From a plasmid, in sequence record AP025967.1: a DNA stretch of 64,000 bases; one strand, 5' to 3'. The notes beneath the pieces were generated by a model that saw nothing but the letters and a program-made list of their open reading frames with translations, was not told the DNA's origin and did no database searches. Numbering within the stretch: position 1 is the stretch's first letter; every line of letters begins with the position of its first letter. Below, one piece after another: positions 1 to 64,000 of this stretch. A program made the position numbers and the translations under genes.

Positions 1-10467: not shown

Positions 10468-10844
10468 TGTTTTAATGCTTTTGCGTGTATTGTATCCTTC
10501 AATAAAAAAGAAAGATCTACAAGAACAGCAGTCTTTTTTGGTTGAATTATAGAAAATTCTGTATCTTTATTGGACAAATCCATAATATGTAGTCCTATTT
10601 GCTAAATCTTGAAGGCAAAATGAGTCATCATTTTAAAAATATTATGTAAAAAGACCCCTCTATGTGCTAATGATGCTGTAATTCTAACATAAAAACATTA
10701 ATAAGAACTTACTTAGAGATAAGCAACTCATTTTCTTCTCCTTGTGAAAATTCTAATTCGATTAAGTCAAATAAACTTCGACCGTCATAATCTTTTTCAT
10801 CTTCAATTTGTCTTTTTGTTTTTTGCAAGGATATTGTAACATTT

Positions 10845-11111
10845 TTAATTATTAATATTTAAAGTTCTTGCCTCTTTTAAAATCAATTTTCTTATATAAG
10901 TGCCATATTCACTTGCTAAATCTAAAACCATTAATTTTTTCAAAATTTCCATTTCTTGTTCATTAAGTCTGCAAACTACTAAATTGTCTCTTCTTAGTTT
11001 TTGATCTATAGTTTTTCTTCCAGCCGATTTTTTATCAGCTTTCTTAAAAGTCTTTTGAGAGCTTGTTTCAGAGTTTAAAGCTTCTGCTATTGTAAAGGGT
11101 TTTTTTTCCAT
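10845..11111 (-). CDS. Small RHH-type partition or DNA-binding protein (ParG/CopG-like), copy A
   Basis: 88 aa: basic disordered N-terminus followed by a strand-helix-helix segment; directly downstream of parA. Confidence 0.45.
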   Translation of the reverse strand: MEKKPFTIAEALNSETSSQKTFKKADKKSAGRKTIDQKLRRDNLVVCRLNEQEMEILKKLMVLDLASEYGTYIRKLILKEARTLNINN

Positions 11112-11113
11112 TA

Positions 11114-11674
11114 TTATTTATCCTTTCTAATAAAATCTAAAAGTCTTTGATACTCATTGAAAAAATTTGTATAACTTAATCTTGAAAGATTGTTTTCATT
11201 ATAAAGTTCAGTAAAAGAAGCTCCACTACTCATAGAATTTTCAATTATCTTTGAAAATTTAAAGAAAAAAAGATTTAAATCTGTAAAATTGCTTTCAAGA
11301 GTTTCACAAATTTGCTTTTTTTCTTTCTCATCTCTATAGTCTGTAACTAAAATACAAACTTTACCATCATTACCTATTTCGTTTAAAGTTTCTAATGTTC
11401 TAAGTAAAGAATTATAATTACTCGTGCAAGGAACAATAATCTTATTGCTTTCTTTAATAATATCCAATACTCCTTTTTCTACAAACCCACCAAAATCATA
11501 AACGCAATTATCTATTTTTTTTGGAGTTGGTAAAATTTTTGCTTTTTCAGGATAAATTTTTTCTATAATAGAATTATCATTGCTTTGTAAAAAATATTCC
11601 AGATCTTTAGCAATTGAAAAAGCAAAAGGAGTTTTTCCAACACCACCTTTTTTATTTACAACAGATATTATCAT
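11114..11674 (-). CDS. parA: ParA-family partition ATPase, copy A
   Basis: Deviant Walker A 'KKGGVGKT' near the N-terminus; 186 aa, typical of small type Ib ParA. Confidence 0.8.
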   Translation of the reverse strand: MIISVVNKKGGVGKTPFAFSIAKDLEYFLQSNDNSIIEKIYPEKAKILPTPKKIDNCVYDFGGFVEKGVLDIIKESNKIIVPCTSNYNSLLRTLETLNEIGNDGKVCILVTDYRDEKEKKQICETLESNFTDLNLFFFKFSKIIENSMSSGASFTELYNENNLSRLSYTNFFNEYQRLLDFIRKDK

Positions 11675-11725
11675 AAAAAAACCTTTTTTATATTTTTGTA
11701 TAATATTATATACTAATATTTATTA

Positions 11726-11754
11726 ATAAGAACTAAAAATAAATATTAGTTATT
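11726..11754. promoter_or_regulatory. 13-bp inverted repeat (ACTAATATTTATT / AATAAATATTAGT) upstream of parA copy A; candidate operator or centromere
   Basis: Perfect palindromic arms separated by 13 bp, ~50 bp upstream of the parA start. Confidence 0.3.
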
Positions 11755-11999
11755 TTCGATTTAATATTTTCATAAACATCTTTTTCAATTTCTCTATCTT
11801 CTTTATGGTTAATTGCAACTTTATACCATTCTTTGTAGCATTTTTCACAATAACAGCTATATAAAACACAAATCATATATCCATCATTGCTTAATCTTCT
11901 ATTACAACTATCGCAAATGCCATAACCTCCAATTTTTAAAATTTCTTGTTTATTTAGTCTTAAGATTTTAAATTCTTTATTATTATCCATCTCTAGCAT
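11733..11999 (-). CDS. Cysteine-rich small protein (zinc-ribbon-like)
   Basis: 88 aa with CDSC...CYCEKC cysteine pairs. Confidence 0.4.
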   Translation of the reverse strand: MLEMDNNKEFKILRLNKQEILKIGGYGICDSCNRRLSNDGYMICVLYSCYCEKCYKEWYKVAINHKEDREIEKDVYENIKSKITNIYF

Positions 12000-12003
12000 T
12001 TTA

Positions 12004-12561
12004 TTACTCTCCTATCTTTTTCAAGATTAGCTCTTGATTTGTTTTTAAAATATTTCTTCTCTCTTTCTCTTTCTGCATTTCTTCTAATTCTTTTGCTATT
12101 TTCTTTTTAAAAAGATTAATGTAATATTTTTTGATTTTATCTATGAGTTCCTCATTAATTCTGCCTTTTTCATAATAAGAATTACATTTTAACAAAGCAA
12201 AAGTTTTGTATTCTAAAACATTAATTCCATCATAGTATTCCTGAAGCTTTAAAAGATCATCTTCTAATTCTTTTCTCAAAGAGTTGTTAAGTTTACTGAT
12301 AAAATTATCATCATAATCCACTTCTTTTGCACACTTTTTTTCACCAATTAAATGAATAGTTAGCAAAAACCCGTTCACTAGAAAAAAACTAGATACAAAA
12401 TAAGCATAGTAATTTTCTTCTTCTATAAAATAGGATAAAAATAGTGCAATAGCGATAGTTGAAAACAAGGCAAAAATTAACATAAGGATATTAACAACAC
12501 GATTTATTCTCAAAAACAAAATTTTATCCACAATCTTTTTTGACAAATTTACTACTCTCAT
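12004..12561 (-). CDS. Membrane protein with coiled-coil tail
   Basis: 185 aa; N-terminal TM segments then a K/E-rich helix. Confidence 0.4.
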   Translation of the reverse strand: MRVVNLSKKIVDKILFLRINRVVNILMLIFALFSTIAIALFLSYFIEEENYYAYFVSSFFLVNGFLLTIHLIGEKKCAKEVDYDDNFISKLNNSLRKELEDDLLKLQEYYDGINVLEYKTFALLKCNSYYEKGRINEELIDKIKKYYINLFKKKIAKELEEMQKEKERRNILKTNQELILKKIGE

Positions 12562-13088
12562 TTATCCTCCTTTAATATTTCTTTGCAACCTTCCTCATTA
12601 CATCTTAACTCAAAAAAGGTATCGTTTTCTTTGTTTTGCAAAACAACTTCAATGTGTTTATCGCCATAAACAGCCATTACAAATCCATATTTGTTTTCAT
12701 CAAAGCTTTTAATCTCTTTTCCTTTTAAATAAATAGAAATCTTTTTATCATTTTTTAATACAAGTCCTTGATCCGAAAAGAATTTAATATTTATTTCATT
12801 TTGAAAAGTAAAAAAGGCAATAAGCATTAAAAGAAAAATAGAACTTATCGATACAAAAATAATATTTGCTGTAGCAAATAGAGTTTCAAGCTCGGTTTTA
12901 TTCTCGTTAGAATCATTCAAAATTCTTTTTATATTAATAACACCAAAATAAATAAGTGCAATTCCAAGAATAAAAGATAAGATACCAAAATCATCTTTAA
13001 CACTACTAAATAAAAACCATAAGCCTGATAAAAAACATATTGCGTATGCTACTATTGTAATTTTTTTCATCTTTGATTTACACTCCAT
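12558..13088 (-). CDS. Membrane protein (3 TM plus a soluble C-terminal domain)
   Basis: 176 aa; start overlaps the stop of the upstream ORF. Confidence 0.4.
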   Translation of the reverse strand: MECKSKMKKITIVAYAICFLSGLWFLFSSVKDDFGILSFILGIALIYFGVINIKRILNDSNENKTELETLFATANIIFVSISSIFLLMLIAFFTFQNEINIKFFSDQGLVLKNDKKISIYLKGKEIKSFDENKYGFVMAVYGDKHIEVVLQNKENDTFFELRCNEEGCKEILKEDK

Positions 13089-13420
13089 GAAAGACCATTA
13101 ATAATGATTAAAAATATAAAATAAGAGCCATAAAGGTTTTTTAAACTTATATCAATATTAAAAATATAAAAAACCGCGACAAATATAGGCATTATAAATA
13201 ATGAGAGAGATAAAACATTAGATAATCCCCAAACAGCACAAATAGCTATAGTAAATACTATTAAAAGAGTTGTAATTGGAAAAAATACTATATTATCTTC
13301 GCCTACAAAATTTGCAAAATTACCACATATGAAATCTAAATTAGAAAAAATAAATTTTACAAATTCCCAAATTTCATTTTTAAAAATGCAAATTAAAGCG
13401 ATAATCGCAAAAATACACAT
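13067..13420 (-). CDS. Small membrane protein
   Basis: 117 aa, hydrophobic. Confidence 0.35.
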   Translation of the reverse strand: MCIFAIIALICIFKNEIWEFVKFIFSNLDFICGNFANFVGEDNIVFFPITTLLIVFTIAICAVWGLSNVLSLSLFIMPIFVAVFYIFNIDISLKNLYGSYFIFLIIINGLSWSVNQR

Positions 13421-13602
13421 TAATCAATCTTTTTTCTTTTTCATTGATTATCCTAATATATTGAAAATTTTTCTCTAAAAAAAATTTATCATTTTCTCCT
13501 ATAATAGCATTTTCGTAAAGATACTTTATTAAACCCTGTGCAAAATCATTATCTCTTTTATTTGAAAAATTTTCATTATAGTTTTTTATCACTTTTTCTA
13601 AG

Positions 13603-13791
13603 CTAGAACGCATAAAAAACCTTTCTATTTTTTCTCGAGCAATTAGGACATTTGAAAATAAATTTTTCATTCGGCTGAAACTCAACATAAATCTTTTCTC
13701 CGCATTTTTTGCACTCGATTTCTGTGCATAAAATCATAGAATGATTTTTGATTTTATCATTGAGCAAATATGAATACATAGTATTTTTCAA
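13603..13791 (-). CDS. Zinc-ribbon small protein
   Basis: 62 aa with CTEIECKKCG...CPNCS, i.e. two CxxC pairs. Confidence 0.4.
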   Translation of the reverse strand: MKNTMYSYLLNDKIKNHSMILCTEIECKKCGEKIYVEFQPNEKFIFKCPNCSRKNRKVFYAF

Positions 13792-13964
13792 ACTTATTCC
13801 TTTTGACTTATTTTAGTTGTAGTTCTTAAAATCTTCCCTATTATTATTGTAGGTATATCCCAAAGAGTATAATGGCTTTATAATGTATATATCGTTTTTC
13901 TTACACTCTTCCATCATTTGATTATAAGTCATTTTTTTGGGATATATCTTGATTTCATTTTTTT

Positions 13965-15113
13965 CTAATATTTCAAAATACCATAAAAATAAATCATCTT
14001 TGGCTTCTTTATACCGTCTTTCACATCTGCCCGGCTGAAATGGTTGTCCTCGTCCTCGGTAAGGCTCTCTAAATGGTCCAGGAACGCATAGGCGTCTCTC
14101 CGTATCTTCTGCTCGGATATGCCACACTTCAAGCCATAAGAGCACAACGCCATAATAGAAAAGTAACGCCCTCCGGCTTTCACTTCCTCGGTTATTTTCC
14201 GTTTCCACCACTCATATAAAGCTTCGTTACATACCCACGTACCGCCCTGCTTCTTACTTTTCTGCTTCGGCTCTCCCTGCACGATCCGCTTCTCATACCA
14301 TTCCGGGTACAGCTCCTTTGCTTCTTCCAGCGTAACGGTACTTTTTCTTCTCGGCTTCTCGTACAACGGAGCAAGGTCTACCTTACAGCTCGGTATGCTG
14401 GCTTTTATGTCCTCCAGCGTGTAACGGTTCTCTGACAGCTTATAGGCTTTTACTGGGAAATCTACACCCAGCTTCGACTGACTCCCCACACACCGGAAAC
14501 CTTGATAAATTCCGGTTATATCCGGGCTGTCCGGACGGATAGAGCTGGTATCATTCCATAGCCGCCGAATAAAGGCTTCTTTCAGCTCCGCAAGCACTTC
14601 TTCCCGGTTTCGATACAACTGAACCGGCTCCTGCAAGAAATAGTAAAGATGTACCCCCTTGCCGGAGCTGACAAGATAAGTCGGACGAAGCTGCACACCA
14701 TTCCCAAACTGCTTCAACAGGTTCTTTAACTGCTGTTTGCCTACATAATCCACGTCCACCACCACCGCAAACAGCTCATGAGCGTTCTCTTTCGTGTGTG
14801 ACTTTCCGTAAAAACTAATAGGCGGTATCAGCCCAAACCTATCTCCTATGACCTTATCCAGCATTTTCAGACTATCATCAATTACCCACTGCCGGGTTCT
14901 TCCTTTGCCAGACGGTCTAATCTGTGTCGCTATAATATTACCTTTTCCGTCCTCCGGCTCTTGCTGGAGACTGCCAGCCGGAAACAACTCCCGATAGAAA
15001 TCATGAGGACTTACTTCCGGGTATCCCCTCTCCAACATAAGGGCTTCTTTCTCCCGATAAGCAGACTTCCACTCATACCCTCTTTTATCTCTCCTTTTGG
15101 TGTATTTTGCCAT
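13965..15113 (-). pseudogene. Gram-positive-type plasmid replication-initiator/primase-like protein; C-terminus replaced at the island junction
   Basis: GC-rich ORF starting MAKYTKRRDKRGYEW at ATG 15113. From ~14000 the last ~12 codons read into AT-rich host DNA. Confidence 0.45.
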
Positions 15114-15122
15114 AGTCTTTTG

Positions 15123-15162
15123 CACCTCACTCCCTCTCGCCTTGACCGCTAATCTTATCAAT
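15123..15162. repeat. 40-bp direct repeat, copy 1 (CACCTCACTCCCTCTCGCCTTGACCGCTAATCTTATCAAT)
   Basis: Identical 40-mer recurs at 15223-15262, immediately upstream of the Rep start codon. Confidence 0.85.
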
Positions 15163-15222
15163 GAGTTTTTTTTACCTTTTTCCGTCAAGTATAAGGGAGT
15201 GCCTTTTTGATGTCAATATCTA

Positions 15223-15262
15223 CACCTCACTCCCTCTCGCCTTGACCGCTAATCTTATCAAT
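15223..15262. repeat. 40-bp direct repeat, copy 2
   Basis: Exact copy of 15123-15162, 100 bp centre to centre. Confidence 0.85.
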
Positions 15263-15305
15263 ACATTTTTGCACCTTTTTCTTCGTACCGACAAACTGGA
15301 ATTTG

Positions 15306-15728
15306 TTACTCTTTTGTATCGTAAATAATTTTGCCCGTAAAGTAAATTGAAATGTCCATTTGAACTAAATCTTCTGTTTCTAAGATAGATAAATAACCAG
15401 AATACAATACTTGATTATACCCGTATAATTCATCTACAATTTCAAAGCTATAGTTTTTGTATCTCTTTATAAAGCGTTCCAGTTCTAATTTCTCACCGTT
15501 GAATTTTCCATAGTTTCCCCATTTGCTCTGCAACATAACGCAGGTACAATCAAAATCCACACCTTCGATTGTGATGTTTCCCTCGACCTGTTCAAAAGGT
15601 TCTGTAAGTTTTTCATATCCGTCCTCGAATTCAAGGACTATTGTTTTATCTTGAATTATAATCTTTTTGACCCGCATATCATGCAGACTATATGGAATGG
15701 GCGGATTGTGTTTATATTCTGTCCTCAT
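15306..15728 (-). CDS. Hypothetical protein (140 aa) within the GC-rich island
   Basis: ORF with GC-rich codon usage like tet(O). No motif recognised. Confidence 0.45.
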   Translation of the reverse strand: MRTEYKHNPPIPYSLHDMRVKKIIIQDKTIVLEFEDGYEKLTEPFEQVEGNITIEGVDFDCTCVMLQSKWGNYGKFNGEKLELERFIKRYKNYSFEIVDELYGYNQVLYSGYLSILETEDLVQMDISIYFTGKIIYDTKE

Positions 15729-15766
15729 GAGACCTCCCCGTCAAATTCTAATTTATCGATTTCTTT

Positions 15767-16691
15767 TTACTTACTAATCATACCATACAACAGCATAAGA
15801 AACACTAAAATATTGCAGACCATACCGCCCCAAAACAGGTACAACTTCAAGCCCTCATATCTAAAAAAACTGTTCTTACTTTCCTCAAGCTCCCGGATCT
15901 TCTGCTTCATCACGCTCGTAAGTGTATCAGACTGCTTCTCAAGAAGCTTTGTAGCCCTCTGTATAGCCTCTATATTCGCCTGTAACGCCTTTCTAACCTC
16001 TTGGACGGTGTTTTCCTTAACCTCATCTTTCAGGCTCCCAATCTCGCCCGATATAGCGTCTTGAAGCAATTCGTTGCTGTTCTTCAGCAGCTCTACGCTC
16101 TGCTTCAGCTCGCTGATGAGCTTCCTGTTCTGCTCTGCGTCTCTCTGCCTGTTCTGCTCTGCCCTCACTTGTTCTTGATTTGACTGCTTCATCAATTCCT
16201 CGCAGTTCTCGCTCGACATCGCCAACGCTTCTTTGAGCAGACTGTTTTCCAGCTCTGTCCGGCTCTGTCGGTTTAACTCTTGAAGCTGCTCTCTTGGACT
16301 GCTCTGCTTCTGCTGTTCGTGCATTTCTCTCAAACTCATGCTCCATACTCTCCTTTCCAAAATCCATATTGTAGTATTTTTCCAGCTTGTTATCCCTGAT
16401 TTTACAAGCCTTTTCTCCTGCCTGTTCCCTGGCTAAGTCGGTATATGTGATGTACTTGTGGCTGTCCTGCCAGTCCACCCCGTACCCTCTTTCATTCATC
16501 AGCCGGATAAAGGTTTCCCGGCTGGTCGCTGTTTCCTTACAATCCAGCACCGCAAGGGCAATATCCTGCACATAGCTTTTGACCTTTCCCTGCTCTGCCT
16601 GTTTCAAAAGCTGGTAGGTGTCTTTGCTCCATGCCACCGTTTCTTCCCGGACTTCTCCAGCAAATGTCTTTCCTTTCTCCGGCACATGCAA
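15767..16691 (-). pseudogene. C-terminal remnant of a Pre/Mob (MobM-like) plasmid relaxase, frameshifted
   Basis: Two overlapping ORFs (16023-16691 and 15767-16360) in different frames encode an E/R/Q/A-rich coiled coil typical of Pre/Mob C-termini. No N-terminal relaxase domain upstream. Confidence 0.45.
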
Positions 16692-16888
16692 GCCCTGTTC
16701 CCAGCTCTGCTCGTTGCACCGTTCCTTTAAGTCTTTAAGGTCGTGCTTACTCAGAGGGTAATTTAGGGTATAACAAAATAACCCACCCGAATATCGTTTT
16801 TTTTATTTGGTGAGTTTGTTCTTTCAAATACGAAACAAAAAGAGCCGATGATTCGTGAATTGTTCCACAATTTCATCGGCTCTGCGTC

Positions 16889-17059
16889 TTAAGCGTCTGG
16901 CTCTTTGATGACAGTTATCTTCAAGTTGTCAACTTTAATCAATCTTTCTTGTCTGCATTTTGGACAATAAAGGGGATAATTCTCCAAAACAGTGTCCTTC
17001 CTAATTTTATTACGGGTTTTGCTCCCACAAACAGGACACAATATCCATTCGCATTTCAT
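16889..17059 (-). CDS. Cysteine-rich KTR-domain small protein (56 aa) downstream of tet(O)
   Basis: Manual translation gives MKCEWILCPVCGSKTRNKIRKDTVLENYPLYCPKCRQERLIKVDNLKITVIKEPDA, the conserved small protein that accompanies tet(M)/tet(O). Below the 60-aa ORF-track cutoff. Confidence 0.7.
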   Translation of the reverse strand: MKCEWILCPVCGSKTRNKIRKDTVLENYPLYCPKCRQERLIKVDNLKITVIKEPDA

Positions 17060-17113
17060 CATAATTAGTCTCTAATCCTTTCAAATCTCATTTTATATGA
17101 CTTTTGCAAGCTG

Positions 17114-19033
17114 TTAAGCTAACTTGTGGAACATATGCCGAACCTTATCTATACGGCTATTCGGGCGGCGGGGTTGGCAAATAAATTTACCAATAGCTGG
17201 CTGGTATCCTTTTAACTCTGTCAAGCAGACTCCCTGCCCATTTGTGAAATAAGTTAAATCGTTCCTGTATTCTTGAATACATCTAGCAGGGATTTCTCCT
17301 TTCAGAATGACCTCGTCATTCTTTATCTGAGTACTTACAATATCTGCACAATACCTTGGAGCATCATGATACGCCCGTGAGAGATATTCCTGCGGTGCAT
17401 AAATTTCAAAGTGGAGATATGGCTCTAATAGTTCTGTCCCTGCTTTTTTTAAAGCCTGCTCCAATACGATAGGGGAAAGCAGCCGAAAGTCTGCGGGGGT
17501 ACTTACAGGACTATAATACAATCCATATTCAAAACAGATTTTACAGTCTGTCACTTTCCATCCATACAGCCCCTGCTCGCAGCCATAAAGAACCCCCTCC
17601 ATAACCGCATTTTGGAACGATTGATTTAAATATCCAAGTGAAACTCTGCTTTCATACTGCACTCCGCTTCCAATAGGGAGCGGCTCTATGGACAACCCGA
17701 CAGAAGCCCAGAAAGGATTTGGCGGGACTTCTATGTGGATGGTATATTCTGCTTTTCTAAGCGGTCTTTCCATATATATAACAGTAGGCTCTTTTATTTC
17801 TGCCTCCACATGATATTTTTCCTCAAGGATGGCACAAATGACTTCCATCTGCACATTCCCCAAAAAAGAAAGTATAATCTCATGCGTTGTAGTATCCACA
17901 TAATATTTTAAAAGAGGGTCGCAATCTGAAATTTCTGTAAGTGCCCCAAGCAATATTTCCCGCTGTTCAGATTTCTTTACTGCAATCGTTGTTTGGATCA
18001 TAGGGAGAGGATTTTCAATAAATTTTCTCTGCGGCAACAGTATTTCGTTCCCCAAAATACTGTTTAGCTGCAAAACATCATTTGGTAAAATTACAATATC
18101 ACCAGAGCAGGCTGTATCGGATGAATATAATTCACCGTTTGTCGGAACATACATCTCTGTGATTTTTATTTTCTCTTTTTCAGATATTCTAATAACATCC
18201 CTCAAATGCAATGTTCCGCTATATATACGCACATAAACAAAACGCCGCCTTTTCTCTGAATATTCAATCTTAAAAACCTGCCCGCATAGTTCAGATTGAC
18301 CTTCAGGCGTTGATGAATAAAATTTACTGGCAATTACTTCTATAAGCTGCCGAATCCCCAGATTGTTTTTAGCGCTTCCGTGATAAACGGGAAATAACGT
18401 TCCGTTTTGGAATCTCCTGTTTTCTTCCTGTTCCAGTTCTGACATTTTAAACGGTTTCCCTGACATATATTTCTCTAATAGTTCATCGTTTCCCATAATT
18501 ACCGCATCCCACTGTTCCATATCGTCATTGTCCGTTACATTTATATGGGGATGCTGCCCAACCTTTTGCTTCACTATAATTTCCGAAGAAAGCTTTGCTT
18601 TCATTTCCCGATATACCATTGGCAAATCAATCCCCTCTTGGTCAATTTTATTGATGAAAAAAATTGTCGGAATCTTCATTATCTGTAGTGCATGAAACAG
18701 TATACGGGTCTGTGCCTGTATGCCATCCTTTGCAGAAACTAATAATACTGCTCCGTCTAATGCGGATAAAGAACGGTATACTTCCGCCAAAAAATCCATA
18801 TGGCCTGGCGTATCTATAATGTTGACTTTTACATCCTCCCACTGAAAAGATGTCACTGCTGTCTGGATAGTGATTCCCCTTTGACGCTCCAAATTCATTG
18901 TATCTGTCCTTGTTGTGCCTTCATCTACGCTCCCTAGTTCTGCAATTGCACCACTGGTATACAATAAACTTTCCGTTAATGTTGTCTTTCCTGCGTCAAC
19001 GTGAGCCAGAATGCCTAAGTTAATTATTTTCAT
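17114..19033 (-). CDS. tet(O): Ribosomal protection tetracycline-resistance protein Tet(O)
   Basis: 639 aa, GTPase motifs AHVDAGKTT and DTPGH. Full-length sequence matches Tet(O) rather than Tet(M). GC content far above the surroundings. Confidence 0.95.
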
Positions 19034-19400
19034 GTGATTTTCCTCCTATCAACACCCAAAAAAGGGCATAAAAATACCCAGTGATAAATACTCCTATCAC
19101 TGGGTAAATAACTCCAATAGCCCCAAAACACTTATATGTTTTCGGGCATATAAAATCACATGATAAAAGTATTCTTAAACTGGGTACAAAAAACTAAGCC
19201 CCATATTAAAAGTGAAACGGGACTGCTACTTTTTGTTCCCACTATCAAATTGACAGTTTATTTAAGAATACCTTGCCGCATATTTATTAACTCCTTGTAT
19301 AATACTGAATCTAATTATATTCCTTAACCCTTTATTTGTCAAGCTGACAAACTAAAGCAGAAAAAGCGGCAGGATTTCCCCCTGCCACTAATCATCTGTT
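19034..19400 (-). promoter_or_regulatory. tet(O) upstream leader/promoter region at the right end of the GC-rich island
   Basis: GC-rich non-coding stretch with GGCAGG...CCTGCC hairpin potential. Composition drops to AT-rich beyond ~19400. Confidence 0.35.
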
Positions 19401-19589
19401 TATGCAAAAATAATTTCCAAGTTTTACTTCTGTAAAAATAAAATGTTCTTCATCGTTTTCGCAATAAAAAACAATATTAGAATACTCATTGGCTTTAAGT
19501 AGTAAATCTAAAATTTTCAAGTCTTCCTTTGAAATTTGTATGTGTAAATCTGTAATTTTGTTTGTATTCATTTTAACTCCTTGTATTTT

Positions 19590-21011
19590 TTAAACAGCTT
19601 TCAGGCTTTTTTCAACAAAATTTATAACTTCTTTATTTGCAAATTCATTATATTTTGCTTTGATTTCCTTAATTGCAAATTTATTTTTTCTTTTGAAAAT
19701 TTCCAATGTATAAACTCCTCCTTCGTAATTTAAACTATAAATGGCACTTAAGCCGTCTTCAATTTCTCTTCTTCTTGTATAAACGCAATTTTTTTGCTCC
19801 ATTCCGTGCAAGTAAAGTTCTTTATGCGTTTCTATTAGTTTAAATTCTTCTGGAAGTTTTAAATTGATAAAATCTTCTTTAATTTTAAGTTTTTTATTTT
19901 TTGGAATTTGTTTTTTTTCTAATTCTATCGTTAAAACATTATGTTCGTTTGTTATTCTATTTATAGAATTAATGTTAAGGTTAATTAAATTATTTGTTTC
20001 ATAGCTTAATTTAATATAATCATTTATTAGTATATAAATTTCAAGAAATTCATTTTGATAGCTTTCTTTCTGTGGTTTTAATTTGTGATACAATAAAAAT
20101 GAGGCAATATTAATAATTTTGTATTTTTTTCTTTTGTATTTTATTTTAATAAAATGCTCGTTGGCAAAATTATTATTAATAAAATCAATATAATCATATA
20201 TTAATTTGTTATTCTCCAAAACAAATTTATACAATTTATTCTGTTCGTTTTTTGCAATAAAATTTAAAGAAATTGCAAAAGATAAAGCCAAGTGGATATC
20301 AAATTTATTTAGATTGAAATTAATTTTAGTATTTAATGATTTTTCTATAACTTCTTGAACGCTATGACAATTGATTAAAACATTAAAATCTATTCTTAAA
20401 AGCTTATATATTTCAAAAGAATGATTTTCTTTGATATTTTTAAAATCTTTGGCAATATAAGGATTTATTTTTTCTAAATAGTTAAAATAATAATTTTTTA
20501 AAATATTATTTTCTAATAAAAAAACAAGATTAAAACCCTTGCTTTGAATTTTTCTATATTTAAAGGTAATTAAGCTATTATCTTTTTGTATGATGAAATG
20601 TTTTTTATTATAAATGTTACTAATATCAAAACTTTCTCTATCCAATGAATTTATTTTAAAACTAAAAACAAGTTCCGTAAATGAAATTTCTTTATTTTCA
20701 AAATTTAATGCGTAAAAAATATTTTGATTAAATTCAAATTCACTATAAGAAAAGTCAAAATTTATATCTTTGACTTTTTCTAGTATTTTTTGAGCGAATT
20801 CAAAAGTTTTTTTATGTGTCAAAAATATTCCATTAGCTATGCCATATTTTTTTATAATAAAAATATAATCTTTTGGAATGCTTTTAATAAAAAGCAAAAA
20901 ATTTTCATCTTTTAACCATTCTTTTAAGGTTGTATTTTTAGTATTTTCAAAATCTAAAAACTCATAGCCATTAAGCAACAAGCATTGATTATATTTATTT
21001 TTTTCTTCCAT
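19590..21011 (-). CDS. Hypothetical protein (473 aa)
   Basis: Long minus-strand ORF. No motif recognised. Confidence 0.55.
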   Translation of the reverse strand: MEEKNKYNQCLLLNGYEFLDFENTKNTTLKEWLKDENFLLFIKSIPKDYIFIIKKYGIANGIFLTHKKTFEFAQKILEKVKDINFDFSYSEFEFNQNIFYALNFENKEISFTELVFSFKINSLDRESFDISNIYNKKHFIIQKDNSLITFKYRKIQSKGFNLVFLLENNILKNYYFNYLEKINPYIAKDFKNIKENHSFEIYKLLRIDFNVLINCHSVQEVIEKSLNTKINFNLNKFDIHLALSFAISLNFIAKNEQNKLYKFVLENNKLIYDYIDFINNNFANEHFIKIKYKRKKYKIINIASFLLYHKLKPQKESYQNEFLEIYILINDYIKLSYETNNLINLNINSINRITNEHNVLTIELEKKQIPKNKKLKIKEDFINLKLPEEFKLIETHKELYLHGMEQKNCVYTRRREIEDGLSAIYSLNYEGGVYTLEIFKRKNKFAIKEIKAKYNEFANKEVINFVEKSLKAV

Positions 21012-21116
21012 AATTTACCTCCTCTCAAAAAATATTTTTACATAATCATAAAATTCTTTATATTTGAAAAATATTATTTATTAATATTAATTAAAATAAA
21101 TTAATATTTATTAATA

Positions 21117-23147
21117 TTATACATTTATTATTTTAGGTTTTCCATTATCGTCATAATACATAGCCTTGCAACCTTGTTTAAATTCACTACAACCCCACCA
21201 CCAACTATTACCATTTTTACTTTTTATTCTTTGTAAAAATCCTTTATTGCATTGCGGACATTGAATTTTTGGTTTGTTTTCATTATCTAGTATTTTAAAC
21301 TCTTGATTTTTATCAATTCTTTGAATTTCGCTAATTACTTCTTTTGTGATTTCTTCTAAGAATTGTTCTCTTCTTAATTCTGATATTTCTATCATTTTTT
21401 GTTGCTCAAACCACAATGCTGTCATGTCAGGAGTAATAAGTGATTTTGGAGAAAGTTTAATTAAATCTCTACCTTTTTTAGTGGATTTGATAATTTGTTT
21501 TTTATCTTTACTTACTTCTATATACTCTCTTTCAATTAATGTTTTTATATGATTAGATCTTGTTGCAGGTGTTCCTATACCACCACTTTCACCTTTTTTG
21601 TCTTTGTCTTTTTCAATCAGTAATTTTTTAATTCTTTCATCAGACACATACTTTGCGACACTATTTAAATCTTTAAGTAGCGTTGTCATAGTGTAGTAAG
21701 GGCGTGGCTTTGTTTGCTTTTTTTCAATTTGTATCAAAGAGCATTTTGCAATATCACCATTTTTTAAGATAGATAAATCGTTTATATCATTCTCATTATT
21801 TTCTTGTTCCTCTTCGCTATCTATATTTTGCCAAAGACTTCTAAAACCACTTTTTGTTGTCTTGTTTTGAGTAGCGGTAAAAATTCTTTGATTTACTTCT
21901 AAATTAATTGTAGTAGTTTGATATTCTCTAGGATGAAAGAATTGGATAATAAATCTTTTAGCGATTAGATTGTAAACGACTAATTCATCTTGAGTTAATT
22001 GCGATGAAATTTTATTTTGGGTAGGGATTATTCCATAGTGTGCTGAAATGTTAGCATCGTTAAAAGCCTTGCTTTTTATTGTTAAATCACTGCTAGCAAT
22101 GAGAGCTTGAATTTCATCATTAGAATTTAAATTTTCCTTTATAATATTTAAAATATTTGGTGCTTGTTCAAACATTGTTTCAGGTAAATATTGACAATCT
22201 GATCTATTATAAGTTATAGCCTTATGTTTTTCTCTTAAATTTTGAGTGATTTCTAATGTTTTATCAGGGCTAAAACCAAAAAGTTTTGCACATTCAGCTT
22301 GTAAAACAAGTAGGTTATAAGGTAGCGGTGGATATTCTTTTTTGTTTTCTATTTTTAAATTAATTTTTGCATTTTGGTTTTCACAAGATTCTTTGATCTC
22401 TTTAGCTAAATTTTCATCTAAAATTTTATCTTCTGTTTTCAATCTTGCTTTAATAGTATTATTGTTGATATTAAAATCACCTAGCAAAGAATAATAATTT
22501 ATACTTTTAAAATTTTCAAATTCTTTATCTCTATTAACTATAAGAGCCAAAATAGGCGTTTGAACTCTACCTACGCTTAAAATGCCCTCATATCCATTTT
22601 TTCGTGCCATTATGGTATACGCCCTAGTAAGATTTATGCCTACTATCCAATCTGCTTGACTTCTTGCAAAACCTCTTTCGCTCATTCCTTTAAAATCTGC
22701 ATTTGGCTTAATTTTTGCTATTTCTTCTTTTACTGCTTTTGGTGTTAAATCATTAATTAAAACCCTAAATACAGGTTTAGAAGTTTTGGAGTATTGAATA
22801 ATTTCATCAACAAGAATTTGACCCTCATCATCCGCATCCCCACAATTTACAATAGAAGTAATCTTGTCGCTATGGATTAAATCGCAAATAATTTTTAATT
22901 GTTTTTTACTTTCTTTTTTGGGTAAGTATTTAAATTCTTTAATGGGTAGTGGTAAGTCTTCAAGTTTCCATAACTTATATTTTTCATCATATTCTTCAGG
23001 TTTAGCAAGCTCTAGAATATGTCCAAAAGCCCAAGTAACAATATTATCACCTTTTTGTATATATCCTTCTCCGCTTTTATAATTGCCATCTAGTCCTTCT
23101 GCAATTGCTTTACCAAGTTCGGGTTTTTCAGCTATAAATAATCTCAT
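21117..23147 (-). CDS. topB: Type IA DNA topoisomerase (TopB / topoisomerase III-like)
   Basis: N-terminal TOPRIM (MRLFIAEKPELGKAIA), 676 aa. C-terminal Cys4 zinc ribbons (CPQCNKG...CSEFKQGC). Confidence 0.8.
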   Translation of the reverse strand: MRLFIAEKPELGKAIAEGLDGNYKSGEGYIQKGDNIVTWAFGHILELAKPEEYDEKYKLWKLEDLPLPIKEFKYLPKKESKKQLKIICDLIHSDKITSIVNCGDADDEGQILVDEIIQYSKTSKPVFRVLINDLTPKAVKEEIAKIKPNADFKGMSERGFARSQADWIVGINLTRAYTIMARKNGYEGILSVGRVQTPILALIVNRDKEFENFKSINYYSLLGDFNINNNTIKARLKTEDKILDENLAKEIKESCENQNAKINLKIENKKEYPPLPYNLLVLQAECAKLFGFSPDKTLEITQNLREKHKAITYNRSDCQYLPETMFEQAPNILNIIKENLNSNDEIQALIASSDLTIKSKAFNDANISAHYGIIPTQNKISSQLTQDELVVYNLIAKRFIIQFFHPREYQTTTINLEVNQRIFTATQNKTTKSGFRSLWQNIDSEEEQENNENDINDLSILKNGDIAKCSLIQIEKKQTKPRPYYTMTTLLKDLNSVAKYVSDERIKKLLIEKDKDKKGESGGIGTPATRSNHIKTLIEREYIEVSKDKKQIIKSTKKGRDLIKLSPKSLITPDMTALWFEQQKMIEISELRREQFLEEITKEVISEIQRIDKNQEFKILDNENKPKIQCPQCNKGFLQRIKSKNGNSWWWGCSEFKQGCKAMYYDDNGKPKIINV

Positions 23148-23382
23148 TTTTGCCTTTCAAAAATCTTATCTTATTGTTTGCTATATTATTAATAAATATT
23201 AGAAAATAATAGTTATTAATGTTATATATTATTAATTTAAATATACTATTTTAAAGATATTGATATTTTTTTGCTATCGATTTTTCTATAGTTTGATTTT
23301 TTGTAAAACTACTCATCTTGTCAAAAAATAACTTTTAAATTTGTTATTTATAGTTACTATTAATAAATAATAATAACTATAA

Positions 23383-23407
23383 ATATGCACCTTTATGAGG
23401 TGCATAT
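23383..23407 (-). terminator. Rho-independent terminator hairpin after the 23410-24030 gene
   Basis: ATATGCACC-TTTATG-AGGTGCATAT stem-loop abutting the stop codon, followed by a T-rich tract on the minus strand. Confidence 0.5.
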
Positions 23408-23409
23408 TT

Positions 23410-24030
23410 TTATCTTCCAAACTCTTGGTTTTGAGTTTTTTCAGGCTCTTTAATTTCTTGAGTTTGCTGTATTTGTTGTTCTTGTTTTTGTGCTTTCATT
23501 TCAGCTTCATTAACAATTCTAATTCCAGCATTTGAAATTACAGCTATAAACTCATTACCTTTTTCTTTAAGTTCCTGTTTTAATTCTTCATTGTAAAGCC
23601 TTACATTAGTTTCTAAATAGTGACTTTTAGTTCCATCTTGGTTTTGGTGTTCTATAATCCCAATTCCTTCAATTAATTCTTTTGCAGCTTCTCGCTTTTG
23701 ATTAATTGTATAGTAAAAATAACCTTGCTCATTTATGTTAGAGTTGATATATATGAAATCATCTCTATTTTGTGAATTTGTAGGTTTTAAAACTATATTG
23801 TGAGTTTTTTCATCTCTATTAACAAAATAGTTTTTCCACTCATCATTTATTTTTGCTGAAAAAAGCACAGCTCCGTGTTCCATTGCAGCAACTTGTCCAG
23901 CTTCTTTAATAACATCGATTAAAGCAGTATCTACTTTTCTTTGTTGAATATCACCTTCTTTATTCTTGTAGTTTAAAGCATTATTGGTATCAATAACAAT
24001 CTTATCATTTACTAATTTTCCAAATGCCAT
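23410..24030 (-). CDS. Hypothetical protein (206 aa)
   Basis: ORF with a Q/E-rich C-terminus. Confidence 0.5.
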   Translation of the reverse strand: MAFGKLVNDKIVIDTNNALNYKNKEGDIQQRKVDTALIDVIKEAGQVAAMEHGAVLFSAKINDEWKNYFVNRDEKTHNIVLKPTNSQNRDDFIYINSNINEQGYFYYTINQKREAAKELIEGIGIIEHQNQDGTKSHYLETNVRLYNEELKQELKEKGNEFIAVISNAGIRIVNEAEMKAQKQEQQIQQTQEIKEPEKTQNQEFGR

Positions 24031-24100
24031 TTTTTCTCCTTTTTAAATTTTTTATGATTTGTTTTTGTTTTTTGCATTTTTTTGTATATAATTGTTCTGT

Positions 24101-24922
24101 TCATTCACCTCCTTGTAGTGTGATTTGAATACTATTTTTATTCTCATTGAAAATAGTTTTTTTGTTTTTTGCAAAGCTCAAGGTAAAGCTTCCTTTACTA
24201 TTTTCATCAATAGAGATAGTGGCTAAACCTTGAGTGATTGTGCTTACTCTTTCTTTTAAATTGTTATATTCTGAATATTTTATATAAGTAAGCAAAATTA
24301 AAATGCCAAGAGCTATACCTAACCCTATAGAAGTAAAACTAAAAAATATAAGATACCATTTTGTATTTTTTGTCATTTTTGTAAAAATTTCTGAAAATGT
24401 ATTCAATTTTTGTTTTCCATCTTCAACAAAATGATCAAGAAAAGTATTATAATTTTTTGCATTATGAGAAAGTTTATATTCTACTATTTCGCAAAATTTA
24501 TTAATTTGCTCGTTATATTGTTTAAGTTTATCATCCAATGATATTTTTTGAATTTCATTAGCAAATTTAGCAAAATCTTCCATTGTTTTTTTAATAGAAA
24601 TGGTTTTATTAATAATTTCTTTCTCTTCATCATTAGGAGGATTTTTAAAATAAGAAATAAGAGCTAAATAGGTATTATCTAGCTCTATAATATTGCTTTC
24701 TAAATCTTTAAAAATACCATCTTCTGTATTATTTTGTGCATTTTGCTTACCAACATTAATTTTAGCAATAATTATTTTTATAAGATTTTCAAATTTTTCC
24801 AATAATTCATTATAGTTTTGCATAGCTATATTTTTTGAATTATCTTCATTAACTATTTCAAAAAGATTATTTTCGTTAGAATTAATTTCTTCATTCATTG
24901 TTATTTCTCGTTTATCCAGCAA
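24101..24922 (-). CDS. Hypothetical protein with C-terminal TM segment
   Basis: 273 aa; hydrophobic stretch WYLIFFSFTSIGLGIALGILILL. Confidence 0.5.
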   Translation of the reverse strand: MLDKREITMNEEINSNENNLFEIVNEDNSKNIAMQNYNELLEKFENLIKIIIAKINVGKQNAQNNTEDGIFKDLESNIIELDNTYLALISYFKNPPNDEEKEIINKTISIKKTMEDFAKFANEIQKISLDDKLKQYNEQINKFCEIVEYKLSHNAKNYNTFLDHFVEDGKQKLNTFSEIFTKMTKNTKWYLIFFSFTSIGLGIALGILILLTYIKYSEYNNLKERVSTITQGLATISIDENSKGSFTLSFAKNKKTIFNENKNSIQITLQGGE

Positions 24923-25665
24923 TCTTTTTTAATAATTATTTTTTGATAATAAGCAATATCGATTCTATAATACTTGCCAAATCCTTCTTGTTTTCTTTTA
25001 TTAGCAGGTAGTTTAATAAATTCTCCATAACTTATAGGAGTTAATTTTTCTCCTTGTTCTCTTTGCGATACAGGTAAAGCATTATAAATTTCTTGTGATA
25101 CTTCTTTTAATTCATAACCTCTTTCCCAATCTTTTTGCTCATAAAATTTCTTATCGCAAGTATATTTTAAATGATAATCTGTGTATTTTGATGAAGCTAA
25201 AAGTTTGCAAGAGTTTGTAAGTTCAGGATTTATTCTAAATCCATAAGTTTTTATTTCTACGCATTCTCTTGATCCATTATGCCCACCACCAGTGCATATT
25301 TTTTCAACTTTTAAAGGTTGTTTTGATTTTTCAATTCTTTGATTTAATGCAGTTGTAGAGCATTCTCCATCTAAGTTAACTAAAATATCATTTTTATATT
25401 TATACATTTCTGGATCATTTGTTGTGTCAATAGGACACAAATTTAAAAATTCTTTCCTTGCTTGGATAGTTTTCCAAGGTTTTTTAAAGTGAATGCTAAA
25501 ATATTTTGCTAAAGAAGATGCACATTCAGGTGGTTTAACTGGACTTGCTAAACAAAGAATTACTTCGCAAGAAGTTCTAGTATCACCAGATAGTAATTGC
25601 AAATCTAAAGCATTAACACTATTTATTACACCAAAAACACAAAATGGGAATAATATTTTTTTCAT
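24901..25665 (-). CDS. Secreted cysteine-rich protein, possibly a T4SS accessory protein (TrbM-like)
   Basis: Signal peptide then multiple Cys; located just downstream of virD4. Confidence 0.35.
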   Translation of the reverse strand: MKKILFPFCVFGVINSVNALDLQLLSGDTRTSCEVILCLASPVKPPECASSLAKYFSIHFKKPWKTIQARKEFLNLCPIDTTNDPEMYKYKNDILVNLDGECSTTALNQRIEKSKQPLKVEKICTGGGHNGSRECVEIKTYGFRINPELTNSCKLLASSKYTDYHLKYTCDKKFYEQKDWERGYELKEVSQEIYNALPVSQREQGEKLTPISYGEFIKLPANKRKQEGFGKYYRIDIAYYQKIIIKKDCWINEK

Positions 25666-25676
25666 TTTTCTCTCCT

Positions 25677-26114
25677 TTAAAAATTTGTTTTATTAAAAAA
25701 TAAAATATTAACTTTGTTAAAATCACGCTCAATAGGATTGACAGGCTGTAATTCTATAGGTGCTAAAACTTGATTTTTTTCAAAGTATTGCTTATATTGT
25801 TCAATTAAATCTTTTCTACCTACTAAAATGATTTTTGTAGAATTGTGTGCGAGTAAAAAAGTTTTAGTAATAAGATCATTTTTAATAAAATCATCATCTA
25901 TAGTTTTTTTCTCAACCACGATATGATAAGTCCAATTAAATCCGCTCAAATAAGGATCTTTAGGAACAAAGCTATATTTTTTCTCCAAAATAGAATTATT
26001 GATACTCAATGCAGAATTATCATCCAATTCTTTTGGTTTTGGGGCTGTAGAACAACCCACCATTATAAAAACTAAAGCCATTATGGCTAAATTGTCAAGC
26101 GATTTTTTTATCAT
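25677..26114 (-). CDS. Lipoprotein
   Basis: Lipobox LVFIMVGC after a basic N-terminus. Confidence 0.5.
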   Translation of the reverse strand: MIKKSLDNLAIMALVFIMVGCSTAPKPKELDDNSALSINNSILEKKYSFVPKDPYLSGFNWTYHIVVEKKTIDDDFIKNDLITKTFLLAHNSTKIILVGRKDLIEQYKQYFEKNQVLAPIELQPVNPIERDFNKVNILFFNKTNF

Positions 26115-27906
26115 TGTTTTCTCCTATAATTTGAATTTTTACTTTACATTCTCCCTTTAAGATCGCATCTTCTAATTGTTTGCGTGAAGGGATTTTTCTT
26201 ATTGTTGATAAACTTTTCGAAACAGCTTTAAATTTATCCATAAAATAAGAATCTGAATAATAAAATGCTTTATTGCATAAAATAGGTTTTCCGCTATCAA
26301 TAGTAATTAGTTCATTTTCAAAAGGCATTTCTCTAAGTTCTTGTGGCAACATTAAAGCCCTACTTGCTTCGCTAATACTATGTGATCCACCTCCATTATT
26401 GCCTGTATTAATACTTCTTGATTTTGTTTTAAAAGTAGTATTTCCTAAAATCCTAGAGATAGCTTCTGCGTCTTCTTGCTCTCTTGGTGCATAGAAAATC
26501 TGACAAGCATGATTTGTTAAGAGTGTTTTAGCTCCTTCTTTTCCATAGCCCAAAGGCGGTTGTGTTTCAAGTTGTGAATTTGATTGATAAATCATCAAAG
26601 ATCTTAACCAATAACCAGCCATAAAACTGATTGCTGATTGATAGATAGGAATTCTACCAGGTGCAGTAAATTCATCCATAACCATTAAACAAGTATATTT
26701 TAAATCTTTATTGCTTTGTGGCAATTCTTTGGTGTTTAATAAAATAAGTTGCGACCAAAAAATATTTAAAATAAATTGTGCATTTGCTAATTGATCAGGC
26801 GTAATTCCTATATAAATTGTCATTTTCTTTTTACGCAAATCTCGCAAATCAAAATCGCTTGTTTCTGTGCTTAATCTTAATGTTTCACTTTCAAATGGCA
26901 CAAGCGGAGCATTAAAAGAGCTCATTACACCTGATTTAGTAGCATCTGAGTTAATATTAAAATAAGTTTCTAAACGCCTTATGGTTGCTTCATCTAAAAC
27001 TTCACAATAAGATAAGAAATTGTATGTATCATCAAAACCTTTTAAAGTTTTTCCTTCATTTTTAAGTGAGAAACCTTTTGAGAGTTGCAAAATATTGTAA
27101 AAGTTAAATTCTCCTACATTAATATCAAACGCACTTTGAAATTCTTTTCCATAATCGGTTAATTGTAAATCACGCCATAAATAACAAAGCCCAATAAATA
27201 AGTTTTGTGCTAAGCCATTGAAAAATTTTGAGGTAGAATCCCCATCTTGTGGGTAGAGTATGTTACCTAAATCCATTAATTGACTATCGCAATGCTCTTT
27301 ATCACTCATATCAATATAAGTTAAAGGATTATAGCGATGTGTCTGTCTTGAAAATGGATTGAATAAATAAACTTCTTGTCCTAAAATCTCTTTTCTATAT
27401 TTGCTTGTATAGTCAAAACATTCTTGTTTAATATCTTGAACAACAGCACTTTCTCGCCACTCTAACAAGTTTGGTATTACTATACCTACGCCTTTACCAC
27501 TTCTTGTGGGTGCTCCTAAGGCTACAAATTGCTGACCGCTAAATCTTAAAATCTTTCCCTTGTATTTTCCGATAATTATTCCATTATCTGAAAATAAATT
27601 CATTTTTTTAATTTCATTAAAATTTGCAAATCTAGCTTCGCCAAATTGAGATTTTTTGGCTTTTAAAGATAACACCAAAATAGAAAAAACAACAAAACAA
27701 ATGCCAAAAGTAATACCTAAAGAAAGCCATATTTTTGGATAACCATTAGAGATTGCTTGTAGCGTAAAATTTATGTTATAAATTTCAATCGCTTTCATTA
27801 TTTTTACTTTATTTAAAAAGAAAAAAACAATGGGCGTTATTAAGTAAGTGAGAATAAAACTCGCTATAGCAAGAAAAATCATTTGAATGCTTTTATTATT
27901 TTGCAT
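26095..27906 (-). CDS. virD4: Type IV coupling protein VirD4/TraG
   Basis: N-terminal TM helices; Walker A GAPTRSGKGVGIVIPNLL; 603 aa. Confidence 0.85.
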   Translation of the reverse strand: MQNNKSIQMIFLAIASFILTYLITPIVFFFLNKVKIMKAIEIYNINFTLQAISNGYPKIWLSLGITFGICFVVFSILVLSLKAKKSQFGEARFANFNEIKKMNLFSDNGIIIGKYKGKILRFSGQQFVALGAPTRSGKGVGIVIPNLLEWRESAVVQDIKQECFDYTSKYRKEILGQEVYLFNPFSRQTHRYNPLTYIDMSDKEHCDSQLMDLGNILYPQDGDSTSKFFNGLAQNLFIGLCYLWRDLQLTDYGKEFQSAFDINVGEFNFYNILQLSKGFSLKNEGKTLKGFDDTYNFLSYCEVLDEATIRRLETYFNINSDATKSGVMSSFNAPLVPFESETLRLSTETSDFDLRDLRKKKMTIYIGITPDQLANAQFILNIFWSQLILLNTKELPQSNKDLKYTCLMVMDEFTAPGRIPIYQSAISFMAGYWLRSLMIYQSNSQLETQPPLGYGKEGAKTLLTNHACQIFYAPREQEDAEAISRILGNTTFKTKSRSINTGNNGGGSHSISEASRALMLPQELREMPFENELITIDSGKPILCNKAFYYSDSYFMDKFKAVSKSLSTIRKIPSRKQLEDAILKGECKVKIQIIGENNDKKIA

Positions 27907-28899
27907 TTATCTCTCCATTTCTTTAAAATAAATGCCGCTAATACGCCTTTTTCCATGATGAGCATGGATATGCACGACAATATCTATTAAGTCTTTAAGT
28001 GTTTTTTGGATAATTTCAAAAGGCACGCATTGACCTTGTGGATTTTGTAGAGTCATTAAAGCAAGTCGTGTAAATGTTTCTTCGGGGCTTCCTGCATGGC
28101 AACTTGTGATACTTCCACCATGACCACTAGCTAAAACATTAATAAAATCATAAGTTTCAGCACCTCTAAGCTCTGCTAGTAAAATCCTATCAGGCTTCAT
28201 TCTTAAACAAGATTTTAAAAGTGTTGCAGAATTTAAAAAATCTGTACTTTTTGCTTCGCTAGGATAGAATAATTGCACGAAATTTTTGTGTTCATAGAAT
28301 TTGATTTCTTCAACATCTTCTATTGTGATAATCCTATCATCAAGGCTTATAAAATCAATAAGAGTTTTCATAAAGGTAGTTTTACCGCTTCCTGTTTCAC
28401 CAGCGATAATAATATTTTTACCATAGCTAACAGCTTTGGATATAAAATTTTGATAATCTCTTGCTTCATATAGCTTGATTAATTCTTCATCGCTTGGTTT
28501 GATTTTATTCTTATCATCAGGATTTAAATCTTCAAAAAGTCCGCTTTTAATATGATCTTCCATTTTAAAGCGAGTTTTGCTTGGCTTTCTAATAGTAATT
28601 GAAATGTGTTCGCTTTTTGTAGCAGGAGGAATAACAATTTGCATACGCTCTCCACCTACTAGAATACAACTAAGAATAGGGCGTGATACATCTATTTTAT
28701 CTTTTTTGAATGAGGCTGAAGCAGTTGCAAAATGTCCAGCTTGTTCAAAATCAAGTTTAGTATCTATACATTCCCATAATCCTTTAGAGTTTTGTACCCA
28801 AATTTTATTATCGCCGTTATAGCAGATTTCATTGATATTATCATCTTTTAAAAATTCTCCAAAAAATTTTTGAGTATATTTATCTAGCGTTATTGACAT
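27907..28899 (-). CDS. virB11: VirB11 traffic ATPase
   Basis: Walker A 'GETGSGKTT'. Probable start MSITLDKY at 28899; the ORF track extends to 29004. Confidence 0.85.
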   Translation of the reverse strand: MSITLDKYTQKFFGEFLKDDNINEICYNGDNKIWVQNSKGLWECIDTKLDFEQAGHFATASASFKKDKIDVSRPILSCILVGGERMQIVIPPATKSEHISITIRKPSKTRFKMEDHIKSGLFEDLNPDDKNKIKPSDEELIKLYEARDYQNFISKAVSYGKNIIIAGETGSGKTTFMKTLIDFISLDDRIITIEDVEEIKFYEHKNFVQLFYPSEAKSTDFLNSATLLKSCLRMKPDRILLAELRGAETYDFINVLASGHGGSITSCHAGSPEETFTRLALMTLQNPQGQCVPFEIIQKTLKDLIDIVVHIHAHHGKRRISGIYFKEMER

Positions 28900-30076
28900 T
28901 CTTTTTCCTTGTAAGTTTATAAACTTTTGAAAAATCAATATCACGATTAACATAAACACCGACCAAATCACCTTGATTTTTATAAAGTGTAGGTTTAATA
29001 TCAATCATTTTTTCTAGTGCTGTATTTGCGATTTCTTTTGCAGAATCTCTTGTATTTTCAGTGTAATTGGCATAATTATTTTTATTATCTTTACCTGCAA
29101 TTTGATCCGCTAAGATAGCCAGTGAATCATCTATCATTGATAGTAAAACAGCAGAGCCAAATCGTTTTAAGTAATGATGATCTACCCAACCTTGAACGCC
29201 ACTTGCACCTAATTCATCGGTAGCACCTGAATAAACAGGGATAATGATATTGTTCGGTGTTCTAATTTCTTGCCAAATTACAAATAATCTATCCATTCCA
29301 TCATCCATTTGTCCAGTATTAAAAGTTCCTGTAATAGTGCTACCTTTTTCAATTAAAAGAGTATTTCCATTAGCAGAATAGACATCATTTGATACAATAC
29401 AAGCGATTCCACCTTTAATAGAACTTACCAATCTTGTTTTTAAAGCACAGCCTATATAAGTTCCTTTAGGTAATAGTAAATTTTGATCAAATTCGCTAAC
29501 TTTAGCGATTGTGGGAGTGAAGACCTCTCCAACAAAATCTCCACTACTACCACCTTGTAAATTATTAGAGTTTTGTAAAGTACCATTTTGTCCAAACTCA
29601 AACACTGTGTTAGGTTTTTCTCCAAATTCTTCCCTGTTTCCTGTGCCATTATTTCCAAATCCATCATTATTAGATGAAGCGACAACAGTAACTCCTGCAC
29701 CTTTAACAATTCTAGGCTTTGGAGGTTTTGGTTCAAGTATTAAATCTTGTGTCGGTTTTGGTGATTCTTGTGCAATTAGTTCATCAAATGTTTTTTGTGG
29801 AGGAGGTGGAATAAATTCCTTTGTTTTAACACTTTGTGCCAAATCTTTATTATCTTCTTTTTGTACTTCTTCGGTAGTTGTATTGCTACTTAAAAATGAT
29901 TTTAAAAAATAAACTAATATTAAAACTAATAATAACCCACCCACAGCAAAAATTACATAAGCTTGTATCTTTCTAAGATGATTTTTTTGATCGTGTAAAT
30001 CACTTGTATGATTTTCAAAATCATTGTCTAAATTATCTTGTTCTTTATCTTGCATACTTATTCCTTTTAGTTTCAT
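28880..30076 (-). CDS. virB10: VirB10
   Basis: N-terminal TM; proline-rich linker (PPPPQK...PKPPKPRIV); TrbI-like C-terminal domain. Confidence 0.8.
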   Translation of the reverse strand: MKLKGISMQDKEQDNLDNDFENHTSDLHDQKNHLRKIQAYVIFAVGGLLLVLILVYFLKSFLSSNTTTEEVQKEDNKDLAQSVKTKEFIPPPPQKTFDELIAQESPKPTQDLILEPKPPKPRIVKGAGVTVVASSNNDGFGNNGTGNREEFGEKPNTVFEFGQNGTLQNSNNLQGGSSGDFVGEVFTPTIAKVSEFDQNLLLPKGTYIGCALKTRLVSSIKGGIACIVSNDVYSANGNTLLIEKGSTITGTFNTGQMDDGMDRLFVIWQEIRTPNNIIIPVYSGATDELGASGVQGWVDHHYLKRFGSAVLLSMIDDSLAILADQIAGKDNKNNYANYTENTRDSAKEIANTALEKMIDIKPTLYKNQGDLVGVYVNRDIDFSKVYKLTRKKNVNNAR

Positions 30077-30081
30077 TCGCT

Positions 30082-30969
30082 TTATTTTTTATTTATCTCT
30101 CTTTGAATATTTTCATTGGAGGTTTCTCTTGTTTTATCTAAAGGATTTTTTGCATAGCCACGATTAAAAATACCAACGACTTTATCGCCACTTCTTAATA
30201 GGATTTGTTTAGTAATTTTTTGAATTACTAAAACTTCATAATTGCCATCTTTTTTAATATGAGTATTTAAAATACTTTCTTTACCATTATCATACATGAA
30301 AACAGCAGGAAAAGTTTTAGTATTATCAAAACCAAGATATGTAAAAACACCATCATCATAAGCAAAATTTGGACTTATGTCTTCACTTCCTTTATTAACT
30401 TTCATATAAAAATCCCAATTTCTAGGGATGGTATTTTTATTTAAATCTGTGCGTATTTTCTCTTGCTCTTGAGCTTCTAAAAATTTTTTAGTTGCTTCTA
30501 AGTCTTTTTTTGGATAAGAAAAACTGAGTTTATAGGTAGCGTTATTATTTTGGTTTACAAGTTTTAAATCGAATACATAAGTATTTAGATTTGTAATAAC
30601 AATTAGGTTAGTTTTCCAATCATGAGGATTTGGATCTAAAACGAATTCTTGTGATGCTTGACTCTCTCCTATATTATTGTTTTCTTGTTGAACAAGTTGT
30701 GTTTTATAAGCTTTAGGTTTTATAAATAAAAGATTGTCTTTTTCAATTAAATCCCAACCTTCTGCAAAACCTGTAGCAGTATTGATAATTCTTTCATCGA
30801 TACCAAATTCTAAAACGCTAACATAGCCATTTTTTGCATTAATTTGAAATACATCGTTTGCATTATAAATTGCATAAGCAATTCTTTTATCAAATGTAGA
30901 AGTTTTTGGAATATTTAAAGCCCAAATAAAACTACACAACAATAAATTTATTAAGATTATTTTTTTCAT
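30082..30969 (-). CDS. virB9: VirB9
   Basis: Signal peptide; 295 aa; sits between virB8 and virB10. Confidence 0.7.
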   Translation of the reverse strand: MKKIILINLLLCSFIWALNIPKTSTFDKRIAYAIYNANDVFQINAKNGYVSVLEFGIDERIINTATGFAEGWDLIEKDNLLFIKPKAYKTQLVQQENNNIGESQASQEFVLDPNPHDWKTNLIVITNLNTYVFDLKLVNQNNNATYKLSFSYPKKDLEATKKFLEAQEQEKIRTDLNKNTIPRNWDFYMKVNKGSEDISPNFAYDDGVFTYLGFDNTKTFPAVFMYDNGKESILNTHIKKDGNYEVLVIQKITKQILLRSGDKVVGIFNRGYAKNPLDKTRETSNENIQREINKK

Positions 30970-31628
30970 TGTGCCACCTCGTCATCAATTCTATAAGTTA
31001 ATACTTTAAAGCCTAAAGGATTTAAAAATCTGTTTTCTTCACTAGCTTTTGCTAAGATATAGTCATAACTTAATGTTATTACTTTTGTTGCTTGAGTTGT
31101 TCCTTTGGAAGTTAAATTTTTTGTAGTAATAATTGCCCTGACTGTAGCAGTTTTCACTCCGTTACTTTCTCCTAAAACAATACTTAAAATTTGAACACTT
31201 ACTTCATTGGAGTTTTTTAGAATTTGATCTCTTGCATTATCACCTTCATATAAAGCCCTATATTCATTTGCTACTTTTTCAGAACTCATTAATTGAGTAA
31301 GTAAATAATCTTGATTTAAAAGATCATAATAATAGCCTTCTCTAGCTTTTACATAAGTGCTAATAAAATATTTATCTAATGCTTCATTTGCTTTAATTTC
31401 TTTTTCATCAAGCATGGTTAAAATATCAACCATTCCTGTAGTATTGTCTACTCTTATTACATAAGGTTCTATTGTTTTTAAAGGAGTAAGTAAAACAACA
31501 GCTATAATGGAAATAATGGCTATAAAAATAGAAATAAAAGCAATAAGCCAAGCTCTTTTATTACTTTTTTCAATTAAGTATCTAAAACTTGCTTCATAAT
31601 CTATTGCAGTATTAAACTCATTTTTCAT
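30966..31628 (-). CDS. virB8: VirB8
   Basis: Single N-terminal TM (WLIAFISIFIAIISIIAVVLL) plus periplasmic domain; 220 aa. Confidence 0.7.
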   Translation of the reverse strand: MKNEFNTAIDYEASFRYLIEKSNKRAWLIAFISIFIAIISIIAVVLLTPLKTIEPYVIRVDNTTGMVDILTMLDEKEIKANEALDKYFISTYVKAREGYYYDLLNQDYLLTQLMSSEKVANEYRALYEGDNARDQILKNSNEVSVQILSIVLGESNGVKTATVRAIITTKNLTSKGTTQATKVITLSYDYILAKASEENRFLNPLGFKVLTYRIDDEVAQ

Positions 31629-31785
31629 CCATAGTTCCTTTATTTAAATCTTTGTTTTGAGTATTAACAGGAATCCATCCTGTTTGATTATTAAAAAATT
31701 CATCATATTTACCCTGATTTTTAGTGCTACAAGCACTAAAAAATAAAACACCAAGTAATAAAATAAAAATTAATTTAGCCTGCAT
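31618..31785 (-). CDS. virB7: VirB7-like small lipoprotein
   Basis: Start MQAKLIFILLLGVLFFSAC gives a lipobox Cys; ~55 aa; between virB6 and virB8. Confidence 0.55.
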   Translation of the reverse strand: MQAKLIFILLLGVLFFSACSTKNQGKYDEFFNNQTGWIPVNTQNKDLNKGTMDEK

Positions 31786-32773
31786 TTCTAGCCCTCTCAT
31801 ACATTTTTTTAGCAAAACTATAACCGCCTTTAGCACTAGCCAAAGTACCTTTGGCTGCTAATTTTCCACCAGCTTTTGCTGTATTTACAGTTTTTCCTGC
31901 GACTTTGCCTCCAGTCCAACCTGCTAATCTACCAACAGGGTTTAAAACAGAACCTATTACTCCGCCCATAGCTCCTTCCATTGAAACATTTGCAACTTTT
32001 TCGGCATAAAATTTTGCAGAAATAATCATAATGACAAGAACTAAAGCGGCAATGACAAAGAAAATACTTGTGCCTAATACTTCGTCTCCTGCTTGAGTTA
32101 CTTTTGCAAAATACTTAATCCAAGTTGATATTTGCTCCATAAAAACACCCAAAAATAAGCCTACAAGCAAAATGACTAAAGTATTTGAAAGTAAAAGTCC
32201 TATCCACTGTGTAAAAACATTTTTAGTGGCTTTAAAAACTAAAAGCCAAAATACTATAGGGGCGGTGATTACAAGCAGTGTTTGTGTGAAGGTAGTAACA
32301 ACAAAGATTGTAAGTGCAGGAACTACAGCAATTGCAAATCCTACATAACAAAGTAGCATTGCTACAATAGCTAAAATAGCACCTCCAACACCACTTGATT
32401 TAGCCCAAATTATGTTTGTAAGTTGTGCCGTGTTTGCATACATTTCATCTAGTGTTTTATACATTTGCGTTCCGCCTCCTGCCCACTCGTATAATCCATC
32501 CATTGTTGAAATTGTTAAATCTAGCCAACCCCCTAAATTTAAGGCAAAAGTAATGGCAACAAGCTTTCCAACTATATCCCCAGTTAATTCTCTAATAGGA
32601 CTTTGACTTCTACCCATTAAGACTTCGTAGCCTTTATACATAATGACTAAAGTGATAATAATAGAAAGCAATACGCTAAGTTCTGCAACCTTATCATTTG
32701 TGCCTACTTGTCTTATAGCATCAACAATTTGTTGTATGCTTTCGCCTAGAGTTTGAAAAAGATCTAAATTCAT
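31775..32773 (-). CDS. virB6: VirB6 polytopic inner-membrane protein
   Basis: 332 aa with multiple TM helices. Its first ~20 codons are copied at 45430-45500 and, diverged, at 7430-7459 and 62538-62575. Confidence 0.75.
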   Translation of the reverse strand: MNLDLFQTLGESIQQIVDAIRQVGTNDKVAELSVLLSIIITLVIMYKGYEVLMGRSQSPIRELTGDIVGKLVAITFALNLGGWLDLTISTMDGLYEWAGGGTQMYKTLDEMYANTAQLTNIIWAKSSGVGGAILAIVAMLLCYVGFAIAVVPALTIFVVTTFTQTLLVITAPIVFWLLVFKATKNVFTQWIGLLLSNTLVILLVGLFLGVFMEQISTWIKYFAKVTQAGDEVLGTSIFFVIAALVLVIMIISAKFYAEKVANVSMEGAMGGVIGSVLNPVGRLAGWTGGKVAGKTVNTAKAGGKLAAKGTLASAKGGYSFAKKMYERARNAG

Positions 32774-33741
32774 TTGTTGTTCTTAAAAAATTCCATAGCA
32801 CTTTCTCGTGGCTTTTGTAACGACTTAGAATATTCTTGCATAGCCATATCTTCTTTAATTTTTCTTTGGTTTTCATAACTTGCATTGGCTAAATCAACTT
32901 GATTTTTAACCATTTGAATTTTTGCCACTTCTAACTGAATAGCATTGCCAACATCTGTGCTTTCTTTAATATCTTTGGAATTTACTAATTTATCTTGCAA
33001 CTTTTGAAGTGTTTGGCTAATCGTATCCATTTGTTTTGAAGCTTGATTATAGGTTTCTACTTGAGCAGCATAAGTGATTAAATTCATTTTGCAAATGTTT
33101 TTTTCTGATTGACTTAAAAAATCAAAATTACATCGATCAAAGCTCGTATATTTTCCAAAAATTTCATTACCTTTATCACTTAAAAATTTTTGTGGATCTC
33201 TTAATACATCATTGTAGAATGATTGAATATTTTGCCCAGCTTCAGCAAAATCTGAATATATTTGTTTAATATCTTTTAGAAAAGTTACTGAATCTCTAAT
33301 GCCTGTTTTTGATAAAAGTTCATCTTTGTAAGCTTGAATTTGTTTTTGATAGTGTGCTACCGTTTCAGTCCATCTTGAAGCATCTTTAGCCCATTCTGCC
33401 ACTTGTTTAGCGTTTTGTGTAGCCATTTGCTGATTTGCTGTTACATCAACTACAGGAATACCAGCACTAAATGCTAAGTTAGGCAAAACTAATAAGGAAG
33501 TAAGAATAAGAATAGATTTTTTAAATTTTTGGATATAATTTTGTGGGGTTAGCCATAGGGCTGCAACCCTGTGGCTAGATTTAACCTCAGAAAAGAGGTG
33601 GTTAAATTGAGTTACACAAATCTCATAGTTATAATTATACTCCTTTGTATAATTATAGTCAAGGCTTATTAGTCTTGCCCCATTTTCATGGGGATGAGAT
33701 TTCCCTATGGCTTTATTAACACCAAAGATATTTTTTTTCAT
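32770..33741 (-). CDS. virB5: VirB5/TrbJ-like protein; true start uncertain
   Basis: Signal peptide (ILILTSLLVLPNLAFSAG) and coiled-coil body. No in-frame ATG just before the signal peptide. C-terminal 19 aa are shared with the 45504-45767 lipoprotein. Confidence 0.6.
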   Translation of the reverse strand: MKKNIFGVNKAIGKSHPHENGARLISLDYNYTKEYNYNYEICVTQFNHLFSEVKSSHRVAALWLTPQNYIQKFKKSILILTSLLVLPNLAFSAGIPVVDVTANQQMATQNAKQVAEWAKDASRWTETVAHYQKQIQAYKDELLSKTGIRDSVTFLKDIKQIYSDFAEAGQNIQSFYNDVLRDPQKFLSDKGNEIFGKYTSFDRCNFDFLSQSEKNICKMNLITYAAQVETYNQASKQMDTISQTLQKLQDKLVNSKDIKESTDVGNAIQLEVAKIQMVKNQVDLANASYENQRKIKEDMAMQEYSKSLQKPRESAMEFFKNNK

Positions 33742-33744
33742 TTT

Positions 33745-34020
33745 TTACCTTTCAAATGATTTTTCTTGTTTTTTGCAAAGCTCTTTATCAATAGCTTCAT
33801 CTAATGCTTGGTTTATATCTTCTTGTAAAAAAGAAGATATAGATTTATGATTGATATAAAATTCATATACTTCATCTAAAATTATTTCTATTTGATCTGA
33901 ATTAAGATCTTCCATTGAAGAACTTTTTTCAAATAAAAACAAAGCTTTAATCAGCTTTTCATGATTTGAAGTTTCTAATTCTTGTGCTAATTCTTCTACA
34001 CTTAAATTTTTTATAGACAT
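33745..34020 (-). CDS. Small acidic hypothetical protein
   Basis: 91-aa ORF inside the T4SS operon. Confidence 0.45.
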   Translation of the reverse strand: MSIKNLSVEELAQELETSNHEKLIKALFLFEKSSSMEDLNSDQIEIILDEVYEFYINHKSISSFLQEDINQALDEAIDKELCKKQEKSFER

Positions 34021-34035
34021 TTTTATCCTTAAATC

Positions 34036-34461
34036 TTAAAATACTTGTGTTTCTTCAGATTCTATATTTGTGTTTTCATAATCAATATTTGGCTCTTTTG
34101 GTGGGACTTGTGGATTTTGTGTTCCATTGTCATCTTTATCTTTTTTGCCAAGCCAATAAAATTTAGATACAATCACACTTAACATTGTTTTAGTCTTTCC
34201 ATCTTCATCTTGATATTGATTGGATGATAATTCTCCACTACACGCAAACTGCGAACCTTTTTTAATGTGCGTTGATGCACTTTCTGCACTTTTGCCAAAT
34301 AAAACAATAGGTATCCAAGTCGTGCTACTTTCTTCATTGCCTCTTTCATTTTTCCATCGCTTAGTAATGGCAAGAGAATTTTTTGCATAAACTCTTCCGC
34401 TATTTGTAGCACCTACTTCAAAATCTTTTCCTAAGTATCCGATTAGATTTACATTATTCAT
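34036..34461 (-). CDS. ssb: Single-stranded DNA-binding protein
   Basis: OB-fold N-terminus (MNNVNLIGYLGKDFEV...TWIPIVLFGKSAE) and acidic C-terminal tail. Confidence 0.8.
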   Translation of the reverse strand: MNNVNLIGYLGKDFEVGATNSGRVYAKNSLAITKRWKNERGNEESSTTWIPIVLFGKSAESASTHIKKGSQFACSGELSSNQYQDEDGKTKTMLSVIVSKFYWLGKKDKDDNGTQNPQVPPKEPNIDYENTNIESEETQVF

Positions 34462-34494
34462 TGTTTAACTCCTTTTTGTTGGTGTAATATTTTT

Positions 34495-35061
34495 TCATCT
34501 TTTAAACTCCTTATTTATAGATTTAATTGCATTTGTTTTTTTGGTGCTAAATTCTTCTAATTTTGCTTTAAAATCATTTGCAGATTTGTCTTTTTGTGGT
34601 ATAGTTTGATTGATAGTTGCAGAAAGTGCATTTGCACCAGATGGATTTTTATCCATTAGCTCCAATCCATTAAGTTGGTGTGTAGAGAGTGTTGGGGTCT
34701 CTACCTGCAACAGATTATCTTTATTGTTTAATCTATTAAACTCTTTTATTCTTTTTTTATTTGCATGAAATATCTCATTTGTTCCACTTTCGTTTTTTAT
34801 AACTACATCAGCCATTTTTTTATCATTTATGATTTTTGCTGCTTTAATAATTTCATAATTTCTTTTATCTCTATTTGCATCAACAATGATTTCAGGTTCG
34901 CTTACTACTTTATTAATTACTTCTTTGACTTCTTGCATATCCTTAAACATTTCAGGATGATTTGTATATAATTTTTTTAAATCCGCAATTGCTTCTTTAT
35001 CTCCTAAAAGCTCTGATAATCTTTCGCAAAGTTCAAAAATTTCTAATTCTTTATCACTCAT
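34495..35061 (-). CDS. Hypothetical protein (188 aa)
   Basis: ORF between ssb and the Rha-like gene. Confidence 0.45.
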   Translation of the reverse strand: MSDKELEIFELCERLSELLGDKEAIADLKKLYTNHPEMFKDMQEVKEVINKVVSEPEIIVDANRDKRNYEIIKAAKIINDKKMADVVIKNESGTNEIFHANKKRIKEFNRLNNKDNLLQVETPTLSTHQLNGLELMDKNPSGANALSATINQTIPQKDKSANDFKAKLEEFSTKKTNAIKSINKEFKR

Positions 35062-35615
35062 TGCAACTTCTTTGGATCTTTTGGTGTGCGATTATCAACA
35101 AGATAATTTAAAGAAAATACATTTTTAGCTTCTTTAGAATAAGGGTTATCTGTGATAATCACACTAACTTTGTAATCGTTTTGTGGTAAGTTTGGATAAA
35201 TAAGTTCCATCAAATCTGTTAAGTATTTGTTAGGGCTTTTAATTTCTTTTTGTAAAAGTTTTTCCATTTCATTAAAAGCATTGATAAAAAGTATTTTCCA
35301 TTGTAATGCTTCTTTACCTGTAAAACCCATCGCTAAAAGAGAGAATCCATCACGAGTTAAGTTGTAATATGGATATTTTCTTTCTCTACCTTTAAAACCT
35401 TGTATTTTACGGACTTTGAATGAAAGCTCAAAATTGAGCTTACATTGCAAATCCCCTATTTCTCGCAAATCATTTAAAATGTTTTCAATATCTCTTAAAA
35501 TATTTTTATGCTCTTTGTCAAAAACCTTAGCCACATCTAAACTTGTGCAAAAAATTTGATTATTTTGAGTGTCAAATTGCACTTCTTGTTTATTAATAAT
35601 GACTTTATTGCTCAT
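35058..35615 (-). CDS. Rha-family (phage regulatory protein) domain protein
   Basis: 'VAKVFDKEHKNILRDIENIL' matches the Rha signature F-x-K-x-H-x-N-[VI]-L-R-D-I. Confidence 0.6.
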   Translation of the reverse strand: MSNKVIINKQEVQFDTQNNQIFCTSLDVAKVFDKEHKNILRDIENILNDLREIGDLQCKLNFELSFKVRKIQGFKGRERKYPYYNLTRDGFSLLAMGFTGKEALQWKILFINAFNEMEKLLQKEIKSPNKYLTDLMELIYPNLPQNDYKVSVIITDNPYSKEAKNVFSLNYLVDNRTPKDPKKLQ

Positions 35616-35625
35616 TTTTTATCTC

Positions 35626-38394
35626 CTATGAGTTTTTATAAAATTCTTTCAGCTCTAATACTTTTTCATCAAGACTTTTATTTTCTTGTGAAAAAATCTT
35701 TTCTATAGTGTCTATATGTGCTGTTCCAGTTGATAGTATTTTTAAATTTTCATTACCTAATGAGCTAAGATCAAGAGTGCAAATCACTTTTTCATCTTGT
35801 CTTTTAATTAAAAATTGTCTTTTGGATGGTTTGAAACTTTTAATAATCATGTATTCATCATAACTTAAACCTATTCCATTGACATATTCTTCTTCTTTGG
35901 CTTTTGGATTCGGTAAAAAAACCATTGTTGCTGATTGTTCTATAAGAGTTGTTGCATTTTTAAGCTTTAAAAAGTCTTCTACGCTTTGTGTAGCAAGTCT
36001 TAAAAATCCATTCTGTTTCCTAATAGTTTTAAATTTGTTTTTAACTTCTTCTTGCACAATTTCATTTTCTAGCCACTTCCAAGCTTCATCAATATCAATA
36101 CAAAGTCTTCTGCCATCTGCTAAACTCATTACACGCCAAAGAATGTAATAGCTTAATATCCCTGATACATCTTTATCATCAAGAAATTCAGTTCCATCGA
36201 TTCCAAATAAATTAATATCATCAGGAAAATCTAAATTATCATATTCATTGTCAAAAACCCAGCCAAATTGTTTGCCTTTTTTGAAAAGTGCTAATCTTGA
36301 TTTAAGAGAATTATCATCATCTACATTTTCAGTTAAGTTTTCAAGTAATAAAGAAATAGGATATTTTCTTTCTTCTTTTTCAAAACCTTTCATAAGAGAA
36401 TTAACAGCATTATTGAGCATTTCTTCTTCTCTAGTTGTAAGAATTTCATTATTTCTAGTTACTAAAAGTTTCATTAGCGATTGAAGTTGTCTTATATTTT
36501 CTTGTGTGCTTTCAACCATGAAAGGATTAAATCCTGTAGGCTTACCATTTTCAATACTAATATATCTACCGCCAGCACAAAGTATATTGCCTAAAGCACC
36601 TTTATCTTTATCTAAATAAATGGCTGTAAATTTTTTGTTTTCTTCAGGAATATCATCAGGAAATGTATCTTTGCTAGCGTATTTCATCATTTGATCTACA
36701 ATAAAGTTCATAAACACTGTTTTACCGCCACCACTTTGTCCTAAAATTAAGGTATTAGCTAAAAAGAGTTCTCCGAAATCATTTTTATTTGCACCAGAAC
36801 TTTGGTGAAAATTAAAATAATAAGGTTGTTTGTTTGGTGTTTTCAAAATGCTAACAGCGTCGCCCCAGCAGTTTTTGTCTCTTTTGCCCATAGAAAAATT
36901 ATGTAGAGCAATTAAAGATGAATAATTAATGGATGAGATAAGATTAATGCGTGGGCGTATTGCAAAATTTGATGGTAGTTGCGAAAAAAATGTCGCAGGT
37001 AGGGCGATCGTTGCTAAAGTTACTCCAAATCCTAATTCGTTCATCTTTGTAACAACTTCATTTGTGTTGTCTTTACATTCTTTTATAGTATTTCCATACA
37101 CAAGAATTGAAAAATGATATTTGCCAAAAGAGATTTCCCCATTTGTAAGTTGATCCAAAGCTTCATCTATTTGCTCTACTTGTGAAAATCCATCATCTTC
37201 AGTTGCAATGAGTTGTTTTTTCTGTTTAGATATTGCTGATTTTGCATCCACTCTAGGAATAGGAGAAAAGCTTTGAGTTATAGTGTATTCCACATCTAAA
37301 TACATTAGGATATCTAAAATTCCTGCAAAAGTTTCATTTGTATAGTCTTTAATTTCAATGCATCTAGCAAATTTTTTTGTGCTATCATTTTGGTTAAATT
37401 GAATAGTATCGTGTCCAAATTGTATGTTTTGTAAATTACCATTAAGGTACTGATCTATGGGACTTGATAATACTCTTATAGGATTAAATTTACCACCAAG
37501 TAAATAATTATAAAATTCTAGTTGTTTAGAGTAGGTTTTATCATCTTTGGAATATGTTTTTAATCTTTTTGGGTTAAAATCTTTAATATTTGCTTCTAGT
37601 CTATCAGCAAATTCACTAAATTTAGCTAGAAATACGCTAATTGTTTTTCTTTTATTTTCAAAAGAGCTTTTCATAAAAGTTGTTTTTTCTATTTTCACTT
37701 TTAAAGGATTGAAAATAAGAGTTAAATATAAAGAATTTTTTCTAAGAGTTCCTTGCTTAAAACTCTCATAATATTTTCTGTCAATTTCTTCTAAAAAAGC
37801 ATTATTAAATTTCGAAGTTAATTTGTCTTCGATAGAATATCTACAATTATGAAAATAAAAGCTTACAGGTTCATTTGCAAATGATTTAAATAGCATATTC
37901 AAAAGATCATTTTTAATATCTAGCTCATCATCATCTTCTGCTTCAAAACTAATTCCTCCAATCTCCCAAGTTGTCATTAAAAGATAATCTTTTGTAATGA
38001 CTACAGAATCGTTTATTAGTGATGAAAAAGGAATTAATTTTTCAAAATTAGGTTCTGCATTAAGTCCGAAAACAGATATTTTTGGAAAATTAGAATTTGG
38101 CGGCATTTGTCTATAAGAGTTTGTGCTGTAAGTTTTAACCTTATGATAATTTTTGGAAGCAGGATTGGAGAAAAATCTCATTTTTAAAAACATTAATCGA
38201 AAAATAAAATCATCTCTTTTTGTCATTGCTTTCATAATAAAAAACACAGGAATAGAAAAGCCAACTAAAAAAATGTTTTGACTATAAAATGCAATTAAAA
38301 TGATACATCCCATCGCTATAACAAAAGGCGTCATCGGAACGCCAAAAATCATAGGTGGACGCGTTAAACCTTTAAAAAGTGGATTTTTCTCCAT
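35626..38394 (-). CDS. virB4: Fused VirB3-VirB4 ATPase
   Basis: N-terminal two-TM VirB3-like segment; Walker A 'GQSGGGKTVFMNF'; 922 aa. Confidence 0.85.
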   Translation of the reverse strand: MEKNPLFKGLTRPPMIFGVPMTPFVIAMGCIILIAFYSQNIFLVGFSIPVFFIMKAMTKRDDFIFRLMFLKMRFFSNPASKNYHKVKTYSTNSYRQMPPNSNFPKISVFGLNAEPNFEKLIPFSSLINDSVVITKDYLLMTTWEIGGISFEAEDDDELDIKNDLLNMLFKSFANEPVSFYFHNCRYSIEDKLTSKFNNAFLEEIDRKYYESFKQGTLRKNSLYLTLIFNPLKVKIEKTTFMKSSFENKRKTISVFLAKFSEFADRLEANIKDFNPKRLKTYSKDDKTYSKQLEFYNYLLGGKFNPIRVLSSPIDQYLNGNLQNIQFGHDTIQFNQNDSTKKFARCIEIKDYTNETFAGILDILMYLDVEYTITQSFSPIPRVDAKSAISKQKKQLIATEDDGFSQVEQIDEALDQLTNGEISFGKYHFSILVYGNTIKECKDNTNEVVTKMNELGFGVTLATIALPATFFSQLPSNFAIRPRINLISSINYSSLIALHNFSMGKRDKNCWGDAVSILKTPNKQPYYFNFHQSSGANKNDFGELFLANTLILGQSGGGKTVFMNFIVDQMMKYASKDTFPDDIPEENKKFTAIYLDKDKGALGNILCAGGRYISIENGKPTGFNPFMVESTQENIRQLQSLMKLLVTRNNEILTTREEEMLNNAVNSLMKGFEKEERKYPISLLLENLTENVDDDNSLKSRLALFKKGKQFGWVFDNEYDNLDFPDDINLFGIDGTEFLDDKDVSGILSYYILWRVMSLADGRRLCIDIDEAWKWLENEIVQEEVKNKFKTIRKQNGFLRLATQSVEDFLKLKNATTLIEQSATMVFLPNPKAKEEEYVNGIGLSYDEYMIIKSFKPSKRQFLIKRQDEKVICTLDLSSLGNENLKILSTGTAHIDTIEKIFSQENKSLDEKVLELKEFYKNS

Positions 38395-38412
38395 GATTAG
38401 TCCTATTTATAT

Positions 38413-38676
38413 TTATGTAATGATATAGCCAGCAATTGCTGAAGCTGATCCAAAAATAACGCCACCGATAAAAACAGGTGCAACTTCTCTAAGAGTTTGC
38501 CCTTGATACATAATTCTGGAAGCACACCACATAAGTGCAATTGTGAGTAAAACTCCACCAAGTGCATACAAAGCAATGCTTAAGTTTTGCATAAAGGTAT
38601 TAACTTTATCAATACCACCAGCACCAAATGCAAAAATAGGACTGATTAAAATTAATGATAATAGCCTTTTTTTCAT
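38413..38676 (-). CDS. virB2: VirB2/TrbC-type pilin
   Basis: Start MKKRLLSLILISPIFAFGAG, a signal peptide, with RBS AAGGA; two hydrophobic helices. Confidence 0.65.
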   Translation of the reverse strand: MKKRLLSLILISPIFAFGAGGIDKVNTFMQNLSIALYALGGVLLTIALMWCASRIMYQGQTLREVAPVFIGGVIFGSASAIAGYIIT

Positions 38677-38695
38677 CCATATCCTTTCGTTAAAA

Positions 38696-38713
38696 AATTG
38701 CTCGTTTAATTTA
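38696..38713. repeat. Left inverted repeat (AAATTGCTCGTTTAATTT) of the vapXD-recombinase cassette
   Basis: Perfect 18-bp reverse complement of 40187-40204. Lies ~20 bp upstream of the virB2 start. Confidence 0.8.
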
Positions 38714-38846
38714 TGTCTTAAATTTGTGTTTAATAAATAAATTAAATTTAGTTTTATAATTAAATTAATATTATTCAAAAGCTTTTATTTAAGTATTAGC
38801 TATTTTTTACTAGAATTTGTTAGGTTTTTGATGAAAGGATAAAAAA

Positions 38847-39170
38847 ATGGCATACCCACTTTTAGGTACAAGAATAGTATTAGATGAAGAAAAGATTTTA
38901 AAAGAAGGCAAATATAATTTAGAAGATATGTATAAAATGATAGATGAATATGCTAAAGAATCAGGAATGATAAAAATTAATAAAGAAACTTATCATTGTA
39001 AAGGGGATAAGTATGATTTAGGTTGTATGACTTTATTTATATATAAATATTTGATTGATTCTGAATGGTTTACAAAAAATGCAAAAGAATGGATTTGGAT
39101 TAGTGAAAAAGAAGGAAATAGCGATTTAATTTCTGCAAGTAAAGCTGAAGGAGAAGGAATTTGGGAATAA
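38847..39170 (+). CDS. VapX-like putative antitoxin partner of VapD
   Basis: 107-aa ORF whose stop overlaps the vapD start, as in a toxin-antitoxin pair. Confidence 0.35.
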   Translation: MAYPLLGTRIVLDEEKILKEGKYNLEDMYKMIDEYAKESGMIKINKETYHCKGDKYDLGCMTLFIYKYLIDSEWFTKNAKEWIWISEKEGNSDLISASKAEGEGIWE

Positions 39171-39538
39171 ATCGCAAAGCAATTAATTTTGATTTATCTA
39201 CAAAAAGTCTTGAAAAATATTTCAAAGATACAAGAGAACCTTATTCTTTGATTAAAAAATTTATGCTTGAAAATGGTTTCGAGCATAGACAATATTCAGG
39301 TTATACTTCAAAAGAGCCAATAAATGAAAGACGAGTTATAAGAATAGTTAATAAGCTCACTAAAAAATTTACTTGGCTTGGCGAATGTGTTAAAGAGTTT
39401 GATATTACTGAAATAGGAGAGCAGTATAGCTTAAAAGAGACTATACAAGACTTATGTGCCAAAGATTTTCATCAAAAACTTAAAGAATTTACTGAAAAAA
39501 CACCAAAAAATCAAAAGCTAAAAGATTTAGAACGATGA
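39161..39538 (+). CDS. vapD: VapD (Cas2-like endoribonuclease)
   Basis: Alignable to Helicobacter VapD: KAINFDL...LEKYF...GFEHRQYSGY...VNKL...W. Confidence 0.7.
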   Translation: MGINRKAINFDLSTKSLEKYFKDTREPYSLIKKFMLENGFEHRQYSGYTSKEPINERRVIRIVNKLTKKFTWLGECVKEFDITEIGEQYSLKETIQDLCAKDFHQKLKEFTEKTPKNQKLKDLER

Positions 39539-40149
39539 ATATAGCATACATAAGAGTATCAACAAATAAACAAGAGTTAGACTCTCAAAAGTTAGAAATT
39601 ATGGAGTATTGTCATAAAAATAATATCATTTTAGATGAAATCTTAGAAGTAAAAATAAGTTCTACAAAATCTCAAGAGAAAAGAAAAATCAAGGATTTAA
39701 AACAAAAACTAAAAGCAGGTGATTTATTAATAGCAACAGAACTTTCAAGACTTGGTAGAAGTATGCTAGAAATAATTAATTTGGTGCTTGAGTTTAATTC
39801 TAATAATATCAAATTCCTATTTTTAAGACAAATGGAACTTAGTAATTTTAATAATCCTGCTTCTAAATTAATCTTATCAGTTTATGCTTATTTAGCAGAA
39901 AATGAAAGAGATTTGATAAGTCAAAGAACTAAAGCAGGACTAGAAAATGCTAGAGCTAGTGGGAAAAAACTAGGACGCCCTAAAGGCTCATTAAATAGTA
40001 TTTATGATAAGGATATAGATAAAATACAAACCTTGCTTGATAAAGATTTATCTATTAAAAGTATTTGGAAGTTATTATACAAAGATGATGGAAAAAGCTA
40101 TGATGGTTTATTGTGGTTTATCAAAAAACGAAAATTAAAAGGAAATTAA
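39535..40149 (+). CDS. Serine recombinase (resolvase/invertase family)
   Basis: N-terminal YIRVSTNKQ (catalytic Ser), SRLGRS motif, C-terminal HTH; 204 aa. Confidence 0.85.
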   Translation: MNIAYIRVSTNKQELDSQKLEIMEYCHKNNIILDEILEVKISSTKSQEKRKIKDLKQKLKAGDLLIATELSRLGRSMLEIINLVLEFNSNNIKFLFLRQMELSNFNNPASKLILSVYAYLAENERDLISQRTKAGLENARASGKKLGRPKGSLNSIYDKDIDKIQTLLDKDLSIKSIWKLLYKDDGKSYDGLLWFIKKRKLKGN

Positions 40150-40186
40150 ATTTTTATTTAAGAAAAATATAAAAAATTTTATAATA

Positions 40187-40204
40187 AAATTAAACGAGCA
40201 ATTT
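40187..40204. repeat. Right inverted repeat (AAATTAAACGAGCAATTT) of the vapXD-recombinase cassette
   Basis: Perfect reverse complement of 38696-38713. Confidence 0.8.
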
Positions 40205-40250
40205 ACTATGTTTGGATATATTTTTAATCTAAATATAAAGGAGAATAATT

Positions 40251-40442
40251 ATGAATAATAATAATATTGATAATTTAAAATTATACATTTGCAATGAAAG
40301 CTATGACTATGAGAGAGTAATGAAAGCTTTCAAAGGAGAACAAGATCTGATCAACAAAATCCAAATCAATCAACAAAATCCAAATCAATCAACAAAATCC
40401 AAGATCAATCAACAAAATCCAAATCATACAGAACAAAAATAA
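40251..40442 (+). CDS. Small protein containing a ~20-bp tandem DNA repeat
   Basis: 63 aa; 'INQQNPN' repeats reflect four tandem units 'ATCAATCAACAAAATCCAA(G)' at 40345-40428. Confidence 0.35.
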   Translation: MNNNNIDNLKLYICNESYDYERVMKAFKGEQDLINKIQINQQNPNQSTKSKINQQNPNHTEQK

Positions 40443-40445
40443 TTT

Positions 40446-40871
40446 ATGATATTAGATACAATTACTAAAATTATTACTATAGTTGGATTTTGTTTGGCAT
40501 TTTTTCAACTAAGAAATGTTATAAAAAATACCAAAGTTAATGTTTTAAAAACTGAATTTGATATTTTTGGTAAAATTTCAGAAAAAGAAAAAATATTTGT
40601 TGATTGTTATGAACAATCAATGTTATCAAGTGAAGAATCAAAAACTCAAGAATATTATAGTTTATATAAAAAAAGCAAAGAACAATATTTAAGTGAATTG
40701 AATTTAGTCTGTTTATATATATTAGAAGGATATTTTACTAGAAAACATTTTTTTCAAGAGTATGGATCAAAAATGTTTTCTATGTATGATGAAATAAAAG
40801 ATAAAGATTATACTAGCATTAATAAATTATGCAAAAAATATAGATGCGAATTATCTAAGTATAAAAAATAG
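40446..40871 (+). CDS. Hypothetical protein with N-terminal TM
   Basis: 141-aa ORF. Confidence 0.4.
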   Translation: MILDTITKIITIVGFCLAFFQLRNVIKNTKVNVLKTEFDIFGKISEKEKIFVDCYEQSMLSSEESKTQEYYSLYKKSKEQYLSELNLVCLYILEGYFTRKHFFQEYGSKMFSMYDEIKDKDYTSINKLCKKYRCELSKYKK

Positions 40872-40874
40872 ATT

Positions 40875-42668
40875 TTAATCAAATAAAGACTTTTGTAAAA
40901 GAAATTTATTGCTTTTGGTGTTTAATTGATTCATTGGATCACTACGCTTAATATACCTTTTTACCCTATTATTGCTTTGATAGATGAAAAACAAATCATT
41001 TTCATTTTTATATTGATTATAAAAAAACTCATCATCATAATTTGCAAATTCTACGCCTTTGCCATAAACATTAATTCCAAATTCTATAAGTTTATCTTTT
41101 AATTTAACAATCTCTTTCTTTTGTTTCGAAATAATAGAACTTTCTTTATAAAGTCTATAAGCTTTAATTTCACAAAACTCACTATAACTAAGAATTTTTT
41201 TATCAGGAAAACTTGTTAAAAATCTGATTAAATCCTGTGCGACTAAAGAATTTAAATCAATGAGTATTTTTGACAAGTCATCATCATAAGAAAGTGTAGA
41301 TTCTGTTTCAAGCCTTTTGATATATTCCCTACGAACTGTCAATACAAATACAGATACAATCACGCCATTTTCTTTTGTGATACGCTCTACAGAATCAAAC
41401 ATTAAAATCCCTTTATCTCTTTGTGTAATTGTTTTTTTATCTTTATCTTCTATATTTTGCGTAAAGGCTAAATCATATGCAAAACGAGAAATTTCTGTAA
41501 ATTTTTGTTTTAACCAAGAATAATTACTAGGAGCTTTATTAAGATATTGTTTTAAGAATTTATAAGGCTCTAATCTTACTTCCATATCCCAAAAATTTTC
41601 TTGATATTTTTTAATAACACTTGTATCTACATTTTTTTTGATATATAAAAATAGAGCATCTAAAATACTTCTATGTGTTTGCGTTAGCAAAGAATTTTTA
41701 AGAGTAATAGCATATGATGAACCATTTGCACCAAGCATTCCAAATTCTATTTTATTATCATTTTCTTTAAAGTACTTATAAAAATTAGAATCAGCAAGTT
41801 TTCGTGAGCTTAAATAAAAAACACCTCTATTTTCATTCATTGTTACATAACCTTCTGCTAAATCATTAACACTTACAGCAGAAATATCTTTTTTATTAAT
41901 AATTTCTAAAGTATGATTGTCAATATTTTCTACTTTTACATCTTTAATTAAAGGTTCATCAATACTAGAGTTCTGTAATACTTTAATTGTTTTTTGAAAC
42001 TCGCCAGCATTAATATTATTATTATCTTTTAACACTTCAAGTAAGCGATAAGTTGTAGAGCTTTTATCTTCTCCTTTTTGAAATGAGAGTTTATAAACAA
42101 GTCTAGGGGCATTTATAATTACAGAGCTACCCATAAGACTTTCGCCTTTTTTATCTAAGTGATGAAGTAATAAAATAGCTTGATTGTTTGATTTTGCTAC
42201 ATCTGTTAAAATATTAAAGAAATTTTGCACATCATTTTGATTATTTTGATCTTTAAAGCCCAAGATTGAGAAGAATGCACTAAAAGTATCAAGAACGATT
42301 AAATCACAATCTGCTAACTCATTAAGTTCTTCTTTTAAGCTATCCATAGGTTCTTTATCAATTTTTGGAAGTTCATTTGAAAACTCAAATTCTAAACTAT
42401 TAAAAGGATAAAAATTTTCTATATTTTTAATGCGTTCTAAAATTGCTTTGTTCTTATCTTCTATACTCCAAAAAAAAGGTTTTAAACCATCATTAATAGC
42501 ATTAGCACATACTTTTAAAGCTAAAAAAGATTTTCCTACTTCACTATTGCCACTTAATACAGCTACAGAACCTCTTTCTAGCTTAATAGTGTCTTCACAA
42601 ATTACAGAAACATTCTCATCGCTAAAAATTCCAAGTGTAATTGTATTAATAGTATTGCGTTTAGGCAT
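40875..42668 (-). CDS. repA: Plasmid replication protein with RecA-fold/AAA_25-type ATPase domain
   Basis: Walker A 'GNSEVGKS', Walker B-like 'ILLLHHLDKKG'; 597 aa; adjacent to the iteron array. Confidence 0.5.
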   Translation of the reverse strand: MPKRNTINTITLGIFSDENVSVICEDTIKLERGSVAVLSGNSEVGKSFLALKVCANAINDGLKPFFWSIEDKNKAILERIKNIENFYPFNSLEFEFSNELPKIDKEPMDSLKEELNELADCDLIVLDTFSAFFSILGFKDQNNQNDVQNFFNILTDVAKSNNQAILLLHHLDKKGESLMGSSVIINAPRLVYKLSFQKGEDKSSTTYRLLEVLKDNNNINAGEFQKTIKVLQNSSIDEPLIKDVKVENIDNHTLEIINKKDISAVSVNDLAEGYVTMNENRGVFYLSSRKLADSNFYKYFKENDNKIEFGMLGANGSSYAITLKNSLLTQTHRSILDALFLYIKKNVDTSVIKKYQENFWDMEVRLEPYKFLKQYLNKAPSNYSWLKQKFTEISRFAYDLAFTQNIEDKDKKTITQRDKGILMFDSVERITKENGVIVSVFVLTVRREYIKRLETESTLSYDDDLSKILIDLNSLVAQDLIRFLTSFPDKKILSYSEFCEIKAYRLYKESSIISKQKKEIVKLKDKLIEFGINVYGKGVEFANYDDEFFYNQYKNENDLFFIYQSNNRVKRYIKRSDPMNQLNTKSNKFLLQKSLFD

Positions 42669-42758
42669 TTTTAATCCTTTGCTACTTCTATAATTTCAAA
42701 TAGTTGTTTTATGATTTTAGAGTGTAATCTGCTTCTTTTTGCAGTCATTCTTGGCAAT

Positions 42759-42977
42759 TCAGGCATTTGCTAAAACCATTGGAATAATTGAAGTTGTTTT
42801 GTTTTCAATAATCCTTTTTTCTTCATTTGCAAGGCTTTCTAAATAAAGCTCTCCAGCTTCTTTTATATTAGCTAAAGCTTCTTCATAGGTATTTCCTTGC
42901 GACACGCAACCTTCAAGCTCTAGAATGCGTGCAAAATATCTATCTCGATCTTTTTCAATGATAATATTTAGCAACAT
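42759..42977 (-). CDS. hicB: HicB-family antitoxin-like protein
   Basis: 'FARILELEGCVSQGNTYEEALANIKEAGELYLE' is the classic HicB N-terminal domain. A short hicA-like remnant (MPELPRMTAKR..., 32 codons) follows at 42668-42763. Confidence 0.6.
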   Translation of the reverse strand: MLLNIIIEKDRDRYFARILELEGCVSQGNTYEEALANIKEAGELYLESLANEEKRIIENKTTSIIPMVLANA

Positions 42978-42991
42978 TTAATTCCTTACTA

Positions 42992-43508
42992 TTGACATAA
43001 ATAGAACAAACAATTAATTTACACCCCAAAAATTGATATAAATAGAATAGTTTAGTGCAAATTAACAACTTTTCATAAAGTAATTATAGTAAAATTATTA
43101 TATTTATGTCAATACTTATTATATCTATATAAAAAATTATTTTTTTGAAAAATACTAATTTCATCTAAAATATAAAATTGACATAAATAGAATAGTTTAG
43201 TGCAAATTAACAACTTTTCATAAAGTAATTATAGTAAAATTATTATATTTATGTCAATACTTATTATATCTATATAAAAAATTATTTTTTGAAAAATACT
43301 AATTTCATCTAAAATATAAAATTGACATAAATAGAATAGTTTATTATATTTATGTCAGCAAAATCAGCATACAATCACTCATAAGTTATTAAAAAATTGA
43401 CATAAATAGAATAGTTTTTGACATAAATAGAATAGTTTTTGACATTTTTTCGGAAACCCCATATGGAAAATAGGGACTTTAAAAGATACATTGACATAAA
43501 TAGAATAG
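42992..43508. repeat. Iteron array (candidate oriV): at least 7 direct copies of TTGACATAAATAGAATAG, including a tandemly duplicated 144-bp unit
   Basis: Copies at 42992 (variant), 43033 (variant), 43178, 43322, 43397, 43419 and 43491, plus a partial copy at 43439. Units 43033-43177 and 43178-43321 are near identical. Confidence 0.65.
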
Positions 43509-43654
43509 TTACTAAATTCTTAAATTTATTAAATTTATAATATATTAAAAGGTAAATCAAAAATTAAAATTTTTGAACTTTTATATAAAATTATAAAATA
43601 TAATTTTGAATAACTCCAAAAAGAAGTTATAATTTAAAAAATTATTTTGGACTG

Positions 43655-43837
43655 ATGATGAAATTTAAGAATTTTATTAAGTATTTAAATTATAAGAAAC
43701 TTAGAAATATAGAGAAATTGTATTTTGATTTAATAGTTATGATTATTTTAAGTTCTGTAAGTTTTTTATTCCTTGCTTTTAAATTTTTAATTTGTAAAGA
43801 CATTCTAATATTTTTACAAAATTATTTGGAAAAATAA
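43655..43837 (+). CDS. Small TM protein upstream of the kinase gene
   Basis: 60 aa, one hydrophobic helix; ends 12 bp before the kinase start. Confidence 0.3.
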   Translation: MMKFKNFIKYLNYKKLRNIEKLYFDLIVMIILSSVSFLFLAFKFLICKDILIFLQNYLEK

Positions 43838-43848
43838 GTTAAATATTA

Positions 43849-44985
43849 ATGGATCCTATAGTAAATAACCATTTGATTAATGCTTATAAAGATTTAGAAT
43901 CATCGTTATCACAAGCTTATACAGATTTGTATTTTTGTTTTGAAAATGGAAAATTGAAATTAGTTCTTTCAACTTTACATAATAACATCATAGAATGTTT
44001 TAAAAAGATGAATAGTCGTCTTCCATCTACTGAAAATAGTAATAATCATTATTGGGCTGATGACAGTAGAAAATTAAAATTCAATATAGAATTAGCTTTA
44101 TATTTGCAAAAAGAATTTAAAGATAGTGAATTATCTTTTTGGATAGATGAATATTATTATAATGTTTTTAAACAATGTTTAAATTTTTTAAAAAGTAGTG
44201 AAGGTAGTGAAATACCACTGGGAATGCAAAAAATAACTATTTATGAAGCAATTCCTATATTTGTTAAATTGAATTCTATTAGCAATCCAGAAGTAAATAA
44301 AAATTATTCTTTAGATTTGATTGGTGATGGGTCTTATGCAAAAGTGTATAAATATTATGATGAATTTTATAAACATTATTTTGCTTTAAAAAAATTAAAC
44401 AAAAAAGTTAATGATAAAGAAATTCAAAGATTTATTAAAGAATTTAATATAATGAAACAGATAAATAATCCATATATTTTAAAAGTATATTCTTTAGATG
44501 AGAATAAAAAAGAATATATTCATAAAAATAATTCAAAACTTTCATCCGATGAAAGAATTAGTTTAGGTATTCAAATAATAAAAGGTATTAAAACTTTATG
44601 GAATAAAAATATATTACATAGAGATATAAGTCTTAAAAATATTTTGATAAAACAATATGATGATATTGTAGTAATAAAAATTTCTGATTTTGGTCTTGTA
44701 AAAGAATTAAATAGCGAGTTAACAAGTGAAAATACAGAAATAAAAGGAAGTTTAAATGAAATTTCAAGATTGCAGAAAAAAGGGTTTAATAATTATGATA
44801 AGAGTGATGAAATCTATGCTTTAAGTAGAGTTTTATATTTTATAGCTACAGGCAGAACAAATTTGATAAATACTAAATGCGACTTTTTAGAAAAAGGAAT
44901 TAATGATAATGTAAAAAATAGATATAATAATTTAGATGATTTAATGAGAGATTTTAAGCATTATATAAAGAAAATATATAATTAA
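43849..44985 (+). CDS. Hanks-type Ser/Thr protein kinase with ~150-aa N-terminal domain of unknown function
   Basis: Gly-loop GDGSYAKVY, catalytic Lys in FALKKL, catalytic loop HRDISLKNILI, DFGL. Confidence 0.65.
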   Translation: MDPIVNNHLINAYKDLESSLSQAYTDLYFCFENGKLKLVLSTLHNNIIECFKKMNSRLPSTENSNNHYWADDSRKLKFNIELALYLQKEFKDSELSFWIDEYYYNVFKQCLNFLKSSEGSEIPLGMQKITIYEAIPIFVKLNSISNPEVNKNYSLDLIGDGSYAKVYKYYDEFYKHYFALKKLNKKVNDKEIQRFIKEFNIMKQINNPYILKVYSLDENKKEYIHKNNSKLSSDERISLGIQIIKGIKTLWNKNILHRDISLKNILIKQYDDIVVIKISDFGLVKELNSELTSENTEIKGSLNEISRLQKKGFNNYDKSDEIYALSRVLYFIATGRTNLINTKCDFLEKGINDNVKNRYNNLDDLMRDFKHYIKKIYN

Positions 44986-45134
44986 TGTATATTATTAATT
45001 ACTAAAAATAACTATTATATATTAATATTTATTTATATATAATACAGACATTTTTATAGATAAATTTATTAATATTGCTTTAAAATCATTAGTTTTATAA
45101 TACTAAATTAAAACTTATTTTCGAAAGGAATAAA

Positions 45135-45344
45135 ATGGCAAGAGATAAAAGTAAAGATGATAATCTTTTTAATTGCTCCCAAGATTATGAACACGATCAT
45201 GTGGTAAGACAATATCCGAAAGAATACCAGGACAAAATTCGTGATTTTTTAAAGAAAGCGTGTCAAAATAAAAAAATATATCATAGTAAGCATAAGGAAG
45301 TTTATGATCTTATCGAAAAAGAATTAGGGTACTTTACTGATTGA
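45135..45344 (+). CDS. Small hypothetical protein
   Basis: 69-aa ORF with its own AGGA-like RBS. Confidence 0.35.
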   Translation: MARDKSKDDNLFNCSQDYEHDHVVRQYPKEYQDKIRDFLKKACQNKKIYHSKHKEVYDLIEKELGYFTD

Positions 45345-45429
45345 CCAAATAATATATTTTCAAAAATATTTAAGAAATTATGAGTATATTGAGTAATTTG
45401 TAGACATTTTAACCCCTTTTATAAGGGCT

Positions 45430-45500
45430 AAAAATCTAAACAGAACTTATTACATCAACAATTTGTTGTATGCTTTCGCCTAGAGTTTGAAAAAGATCTA
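45430..45500 (-). pseudogene. Truncated copy of the virB6 5' end (MNLDLFQTLGESIQQIVD...)
   Basis: Identical to 32716-32773 for ~58 bp, then diverges into a stop. Confidence 0.6.
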
Positions 45501-45503
45501 AAT

Positions 45504-45767
45504 TCATTTGTTGTTCTTAAAAAATTCCATAGCACTTTCTCGTGGCTTTTGTAACGACTTAGAATAGTTTGCCTTATAAGCATTTGCACATTCTGTATCA
45601 GTTTGTGCAGAATTGGCATTTTTATCACATTCTTTGATTTTAGCTTCTAATTCTGTAGCATTTTTTGGATCTTCGTAATATTGCACTGTTTTTGGCTCTG
45701 AAGAGCAAGCAGAAAAAACACCAGTAATAACTGCACCTAATAAAGCTAGTTTGATTGTATTTTTCAT
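45504..45767 (-). CDS. Lipoprotein whose C-terminal 19 aa derive from virB5
   Basis: Lipobox GVFSAC. The 3' end plus downstream ~135 bp duplicate 32700-32840. Confidence 0.5.
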   Translation of the reverse strand: MKNTIKLALLGAVITGVFSACSSEPKTVQYYEDPKNATELEAKIKECDKNANSAQTDTECANAYKANYSKSLQKPRESAMEFFKNNK

Positions 45768-45881
45768 TTTTAATCCTTTTTTTGTATATTTATAGTAATT
45801 ATAATATACTATTATTAACTAATAATATATAAAAAATATTTTTTATATATTATTATATATTATGATTACAAAGAGTAACTA

Positions 45882-47114
45882 TTATTGTCTAGTTATCTCT
45901 TTTTCAGGTTGTGTTTTTTCCATAGATTTAAAAGCTTTAAGTTTATTATGAAAATCAATGAAATTTAATTGTTTTTTGACTTCATCAAGCCCTTTATTTA
46001 AAAAAATGTCATTGAAATCACTTATTCCTTGTTCTGCTTCTTGATTGCTGATTTTTGGAATAATAACTTTAATATCTGAAAATTTTTGTTGAATTTCTTT
46101 TGCAGTTTCCACCCCGACATTAGAAAGACCTTTTAATTCTCTTTTTTTATCATTATCGGCTATTAAGGTAATAGGAGTGTTTTGAAATTTGTTTTTAGGG
46201 TTTCAACGATTTTTGATAAGTTTCCAGCATCTATACCCATTATTACAGGCTTATTGAGTGCTTTGTATATAGTTGCAGCAGTAGCAAAGCCTTCTGCTAT
46301 GATAAATTCTTTGCAATATTCTAGGTTTTTTGCACCTATTAGGTGAAAACATCCAGATTTTTTTGCAGAATATTCAATGCCTTGCTCTTTTTCTTCTTTA
46401 GTTTTAATTACACCAATAATTTTATCACCATTTGGGAATATTCTTTGCACAGACCATAATTTGCCATTTTCATCTTTTAAGGGAATAAGTAAAGAACCTT
46501 TGTTATCCTGCTTAAGATAAAAGTTTTCACTAAAACCTTTTTTCTTTAAATAAGGATGATTTGAATGAGCCCAATTAGCTTGATTATATTCTTCTTCAAT
46601 TTTTAATGCTGTTTTTTGCTGAAGCTCTAAAATGTCTTGTTTCGTATTATTGCTTGTAGAATTATGTAATCTTTTTTGACTAGGAGTTTGATAACTTACA
46701 ATGTTTTGTTTTGCATTTTCTAAAGGCATTTTCCAATTTTCTTTAATACCTGTTTTAAAATTTTGAATAAAACCAGCAGGGTATTCATCTAAAAATCCAC
46801 TATAAGCTCCACTCATTTCTCTGCCTTTATCTGTTGTTGTTTTTACTCTGTGGATTTTGCCATCCATGATAGGTGAACCATCAATAATTAAACCTTGATT
46901 TTCTAAAGCAGATTTAAAAGTAGTTAAAACTTCATTTTCATCAAATGAAAAATTCTTTATTTTGGTGCGGATAAAACCATTGTGAGAAAATATTTTTATC
47001 TAAGCTTTTTGGAGCAAACCATTTTTTTTCTTTATCATCCCACATTGCCCCTAATGATTTTACTTTTTCTTTGTCTTTAAATGGAACATAAAGATAAATT
47101 CTTTTTTGTGGCAT
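45882..47114 (-). pseudogene. TOPRIM DNA primase, copy B, multiply frameshifted
   Basis: Near-identical to 7804-9034. Differs by 1-nt changes in poly-T/poly-A runs at ~46195, ~46327, ~46362 and ~46950. Confidence 0.55.
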
Positions 47115-47195
47115 CGTATATCCTTTTAGTTTCCTTTAATGTTTTTTTGGTATAATTCCAAATGAAATTCGAGGGACTCCTTGTGTCCCACCTTT

Positions 47196-47854
47196 CTAAT
47201 CTTGGCAATATTTCAAAATTCTTTCATCAAATGTTTTAATTAAATCATCTAAAAATAGTTCTATCTTTTGTGGATTGATGCCTATATAGACATTTTCAAT
47301 CTTTGTTGTTAATCTTGGATAATGTTTGCCATTTTTTTCTGTAGTTTTTAAAATATTTTCCCAATGATAACTTCTATTTCTTAGATTTTGTAATAAGCTA
47401 AGAACTATATCCACTTTATATATATTTCCAAAGTTTCTTTTTTTACCATTTTTTAAAAAGAAATTTCTATTATATTGATTGTAATTTCTAAAATTGATAT
47501 TTTTTAAATTCATTATAGAATCTTGCATTCTATTTTCTTTAATAAGATAAATAATCGTTCCTAAGCTTATACGAGAAAGATATTGATGGTGAGATAAAAT
47601 TCTATTTTTTCTCTCTTTTCAATTTCATCTTTGGCTTTTTTAATATTTTCATCATTAGAATTTTTTATCCAATTACTATCTTGTTCTGATAATTTATTAT
47701 CAAGTTTATTTCTAAGAATAATTTCTAATGTAGCAATTTTTGGAGTGATTTTTCCTACAAGTTTAAGATTATCATAGTGCTTGACAATATTATTATCGTA
47801 AGAAGATAATCTCATTTGAGAAAACAGATCATTAAAATTTGTTAGATTATTCAT
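47196..47854 (-). pseudogene. Abi_2 abortive-infection gene, copy B, frameshifted
   Basis: Two ORFs (47567-47854 and 47196-47528) together equal 9116-9775. The frame break is a poly-T run one base shorter than in copy A. Confidence 0.5.
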
Positions 47855-47916
47855 TTTTTACCTTGATCGAGAATATGTTTTTTCGTTGCTAATTTCTCTA
47901 TCTGGTAAAATTTTAT

Positions 47917-48468
47917 TTAGTTTTTTTTGAAAAATTCATTCATTTTTTCTTTAAAAAATGAACTTTTATTAATTTGCTTTTTTTCAAATTTTTCTCTAGT
48001 TTCAGAATAAGAATTTGCAAATTCTAATATCATTACACCAACATCTTTATTGGCTACTTCTGATAAATTTTTTATTGCTTTAAAAGTTCCATCTAACATT
48101 TCATCATATATTTTTGGTTTATAAATTCCAAGTCGATTATTAAGATCTTTTTTTATTTCAGGGTTTATATTTTCTTTAATTAATTTGGAACTACCAATAT
48201 TAATTAAATGTTCAATACCTTTTTGAAAATTTTTATCTCCAAGTCTTATATTTAATGGTATTTTTTCTTTATCAGTAATGATATCAAATTTAATATATTG
48301 ATTTGAAAAATCTTTTTTTAGTAAGCTTTCTGCAACATCAAAAGTTTTTATTGTATTAAAAAATTTATTTACATCTTCACCTTCATAAGTTCCTTCTTGT
48401 ATAGCTTCTTTATATTGCTCATTAAGTTCACTTACATCTGTTACTTTTATTTTGTAATCTTTTTCCAT
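47917..48468 (-). CDS. Hypothetical protein (183 aa)
   Basis: ORF. Confidence 0.45.
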   Translation of the reverse strand: MEKDYKIKVTDVSELNEQYKEAIQEGTYEGEDVNKFFNTIKTFDVAESLLKKDFSNQYIKFDIITDKEKIPLNIRLGDKNFQKGIEHLINIGSSKLIKENINPEIKKDLNNRLGIYKPKIYDEMLDGTFKAIKNLSEVANKDVGVMILEFANSYSETREKFEKKQINKSSFFKEKMNEFFKKN

Positions 48469-48496
48469 TTTTATTCTCCTATGATAAATTTTTGTT

Positions 48497-48778
48497 TTAT
48501 TGTTTTTTTGCAGTATCTATTTTATCGTTTCTATGATTAAAATCATATAAGTTATTTATTTTATCTAAGATATTTTTAGTGTTTTTACAATCAAACTTTT
48601 CTACCAATAAATTAAATTCATTTTTAAAATCTTCATTTATTTCAAAATCTTTAAATAGTGCTGATGAAAATTTTTTATATATACGCTCTTTATTTTCTTT
48701 TTCTTTTTGGCGTAATTTTTTTAATTTTTCATCATACTCACGCTTTAATTCTTCTATCAATTTGCTTTCTTTAAACAT
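48497..48778 (-). CDS. Hypothetical protein (93 aa), K/E-rich
   Basis: ORF. Confidence 0.4.
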   Translation of the reverse strand: MFKESKLIEELKREYDEKLKKLRQKEKENKERIYKKFSSALFKDFEINEDFKNEFNLLVEKFDCKNTKNILDKINNLYDFNHRNDKIDTAKKQ

Positions 48779-48894
48779 AACATCTCCTTTATAATATTTA
48801 TGTAAATGTATTATTACAAAGTAGTCTTAATATTTTATAAAGCTTAATAATGTAGAATAGCGATTAATCGAAATAATTTAATAATTGCAGGATA

Positions 48895-48938
48895 GCCTTT
48901 TATTTCCTAAAAAGTTACCTTTTTAAAAAATAAAAGGC
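48895..48938. promoter_or_regulatory. Candidate oriT: nested inverted repeats (GCCTTTTATTT ... AAATAAAAGGC) upstream of the mobilisation genes
   Basis: 11-bp perfect inverted repeat with an inner TAAAAAG/CTTTTTA palindrome. Lies 30 bp upstream of the MobC-like gene. Confidence 0.4.
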
Positions 48939-48965
48939 AAAAACTCTGCGAGGCTCATTAAGGAA

Positions 48966-49523
48966 GTGCAAATGAATAAAAACAATAATTGCGTCATAAA
49001 AGTTAGCAAAGATGATAAAATAATTTTAGAATATATAAAATCAGAAACAAATGCATCATATAGTAAAATAATATCTATTTTATTAAAAAAGTTTAATTCT
49101 TGTGATGCAGATGAGAAGAATAAAATCAATAATGAGATATCTAAAAATAAATTTTATACAAGTGATGAAAATAAAATAATCAAACTAAAACTTACAGAAA
49201 ATGAAGTAAATATTTTAAAAGAAATCTCTAAAAATACAGGATTTTCAAGTATTACAAAACAAGCAAAATTTTTGCTATTAAACTCCATAAAAAATGAAAA
49301 ACTTTTTACTAATATAGAAATAGATAAGTTTATAAAAACAAGAACAGAAATCAATGCAATAGGTAAAAATATATATCAATTATTGAAGATTCTTAGAAGT
49401 GGAAATTCTGTCAAAATAAATGAAAATAATTTAAATAAAACTATGGATAATATTAGAGATAAAATTGATATATTATCCGATCAGCTTGGGGCTATAATAG
49501 AAAAAAATAATGAAAGAATTTAA
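48966..49523 (+). CDS. Relaxosome accessory protein (MobC/TraJ-like)
   Basis: 185-aa ORF immediately upstream of, and translationally coupled to, the relaxase. Confidence 0.4.
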   Translation: MQMNKNNNCVIKVSKDDKIILEYIKSETNASYSKIISILLKKFNSCDADEKNKINNEISKNKFYTSDENKIIKLKLTENEVNILKEISKNTGFSSITKQAKFLLLNSIKNEKLFTNIEIDKFIKTRTEINAIGKNIYQLLKILRSGNSVKINENNLNKTMDNIRDKIDILSDQLGAIIEKNNERI

Positions 49524-50911
49524 TGTCGCGTAGTATAAGAATATTTGATGATGAAATAATTGCTAAAAAAGTTTTTACTAAAATAGAAAATGCTTCAAAG
49601 CTACCACTAAATTACATCAATAAAAATAGAGATAAATACGCCAAAGATATAAAAACAGGTAAGCTTGTTAGTAAAAATATGTTTAGAAAAAATACAGAAG
49701 TCGTTGTAAAAATTACTTCAGGTTCTAAAAATTCTCAAGCACTTTCAAAACATCTTGATTATATTTCTCGTGATGGAAATGTAGAATTAATTACAAACGA
49801 TTTTGATAGATATGCTGGAGAAGATGAGATTTTAGAAGTTAAAAGAATTTTCAAAAATGAAGGATCTCCTATTCCATTATATAAGGAAGGTGCTAAAGAA
49901 AAAAGACATACTATTAATATGGTTTTTTCTATGAAAGAACATTCTACAACACCAAAAGAAAAATTACAACAAGCTGTAATTACTACTTTAAAAAGAATGT
50001 ATCCAAATAATTTTTTTGTAGTTGCTTTTCATAATGATACTGATAATCCGCATTGCCATGTTTGCTTGAAAGTTGCGGATAAAAATGGTAAAAGAATTAA
50101 TCCAAAAAAAGCAGATTTAGCAAATTTAAGAGCAGAATTTGCAAAAGCATTAAATGAGTTAGGAGTTGAAGCAAAGGCTACAAATAAAAAGCAAAGAGAA
50201 GTAGAAATAAATCAAGAAATTTCAGTTAAATTAAATACAAATAATGAGATTAATCAAGCACCAAAAATAAAAATGCATTATTATCAAGTTATGGATTTCG
50301 GAGAAGCAAACTATCAATTTAGCACAGATAAAAATGCCAAAAAAAGTTATTATGTGAGTTATAAAACCAAAAAAGGAATAACTACAATTTGGGGACAAGA
50401 TTTAGAAAGGGTTGTAAGAGAAAATAAAGTTTTAAGGGGTGAATATGCAAGATTTAAAATAGTAGGGCAAGAAAAATATGAGATAAAAAGAAAGGCAAAA
50501 ATTAATAACAAGTGGCAAGAAGTTGTTAAAACACTTAAAAAACCTATTTGGGAAGTATCAGTAATAGGTAGAGAGAAAGATTTAAAACAGATCAACAAAG
50601 CCAAAACAACAAAAAAATATAAAATTATACAAGATAAAGGAGTGAATAATGAGAGAGATTATACAAAACAATATAGACAGAGAGTCTTACAAGAGCTCGG
50701 TAATAAATCAACTATCCGAAGAGAAACTGCCCAAGAAAGAAACTCTATGCGAATATTGTCCAAACAGCCTATGGTTCATAACACAAAACGAACTCAAATG
50801 CTTTTGCACATCAATGCACTCAATCAGTTACAGCAAGGAGAGCGAGGACGATCCGATAATATCTTGCGATGGACAAGTGCTAGGAATAATGAGATTGAAA
50901 GAGATGGATAA
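49523..50911 (+). CDS. Conjugative relaxase (MOBP/MOBQ-type)
   Basis: Histidine triad 'HNDTDNPHCHVCL' matches the relaxase motif III. 462 aa. Confidence 0.65.
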   Translation: MSRSIRIFDDEIIAKKVFTKIENASKLPLNYINKNRDKYAKDIKTGKLVSKNMFRKNTEVVVKITSGSKNSQALSKHLDYISRDGNVELITNDFDRYAGEDEILEVKRIFKNEGSPIPLYKEGAKEKRHTINMVFSMKEHSTTPKEKLQQAVITTLKRMYPNNFFVVAFHNDTDNPHCHVCLKVADKNGKRINPKKADLANLRAEFAKALNELGVEAKATNKKQREVEINQEISVKLNTNNEINQAPKIKMHYYQVMDFGEANYQFSTDKNAKKSYYVSYKTKKGITTIWGQDLERVVRENKVLRGEYARFKIVGQEKYEIKRKAKINNKWQEVVKTLKKPIWEVSVIGREKDLKQINKAKTTKKYKIIQDKGVNNERDYTKQYRQRVLQELGNKSTIRRETAQERNSMRILSKQPMVHNTKRTQMLLHINALNQLQQGERGRSDNILRWTSARNNEIERDG

Positions 50912-50933
50912 TTTATAAAAGAAAGGAATAAAA
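50861..50933. repeat. 72-bp direct repeat, copy 1 (3' end of the relaxase gene)
   Basis: Matches 54497-54568 with ~2 mismatches. Confidence 0.8.
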
Positions 50934-51006
50934 TATAAAGAATATACTAAAAATTTGGAACGCTCCTTGCTTAATTTTTCAAAGCAATATTTTAAAAGGT
51001 AATAAA

Positions 51007-51861
51007 ATGAAAAAAATTATTCTTATTTTGGCAGTTTTAAGTGGTTGTCTTTTTGCTAGCGATGAGCTAAATATCGATAGCTTGTTTAAAAAGCAAATAG
51101 GCTTAAGAAGCATTACAAGTTTATCCTTGCTTAGCACAGGAAATCCTCACTCTTATTACATTTATCCAAATATTGGAGTAAATGGAGATTTAAATGTTTG
51201 GAATGATACAAAGCAACTTTATTTGAATCAAACTTTTATTTATACGCTTACACCTAATTTCGATTTACTTATTTCAGGCGGTGGAAATTATGCAAGACAA
51301 GAGTATAACAATATTATTTCAGGTGCTTTTACAAGCAAAAATACTTTAAATTTTGATTCTTTATGGATAGGCTTTATTTATACAGGAGAAAGCATTGCTA
51401 ACTTTGTTCCGCAGATTAAATTTCAAACAGCGATCATTCAAAGAGAAAAAACAGTTTTGCAAACTAAAAACTTTTATTTTCAATCCCAAAACCTAGAAGC
51501 AAATTTAAGAGGATATAGCGACCCTGTGGTATATAGTATTTATACAGGATTTGGTTATAACGCCCAAAGAAAATTTAAAATTGCTAAAATAGAATATGGG
51601 AATAGCATTTATTTTGGTGGAAATTTATCTATAATTTTAAGCCCTAAAATTACTTTGGATTTAGGAGCAGAACAAAGATTTCAAACCGAACAAAAAATCA
51701 ATGGTGTAAAAAATTCAGAAATCAGATCAATTCCTACAATTAGTGGCGGTTCTACTTATAGCATAAATCAAGATACTGCTGTTTCAGTCAGTGCAAGTCT
51801 AGGTGGAAGCTCTGCTGCTCCTGATGCAATTTTTGGTATCAATCTATGGAAAAAATTCTAA
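51007..51861 (+). CDS. Putative outer-membrane beta-barrel protein
   Basis: Signal peptide; alternating hydrophobic pattern; C-terminal ...NLWKKF ending in Phe. Confidence 0.45.
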   Translation: MKKIILILAVLSGCLFASDELNIDSLFKKQIGLRSITSLSLLSTGNPHSYYIYPNIGVNGDLNVWNDTKQLYLNQTFIYTLTPNFDLLISGGGNYARQEYNNIISGAFTSKNTLNFDSLWIGFIYTGESIANFVPQIKFQTAIIQREKTVLQTKNFYFQSQNLEANLRGYSDPVVYSIYTGFGYNAQRKFKIAKIEYGNSIYFGGNLSIILSPKITLDLGAEQRFQTEQKINGVKNSEIRSIPTISGGSTYSINQDTAVSVSASLGGSSAAPDAIFGINLWKKF

Positions 51862-52439
51862 AAATAGCATTAATGGTTGCTCTTTTGCCTTTGTTTTTAA
51901 AGGCAGAATTTGTAGTTAAGTCTTACCAAGAAATCAAAAATGAAAAAGTTGTAAGGCAAAATTATGAAGAATCTTGTGGTGCTGCTTCTTTGGCTACGCT
52001 TATTAATACACTTGATGATAATAATTTAACAGAATTAGATTTATTAAAAACCATGAGTGGACAAAAACTTTATACAGATATGGTAAGCTTTGCAGATTTA
52101 AATGATGCAGTAAAAAAGCTTGGCTATGAAAGCAAGTCTTATAAAGTCGATAGAAAGATTTTAGAGAATATTATATCTGTTCCTATTTTAGTTAAAATTG
52201 AAGATGATCCACGCTTTCCACATTTTGTGGTGATTATAAATCATAAAGGTAATTATTTACAAATACTTGATCCAAGTTATGGAGAATATATCAGTTCTAA
52301 AAGAGAATTTTATAGTGTTTGGGATAGATACAATAAAGGTGGATTTGCTTTAGTTGTTAATCCTAAAAAACAACTCAAAGATTACAAACTCAATTTACCC
52401 AAATCTTTAAATTTTGAAATTGAACCTTTTGGATTTTAA
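51846..52439 (+). CDS. Secreted C39-like cysteine peptidase domain protein
   Basis: Signal peptide; 'EESCGAASLATLIN' resembles the C39 catalytic Cys motif, with a His downstream in FPHFVVII. Confidence 0.55.
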   Translation: MEKILKIALMVALLPLFLKAEFVVKSYQEIKNEKVVRQNYEESCGAASLATLINTLDDNNLTELDLLKTMSGQKLYTDMVSFADLNDAVKKLGYESKSYKVDRKILENIISVPILVKIEDDPRFPHFVVIINHKGNYLQILDPSYGEYISSKREFYSVWDRYNKGGFALVVNPKKQLKDYKLNLPKSLNFEIEPFGF

Positions 52440-52470
52440 TATTAAAATATTAAAATCCTTAATTAAAAGC

Positions 52471-53718
52471 CTAAACCCTAGTTTGTCCTATAAGATTATT
52501 AAGTCTATCCATTATAGATCCAACATAAGAATTTATACTTTCACTGCTTGCTTTCCAGCCATTAGCCTTTGCTTGATTAAACTGATTATCAAACCAAGCT
52601 CCACCATAGCCTATGCTTGTATTTTGCCAAGCAACTCCTTTTTCCATTGCATATATATCTGCATCAAGCCAGCCATCTTGTGCATAACCTTTTAATAAAC
52701 TTGCAAAATCAACTTTTCCTGTCATAATGTCATCTAAGGAAACGCTAAAAGAAGGATTTGCTTTCATTTCTAGCTCAAATTTTGCTTCTAAAACTTTTGC
52801 TTCAGGACTAAAAACAACTTGATTTGGAGATGGAAAAGGCGGATAGGATTTTAAAAAACTCATAAATAAAGCTTCTTTAGAATAATTCCCATCTTCATTT
52901 TGTGGATAAACTGACATATCAGGATTAAATTCACCTTCATTTGAAGGTCCTTGCTCCATGCTTTGCGGAGAAAAGTCAAGTTTCATAAGGTTCATACCCA
53001 AATTCATAGTAGAATACTTAATCGCTTGTGCTTCGTGAAATTGTTCCGCATTAAATATATTTTTTACAATTTTTTCTTTGTTTTCATTACGACCATAATT
53101 TAGTCCTTTTGGTAATTGCTCTAAATCAGCTTCGCTAAAACTTGTTTTATCATTTGGAAATGCACTTATTACTTGATTAAAACTATTATAATAGGATTTA
53201 ACAATAGAAACCATATCAAAACTATCATAATAATTACCACTAGTTTCATCAGCCATACCATGTTGATTAAATCTCTCTATCTCATCCAAAGTAGATTTAT
53301 GTATCTTAAAATCATTTGGCAATCCTGCGGCTTTGTTAAAATCACTTCCCATATAACCATCTTTATCTACACTATAACCATAGGCTGTATCAGTGCTTAA
53401 ATCTACTTGTTTATATTTTAGAGTATAAATAGAGTTTTTAAATTCACTTGATATATCATAATTAGGAGAATTTGTTTTACTACTTATACTAAAATTAGTA
53501 TTATTGCTAGTATTTGTTGTATTAGTAGAATTTAATACTTCACTTCTTGCTAGAGTTTGTGAATTTGCATTTTGAATTTCATTTAATTTACTAGCATTTT
53601 GTTTTAAAAAAGCATTAGCAAAACTTATTTTAGAATTTTCTTTACTTTCTTTATTAGCTTTTGCTTGTGAAAGTATAGAAGTATAGTTTGAGTTATCATT
53701 GATGCTAAAGATACTCAT
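52471..53718 (-). CDS. Hypothetical N/S/T-rich protein (415 aa)
   Basis: ORF. No motif recognised. Confidence 0.5.
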   Translation of the reverse strand: MSIFSINDNSNYTSILSQAKANKESKENSKISFANAFLKQNASKLNEIQNANSQTLARSEVLNSTNTTNTSNNTNFSISSKTNSPNYDISSEFKNSIYTLKYKQVDLSTDTAYGYSVDKDGYMGSDFNKAAGLPNDFKIHKSTLDEIERFNQHGMADETSGNYYDSFDMVSIVKSYYNSFNQVISAFPNDKTSFSEADLEQLPKGLNYGRNENKEKIVKNIFNAEQFHEAQAIKYSTMNLGMNLMKLDFSPQSMEQGPSNEGEFNPDMSVYPQNEDGNYSKEALFMSFLKSYPPFPSPNQVVFSPEAKVLEAKFELEMKANPSFSVSLDDIMTGKVDFASLLKGYAQDGWLDADIYAMEKGVAWQNTSIGYGGAWFDNQFNQAKANGWKASSESINSYVGSIMDRLNNLIGQTRV

Positions 53719-53824
53719 ATTAATTCCTTAATTTAGATTTTTCTGCCTTCAACCTAAATATATTAAAATAATATAAGCAAGATCTGTTCCACTTTGGAAT
53801 AAAATGGAACAGGGAGAGTGAGAA

Positions 53825-54268
53825 TTAATATTTACTTCTGAATTCGTTTAGAATTTTATAAGCAGGACTTCCTGCATAAGCCCAAATATTTGTGCCCGAA
53901 CCGTATTTGCTTGAAAAATATTGCAAATAGTAATCTTTTTGGTTATTTACATAGCGGTATTTGGCTACGATATATCCACTACTTGAATAACCAAGTTGTT
54001 TGCTTACTTCTCTATGATCATTACTGTTATCATTCAAAACAACATATCCATAAGAAGTTAGAGAACCTGCATAATAATCAAAAGCACTATCTCTTTGAAA
54101 CCGATACCCACCCTTAACCTCTTTCATCTCATCAAGGCTAAGAACTTTAACACCTGCACTATTATCACTAATTGCTCCATTACTGACTTTAGCAAGAATA
54201 TCTTCTGCAAAAGCAGAACTTGACAATAAAGCACCTAAAGCTACAACACTCAATAGTTTTTTAAACAT
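53825..54268 (-). CDS. Secreted protein with internal double-glycine-like motif
   Basis: Sec signal MFKKLLSVVALGALLSSSAFA, then 'LSLDEMKEVKGG' resembling a GG-leader cleavage motif. Tyr/Ser/Gly-rich mature region. Confidence 0.5.
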   Translation of the reverse strand: MFKKLLSVVALGALLSSSAFAEDILAKVSNGAISDNSAGVKVLSLDEMKEVKGGYRFQRDSAFDYYAGSLTSYGYVVLNDNSNDHREVSKQLGYSSSGYIVAKYRYVNNQKDYYLQYFSSKYGSGTNIWAYAGSPAYKILNEFRSKY

Positions 54269-54496
54269 TTTAGCTCCTTGTTTTAAAATGTAATATAATT
54301 CATTTTATCATAATAAATGCTCTAAATCAAATTTAATCAAAGTATTATGTTATAGATATTTAAAAAATATATATAATGATTTTATGGTATTTGTGAAAGT
54401 TTTTTATTTTTTAAAAAAATGTATAAAATTGTAATAAAGCTAATCTAAAATATAAACAAATAATTTTTTATATTGTATTACAATTTAACTCAATTA

Positions 54497-54568
54497 ATCT
54501 TGCGATGGACAAGTGCTAGGAATAATGAGATTAAAAGAGATGGATAATTTATAAAAGAAAGGAATAAA
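54497..54568. repeat. 72-bp direct repeat, copy 2
   Basis: See 50861-50933. Confidence 0.8.
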
Positions 54569-54573
54569 GCATA

Positions 54574-55278
54574 ATGAAACAAGAAGTTTATACTAGCAAA
54601 TTTTATATTTGCAAGAAAAATGAAAAAGAAGCTTGTTTTAAATTAGATTTTGAAATAAAAGCATTTGAAGAAAATCAAAAATTTTATTATGTTGAAATAT
54701 ATGCAATTATAGACTATCAATATTTGAAAAATGAAATAGCTGTTATTCCAAATACTAATAAAAATAGAAACCATTGGATATTGCGATATGATTTTAATAG
54801 TTGGAATTTTCATTCCTCTATAATGCTACATTCGGATTATAGATCTTTAGGGATAGGAACATTCGTGATAAATAAAATGCTAGAAATTGCTTTAAATTAT
54901 ATACCAACAGCAAGACTTAGTGGCAAATTAAGTGCAGTTGATGAAGTAAAATTAGAAAATCATAAAAGAAGGGATAAGTTGTATAAAAATTTAGGTTTTA
55001 TATTTAATGAAAGCAATACAGGTTTTAGTATAGATAGCATTAGCAATTTAAAAATAAGAAAAGATTTTGATTATATTCAAGAAGTTCGTATTTTTGATAT
55101 GTGTAATCAATTAGCAAATTTAAAATATCTAAAAGAAGGTGATGATAAGTTATTAAAAATTTATAAAGAAGATTGCTATAAAGAAAAAAGCAAGAATAAT
55201 ATCCTTCGTGCAAGAATTAAGCTTGTGTCTTTTGTTTCGATAGCATTGGCTGTTTGGATTGTTTATTTATTAAAGTAA
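54574..55278 (+). CDS. Hypothetical protein, possibly GNAT-like acetyltransferase with C-terminal TM anchor
   Basis: 'HSDYRSLGIGTFVINKMLE' weakly resembles GNAT motif A. C-terminal hydrophobic helix. Confidence 0.3.
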   Translation: MKQEVYTSKFYICKKNEKEACFKLDFEIKAFEENQKFYYVEIYAIIDYQYLKNEIAVIPNTNKNRNHWILRYDFNSWNFHSSIMLHSDYRSLGIGTFVINKMLEIALNYIPTARLSGKLSAVDEVKLENHKRRDKLYKNLGFIFNESNTGFSIDSISNLKIRKDFDYIQEVRIFDMCNQLANLKYLKEGDDKLLKIYKEDCYKEKSKNNILRARIKLVSFVSIALAVWIVYLLK

Positions 55279-55299
55279 AAGGCAATTGCCTTTTACTAA

Positions 55300-58200
55300 T
55301 TATATTTCAATATCATATTCTTTTTGAATATTATTGTTTTTATTTAAATCTTCTAAAATCTTTGCAGATTTTGGCAAAAAATCACTTTTGTAGTTTTTTT
55401 GTTTACTCATTTTTTCTATTTCATCCATGATAATGCGATTGTCTTCTCTTAATGCTTCTAAATAATCCTTTCTTTTGTATTTTGGAGTGTTATCCCCTGT
55501 AATGCTTTTTAGCTCCACAATTTCTTTTTCAAGATTTTCTATCTTATTTTTATTGAGTTGAGTAAATTTTTCTAAGTCATTATAAAAATTGTTTAATCTC
55601 TTTACAAAACCACCAAAATTTACATAACTTTCCAATTTAAAAAAGGTTTTTTCATCTCTTTTATAAATCAAATTTTCAGGCTCAATTATTGTTTTACCAT
55701 CAGTAGTACTCACATAAAAATTAAGAGTGTTTAAATCTGTTCTTTCTCCGCTTATAAGCAGTCCTTTAAACTCTAAAACCTTATATTCTTTTTGATAGTC
55801 ATCAGCTATTGTTTTAACAATCTTTTCAAAATTTCTTTCAAGTTCTGCTTGTCTGCTTTTGTTTAGATCACTCGTATCATTTTTAAAGACAATGAAATCT
55901 TTTTCATCATCATTAATGTAATACTTTCCTTGAAAATGCTCACTATTATTTTCTTTAATGATTGAATTTAAAATTTCCATTTTAGCTATATCTTTTTTTA
56001 GTAGTTCAATCTTTGAAAGATTAGTTATAAGACTTTCTTCATTATTGTGTATTTGTCTTTTATAACCACTATAAAGCATTTCTTCTTGTCTTAGATCACT
56101 ATTTAATTGCACCTGTAGTAAAATGAGTGGATTGCCTGTTGCTTCTGCTTTCATTTCTGCAGCATCAGCTGCACCACTTGTAACATCTTCTAAGGTTCTT
56201 ACATCAGCACCAGCTTTTCTAAATTGTTCTATGGATCTTGCTTTGCTTTCAATGACTTGCCACATTCTAGCATCATAGGTTCTTTCAGTTGCATATCTAA
56301 ACTCTTTTACTCTAAAGTTTTGTGGATCTCTCATAAAGAGTTCATTGCCTTGTCTTATAACTCTACCGCTTCTTTGTTCTAAATCGCTCGGACGCCAAGG
56401 GCAATCTAAATGGTGTAAGGCTACAATTCTTTTTTGCACATTTGTTCCAGCACCCATTTTTTGCGTTGATCCAATTAAAATTCTAGCCTTTCCTGAGTTC
56501 ATATCTGCAAAAAGCTGTCCTTTTTGTAAGTCTGTTTTTGCATCGTGAATGAAACGAATTTCATTTTGTGGAATACCTTTTGCAACAAGTTTTTTTAAGA
56601 TATCAGTATATACATCAAATTTTGCTTGTTCTGCTAAGAGTTCATCAAGGCTTTTGCTATTCTCTTCTTCTGTTTGTTCTATTGTTTCATTAATATTGAC
56701 AAATTCTTCTTTATTTAAATTTGGTGTAGCAATATTGCCATTTAGAGCAACTTTTTGTGAGTGTTGTTTTGGAGTGGATAAATCACAAAATATTAATTGT
56801 GTGCCTTTATCATCATTCCAAGCATTATACTCATTAAAAACATTTTCAATAAGCTTATTAATTTTAGAATTTGCATAATCATCACAATGTGGATTAATAA
56901 GTCTAAAATCAAGTCCAGCTTTTCTAGCATCTGTGGTACAAGCAAGTAAGTTATTTCTAGTAATATCATCTTGTTGATGCTCCATTCTCCACACAATAGA
57001 GCCTTCATTCCATCTTCCATTTTCATCTTGAATGCCTATAAATTCTGCTATTTCTTTACTTCTAGGAGCAACGATATTAATAGGTTTGTCATTGTAAAGC
57101 TTTGGCACGAAATCTTTTTGATATTTCATAATATCATTATTTGTTACAATATCAGCCACACTTTTATACATGGTAGAAAGTTCAGGAACATTTTTGAATT
57201 TGTTAAATCTTGCAACGATTTTATAATTTATTCCAGAACTATCAAGCTCCCAAGCGTTTGTAACTTCTCCAAAAGTAGAAGCCCAAGAATCAAAAGCTTG
57301 TATCCCTTTTTCTTTTAAGATATTTGGTTGTATGTATCTTTGCAAAGTATAAAGCTCTGTAATTGAATTGCTTATAGGCGTTCCTGTTAAAAAATAGAGT
57401 TTTTTATTTTGCTCGTGAATATATTGTGTTTTAGAATAAAGATCATAGGCTTTTTGTGAGCCTTTTAAATTGCCAAGACCACTTATATCACCCATTGAAG
57501 TTGTAATGAGTAAATTTTTAAACTCATGTGCTTCATCAATAATTAATGCATCAATTCCTAATTCTGAAAAATCTATCGCTTTAGATTTTTTATGTGTAGT
57601 TTGCAAATCACTCAATTTCACCTTAAAATTTTCAATGCGTTTTTCTAAGTCTTTTACAGAATATCGCATAACATTATCATCGTTTCGTTTTTTTTCTAAT
57701 GTTTGTTCTAAGATATTAATATCTTCTTCATATTGTTTTTTGATAACTTCATAAGGTGCGGGGATTAATTTAAATTGCGAGTGTGTCATAATGATGGAAT
57801 CAAAATTATTTGTTGCAATTTTGGAAAAAAACTTTTCTCTATTATCTTTTTTTAAATCATCATTTGTAGCAACTAAAATGTTTGCATTTGTATAGGCGTG
57901 ATAAAACTCATCATTCCATTGTCTTGCTAAATGATTAGGGACTACAATCAAGGGTTTATTTAAAAGCCCCATTCTTTTTTGCTCCATCACAGAACAAATT
58001 GCCACTAAAGTTTTTCCAGCACCTACTTGATGATCAAAAATAATACTATTTTCTTGAATAGCCCTATATATAGCATTTTTTTGGTGTTTTTTGAGTTTGA
58101 TATTGGCATTGAAATTTGGAAGTTCTAAATGCTCTCCATTGTATTGTGGTTCTATATTTGTATTAAACCTTTCATTATAGATATTTTCCAAATCTGTGCG

Positions 58201-61098
58201 TCTATCATAGTCTTTATAAATCCATTCTATAAATTCATTTTTTAAATTTTCTAATTTAGAATTAGCGATTGCAGTTTCTTTAGGATTTAATTCTCTGATT
58301 TCTTTTCCTGATGGATCTAGTTTTTTATCATAAATGCGAATAGGCTTTCTTAATAATCCATGCTCCAACAAATCAAAGCAACCTATTCTTTCTGTGGCAT
58401 ATTCTGAACGAATATAAGAACTTAAAGAATAGCCAAAACCTTTAAGACTCCATTCGCCTGTTTTTTCCATTAAAAATAAATCATAATCTTTAGGAGTAAT
58501 TTGTAAGGTTTCTTCTATAAATTGTTTGTAATATTTTATAGGTATCCATGTTGTCCCTAAGCTTATTGAAATATCAACCGCTTTTAAATCTTTAGGCAAG
58601 ACTTGTTCTAAGCTTTCTAAATTATTAACAAATTCATTAAAGCCATCTTCTACTAATTTTTTTACTTCTTTATGCTTTGCTTTAACATTGCCAGAAAGAT
58701 ATTTTTCAGCCAAAACATAATTTGCAGGATTTTTGTGATCTTTAAAGATTAATTTATCTTGCTCTAAAGATTTAAGGGTTTCTTCTAAAGGCTGATTTAA
58801 ATTCGTTTCTAAAAATTTTAAATCAATTCTCCCATATTCATTGATACTAGCAATTAATGCTTCTTTTGGAGTCGAGATTTTAATTTCTTTTTGTGCATTT
58901 ATAGTTCTTTTGAAAAAAATATCTGCTTTTGTTGCACTTGGTGCAATAGGATCTATACCTTCTTTTAAAGCTACACTTTTTGAAATACCACTGCTATAAT
59001 TTTTTTCTAGTGCCAAAATTTTGTTTGCTTCCACATCTTCTCTAAAGGCTTTTTTATTTGCATCTCTATTTAAATATCCTTCTTTGGCTACAAATTCATC
59101 ATAAAGCTTGTTTAGATATTTTCTTTGATTTTCTACTAAAAGATCGCTAGATTCATTTTTTTCATATTCAATAAGAGTGTTAAATTGATCTCTAAGAGCA
59201 ATGAGTTTTTTAATTCTTCTTGTATCGTGTTCATTTAAAACAGGTTTTGAAAAGACTAACTCATCATCGCTTCCGATTTTCATGTAGATTTCATTATTGT
59301 ATTCAAAATAATTTCCATCTTTTAACTTACTTAGAGTTTTGCTATATTTTTCGTATTCAGGCGATTCTCTATCAATCCTGTAATAAGATAGCTTGATTTT
59401 TGTTTCTTGATATTTATAAATGTTTTTAGGTAAGGTTTTTGTAAAATTTTCTAAAGCGATTTTTAAATCTCTTCCATCATCTAAGCATTCTAAACTATAA
59501 CCATATTGAGAGCTTTTAATATTCATTTTTCCTAAGATATTTTGTGGATTATTTTTAAAATACTCATTTATTCTAAAGTCATTAAAAACATCAGGGTGCA
59601 TACCTCTTTTTTCAGCTTCATCAAAACGATCGTCATAGTATTCTACGCTTTCTAGCCAAGATTTATCTATATTTAAATCTTTACCTTTTTTAAAAAAGAT
59701 AATATCGGTAGTAACTTCTGTATTAGCTCGTTTTTTAAAAGCATTATTTGGCAATCTTACAGCACCTAAAAATGTTGCTTGTTCGGCTATAAAATTTCTT
59801 ATTGTGCTATTTTTAGAATCTAAAAAATAACTTGATACTACAAAAGCAGCAATTCCATCTTCTTTTAAATTTTTAATTGCATTACCAATAAAATAATTAT
59901 GCACACTCGTTTTATTAAGTGTCGGATCATTTAAATCCAAGATCTTTTTTTGACCAAAAGGCGGATTACCTATAAAAGTATCGTATGGCTTATCAAATAA
60001 ATGGTGCTGAAATGCTTTATTATAAATTGTTTGATTTGGGTGCAAATGCTTTAATATATTTGCACTTATAGTATCAAGCTCTACGCAAGTAAAATGATAT
60101 TTATCGCTATAATTTTTTGCATAAGACAAAAAAGAGCCTATACCTGCACTTGGCTCAAATATTTCTTTGGTGTGATCATCATTATTAAATCCTAGCTGAT
60201 TAAGCCCTTGATAAATTGTATCGATAATAATTTTTGGAGTGTAAAAAGCATCTAAAGTTGAAGTTTTTGCCTTTTCATATTCTGCATAATCAAGTGTGCT
60301 AATAAGTTCTTTAAATTCTTTTTCCCATTCTTTATTCTGATGATCAAAAGCTTGAGGAATACCGCCCCATCCTGAAAATTTATTTAGAATTTCTTGTTCT
60401 TGTTTGGTAGCGTAGCGATTTTCTTGTTCAATAGTTTTTGAAAGTTTAATGGCTTGAAGGTTTTTTTGAAATCTATCTTTTAAAGAACCTAGATAGATTT
60501 CATCATCGCTTACAAAATCTAATTTTTGCCCAGATTTGAGGCTTCTTCTTTCATATCCATCATTTCTTGCTGCAGTTTCCAATACTGATTGTTGATTGTA
60601 GCTTCTTGCAGCATCTGTTCCTTGTCTTTCATCATCATTTCTTGAAATAAAGGAGAATAAATTTGGGGTTCTATCGCTATGTATTGATTGAGATTTATTT
60701 GCTCTTCTGCTAGTATCTCCATATCTGTTAGCCCCTGTTCTCTCTTCTTGTCTGCTTCTTTGCTCTCCAAGATTGCTAATTCCATTTGTGTTTGTGGCAA
60801 TGCTAGTGTCATTAGATCTGACATTCCTAGATTCTTGATTGTGTTCGGATAAAACTCTGCCCATCTCTCTAGTATTATCAAGCTGTATTGTGGAATTTTC
60901 TTGTCTATCCACGCTTGGTGTATTTGATGAAATGCTAGTTCGTTCAATATTGTCTGTAACTTCTCTATGTTCGGATAATTCTCTATTTTGTTGCTCATTT
61001 TCTTCTCCTTGTGAAAATTCTAATTCGATTAGATCAAATAAACTTCGACCGCCATAATCTTTTTCATCTTCAATTTGTCTTTTTGTTTTTTTACTCAT
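55300..61098 (-). CDS. Giant N6-adenine DNA methyltransferase / SNF2-family helicase fusion (DarB-like anti-restriction candidate)
   Basis: MTase motif IV 'IGNPPFG'. Helicase motif I 'GAGKT', motif II 'IIDEAHEFKN', and a helicase C-terminal block. Probable start MSKKTKRQI at 61098 with RBS AAGGA. Confidence 0.8.
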   Translation of the reverse strand: MSKKTKRQIEDEKDYGGRSLFDLIELEFSQGEENEQQNRELSEHREVTDNIERTSISSNTPSVDRQENSTIQLDNTREMGRVLSEHNQESRNVRSNDTSIATNTNGISNLGEQRSRQEERTGANRYGDTSRRANKSQSIHSDRTPNLFSFISRNDDERQGTDAARSYNQQSVLETAARNDGYERRSLKSGQKLDFVSDDEIYLGSLKDRFQKNLQAIKLSKTIEQENRYATKQEQEILNKFSGWGGIPQAFDHQNKEWEKEFKELISTLDYAEYEKAKTSTLDAFYTPKIIIDTIYQGLNQLGFNNDDHTKEIFEPSAGIGSFLSYAKNYSDKYHFTCVELDTISANILKHLHPNQTIYNKAFQHHLFDKPYDTFIGNPPFGQKKILDLNDPTLNKTSVHNYFIGNAIKNLKEDGIAAFVVSSYFLDSKNSTIRNFIAEQATFLGAVRLPNNAFKKRANTEVTTDIIFFKKGKDLNIDKSWLESVEYYDDRFDEAEKRGMHPDVFNDFRINEYFKNNPQNILGKMNIKSSQYGYSLECLDDGRDLKIALENFTKTLPKNIYKYQETKIKLSYYRIDRESPEYEKYSKTLSKLKDGNYFEYNNEIYMKIGSDDELVFSKPVLNEHDTRRIKKLIALRDQFNTLIEYEKNESSDLLVENQRKYLNKLYDEFVAKEGYLNRDANKKAFREDVEANKILALEKNYSSGISKSVALKEGIDPIAPSATKADIFFKRTINAQKEIKISTPKEALIASINEYGRIDLKFLETNLNQPLEETLKSLEQDKLIFKDHKNPANYVLAEKYLSGNVKAKHKEVKKLVEDGFNEFVNNLESLEQVLPKDLKAVDISISLGTTWIPIKYYKQFIEETLQITPKDYDLFLMEKTGEWSLKGFGYSLSSYIRSEYATERIGCFDLLEHGLLRKPIRIYDKKLDPSGKEIRELNPKETAIANSKLENLKNEFIEWIYKDYDRRTDLENIYNERFNTNIEPQYNGEHLELPNFNANIKLKKHQKNAIYRAIQENSIIFDHQVGAGKTLVAICSVMEQKRMGLLNKPLIVVPNHLARQWNDEFYHAYTNANILVATNDDLKKDNREKFFSKIATNNFDSIIMTHSQFKLIPAPYEVIKKQYEEDINILEQTLEKKRNDDNVMRYSVKDLEKRIENFKVKLSDLQTTHKKSKAIDFSELGIDALIIDEAHEFKNLLITTSMGDISGLGNLKGSQKAYDLYSKTQYIHEQNKKLYFLTGTPISNSITELYTLQRYIQPNILKEKGIQAFDSWASTFGEVTNAWELDSSGINYKIVARFNKFKNVPELSTMYKSVADIVTNNDIMKYQKDFVPKLYNDKPINIVAPRSKEIAEFIGIQDENGRWNEGSIVWRMEHQQDDITRNNLLACTTDARKAGLDFRLINPHCDDYANSKINKLIENVFNEYNAWNDDKGTQLIFCDLSTPKQHSQKVALNGNIATPNLNKEEFVNINETIEQTEEENSKSLDELLAEQAKFDVYTDILKKLVAKGIPQNEIRFIHDAKTDLQKGQLFADMNSGKARILIGSTQKMGAGTNVQKRIVALHHLDCPWRPSDLEQRSGRVIRQGNELFMRDPQNFRVKEFRYATERTYDARMWQVIESKARSIEQFRKAGADVRTLEDVTSGAADAAEMKAEATGNPLILLQVQLNSDLRQEEMLYSGYKRQIHNNEESLITNLSKIELLKKDIAKMEILNSIIKENNSEHFQGKYYINDDEKDFIVFKNDTSDLNKSRQAELERNFEKIVKTIADDYQKEYKVLEFKGLLISGERTDLNTLNFYVSTTDGKTIIEPENLIYKRDEKTFFKLESYVNFGGFVKRLNNFYNDLEKFTQLNKNKIENLEKEIVELKSITGDNTPKYKRKDYLEALREDNRIIMDEIEKMSKQKNYKSDFLPKSAKILEDLNKNNNIQKEYDIEI

Positions 61099-61145
61099 TT
61101 GTATCCTTGTAATTTTTGTTTTTTTGCAAGGATATTGTAACATTT

Positions 61146-61412
61146 TTAATTATTAATATTTAAAGTTCTTGCCTCTTTTAAAATCAATTTTCTTATATAA
61201 GTGCCATATTCACTTGCTAAATCTAAAACCATTAATTTTTTCAAAATTTCCATTTCTTGTTCATTAAGTCTGCAAACTACTAAATTATCTCTTCTTAGTT
61301 TTTGATCTACGGTTTTTCTCCCAGCTGATTTTTTATCAGCTTTACTATATGTTTTTTGAGAGCTTGTTTCAGAGTTTAAAGCTTCTGCTATTGTAAATGG
61401 TTTTTTTTCCAT
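61146..61412 (-). CDS. Small RHH-type partition protein, copy B
   Basis: ~97% identical to 10845-11111. Confidence 0.45.
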   Translation of the reverse strand: MEKKPFTIAEALNSETSSQKTYSKADKKSAGRKTVDQKLRRDNLVVCRLNEQEMEILKKLMVLDLASEYGTYIRKLILKEARTLNINN

Positions 61413-61414
61413 TA

Positions 61415-61975
61415 TTATTTATCCTTTCTAATAAAATCTAAAAGTCTTTGATACTCATTGAAAAAATTTGTATAACTTAATCTTGAAAGATTGTTTTCAT
61501 TATAAAGTTCAGTAAAAGAAGCTCCACTACTCATAGAATTTTCAATTATCTTTGAAAATTTAAAGAAAAAGAGATTTAAATCTGTAAAATTGCTTTCAAG
61601 AGTTTCACAAATTTGCCTTTTCTCTTTCTCATCTCTATAATCTGTAACCAAGATACAAACTCTATCATCATTACCTATTTCATTTAAAGTTTCCAATGTT
61701 CTAAGTAAAGAATTGTAATTACTCGTGCAAGGAATAATAATCTTATTACTTTCTTTAATAATATCTAATACCCCTTTTTCTACAAAACCACCAAAATCAT
61801 AAACGCAATTATCTATTTTTTTTGGAGTCGGTAAAATTTTTGCTTTTTCAGGATAAATCTTTTCTATAATAGAATTGTCATTGCTTTGTAAAAAATATTC
61901 CAGATCTTTAGCAATTGAAAAAGCAAAAGGAGTTTTTCCAACACCACCTTTTTTATTTACAACAGATATTATCAT
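61415..61975 (-). CDS. parA: ParA-family ATPase, copy B
   Basis: KKGGVGKT Walker A. A few substitutions relative to copy A (for example DGK to DDR). Confidence 0.8.
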   Translation of the reverse strand: MIISVVNKKGGVGKTPFAFSIAKDLEYFLQSNDNSIIEKIYPEKAKILPTPKKIDNCVYDFGGFVEKGVLDIIKESNKIIIPCTSNYNSLLRTLETLNEIGNDDRVCILVTDYRDEKEKRQICETLESNFTDLNLFFFKFSKIIENSMSSGASFTELYNENNLSRLSYTNFFNEYQRLLDFIRKDK

Positions 61976-62016
61976 AAAAAAACCTTTTTTATATTTTTGT
62001 ATAATATTATATATTA

Positions 62017-62051
62017 TTATTTATTAATAAATAATAAAAATAAATAATATT
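62017..62051. promoter_or_regulatory. 11-bp inverted repeat (TATTATTTATT / AATAAATAATA, 13-bp spacer) upstream of parA copy B
   Basis: Same architecture and relative position as the 11726-11754 palindrome. Confidence 0.3.
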
Positions 62052-62340
62052 TATTTTTGTTTCTTTGATTTTTTAGTGATAGTTTTGTTTTATATTCTAA
62101 ATAATCTTCTAAATGTGTAGGTAGCATGAAGTCAAAAAACAATTAAATTTCATTGATTTTCATAATAAGCTTAATACCTTTGAAAATCCTACAAAAACAA
62201 TATCTCAAAAAGATATAACAAGATAATTCATCATATTAAAATAAAAAATAATTATTTCTTATAATTATTTTGTGAAATATTATATAATAATATTATTATT
62301 TAAAATTAATTTTATTATATATTAATAAATATTAGTATAT

Positions 62341-62530
62341 TATAGTTACTGCTTGTGTTTTTTCTGCTTGCTCTTCAGAGCCAAAAAAGTATGTAATACT
62401 ATGAAGATCCAAAAAATGCTACAGAGTTAGAATCTAAAATCAAAGAATGTGCAAATGCTTCAAGTTATTCTAAATCATTTAATTACAAACCACAAGTAAG
62501 TACAAAAGAACTTATGGAACAAGTAGAGAA
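62341..62530 (+). pseudogene. Degenerate lipoprotein gene copy (inverted relative to 7470-7689)
   Basis: Reverse-complement similarity to 7460-7690. Frame broken. Confidence 0.4.
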
Positions 62531-62537
62531 AATATAA

Positions 62538-62780
62538 ATGAATGATCTTTTTCAAACCCTGGGTGAAAGCATAAAGCAAATCGACTTCACCCACGCTTTC
62601 TTAGGACTTACCAAAGGCAAAAGTCCTGATGAGCTTGATAAAGCAGATGAAACATTAAGACAAGAATATCTTAAAAACAAAGAATGGGACAAGATAGATC
62701 AAAAATGGTATGAAGCTAAAGAACCTAATGAATTCAATGATGGTTTTTGGGGTATTTTGGGGAATTATTTTTTTGTTTAG
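62538..62780 (+). pseudogene. Fusion ORF: virB6-like start (MNDLFQTLGESI) plus residues ~38-100 of the 5429-6769 protein
   Basis: 80-aa ORF. Longer version of the 7308-7459 fragment. Confidence 0.5.
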
Positions 62781-63066
62781 TTCTTTATATGCTTATTTTA
62801 GTGATATAGAATTTTTTGGTGATATGTTAAAGATTGCATTTTTTATATATTCTTATCCATTGTTACCTTACATATCATATTTAACACTACAAGAAACTAT
62901 TAAATCCAAAAATATTTTTCTTTATTATTTTGTATTTTTTTATACATTTTTTTGTATCTTTTTATTTTTTAAAATTAACAATCTCGAAAATTATGCTAAA
63001 CTTGTATAGATTGGTTTTTTTTGATTTTTTAATAATAATTTAAATTTCAACAAAAAAGGAAGTAGT

Positions 63067-63441
63067 GTGATAATACTAAAAAATCTATATATTATTTGGA
63101 TTATAATTTGGGGATTTGGGGCTATTTTAGGTTATTATATGGGATATGATGCAACTTTTACTAAAATGTTCTTTTTTCTTGTTATATTATATCTTTTTCC
63201 ATTGTTGCCTTATTTTTATTATTTGATTTATAAAAAAGCAAGAAATACAAAAAATATATTTGTTGCTATTTGTTGCTATTTGTTGCTATTTGTTGCTATT
63301 TGTTGCTATTTGTTGCTACTATTGATTAATAGAAATAATAGTAATTTTGAGCTGTACTTAATTATTATTGTGATACATATTATAATATTTGCAATAATTT
63401 ATTTAATTAAAAGAAATAAAAATGAAAACTCAAATCAATAA
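63067..63441 (+). CDS. Small membrane protein containing a 10-bp x6 tandem repeat
   Basis: 124-aa hydrophobic ORF. TGTTGCTATT x6 at 63261-63320 encodes VAICCYLLLFVAICCYLLLL. Confidence 0.35.
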   Translation: MIILKNLYIIWIIIWGFGAILGYYMGYDATFTKMFFFLVILYLFPLLPYFYYLIYKKARNTKNIFVAICCYLLLFVAICCYLLLLLINRNNSNFELYLIIIVIHIIIFAIIYLIKRNKNENSNQ

Positions 63442-64000
63442 TTTAAAAGATTATGCAGAACTTGCATGGGCTAGTTATTTTTATTTTGATTTTTTAAATA
63501 CTAGAAATATATTTGAGTTAGATTTTAATCAAGAAAAAATTCAAGAAGAAAATTCTCTTAGAGGCTATAGAGAAATAAAGGTAAATTTAGAACATGTTGT
63601 CAGTCAAAAACATAAAGATAAAGAAGTATTGATTGATTTAAGACAAGATGATGCTTGGCAATCAAAAATGTTAAATTTCTTTGATGAAAAGACAAATTTT
63701 GATAAACTAAATGGAGAATTTGGAGAATTACAGACTAAAAATTTCATTCAAAGATATGAGGTTCAATTTCATCAGCCTAACACTACAAGTGGCTTTAGTG
63801 CTACTTTGTTTTACGATAAACAAAAAGATGAATTTATAGTAGGGTTTAGAGGAACTGAGGGTTTTTGGAATATAGATACGATGCAAGACATAACTCTATC
63901 CCTCAATGGCAATATCCAATCTTCTTCTCTTTTAGAATTTTTAGAACAAGTAAATAAAATAATCAAAAACAAACACAAAAGAATTATATTTGTAGGACAT
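63422..64000 (+). CDS. Class-3 lipase (alpha/beta hydrolase) family protein, 5' part; the gene continues past the window end
   Basis: Manual translation from ATG 63422: ...GFSATLFYDKQKDEFIVGFRGTE...RIIFVGH, i.e. the FRGT and GHSxG lipase_3 motifs with the window ending at GH. Confidence 0.55.
   Translation, partial: MKTQINNLKDYAELAWASYFYFDFLNTRNIFELDFNQEKIQEENSLRGYREIKVNLEHVVSQKHKDKEVLIDLRQDDAWQSKMLNFFDEKTNFDKLNGEFGELQTKNFIQRYEVQFHQPNTTSGFSATLFYDKQKDEFIVGFRGTEGFWNIDTMQDITLSLNGNIQSSSLLEFLEQVNKIIKNKHKRIIFVGH

Follow-up and report, generated by a model that had tools for sequence, protein, structure and literature searches.

The window analyzed here, a 64-kb stretch of DNA with a GC content of 28%, comes from a Campylobacter conjugative plasmid of the pTet type, the chief vehicle of tet(O) and further resistance genes in C. 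jejuni and C. coli. Within it, the virB2/TrbC pilin gene (cmgB2; positions 38413–38676, minus strand; PF04956, E 1.6e-14), the first of the T4SS operon, is followed on the plus strand by ORF107 (cpp29; 38847–39170), a gene for a Cas2-like VapD family protein (39161–39538), and a gene for a small serine recombinase of 204 aa (39535–40149; PF00239, E 6.4e-34). ORF107 and vapD, which overlap by 10 nt, are both optional cargo. The first-pass annotation of this DNA had named them vapX and vapD. The second name is secure, with a match to NF041506 above its curated cutoff (150 bits versus 100, E 1.7e-44) besides weak matches to Cas2; the first finds no family match in Pfam, NCBIfam, or PADLOC, and ORF107 is a putative VapD antitoxin partner by position and overlap only. 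To the right lies a variable cargo slot (40205–40874, plus strand) that contains ORF63 (40251–40442, plus strand) and ORF141 (40446–40871, plus strand) and extends to the stop codon of cpp26, a conserved right-hand backbone gene for an AAA_25/DnaB-like ATPase (40875–42668, minus strand). The edges of the slot are where homology between the window and all other lineages ends (40203–40205) and restarts (40869–40877), and its content differs in the relatives L098, L131, L004, and L105.

The recombinase gene and its two companions are enclosed by a perfect 18-bp inverted repeat, the left arm of which, AAATTGCTCGTTTAATTT, occupies 38695–38712 (one base to the left of its initial placement at 38696–38713) and the right arm of which, AAATTAAACGAGCAATTT, is the exact reverse complement at 40187–40204. 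The interior from arm to arm (38713–40186, 1474 nt) agrees with the approximately 1.47 kb first described, and the spacing between the left arm and the virB2 start codon is 18 nt, close to the 20 bp estimated earlier, with the ribosome-binding site outside the arm. At the center of the arms is the dinucleotide CT on the left (38701–38702; AG on the outward strand) and AG on the right (40197–40198). The 18-mer occurs just twice in the 64-kb window, even when three mismatches are allowed. An exact 18-nt inverted repeat within 3 kb is by itself only mildly unusual in DNA of this composition, Markov-1 random sequence being expected to contain 0.20 where the window contains one. We take the arms to be functional; that they are not a chance pair is shown by their conserved position and by the covariation of left and right in every relative examined. 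A second inverted repeat of 16 nt (53407/54444), with one arm inside a gene and no recombinase, is probably a chance match. Dyad symmetry within an arm reaches 4 to 6 of 8 to 12 positions at either candidate center, as much as AT-rich DNA gives.

Sequence and predicted structure both mark the protein as a complete enzyme of the small serine recombinase type, having a catalytic serine and a resolvase/invertase fold. The PF00239 domain spans residues 3 to 145 and constitutes the N-terminal catalytic domain, in which YIRVSTNKQ aligns with YVRVSTNDQ of Gin and identifies the catalytic residue as Ser9; Arg7, Arg72, and Arg75 are invariant in 36 relatives. The AF2 model (pLDDT 86.5) places a long E-helix at residues 110 to 141, followed by helices at 156 to 169, 174 to 181, and 189 to 198. 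These last three have the fold of a DNA-binding domain, for which Pfam gives no HTH match, and the model aligns over its full length (197 to 203 columns) with DNA-bound γδ and Tn3 resolvases. The best sequence match in the PDB is the Gin invertase, at an identity of 32 to 34% at most. Among NCBIfam models, the Mpi invertase family NF009949 scores highest (E 4e-39), its 134.4 bits being well below the cutoff of 272, so the recombinase is not a member of the Mpi master invertase family. The canonical motif of these enzymes is KLDRLGR, the acidic residue of which is Asp67 in γδ. Here, the motif reads ELSRLGR, in which Glu69 and Ser71 are invariant in the family and the equivalent of Asp67 is absent.

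Transcription starts at the arms

Differential RNA-seq of plasmid pTet of strain 81-176 maps a transcription start site (TSS) to the G at the center of either arm (Dugar 2013, Table S5). Transferred by homology from this plasmid, in which it was measured, the primary virB2 TSS at L001 position 3191 (minus strand) corresponds to position 38703 (minus strand) of the window, giving a 5′-UTR of 27 nt and placing the left central dinucleotide at +3/+2 of the virB2 transcript. The right arm has an equivalent start, predicted from the mapped site at the G at 40196 (plus strand), downstream of the best σ70-like match in the region (40158–40190, plus strand), which comprises TTAAGA-16-TATAAT (40158–40185) and an overlapping TAAAAT (40185–40190, −11 to −6). 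Each arm therefore covers approximately −9 to +9 of an outward promoter, the left one being that of virB2, and both arms read in the same direction relative to the downstream gene. The heights of the dRNA-seq steps at the two starts are nearly equal in pTet 81-176 (85.5 versus 84). These data revise the proposal that a virB promoter would simply lie inside the cassette.

A third promoter inside the repeat, with a −10 box TAGAAT and a TSS at 38822 (38812–38822, plus strand; transferred from the primary TSS of cpp29 in Dugar 2013), serves the operon of ORF107, vapD, and the recombinase gene, and alignment indicates that it drives the recombinase gene directly in relatives without vapXD. In one of these, L105, the left arm also holds TTGAAC 17 nt upstream of the TATAAT of the recombinase promoter, in the position of its −35 element. 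In several lineages, among them L105 and L004, identity between left and right runs on through the 5′ leader to the Shine–Dalgarno sequence. The right arm of pTet 81-176 is perfect in the absence of a downstream gene, and its transcript is antisense to cpp26. Crossover sites that coincide with transcription starts would represent an unusual coupling of recombination to promoters, even if no inversion took place.

Conservation and concerted change of the arms

Arms flank the recombinase gene in every relative examined, among several species of Campylobacter and Helicobacter and with or without vapXD. Five loci (L003, L004, L006, L105, and L013) have arms around the recombinase gene alone, and where vapXD is present, its insertion point lies immediately downstream of the recombinase-promoter TSS. 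Judged from these alignments, the conserved unit is arm–promoter–serine recombinase–arm, found on T4SS plasmids and ICEs of both genera, rather than the vapX–vapD–recombinase cassette first delineated, of which vapXD is optional cargo behind the promoter. The module keeps its place between virB2 and cpp26 from one genus to another, and the recombinase gene belongs to the conserved backbone of conjugative plasmids. The module is also found on chromosomes, away from any T4SS, between divergent capsule-sugar operons (L013 and L116 to L119).

The two arms of an element change together. Exact identity between them extends over 18 to 23 bp, and left–right identity is 0.93 within an element versus 0.74 between elements; none of 20,000 permutations reached the within-element figure. 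The central dinucleotide is among the most variable columns, with seven states, and is nonetheless never discordant between left and right (0 of 15 elements), whereas the near-invariant CG beside it is discordant in 4 of 15. Concordance of this kind at a seven-state dinucleotide is the signature of a serine-recombinase crossover dinucleotide. Between the window and pTet, the recombinases differ at three residues and both arms differ at the same three bases; in L098, an identical recombinase is accompanied by CA in place of CG in both arms. Taken from their sequences, the arms are very probably the crossover or operator sites of a Hin-like module, and the Hin-type architecture recognized at the outset, in which inverted sites delimit a segment containing the recombinase, is sustained by arms that bracket the gene and share a central dinucleotide.

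Orientation of the module and natural breakpoints

The first-pass annotation had raised the possibility of an invertible switch for the T4SS operon. The junctions that an inversion would create in this plasmid are TCCTTTCGTTAAAAAATTGCTCGTTTAATTTTATTATAAAATTTTTTATA on the left and ACACAAATTTAAGACATAAATTAAACGAGCAATTTACTATGTTTGGATAT on the right. Of 206 plasmid records, 199 contain the native left junction and none contains its flipped counterpart; the full flipped construct is likewise absent from 205 records, and no flipped locus occurs among the other loci retrieved, which include other genera and in which orientation relative to virB2 is constant. Such records are consensus assemblies, in which a minority orientation is invisible, and the contig listing merges places with the same neighbors, so flipped modules would not show there. 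A metagenome scan for the flipped junction gave no match in a collection nearly devoid of relatives (best protein identity 57 to 80%) and is hence uninformative. Two short contigs (L135 and L136) considered as an arm-bounded "bubble" of mixed orientation proved to be ordinary fragments. A frequent and neutral inversion would be expected to leave both states among independent isolates; the overwhelming predominance of the native orientation means that any inversion is rare, transient, or counterselected. Nor would inversion silence the operon. With crossover at +2/+3, it would not uncouple virB2–virD4 from a promoter, as had been supposed, and virB2 would instead acquire the right-arm promoter together with read-through from the recombinase operon. 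ON/OFF switching is thus unsupported, and the literature searched describes neither the arms nor an inversion in pTet.

Evidence for exchange at the arms comes from natural rearrangements, namely one metagenomic contig (L123) and one lineage with a hybrid arm (pGB19 and L133). Comparison of L123 with L120 reveals three junctions, on TGAAC, GTTCA, and GGAAC, exactly at the arm core; at the secondary site P2, this core is the only part shared with the arm. The topology of L123, in which the module has been relocated core to core, requires at least three reciprocal exchanges, each of which keeps AA/TT polarity; the events include an inversion. In pGB19 and L133, the right arm is a hybrid, replaced exactly at the central dinucleotide. 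The displaced outer half-arm of pGB19 was sought at the far end of the cargo and was not found there, making this breakpoint one-sided. The idea that the cargo edges lie generally at the arm core was rejected, since their general location is the arm's outer end (40203–40205), a position compatible with exchange anywhere inside identical arms combined with homologous recombination in cpp26.

Proposed function and alternatives

We favor, with somewhat more confidence than doubt, the explanation that the locus is a self-contained serine-recombinase module, the arms of which are its own crossover sites placed over outward promoter starts. This explanation draws directly on the presence of conserved arms that evolve in concert, the starts mapped in pTet 81-176, the breakpoints at the core, and the fold and catalytic serine of the enzyme, and from these we infer binding, repression, inversion, and resolution by the recombinase. 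Strand exchange would take place at the central dinucleotide of G-NN-C (CT/AG in the window), with the left arm over the start of virB2 and the T4SS operon and the right arm over that of the variable cargo or of the transcript antisense to cpp26. Recombinase dimers on the arms would cover −9 to +9 and probably repress both outward promoters; in compact relatives, they may also cover the −35 element from which the recombinase gene itself is transcribed. Recombination of the two arms in cis would turn the module around and change both the promoter and the read-through that feed the T4SS operon; recombination of like arms carried by two plasmid copies would yield resolved dimers or cointegrates; and rare recombination with secondary sites may give rise to rearrangements and to turnover of cargo beside the right arm. 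The vapX–vapD pair would be a toxin–antitoxin passenger cotranscribed with the recombinase gene.

A tentative extension, possible but on present evidence doubtful, is that these modules form a hitherto undescribed Campylobacterota family of promoter-swap invertons, in which a rare recombinase-driven flip exchanges outward promoters and read-through between the virB2 operon and the cargo, or, in the chromosomal copy, between its two capsule-sugar operons. The searchable literature ascribes phase variation in Campylobacter only to simple-sequence repeats (PMC11868660). If this extension were true, it would be the first phase variation by site-specific inversion in the genus, on its main family of tetracycline-resistance plasmids, with crossover sites at +2/+3 of transcripts and a minority of cells altered in conjugation or in surface phenotype. 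Because the virB2 start lies inside a conserved, probable recombinase site and the pair of sites changes in concert, repression of the transfer operon by the recombinase, flipping in a subpopulation, and turnover of the right-arm cargo are now directly testable.

The module might instead serve plasmid stability, as a multimer-resolution resolvase with a toxin–antitoxin pair whose arms are resolution and operator sites acting between copies and never inverting. We regard this as rather unlikely, even though it would accommodate an orientation that does not vary among 199 plasmids or from genus to genus, a fold that matches resolvases as well as invertases, the overlap of the arms with divergent promoters, which recalls Tn3/γδ res and RP4 parCBA-parDE, the place of the recombinase in the conserved backbone of conjugative plasmids, and the repeated occurrence of toxin–antitoxin modules beside its gene (vapXD, and AbiEii in L136). 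Resolution needs one site per plasmid and leaves the concordance of the left and right dinucleotides unexplained. A canonical res has three dimer-binding subsites over about 114 to 120 bp, which cannot fit in the 81 nt between virB2 and the recombinase gene in L105 (2419–2501) or in the 68 nt that in L013 lead from the left arm to the start codon, and the window holds no further arm-like copies within three mismatches. Dimer resolution also plays no part in the chromosomal capsule locus, and the inversion among the L123 events excludes a strict topological filter. It is less probable still that the arms are two copies of a promoter, operator, and leader through which some regulator coregulates the outward transcripts, with no part in recombination and the recombinase being incidental. 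The start at the same base of both arms, their common reading direction toward the downstream gene, and the identity that continues to the Shine–Dalgarno sequence in L105 and L004 are what coregulation would produce; exact concordance at the least conserved positions, breakpoints precisely on the core, a perfect right arm with no gene to regulate in pTet 81-176, and the association of arms with the recombinase even outside a T4SS context are not.

An early suggestion was a small mobile addiction element that has the arms for ends and is moved, together with vapXD, by the recombinase. The presence of the module at the unrelated locus L013, its relocation in L123, and the variable cargo beside the arms would be in keeping with mobility, which we nevertheless consider very improbable in that form given the conserved virB2–cpp26 position, vapXD genes that are optional, internal, and not a unit with the arms, and the lack of an empty site or of multiple copies, the arms being unique in the window. 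By the chemistry of serine recombinases, a nonpalindromic central dinucleotide in inverted sites would, moreover, forbid simple excision. Hardly credible, finally, is a repeat that acts as RNA, through a long-range stem within one transcript, or one that reflects chance in AT-rich DNA. The arm mismatches of L003 are transitions that would be compatible with G-U pairing on one strand, and an exact inverted 18-mer is in itself expected 0.2 times per window. No transcript holds both whole arms, however, as transcription of virB2 and of the right-arm RNA begins at the arm centers and that of the recombinase operon after the left arm; chance is refuted by the conservation and covariation of the arms.

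Returning to the self-contained recombinase module that we favor, the known systems closest to it include Hin-hix of Salmonella and the Gin, Cin, Pin, and Min systems, in which a serine recombinase of about 200 aa likewise lies inside a segment of about 1 kb between inverted sites with a common central dinucleotide. Outward promoter activity is shared with the Hin segment. In contrast to Hin, the sites coincide with transcription starts and there are two outward promoters, so that inversion would be a swap and not a switch-off, and the flipped form, common in Hin, has never been seen. The Hin and Gin sites are 26 bp long with two inverted 12-bp half-sites, and the 18 to 23 bp of arm identity falls short of the 26 to 28 bp of hix, gix, and res site I; the enzymes differ as well, the motif being ELSRLGR here in place of KLDRLGR. 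Another element of Hin/Gin-type systems is a recombinational enhancer bound by Fis. With Tn3/γδ res and RP4 ParA, the module shares sites that overlap divergent promoters, an arrangement that confers autoregulation in those systems, and, with RP4, a nearby toxin–antitoxin module on a conjugative plasmid. Unlike in these systems, two inverted sites bracket the gene and their crossover dinucleotides show a concordance that resolution does not need. The β recombinase of pSM19035 and Sin, small plasmid-borne enzymes that act on direct and inverted sites, offer a plausible model by analogy, in which the module enzyme would resolve dimers and occasionally invert; an adjacent accessory subsite belongs to their sites, and a host DNA-bending protein is needed. 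Mpi of Bacteroides fragilis, the best NCBIfam match, inverts polysaccharide promoters, which is reminiscent of the family member located between capsule-sugar operons. The targets of Mpi, which works in trans, are many short promoter segments, whereas the module has one local pair of sites around its own gene. The core of the Mpi inverted repeat, ARACGTWCGT, resembles the CG-NN-CR core of the arms, and the ELSRLGR variant of the module enzyme recurs in its distant relatives from Bacteroidota.

Architecture of the recombinase module

The window is a region of a Campylobacter pTet-type conjugative plasmid, matching 205 PLSDB records, of which 204 are from Campylobacter and which include pTet of C. 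jejuni 81-176. Next to the pilin gene virB2 (cmgB2; PF04956; leftward from 38676), the 18-mer AAATTGCTCGTTTAATTT (38695-38712) and its exact reverse complement (40187-40204) form an inverted repeat. The first-pass annotation had reported this pair; its existence and exactness hold, with the left arm placed one base further left, 18 nt from the virB2 start. No third copy was found in the window with up to three mismatches tolerated. The 1474 nt between the arms encode ORF107 (38847-39170; "vapX" by position only), VapD (39161-39538; NF041506, 150 bits against a cutoff of 100) and a 204-aa serine recombinase (39535-40149; PF00239, E 6e-34). From composition only, 0.20 exact 18-nt inverted repeats within 3 kb are expected per window and one was observed; because this is only mildly unusual, the functional case rests on comparative evidence. 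A second exact inverted repeat, of 16 nt (53407-53422 and 54444-54459, about 1 kb apart), has one arm inside a 415-aa ORF and no recombinase nearby, and is probably due to chance.

The conserved unit is not the vapX-vapD-recombinase cassette originally proposed. The recombinase is directly divergent from virB2, without vapX or vapD, in a Helicobacter apodemus plasmid (L003), a C. helveticus plasmid (L004), C. estrildidarum (L006) and H. typhlonius-type elements (L105-L115), and it remains flanked by the inverted repeat in all of them. The left arm, the spacer and a promoter with the -10 hexamer TAGAAT are homologous across the window, pTet, L006 and L003, and homology stops just past the start site of this promoter, at the point where vapX-vapD is present or absent, indicating that vapXD is optional cargo that separates the recombinase gene from its promoter. 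In two distant family members (about 58% identity), an AbiEii pair fills the vapXD slot upstream of the recombinase (L136, 75-1742) and a YafQ-like toxin lies downstream of it (L135, 1162-1724), a pattern suggesting that module and addiction genes are recurrently associated. On the C. helveticus plasmid, another serine recombinase related to the first (6603-7123, 57% identity over residues 77-201) is encoded about 2.2 kb away on the opposite strand. Megabase-sized C. jejuni records (L095, CP059971.1; L102; L103) contain an identical recombinase and module too; these are pTet-like elements that have integrated into the chromosome or were assembled together with it.

The recombinase retains the catalytic serine and arginines; throughout the family, Ser occupies the position equivalent to Asp67 (ELSRLGR). 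Its nearest solved structure by sequence is the Gin invertase (E 1e-17), slightly above the resolvases. The top NCBIfam model is the Mpi invertase family, of which it is not a member because its 134 bits fall below the cutoff of 272. A confident AF2 model (pLDDT 86.5) aligns from end to end with DNA-bound gamma-delta/Tn3 resolvase and with Sin, E-helix and C-terminal three-helix domain included; this fold does not tell a resolvase from an invertase.

Outward promoters within the arms

Transcription starts on pTet of 81-176 were mapped by Dugar et al. 2013 (PMC3656092, Table S5), who gave cmgB2 a primary start with a 27-nt 5'UTR; the sequences upstream of this start and of a start antisense to cpp26 both end in AAATAAAACG. 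The antisense transcript, which has high dRNA-seq enrichment, arises from the right-arm promoter and covers the 3' end of cpp26 (PMC3656092, Table S5). Placed on pTet (L001), the two starts fall at 3191(-) and 4684(+), the G of the central CG in the left and right arm, respectively, and therefore each arm covers roughly -9 to +9 relative to an outward transcription start. By homology, the window starts are 38703(-) for virB2 and 40196(+) for the right arm, and the ORF107/vapX operon start corresponds to 38822(+). The -10 hexamers straddle the inner arm edges (ATAAAT left, TAAAAT right), and TTAAGA-16-TATAAT (40158-40185), which scores best in the region as a sigma-70-like promoter, is located immediately inside the right arm. 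No terminator-like site was found 3' of the recombinase. A long-range RNA stem is unlikely, since no single mapped transcript contains both whole arms. In an H. typhlonius-type element (L105), the left arm also holds TTGAAC, 17 nt 5' of the recombinase promoter's TATAAT, so that an arm-bound protein would cover the recombinase -35 as well as the virB2 start.

Concordant putative crossover sites and natural breakpoints

Across left and right arms from 15 elements, identity is 74% between elements and 93% within an element, the latter value being reached in none of 20,000 permutations. The two most variable arm columns form a central dinucleotide with seven states (outer to inner CT, AG, TT, GT, AT, AA and GA), and despite this variety it never differs between left and right (0/15), whereas the adjoining CG, almost invariant, is mismatched between the arms in 4 of the 15. 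Co-evolution with the protein does not explain this concordance: between the window and pTet, 3 of 204 recombinase residues differ, as do the same three bases in both arms, and in another locus (L098) the recombinase is identical, yet CA replaces CG in both arms. In serine-recombinase systems such as Hin, Gin and the large serine integrases, the crossover dinucleotide is free to vary between systems and must match in partner sites. As judged from these comparisons, the central dinucleotide has this defining property.

With starts assigned by homology, the dinucleotide occupies +2/+3 of both outward transcripts. Crossover there would hand virB2 the right-arm promoter, together with read-through from the recombinase operon, and the left-arm promoter would serve the right-hand unit. 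In dRNA-seq, step heights are equal for the right-arm and left-arm promoters (85.5 against 84), and the recombinase operon has one of 27.7. Inversion would swap promoters and would not, as earlier proposed, uncouple virB2-virD4 from its promoter.

Two natural rearrangements break at the arm core. One contig (L114/L123; rearranged stretch at L123 9956-14382) carries a recombinase identical to that of normal L120-type elements but a different gene order, with three segments that match L120 at 99.4-100% identity (module 100%, virB5-to-virB2 99.9%, virB6-to-virB11 99.4%) newly joined, the virB6-virB11 block inverted and moved, and virD4 and a virB5-like gene truncated. All three visible junctions lie on the 4-5-nt core at the arm center (TGAAC, GTTCA, GGAAC), the fourth being just past the end of the sequence analyzed; the secondary site P2 within the virB5-like gene has only the arm core in common. 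With no more than 5 nt shared at the junctions, a k-mer assembly artifact is unlikely. As a single 8-cycle, the adjacency graph requires at least three reciprocal exchanges, and one consistent path, which would keep the AA/TT polarity of the sites at each step, would run through inversion between the left arm and P2, excision between site P1 and the hybrid site, and integration at the right arm. In the pTet-family plasmids pGB19 and pAR-0416, a hybrid right arm, ATATCT|AG|CGTTTTATTT, has the inner half and dinucleotide of the left arm and an outer half replaced exactly at the dinucleotide, followed by RepL/TIR cargo; the reciprocal half-arm of this breakpoint was looked for and not found. These cases, one or two records each, support strand exchange at the arm center.

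Orientation, rival reading and neighboring cargo

A flipped configuration built in silico matched 0 of 205 plasmid records at ≥80% coverage, and the left junction occurred in its native form in 199 of 206 and in its flipped form in none. Other virB2-bearing loci, including those in other genera and chromosomally integrated copies, all show the native orientation as well, in a contig look-up that merges places with the same neighbors. These counts come from consensus assemblies, which conceal minority states; a metagenome scan for the flipped junction gave no hit, which is uninformative because that collection has almost no members of this recombinase family. Among about 200 independent isolates none is flipped, which makes it rare (roughly <2%) for the flipped state to be the majority, so any inversion is rare, transient or counter-selected.

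The main rival reading, which we consider rather improbable, is an ordinary multimer-resolution and stability module; it accounts for the fixed orientation but leaves unexplained the left-right concordance of the crossover dinucleotide, the absence of space for a res and a chromosomal copy of the module. This arm-recombinase-arm copy lies in a capsule/heptose locus of a Campylobacter MAG (L013, 1509-4701) and four further assemblies (L116-L119), between divergent operons for ManC/GDP-mannose dehydratase and for GHMP kinase/GmhA/nucleotidyltransferase. Each of its arms lies 22-24 nt upstream of a start codon, a consensus TATAAT marks the right promoter and a weaker hexamer the left one, and all five copies agree in orientation. 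Invertible promoters classically act at surface-polysaccharide loci, so the inverton reading stays viable.

On balance we lean toward a Hin-like serine-recombinase module that is self-contained, its inverted crossover sites lying within two outward promoters. In this reading the module probably regulates both promoters by occupancy and can exchange strands at the central dinucleotide; inversion would be rare at most. No description of this promoter-embedded arrangement was found in the searchable literature.

In the pTet family, the interval from the outer end of the right arm (40205) to the stop codon of the AAA_25/DnaB-like ATPase gene cpp26 (40875) is a hypervariable slot that may be a defense or cargo hotspot. 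The slot is empty in pTet 81-176; the window has ORF63 and ORF141 (weak DUF4760) there (40205-40874), pGB19 has RepL with a TIR-domain protein, C. helveticus has RepL, and elsewhere the slot encodes a 732-aa HATPase_c protein (slot coordinates in relatives: L098, 3868-6066; L131, 4407-5589; L004, 4518-5006). ORF63 (40251-40442) contains a 19-20-nt unit (AAAATCCAAATCAATCAAC...) repeated four times in tandem at 40337-40426, and its length of 50, 63, 64 or 78 aa among otherwise near-identical plasmids suggests repeat-number variation.
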